From IMG/VR virus record IMGVR_UViG_3300045988_003481, positions 1 through 5,676 of that record: DNA of 5,676 bases. One strand, 5' to 3'. Of this stretch, positions 1-5,676 are shown piece after piece. How positions within the stretch are numbered: the first letter of the stretch is position 1; each line of letters begins with the position of its first letter. Under the pieces are notes generated by a model. That model was not told the DNA's origin. It did not search any database and saw only the letters and a list, made by a program, of their open reading frames with translations. This DNA comes from a virus. A program made the translations under genes and the position numbers.

Positions 1-99
1 AGCTCCGCATACGCTACGCACGGCAAGGCGCTAAAGCGCCATTCAAAACAAAGGAGCAAAACCGACTGCTAATATATCAATTAAAATTTCAAAAAAAAC
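1..99. repeat. Terminal direct repeat, copy 1 (assembly overlap of a circular genome)
   Basis: Positions 1-99 are identical base for base to 5578-5676 (offset 5577), compared by eye over the full length. The repeat lies in non-coding DNA between the VP4 stop and the peptidase start. Confidence 0.97.
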
Positions 100-132
100 T
101 TGAATTTTTCCTAAAAAATAATAAAATATAAT
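100..132 (+). promoter_or_regulatory. Candidate sigma70-type promoter upstream of the peptidase / small-ORF / VP5-VP3-VP1 gene block
   Basis: TTGAAT (100-105), a 16-nt AT-rich spacer, then TAAAAT (122-127). A perfect TATAAT sits at 127-132, but 21 nt from that -35. The element lies in AT-rich non-coding DNA just upstream of the SD AAGGAG (140-145). This is sequence resemblance only. Confidence 0.35.
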
Positions 133-155
133 TACAGAAAAGGAGATTGACGAAG

Positions 156-548
156 ATGCTTAAATGCTATATAATGGACACAGATGGAAACGTAAAACTT
201 GCAAGACACTTCAAAGTAAAAGAATTTAGTTGCCGTGACGGCAGTCAAGTAGTATTCATAGACGACAATCTAGTATCCATTCTTGACATACTCAGACACA
301 AAATCGGAAAGCCGGTAATCATAACCAGCGGATACAGAACACCAGAATGGAACAAAAAATGCAATGGAGCGAAATACAGCTATCACATGCGCGGTATGGC
401 AGCAGATATCCGGGTAGATGGAATGAGCGCAAAAGAGCTTGCCAACAAACTGAATGAAATCGTACCGGATGGATGCGGCATTATCGTATACAACACATGG
501 GTGCACTTTGATGTGCGAACCGGGAAAAAATACAGAAAGGGGATGTAA
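156..548 (+). CDS. Zinc D-Ala-D-Ala carboxypeptidase-like peptidoglycan hydrolase (Peptidase M15 / M15_3-like), putative endolysin
   Basis: The ORF carries the M15-type zinc-ligand pattern: SGYR, then SYHMRGMAAD (H-x6-D), then a C-terminal VHFDVR. It is about 130 aa, typical of single-domain M15A/DUF882-like phage peptidases. SD AAGGAG (140-145) lies 10 nt before ATG 156. The track's TTG at 147 is only 1 nt from the SD, so I moved the start to 156; an in-frame ATG at 174 is an alternative. Confidence 0.85.
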   Translation: MLKCYIMDTDGNVKLARHFKVKEFSCRDGSQVVFIDDNLVSILDILRHKIGKPVIITSGYRTPEWNKKCNGAKYSYHMRGMAADIRVDGMSAKELANKLNEIVPDGCGIIVYNTWVHFDVRTGKKYRKGM

Positions 549-613
549 AAATGGTACTTACCAGCATCAACTGATAATCAAATGAAACCATAACCTGGAA
601 AAGAGAATCAACA

Positions 614-694
614 ATGAAAACATGGAATGCAAGAGACCAGACCAAAAAGCAAATTGTAGACGAAACAGAAAAAACACATAAAGGAGTAAAATAA
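614..694 (+). CDS. Hypothetical 26-aa ORF (MKTWNARDQTKKQIVDETEKTHKGVK)
   Basis: Translated by hand and not in the supplied track (below its length cutoff). Its TAA (692-694) overlaps the ATG (694-696) of the next ORF as TAATG, which would allow coupling. It has only a weak purine-rich SD (aagaga, 601-606) and no recognisable motif. It may instead be an untranslated leader. Confidence 0.25.
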   Translation: MKTWNARDQTKKQIVDETEKTHKGVK

Positions 695-810
695 TGGCAC
701 ACAGAAGCGGAGCGGGTCAAGGCGACCAGAAACGCTTTACCCAGACTGCAAAGCGGGTAAAAAATATCAACGTTCGACCGAAAGTATCTCGAGGCGGCAT
801 CCGCCTGTAA
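694..810 (+). CDS. Small highly basic protein, putative ssDNA-binding/packaging protein (phiX174 J / gokushovirus VP8-like)
   Basis: Hand translation gives MAHRSGAGQGDQKRFTQTAKRVKNINVRPKVSRGGIRL (38 aa, 10 K/R against 1 acidic residue). A perfect SD AAGGAG (681-686) lies 7 nt before the ATG. The size, charge and RGGIRL-type C-terminus match my memory of the small basic proteins of gokushoviruses. Not in the supplied track. Confidence 0.6.
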   Translation: MAHRSGAGQGDQKRFTQTAKRVKNINVRPKVSRGGIRL

Positions 811-839
811 ACAATACAAACAAAGAAAGGGGGCATAAA

Positions 840-956
840 ATGGCATTAATCAAGGTCAAGGACGTTAAGGAAGCAATTGCGCTGATGATGAACATCCTTG
901 AAAAGCTCGATGAAATCTACCACGCACTGAAGGATGCAAACAAAGACAAAGAATAA
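840..956 (+). CDS. Hypothetical 38-aa protein, predicted amphipathic helix
   Basis: Hand translation gives MALIKVKDVKEAIALMMNILEKLDEIYHALKDANKDKE. The SD-like AAGGGGG (827-833) lies 6 nt before ATG 840. The stop (954-956) abuts the SD of the next gene, so it fits the tight + strand packing. No hydrophobic segment and no recognisable family. Not in the supplied track. Confidence 0.45.
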   Translation: MALIKVKDVKEAIALMMNILEKLDEIYHALKDANKDKE

Positions 957-968
957 AGAGGAAAAAAC

Positions 969-1223
969 ATGAAACTGAAATTCTACTCATTCCACGATGC
1001 ATTGACCAACGGCTACTCACAGCCATTTCTGCAGAACAACAGGGCACAGGCAGTGCGAACGGCACGCTGGAAAGCCAACGAAAGCAAGCCAAGTGAAATC
1101 GAAGATATTTCGCTCGTAGAACTTGGCGAATTCGACACCGAAACGGGCTACATGAGCGAAGCAATGCCTGAACACATCGCACGGCTCATCGACCTGAAGG
1201 AGACGGACAATGCTAAATCCTGA
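969..1223 (+). CDS. Small conserved gokushovirus non-structural protein (VP5-like)
   Basis: 84 aa. The N-terminus MKLKFYSFHDALTNGYSQPFLQNNRAQAVRTA followed by SLVELGEFDTETGY matches the pattern I recall for gokushovirus VP5 (about 80-90 aa: Y/F-x-V-x-D...PF...A-x-R-x-F...LyxiGxfDxxtG). SD GAGG (958-961) lies 7 nt before the ATG. Its position between VP4 and VP3 fits gokushovirus gene order. Confidence 0.7.
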   Translation: MKLKFYSFHDALTNGYSQPFLQNNRAQAVRTARWKANESKPSEIEDISLVELGEFDTETGYMSEAMPEHIARLIDLKETDNAKS

Positions 1224-1635
1224 TACACTGGTAAGATACTACGGACTGCCGACCGAGAGAGTGACAAACAATCCGGGCAGCAAGACCGCGCCAACGTGGA
1301 AAGCAGTCAAACGACCAAACGGAACTACCGACTACGTCCAGCAGCCGGATGAAAACACATACGAAAAAATCCAGCGAGCCGGCGAGGGCTACGACCTTGC
1401 AAGCGCAATCGCACGGCTGGAAGCGGGAGACACCAGCATCAAGGCAAAAAGCATGGTATATACCGAGGGCACCGACCTTGAAAATCTGCCGAAGGACATC
1501 ATGACGATGCACGAAAAAGCCGAAGCTGCAGCCAAAACGCTGGAACAGCTGAAACAGGTGCAGCAGACCGAACAGCCGAAGCCGAAAGAGGAAGAAAAAA
1601 AAGAGGAGGTGAAGGAAAACGAACCGAAACAGTGA
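1210..1635 (+). CDS. Putative internal scaffolding protein (VP3-like)
   Basis: 141 aa, immediately upstream of VP1 as in gokushoviruses. It has a charged K/E/P-rich C-terminal tail (QPKPKEEEKKEEVKENEPKQ), and its size and architecture resemble VP3. A perfect SD AAGGAG (1197-1202) lies 7 nt before ATG 1210. The start overlaps the previous gene by 14 nt. The assignment rests on position and composition rather than a sharp motif. Confidence 0.6.
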   Translation: MLNPDTLVRYYGLPTERVTNNPGSKTAPTWKAVKRPNGTTDYVQQPDENTYEKIQRAGEGYDLASAIARLEAGDTSIKAKSMVYTEGTDLENLPKDIMTMHEKAEAAAKTLEQLKQVQQTEQPKPKEEEKKEEVKENEPKQ

Positions 1636-1660
1636 AAACCATTTCGCACAAGTGCCGCGA

Positions 1661-3319
1661 ATGGAAAGACCGCGAAGCAAATTTGACAGAAGTCACCAGC
1701 TGTTGACGACCATCAATGAAGGTGACCTCGTACCCATCTACTGTGATGAAGTGCTACCGGGCGATACCGCAAAAGTACACCTGAACGGACTCATTCGCAT
1801 GAGCACTCCCGTCTATCCTATCATGGATAACTGCTACATGGACACCTATTTCTTCTTTGTTCCATGCCGTCTGCTGTGGGAACACTGGGAGAACATGTTC
1901 GGCGAGAACGATACAAACTACTGGGCAGAAAAGACCGAGTACAGCACACCAACTACCGAAATCAAAAAAGCAGGCATTAAAGCCGGAACAATCGGAGATT
2001 ATTTCGGCTTACCGACAAACATACCGCTAAAAGTAAACGCACTCCCGGCACGCGCCTACGCAATGATTTATAATGAGTGGTTCAGGGATGAAAACCTTGA
2101 AGCACCTATAATGGTAGGATACAAGAAAACTGACGCAACGGGAAACTCTGAAGCCCCAGAAGTCGACGGGGCTAGCTACGCCAATAAACCAGAAATTACT
2201 GCGAAACTTTCAGAAGGTGCACTATACGCAACAAAACCGGCAAAGGCAGGAAAATTCCACGACTATTTCACCAGCTGTTTACCGAGTCCGTTGAAATCTG
2301 ACCCTGTAGAACTCAGCATGACAGGCAACGCACCTATCAGATTGGGAGACCAAAAAGGAAATTACCAAAATTTCAACGGGGCGGTAGAAATGGTAGTAGC
2401 CGCACATGGAAGCAACACAGCCGGGTCTCTGATATACGGGAATACCACCGGAGCACCCGGAGAAAAAAAGACGATGATGTTCAGCGGAACAGAAAAAACA
2501 AACAACGAGATTGGAACGGGTGGGTGGATGTATGCAGACCTAAGCGCTGTAAACGCAATCACCATTGCAGACTTGCGCATGAGCATAGCACTGCAGCACA
2601 TCTTTGAAGCAGATGCACGCAACGGCACGCGATACCGTGAGTTTCTGTCTGGTACGTGGGGCGTAACAAGTCCGGATAGCCGTCTGCAAATTCCTGAGTA
2701 CATCGGCGGACAGCGCATCGCAATCAATGTAAATCAGGTTGTTCAGACGAGCCAGACAGACCCGAAAACCGGGCAAGCACTGGGCAATACGGCAGCATAC
2801 AGCCTGACCACATGCAGCAAGCAGATGGTGGACTATGCAGCAACGGAATACGGCTATATCATCGGACTGGCAGTGGTACGAGTGGAACACAGCTACCAGC
2901 AGGGACTTGCAACCAAGTGGACACGTGGCGGACGGTTCACGTACTATGACCCGAGACTAGCAGCACTGGGCGAACAACCGGTGTACAACCGCGAAATCTA
3001 TGCACAGGGCAAAGATGAAGACAACGAAATCTTTGGGTATCAGGAATGCTGGGCGGACTACCGCTACAAGCCTTCCTACGTAACCGGAGAAATGCGGTCG
3101 AACTACCAGACAAGTTTGGACGCATGGCACTATGCAGACGATTATGACGCACTGCCGCGTCTCTCGGCAGAGTGGATCCAAGAGGGAACACAGAACATTG
3201 ACCGGACGATTGCGGTAACAAGCGAAAAAAGCCACCAGTTCTTGTGTGACTTCTATTTCAACGAAGAGTGGTATCGCGAAATGCCTATTTACAGCATTCC
3301 CGGCATCGAGAGAATCTAA
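1661..3319 (+). CDS. Major capsid protein VP1 (Microviridae F-protein family)
   Basis: It carries hallmark Microviridae capsid motifs: an N-terminal RSKFDRSHQ..TTINEGDLVPIYCDEVLPGDT, then HDYFTSCLP, then ITIADLRMSIALQ..EADARNGTRYREFL..WGV..DSRLQIPEYIGG. About 552 aa, typical of Gokushovirinae. I chose ATG 1661 (MERPRSKFD...); the track's GTG at 1652 is possible. Neither start has an SD. Confidence 0.95.
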   Translation: MERPRSKFDRSHQLLTTINEGDLVPIYCDEVLPGDTAKVHLNGLIRMSTPVYPIMDNCYMDTYFFFVPCRLLWEHWENMFGENDTNYWAEKTEYSTPTTEIKKAGIKAGTIGDYFGLPTNIPLKVNALPARAYAMIYNEWFRDENLEAPIMVGYKKTDATGNSEAPEVDGASYANKPEITAKLSEGALYATKPAKAGKFHDYFTSCLPSPLKSDPVELSMTGNAPIRLGDQKGNYQNFNGAVEMVVAAHGSNTAGSLIYGNTTGAPGEKKTMMFSGTEKTNNEIGTGGWMYADLSAVNAITIADLRMSIALQHIFEADARNGTRYREFLSGTWGVTSPDSRLQIPEYIGGQRIAINVNQVVQTSQTDPKTGQALGNTAAYSLTTCSKQMVDYAATEYGYIIGLAVVRVEHSYQQGLATKWTRGGRFTYYDPRLAALGEQPVYNREIYAQGKDEDNEIFGYQECWADYRYKPSYVTGEMRSNYQTSLDAWHYADDYDALPRLSAEWIQEGTQNIDRTIAVTSEKSHQFLCDFYFNEEWYREMPIYSIPGIERI

Positions 3320-3330
3320 GAAAGGAGGAA

Positions 3331-3355
3331 GCCCCGCAAAAGCGGGGCAATTTTT
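3331..3355 (+). terminator. Rho-independent-terminator-like hairpin after VP1 (possibly attenuating)
   Basis: GCCCCGC (3331-3337), AAAA loop, GCGGGGC (3342-3348) form a perfect 7-bp GC-rich stem, followed by AATTTTT (T5 at 3351-3355). It lies 12 nt after the VP1 stop and between the VP2 SD and the VP2 start codon. Confidence 0.6.
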
Positions 3356-3357
3356 GA

Positions 3358-4215
3358 ATGGAGACGTTATTAAAGCTTTTACCATCCCTCATGAAAGGAC
3401 TGAGCATGCTGACGGGCATCATCACAAGCAGTAACATGAGCAGCGCCAAGGATAGCCAAGCATCAGGCAGCGAGACCAGCACAGGCAGCGAGACTACAAC
3501 CGGCAGCGTGACAGCGCCGCAGCAAATCGGAACGGCGCAAATCGGCACGCCAACAGGTATTACCACATTCGGCAACCAGAGCAGCGTAAACACCGCAAAC
3601 GCACTGCAAATGATGAGCGGACTGCTGAGCAACCTCGCGAATGCTGGAAGCCAAGCAAGCGCCAAGAAGTACAACAGCGCGGAAGCAGCAGCAGAACGAG
3701 CGTTTCAAAAGGAAATGCGCGGGACAGCCTATCAGGACACCGTAAAGGACATGATAGCAGCGGGCATCAATCCTATTCTAGCAGCGACCAACGGCGCAAC
3801 AAGCGCACCATCGGGAGCATCTGCAAGCATTGGAAGCCAACATTATAACCAGCAGAGCGCACAGGCTGCAAGCGTATCCGCAATGTACGAATACGGCAAC
3901 AACACGGCAGAGCTGGCAGACAAATACTTACAGCTAGCAAAACAGGCAACCAGCGCAAAACAGCTTAAGAATGCGAAAAGCTGGGAACAGGCAGCAAGCG
4001 AGCTAGCAACCTCAAGCGCAAAACAGGCACAGCAATACAGCTATGCAGCTAACAAGTTAGGTGAAGGCCTTGCGGGAGCTGGCAAAGCAGCCAAAGACGC
4101 AGTAAAAAAGGCTGGTAAAGCAGCCAAAGACACAGCGGGAAACTTCAAAAAGTACAACCAAAGAGTGCCAATCATGCCAAACATGGACACATTCAACGCA
4201 TACACAGGAAACTAA
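3358..4215 (+). CDS. Minor capsid / DNA pilot protein VP2 (phiX174 H-like)
   Basis: It has the hallmark AERAFQKEMRGTAYQDTVKDMIAAGINPILAA block (aa 112-142, nt 3691-3783) that I recall as the conserved core of microvirus VP2 proteins. It also has a hydrophobic N-terminus, Q/A/S-rich low-complexity helical segments, and sits directly after VP1. An in-frame TGA at 3355-3357 excludes any upstream start. Confidence 0.9.
   Translation: METLLKLLPSLMKGLSMLTGIITSSNMSSAKDSQASGSETSTGSETTTGSVTAPQQIGTAQIGTPTGITTFGNQSSVNTANALQMMSGLLSNLANAGSQASAKKYNSAEAAAERAFQKEMRGTAYQDTVKDMIAAGINPILAATNGATSAPSGASASIGSQHYNQQSAQAASVSAMYEYGNNTAELADKYLQLAKQATSAKQLKNAKSWEQAASELATSSAKQAQQYSYAANKLGEGLAGAGKAAKDAVKKAGKAAKDTAGNFKKYNQRVPIMPNMDTFNAYTGN
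3466..3519 (+). repeat. 18-nt tandem repeat x3 inside VP2 (GSETST / GSETTT / GSVTAP)
   Basis: GGCAGCG recurs at 3466, 3484 and 3502. The units are ggcagcgagaccagcaca, ggcagcgagactacaacc and ggcagcgtgacagcgccg. Confidence 0.8.
3523..3552 (+). repeat. 15-nt tandem repeat x2 inside VP2 (QIGTA / QIGTP)
   Basis: caaatcggaacggcg (3523-3537) is followed directly by caaatcggcacgcca (3538-3552). Confidence 0.8.
4078..4136 (+). repeat. 33-nt-period duplication inside the VP2 C-terminus (AGKAAKDAV / AGKAAKDTA)
   Basis: gctggcaaagcagccaaagacgcagt (4078-4103) and gctggtaaagcagccaaagacacagc (4111-4136) match at 23 of 26 positions. Confidence 0.8.
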
Positions 4216-4221
4216 GGAAGG

Positions 4222-4252
4222 AAGGGGGATGACAAAACATCCCCCTTTTTTT
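4222..4252 (+). terminator. Strong rho-independent terminator after VP2
   Basis: AAGGGGGATG (4222-4231), ACAAAA loop, CATCCCCCTT (4238-4247) form a perfect 10-bp stem that runs into a T7 tract (4246-4252). It lies 7 nt after the VP2 stop codon. Confidence 0.8.
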
Positions 4253-4282
4253 AGTAACAATAATCCAAAAAATAGAGAATGT

Positions 4283-4299
4283 GGAAAACTTGAGTTTTC
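4283..4299. other. Perfect inverted repeat GAAAAC-TTGA-GTTTTC at the left edge of the repeat array
   Basis: GAAAAC (4283-4288) and GTTTTC (4294-4299) are reverse complements separated by a 5-nt spacer; one more A-T pair is possible if the loop shrinks. The right arm is the first 6 nt of iteron copy 1. The element overlaps AACTTGA (4287-4293) and, on the minus strand, TTTTCCACA (4280-4288). Confidence 0.6.
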
Positions 4300-4451
4300 A
4301 ACACTTTCAACAGGTTTTCAACAACAAGTTGCACAAAGAAATTCGTCAAAATGACGAACATTCAACAATTCAACAAGTTTTCAACAAAGTTTTCAACAGG
4401 CAAAAAGGCAATAAATAAACGTAGTAACGTTAAAAAAACGAGTTTTCAACA
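4294..4451 (+). repeat. Iteron-like array: 8 direct copies of TTCAACA (5 as perfect GTTTTCAACA)
   Basis: Perfect GTTTTCAACA occurs at 4294-4303, 4314-4323, 4377-4386, 4389-4398 and 4442-4451. The shorter core TTCAACA also occurs at 4306-4312, 4361-4367 and 4369-4375. All copies are in the same orientation. Within the two clusters the core-to-core spacing is 8-12 nt. I found no other TTCAACA in the window by eye. Confidence 0.9.
4342..4358. other. Perfect 7-bp hairpin between the two iteron clusters
   Basis: TTCGTCA (4342-4348), AAA loop, TGACGAA (4352-4358). The left iteron cluster ends at 4323 and the right cluster begins at 4361. Confidence 0.6.
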
Positions 4452-4460
4452 GTTTCCACG

Positions 4461-4473
4461 CTACTACTACTAC
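4461..4473. repeat. Short trinucleotide run (CTA)4
   Basis: ctactactactac, followed by the related gactac (4474-4479). It lies in non-coding DNA between the last iteron and the rep-proximal hairpin. Confidence 0.7.
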
Positions 4474-4512
4474 GACTACAACAAGTTAATATATAAAGAA
4501 AGCGAGGTGTCA

Positions 4513-4547
4513 ACCGGCACAAGATAGACAAGGAAGCTTGTGCCGGT
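4513..4547 (+). promoter_or_regulatory. Perfect 11-bp stem-loop immediately upstream of and overlapping the VP4 (rep) start region
   Basis: ACCGGCACAAG (4513-4523) pairs perfectly with CTTGTGCCGGT (4537-4547). The 13-nt loop ATAGACAAGGAAG (4524-4536) contains the only SD-like sequence for the rep gene (AAGGAAG, 4530-4536). The in-frame GTG 4540 is inside the 3' arm, and ATG 4555 is 7 nt past the stem. Confidence 0.7.
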
Positions 4548-4554
4548 AACAAAA

Positions 4555-5544
4555 ATGCCATGTACAAAACCATTAGTATTTCAGATGGACACGAAAAAAC
4601 CGCAGCTATGGGGAAGTCTGGAAAACCTATCAAAGCAAGGACTGCAAACGAACATCATGGAAGGAATCAAAAAAGGAAAATTCGCATTGTTACCATGCGG
4701 TAAGTGCGAATATTGTCGAAAACAGATGGCTGACCAATGGGCAACAAGAATAGAGCTAGAGGCCAAAGAGTGGGACGATGTGATTTTTCTAACACTGACG
4801 TATGACGATGAGCATGTTCCATACGGCGAAATCATCAAAGGCTACAGAAGCATACAAAGTCAGACAGTAAACAAACGGGACGTGCAGCTATTTTTAAAGC
4901 GACTAAGAAAAGCGTACAAGAAGCCAATAAAATACTTCCTAGCAGCTGAATACGGCGACAGAACAAAAAGACCTCACTATCACGCAATAGTATTCGGACT
5001 GAAACCACCGGATGCACAATGGTATAAAAACCAAAAAGGCAATAGCTATTTCAAAAGCGAATGGCTACAAAAAATCTGGGGCAAAGGCATGATAGACTTT
5101 TCACCAGCACAGCCGGGGAGCTTCGCATATGTAGCACAGTACGTCAACAAAAAAGCAATAGGTGCAGAGCAAGAGGCAAAATACTGGATGGAAGGTAGAG
5201 AACCTGAATTTAGAATCATGTCAAAAGGCATCGGCGAAAAGTATCTAAACGAACACAAAGATGAAATCTTGAAAACGGATAGCATCATATGCTCAGGAGG
5301 ACGCGAGAAAAGGCCTCCACGCTATTTTGATAAGATTCTAGATAAGGATACCAGCCAAGACACAGAAAGCTATTTTAGGGCACATTCTGACGAGCTGAGA
5401 GAGGTTAGAGCCAGACGGAGACGCAGTGCAATACAAAGTTTAATCAATCTCGAACAGAGCACGAGTGTAGATTATGAAACCTATCTCAACATTCAGAAAG
5501 AAAAGGACAAGCTAAGGCAAAAGTGGCGTGAACCAAAAGAATGA
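4555..5544 (+). CDS. Replication initiation protein VP4 (phiX174 A-like HUH rolling-circle endonuclease)
   Basis: It carries the three RCR motifs: I FLTLTY (nt 4786-4803), II PHYHAIVFG (HUH; HYHAIVFG at nt 4975-4998), and III YVAQYVNKK with two Tyr spaced by 3 residues (nt 5128-5154). It also has the CGKCEYC cysteine cluster and an MPC..P N-terminus typical of gokushovirus VP4. The start is ambiguous: ATG 4555 is preferred on N-terminal similarity, but GTG 4540 is 3-5 nt from the SD-like AAGGAAG. Confidence 0.93.
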   Translation: MPCTKPLVFQMDTKKPQLWGSLENLSKQGLQTNIMEGIKKGKFALLPCGKCEYCRKQMADQWATRIELEAKEWDDVIFLTLTYDDEHVPYGEIIKGYRSIQSQTVNKRDVQLFLKRLRKAYKKPIKYFLAAEYGDRTKRPHYHAIVFGLKPPDAQWYKNQKGNSYFKSEWLQKIWGKGMIDFSPAQPGSFAYVAQYVNKKAIGAEQEAKYWMEGREPEFRIMSKGIGEKYLNEHKDEILKTDSIICSGGREKRPPRYFDKILDKDTSQDTESYFRAHSDELREVRARRRRSAIQSLINLEQSTSVDYETYLNIQKEKDKLRQKWREPKE

Positions 5545-5577
5545 CGCGCACAGCGCTAAAAAGGAATGGATTAGCCG

Positions 5578-5676
5578 AGCTCCGCATACGCTACGCACGG
5601 CAAGGCGCTAAAGCGCCATTCAAAACAAAGGAGCAAAACCGACTGCTAATATATCAATTAAAATTTCAAAAAAAAC
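5578..5676. repeat. Terminal direct repeat, copy 2 (assembly overlap of a circular genome)
   Basis: Identical to positions 1-99. Confidence 0.97.

Follow-up and report, generated by a model that had tools for sequence, protein, structure and literature searches.

The array of TTCAACA repeats in this gokushovirus probably represents the DnaA boxes of a phage-borne copy of a dnaA-dnaN-type replication origin, which occupies positions 4280-4497 of the window (the whole 5,676-nucleotide stretch of viral DNA that was analysed) and would act in a DnaA-dependent start of replication or opening of the duplex. That the repeats themselves are predicted DnaA-binding sites is strongly supported, in agreement with the suggestion of host DnaA-type sites that was the second of two hypotheses in the initial annotation: the array is collinear with the dnaA-dnaN origins of gut Clostridia. 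The element has the anatomy of real origins, is conserved among related phages, and is similar to those origins collinearly; judging from sequence, DnaA may bind and unwind it, and both activities may be of use to the phage. The affinity of the boxes for DnaA is presumed by analogy with bacterial origins that share the same box variant, with A at position 6 (A6).

The DnaA-dependent origin module is of a well-known kind. In the literature searched, we found no precedent for DnaA boxes in Microviridae, and no conserved, compact, invertible cassette of this sort in that family. Among the points against the main reading is that we know of no need for DnaA in a rolling-circle phage that has an HUH Rep of its own.

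The window is a gokushovirus genome, and its nearest GenBank relatives, at about 88-89% identity, are human-gut gokushoviruses. It encodes the following proteins:

147-548: M15-type peptidase
969-1223: small DNA-binding protein
1210-1635: scaffold-like ORF
1652-3319: major capsid protein VP1
3358-4215: pilot protein VP2
4540-5544: replication initiator VP4 (HUH Rep)

The TTCAACA array and the rest of the element sit between VP2 and VP4. This placement, as given in the initial annotation, is correct for the window but does not hold as a general rule, being specific to the clade to which the window belongs (see below).

Anatomy of the element and its relation to bacterial unwinding systems

TTCAACA occurs eight times, always on the plus strand (4297, 4306, 4317, 4361, 4369, 4380, 4392 and 4445), and is found nowhere else in the window on either strand. 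Shuffled versions of the window contain 1.04 copies on average and at most 4, and none of 200 shuffles reaches eight. Five of the copies extend to the perfect 10-mer GTTTTCAACA, which is present on the plus strand only (4294, 4314, 4377, 4389 and 4442; 0.04 copies expected by chance). Start-to-start spacing of TTCAACA within the clusters is 9 and 11 nt on the left and 8, 11 and 12 nt in the middle, and the small ORFs that cross the region read the motif in different frames (FQH/FQQ/VFN versus FST/FQQ). All of this had been noticed in the initial annotation, namely the eight unique same-strand copies, the five 10-mers, the spacing of roughly 8-12 nt and the reading in two frames, along with a perfect hairpin flanked by the clusters, a minus-strand DnaA box at 4280-4288 and GTTTCCACG at 4452-4460, and each of these observations is reproduced by our counts. 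The extent proposed there, 4280-4460, stops short of the end of the element, which continues through (CTA)n, CAACAAG and an AT-rich stretch to about position 4497.

The complete element thus spans about 200 nt (4280-4497), with about ten DnaA-type boxes in three groups, nearly all of them facing one direction. Its parts are listed below, with column conservation; these values, as well as the box statistics and stem counts given further on, were taken over 68 genomes.

4280-4288, minus strand: inverted DnaA box, TTTTCCACA (TGTGGAAAA when read on the plus strand), a perfect match to the relaxed consensus TTWTNCACA; conservation 0.50, present in some clades only
4295-4323, plus strand: left box cluster, consisting of a1 TTTTCAACA (4295-4303), a2 CTTTCAACA (4304-4312) and a3 TTTTCAACA (4315-4323); conservation 0.87-0.93
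4324-4358, no strand: spacer 1, which contains a 7-bp hairpin or palindrome, TTCGTCA-AAA-TGACGAA (4342-4358); conservation 0.69
4359-4398, plus strand: middle box cluster, consisting of b1 CATTCAACA (4359-4367), b2 AATTCAACA (4367-4375), b3 TTTTCAACA (4378-4386) and b4 TTTTCAACA (4390-4398); conservation 0.90-0.95
4399-4442, no strand: spacer 2, with A-tracts and a small palindrome, AACGT-AGTA-ACGTT (4419-4432); conservation 0.65
4443-4460, plus strand: two abutting origin-proximal boxes, c1 TTTTCAACA (4443-4451) and c2 GTTTCCACG (4452-4460)
4461-4478, minus strand: DnaA-trios, 3'-GAT-5' repeats that read CTA CTA CTA CTA CGA CTA on the plus strand; conservation 0.88
4479-4485, plus strand: CAACAAG, the most invariant block of the element; conservation 0.99
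4486-4497, no strand: AT-rich stretch of 12 nt, TTAATATATAAA, the presumed DNA unwinding element; conservation 0.73

The hairpin of spacer 1 is not itself a conserved feature. A perfect stem of at least 6 bp is found there in 32 of 68 genomes, versus 4.6% of shuffles, and these stems differ in sequence and register, so that only a tendency toward some palindrome is kept. On the minus strand, the same hairpin (4341-4359) is the sole 'terminator' flagged in the interval 4150-4650.

The right-hand part of the element matches the rule for the bacterial basal unwinding system (BUS). Under this rule, a DnaA box may deviate from TTATCCACA, or from the box of the species in question, at no more than 2 positions and may be followed in tandem by another box with up to 4 mismatches; 0-16 bp then separate the first located box from the first of at least 3 consecutive DnaA-trios (PMC8287927). 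The trio is 3'-GAT-5' with a central A, or CTA on the box strand, and the run of trios is often preceded by a GC cluster and followed by an AT-rich element (PMC8287927). In the window, positions 4443-4497 read TTTTCAACA GTTTCCACG (CTA)4 CGA CTA CAACAAG TTAATATATAAA. Box c1 has 2 mismatches to TTATCCACA, and the TTTTCCACA of relatives has 1; box c2 abuts c1 and has 3 mismatches. The first trio lies 9 bp from c1, a distance filled by c2, and 0 bp from c2 itself, and the run of four CTA, CGA and CTA at 4461-4478 places the trios on the opposite strand, 3' of the box. The AT-rich stretch at 4486-4497 is present, though short compared to bacterial examples. Between box and trios, where most relatives carry a GC cluster such as GCCC or ACCC, the window has no more than the last G of c2. 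Of the 105 bacterial loci near dnaA/dnaN among the matches listed, 104 share this polarity of box and trios.

Systems of this type are reportedly known from incC of B. subtilis and oriC2 of C. difficile, in work attributed to Richardson (in 2016 and 2019) and Pelliciari (in 2021). Boxes c1 and c2 of the phage correspond to DnaA-box 6/7 of the B. subtilis BUS. The complement of the trios reads 5'-CTACTATTACTTCTACTA-3' in B. subtilis, where it is also the DnaD recognition element, and 5'-CACCTACTACTATTACTACTATGA-3' in C. difficile, and the plus strand of the phage over 4461-4478 is a TnnT-repeat strand of the kind recognised by DnaD in Firmicutes (DRE). The chromosomal BUS is located beside dnaA/dnaN; the element in the window is located between phage genes VP2 and VP4 and is therefore a copy or a mimic, not a chromosomal oriC.

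If the element works as its bacterial counterparts do, its site of action would be the double-stranded replicative form, where the boxes would be occupied by host DnaA. ATP-DnaA would then oligomerise from c1/c2 onto the trio strand and melt TTAATATATAAA, and the displaced (CTA)n strand would recruit the host loader (DnaD/DnaB/DnaI in Firmicutes), with subsequent loading of the replicative helicase. The phage would gain in this way a start of DNA synthesis that depends on the host initiator, or else an opened duplex.

The same evidence of clustered boxes is also compatible with a DnaA sponge, whereby multicopy replicative forms, each with about ten boxes, would titrate host DnaA, so that initiation at the chromosome is shut down or deregulated and the replisome and nucleotides are freed. 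There are parallels for such an effect, as DnaA is titrated by datA in E. coli and plasmid-borne clones of the B. subtilis DnaA-box regions (incA/B/C) inhibit initiation at the chromosome, and the independence of orientation described below fits as well. A sponge needs boxes only, however, yet some of the highest conservation in the element (0.88-0.99) is that of the trios, the box-trio junction and CAACAAG, and the exact geometry and polarity of the BUS are kept; these facts together suggest that opening matters, and we consider titration as the primary role unlikely.

Conservation, position and orientation among gokushoviruses

A blastn search with the intergenic region retrieves 49 GenBank phage records, most of which match only positions 4296-4500 of the window, at 72-80% nucleotide identity; for one GenBank record, the element is the sole stretch that megablast detects. 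A pattern scan of IMG/VR, together with a VP1-based search that was independent of the element, produced 169 distinct genome-size relatives. The repeat noted in the initial annotation is shared by these relatives: a full-length element is present in 167 of the 169, including genomes picked by VP1 similarity alone. It is absent from those relatives in the VP1-based search whose VP1 is near 30% identical. In the larger clade, VP1 and VP4 are 34-50% identical to those of the window (34-46% for VP4), and, as far as sequence identity goes, the genes are far less conserved than the non-coding element.

Within the element, conservation forms a footprint-like pattern, with 0.87-0.95 in the boxes, 0.65-0.69 in the spacers and 0.99 in CAACAAG. 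The boxes themselves vary in an orderly way. At a3, 31 genomes have TTTTCAACA and 27 have TTTTCCACA; at b3, 41 genomes have TTTTCAACA, while the perfect DnaA box, TTATCCACA, is found in 16. Taken together, the boxes vary mainly at position 3 (T 78%, A 21%) and at position 6 (A 63%, C 37%). At least one perfect TTWTNCACA is found in 56 of 68 elements and a perfect TTATCCACA in 16 of 68; there are on average 4.9 forward and 0.6 reverse boxes per element. Since orthologous boxes alternate among TTTTCAACA, TTTTCCACA and TTATCCACA, the repeat is a variant of the DnaA box. At the box-trio junction, most relatives read TTTTCAAC TTTTCCACA GCCC CTACTACTAC.

Several other origins of the conserved sequence were considered and rejected. 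Rfam searches of the window at E-values up to 1 gave only three chance-level eukaryotic matches, which speaks against a known RNA family. A small protein is not indicated either: the core is free of stops in 5 of 68 elements on the plus strand and in none on the minus strand, and the indels are not multiples of three. Tandem Repeats Finder (TRF) reports short local periodicities, yet the array is collinear in 167 genomes, which is at odds with recent slippage.

The location of the element differs between clades. In the clade of the window (48 genomes), the order is VP2, the element in gene orientation, and VP4. In 117 genomes, the element is found directly after VP4 and is inverted; the inversion in KT264798 is confirmed by its deposited annotation, and L433, whose VP1 is 79% identical to that of the window, has this arrangement too. 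Lastly, in L099, MG945447, MG945867 and the partial L011, the element follows VP4 in gene orientation. A separate structured element after VP4 (5545-5676 in the window), itself conserved, is fixed in its orientation. The two orientation classes do not differ in their AT and GC skews at 4-fold sites (VP1 and VP4), albeit coding constraints might set the skew, and there is thus no sign of the flip of the packaged strand that would be expected if inversion carried a Rep nick site with it. Two positions, both orientations and the same boxes next to divergent Reps make Rep iterons, or a nick site that determines the strand, unlikely, and a host factor that acts on double-stranded DNA fits these observations better.

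The other hypothesis of the initial annotation was that the repeats bind the phage initiator VP4 and define the rolling-circle origin, or that they autoregulate rep. The setting in the window clade is suggestive of it, with direct repeats beside an AT-rich stretch upstream of VP4 and with CAACAAG 99% conserved, and CAACAAG/TTATATA vaguely recalls CAACTTG/ATATTAATAAC of phiX. Nevertheless, the boxes remain unchanged across VP4 proteins that are only 34-46% identical, the element lies downstream of VP4 and is inverted in most genomes with the skew unflipped, and the same boxes in the same overall layout are found in bacterial chromosomes, which have no VP4; one bacterial origin (L391) even has the CTACAACAAG block after its trios. 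Binding of Rep to these repeats is therefore extremely improbable. A search for a phiX174-type origin (the site of about 30 bp that begins with CAACTTGATATTAATAAC) gave no match within 3 mismatches on either strand of the window.

Another alternative places the function on the packaged single strand, as an origin of the complementary strand. Its (CTA)n TnnT repeats would recruit DnaD, or a hairpin with a duplex box would nucleate a DnaA primosome of the ABC-primosome type, and conversion to the replicative form would be primed. The single-stranded DNA that DnaD binds is the complement of the trio strand (PMC10201434), and a single-strand fold of the window pairs 4280-4292 with 4374-4386, producing a predicted duplex DnaA box. 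In the A sites of ABC primosomes, the stem of a single-strand hairpin forms a duplex DnaA box. The inverted box required for this fold is absent from most clades, however (0.6 reverse boxes per genome; conservation 0.50), and with the element inverted in 117 of 167 genomes without a change of skew, different clades would present different strands. A more suitable candidate for functions tied to one strand is the structured element after VP4, with its fixed orientation, and we regard priming on the packaged strand as quite unlikely.

DnaA is also a transcription factor, and the element could take part in transcriptional control by DnaA or by another host regulator, such as a response regulator or a protein of the Spo0A type (0A box, TTCGNCA), coupling phage expression to the state of the host. 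TTCAACA is one mismatch from the complement of the 0A box, and the element is upstream of VP4 in the window clade. Across the different arrangements, on the other hand, it has no consistent relation to the start of any gene, the position that is G in the 0A box is predominantly A in the phage boxes, no sigma-70-like promoter is found in 4150-4650, and the trios and AT-rich element are unnecessary for regulation. All this makes a regulatory role very unlikely.

Similarity to origins of gut Clostridia and the putative hosts

The junction signature of most relatives, TTTTCCACA-N2-6-CTACTACTAC, was scanned in one genome per species for 185,579 species, and at least 120 loci were found, on large bacterial contigs of many phyla. 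Among the 120 matches listed, 105 are within 1.5 kb of dnaA and/or dnaN, and in 104 of these 105 dnaA is on the box side and/or dnaN is on the trio side, on the same strand. In the bacterial matches listed, the signature is typically accompanied by a further box, a GC cluster and additional CTA repeats and, beyond these, by an AT-rich run that occupies the same position after the trios as the AT-rich stretch of the phage. No phage copy (prophage) of the element is seen among the 120 bacterial matches listed. Among 2.9 million viral contigs, 99 stretches match the same signature, and about 90 of these belong to 4-6 kb contigs of this gokushovirus group.

Two of the 120 matches listed have many TTCAACA/TGTTGAA boxes upstream of the BUS. 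These are L164 (Ruminococcus sp. RGIG7051, rumen) and L228 (uncultured Ruminococcaceae UMGS1750, human gut), both with DnaA and DnaN flanks identified by Pfam. A further 80 metagenomic dnaA loci were gathered with the L228 DnaA protein, i.e., without reference to the DNA motif; the closest relatives in this set use TTCAACA boxes, and which boxes are used differs even between closely related bacteria. A search with an nhmmer profile of the phage core gave alignments over nearly its full length with L328 (E = 4.5e-18), L189, an Eubacteriales MAG with TTCAACA boxes in the profile alignment (2.4e-14), L164 (3.3e-12) and L326/L228 (about 1e-11), compared to a best E-value of 0.2 in the reversed-database control. 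Out of 30 significant profile matches in the DnaA-selected loci, 28 are inside the mapped dnaA-dnaN spacer, on the dnaA strand, and the other 2 are just downstream of dnaA, in loci with no detected DnaN.

The likeness extends to details of the layout. The BUS of the L326/L228 origin reads TTCAACTTTTCCACAGCCCCTACTACTAC and is identical over 29 nt to the phage consensus, and that of L328 reads GTTTTCAACTTTTCAACAGCCCCTACTAC. The arrangement of the middle cluster, with two abutting boxes, AAGTT and TTCAACA, recurs in L326 and L349 as TTCAACATTCAACAcaaagttTTCAACA, and inverted TGTGGAAAA boxes are found inside the arrays of L328, L326 and L352. At the place aligned with the hairpin of phage spacer 1, the L189 origin has TCGCA-TTT-TGCGA. 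CAACAAG also follows the trios in bacterial origins L391, as part of the phage-invariant CTACAACAAGTT, and L133, as part of CTACAACAATAAATATA; the near-invariant CTACAACAAGTTA is shared by the phage elements and is phage-specific in comparison with bacterial origins.

The A6 box variant is used by the origins of gut and rumen Clostridia of the Ruminococcaceae type, and these bacteria are therefore the likeliest hosts, a prediction that is based on the box variant and the best profile matches, with taxonomy taken from MAG names and assignments and with loci retrieved through one DnaA family. A mild contradiction comes from the M15 peptidase, whose nearest homologues are endolysins of phages of Gram-negative hosts. 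Residues in DnaA domain IV that might explain the A6 preference could not be singled out, as there is only a lineage correlation (DHSTIVYA/DHSTVVYA), which is uninformative. Tentatively, and with considerably more doubt than attaches to an origin copy as such, one may imagine that the element is a functional copy of the host's own origin and that in monoderm Ruminococcaceae-type Clostridia the replicative form is started, or kept as a plasmid-like episome, by host DnaA and the helicase loader, independently of Rep.

Significance and comparison with known systems

To our knowledge, no gokushovirus origin has yet been mapped, nor have hosts been assigned to the gut gokushoviruses, which are very common. 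A concrete host prediction follows from the box variant, together with the collinear likeness to origins of Ruminococcaceae. If the episome proposal is true, this would be the first case of a single-stranded DNA phage with an origin of the chromosomal type (theta, DnaA-trio), and the element would offer a mechanism for long persistence of gut Microviridae as well as a host assignment for a group that lacks a cultured host. More generally, a complete module of DnaA boxes and trios would imply that a rolling-circle phage either also uses the host initiator or manipulates it. The element can further be viewed as a compact (about 200 bp), naturally minimised oriC, available in more than 160 variants and in both orientations, which may be useful for establishing which features DnaA needs.

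Among known systems with repeats at an origin, plasmids and phage-plasmids (pSC101, R6K, RK2, P1 oriR) have direct repeats beside an AT-rich region and use host DnaA. Their iterons are 17-22 bp long and bind a plasmid-encoded winged-helix Rep, whereas the repeat of the phage is the 9-bp DnaA box itself, and there is no winged-helix initiator of the plasmid type among the proteins encoded in the window (capsid, pilot, HUH Rep, scaffold-like, DNA-binding and peptidase). The term 'iteron-like', used in the initial annotation, is thus apt as a description but not as an assignment to this family. CRESS-DNA viruses, geminiviruses and phiX174 are likewise viruses with an HUH Rep, and have short repeats or an AT-rich nick region. 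In contrast to the origins of CRESS-DNA viruses and geminiviruses, where iterons beside a stem-loop with the nick site co-vary with Rep, the phage element has no nonanucleotide stem-loop, its repeats do not co-vary with Rep, and neither its position nor its orientation follows rep; VP4 proteins of 34-46% identity go with invariant boxes, and the hairpin at 4342-4358 is not conserved in sequence. DnaA-titrating clusters, such as E. coli datA and the B. subtilis inc regions on plasmids, are likewise dense groups of boxes outside the chromosome origin, and differ from the phage element in having no conserved module of trios and unwinding.

The closest likeness is to the oriC BUS: in both, a pair of boxes without a gap between them precedes (CTA)n on the box strand and an AT-rich run, and arrays of boxes facing the same direction lie upstream. 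Unlike the oriC BUS, the phage copy is carried by a 5.6-kb single-stranded DNA phage, its AT-rich part is short, and the GC cluster is missing from the window. Most phage boxes depart from the E. coli-type consensus at position 6, with A in place of the required C. The origins of gut and rumen Ruminococcaceae-type Clostridia have the same TTCAACA variant, and their left and middle clusters are collinear with those of the phage; the bacterial dnaA-dnaN origins contain more reverse boxes and longer, different spacers, and the phage versions are a tighter rendition, of about 200 nt, of the same plan.

Conserved elements on either side of VP4

In addition to the oriC-like element, the array of DnaA boxes with DnaA-trios and an AT-rich stretch between the genes for the pilot protein VP2 and the replication initiator VP4, the window contains a second conserved non-coding element.

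5545-5676, continuing at 100-146, gene orientation: second conserved non-coding element, directly 3' of the VP4 stop codon

It contains, in order, the sequence blocks CGCGCACAGCGC ... GCCGAGCTCCGCATACGCTACGCACGGC ... GGCGCTAAAGCGCC, and is 85-95% identical in most of the 95 related viral contigs that have a match. Between the window and GenBank record KX513868 the identity reaches 99.4%, even though the genes of the latter are far diverged. Whereas the oriC-like element varies in orientation, this one points the same way as the genes in every one of the 94 genomes scored. It contains three hairpins, in which compensatory changes are seen at 6 of 17 pairs, with only one unpaired cell. The post-VP4 element is a candidate strand-specific cis element, i.e., a VP4 nick origin, a complementary-strand origin, or an RNA structure.

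Two further hairpins lie near the ends of the VP2-VP4 intergenic region:

4222-4253: 10-bp GC-rich hairpin (arms AAGGGGGATG / CATCCCCCTT) followed by a T-run, directly after the VP2 stop codon
4513-4547: perfect 11-bp stem with a 13-nt loop (arms ACCGGCACAAG / CTTGTGCCGGT), just 5' of the VP4 ATG at 4556

The first of these looks like an intrinsic terminator; a consensus scan for terminators did not flag it. In GenBank records KT264784 and KX513864, both sides of the second stem are altered, and the loop, ATAGACAAG.AAG, is retained.

In many relatives, VP4 and the oriC-like element have between them a long alternating purine-pyrimidine GC-rich tract (GCGCGTGCGCGC...), which is absent from the window:

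L001, 1585-1619: tract in a related gokushovirus genome
L006, 3326-3369: the same, in a second relative
L099, 1489-1511: the same, in a third relative

Such tracts are found in many further relatives, and keep adjoining VP4 in either orientation of the oriC-like element. Tracts of this kind are prone to Z-DNA or cruciform formation.

Possible recombination between clades, host clues, and BUS-like motifs in other viruses

The genome IMGVR_UViG_3300045988_015275 has a VP1 (major capsid protein) 79% identical to that of the window, and its oriC-like element is inverted and downstream of VP4, the arrangement of the distant clade. This combination suggests that the clades have recombined in the region that holds VP4 and the oriC-like element.

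Outside the microviruses, the M15 peptidase (window 147-548) has its closest homologs among the endolysins of Vibrio, Escherichia, Klebsiella and Proteus phages. This sits uneasily with the Clostridia host to which the origin similarity points.

A motif resembling the basal unwinding system (BUS) of bacterial oriC, TTTTCCACAGACCCTACTACTAC, with more boxes upstream, is found in three viral contigs of 17-23 kb (L250, at 9330-9352, L257 and L321), with no dnaA or dnaN nearby; a Prevotella MAG contig (L152/L185) has the same sequence. DnaA-trio origins may be present in other phages or phage-plasmids, too.

Genome ends and strand composition

The same ~99 nt stand at both ends of the window (1-99 and 5578-5676); the window is a circular genome assembled with terminal overlap, and the true genome length is therefore ~5577 nt. 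Across the whole window and in all related genomes, the coding strand shows a strong bias towards A and against T: the overall AT skew is about +0.26 to +0.38, and 4-fold sites give about +0.5. This bias is opposite to that of phiX174, whose coding, packaged strand is T-rich.
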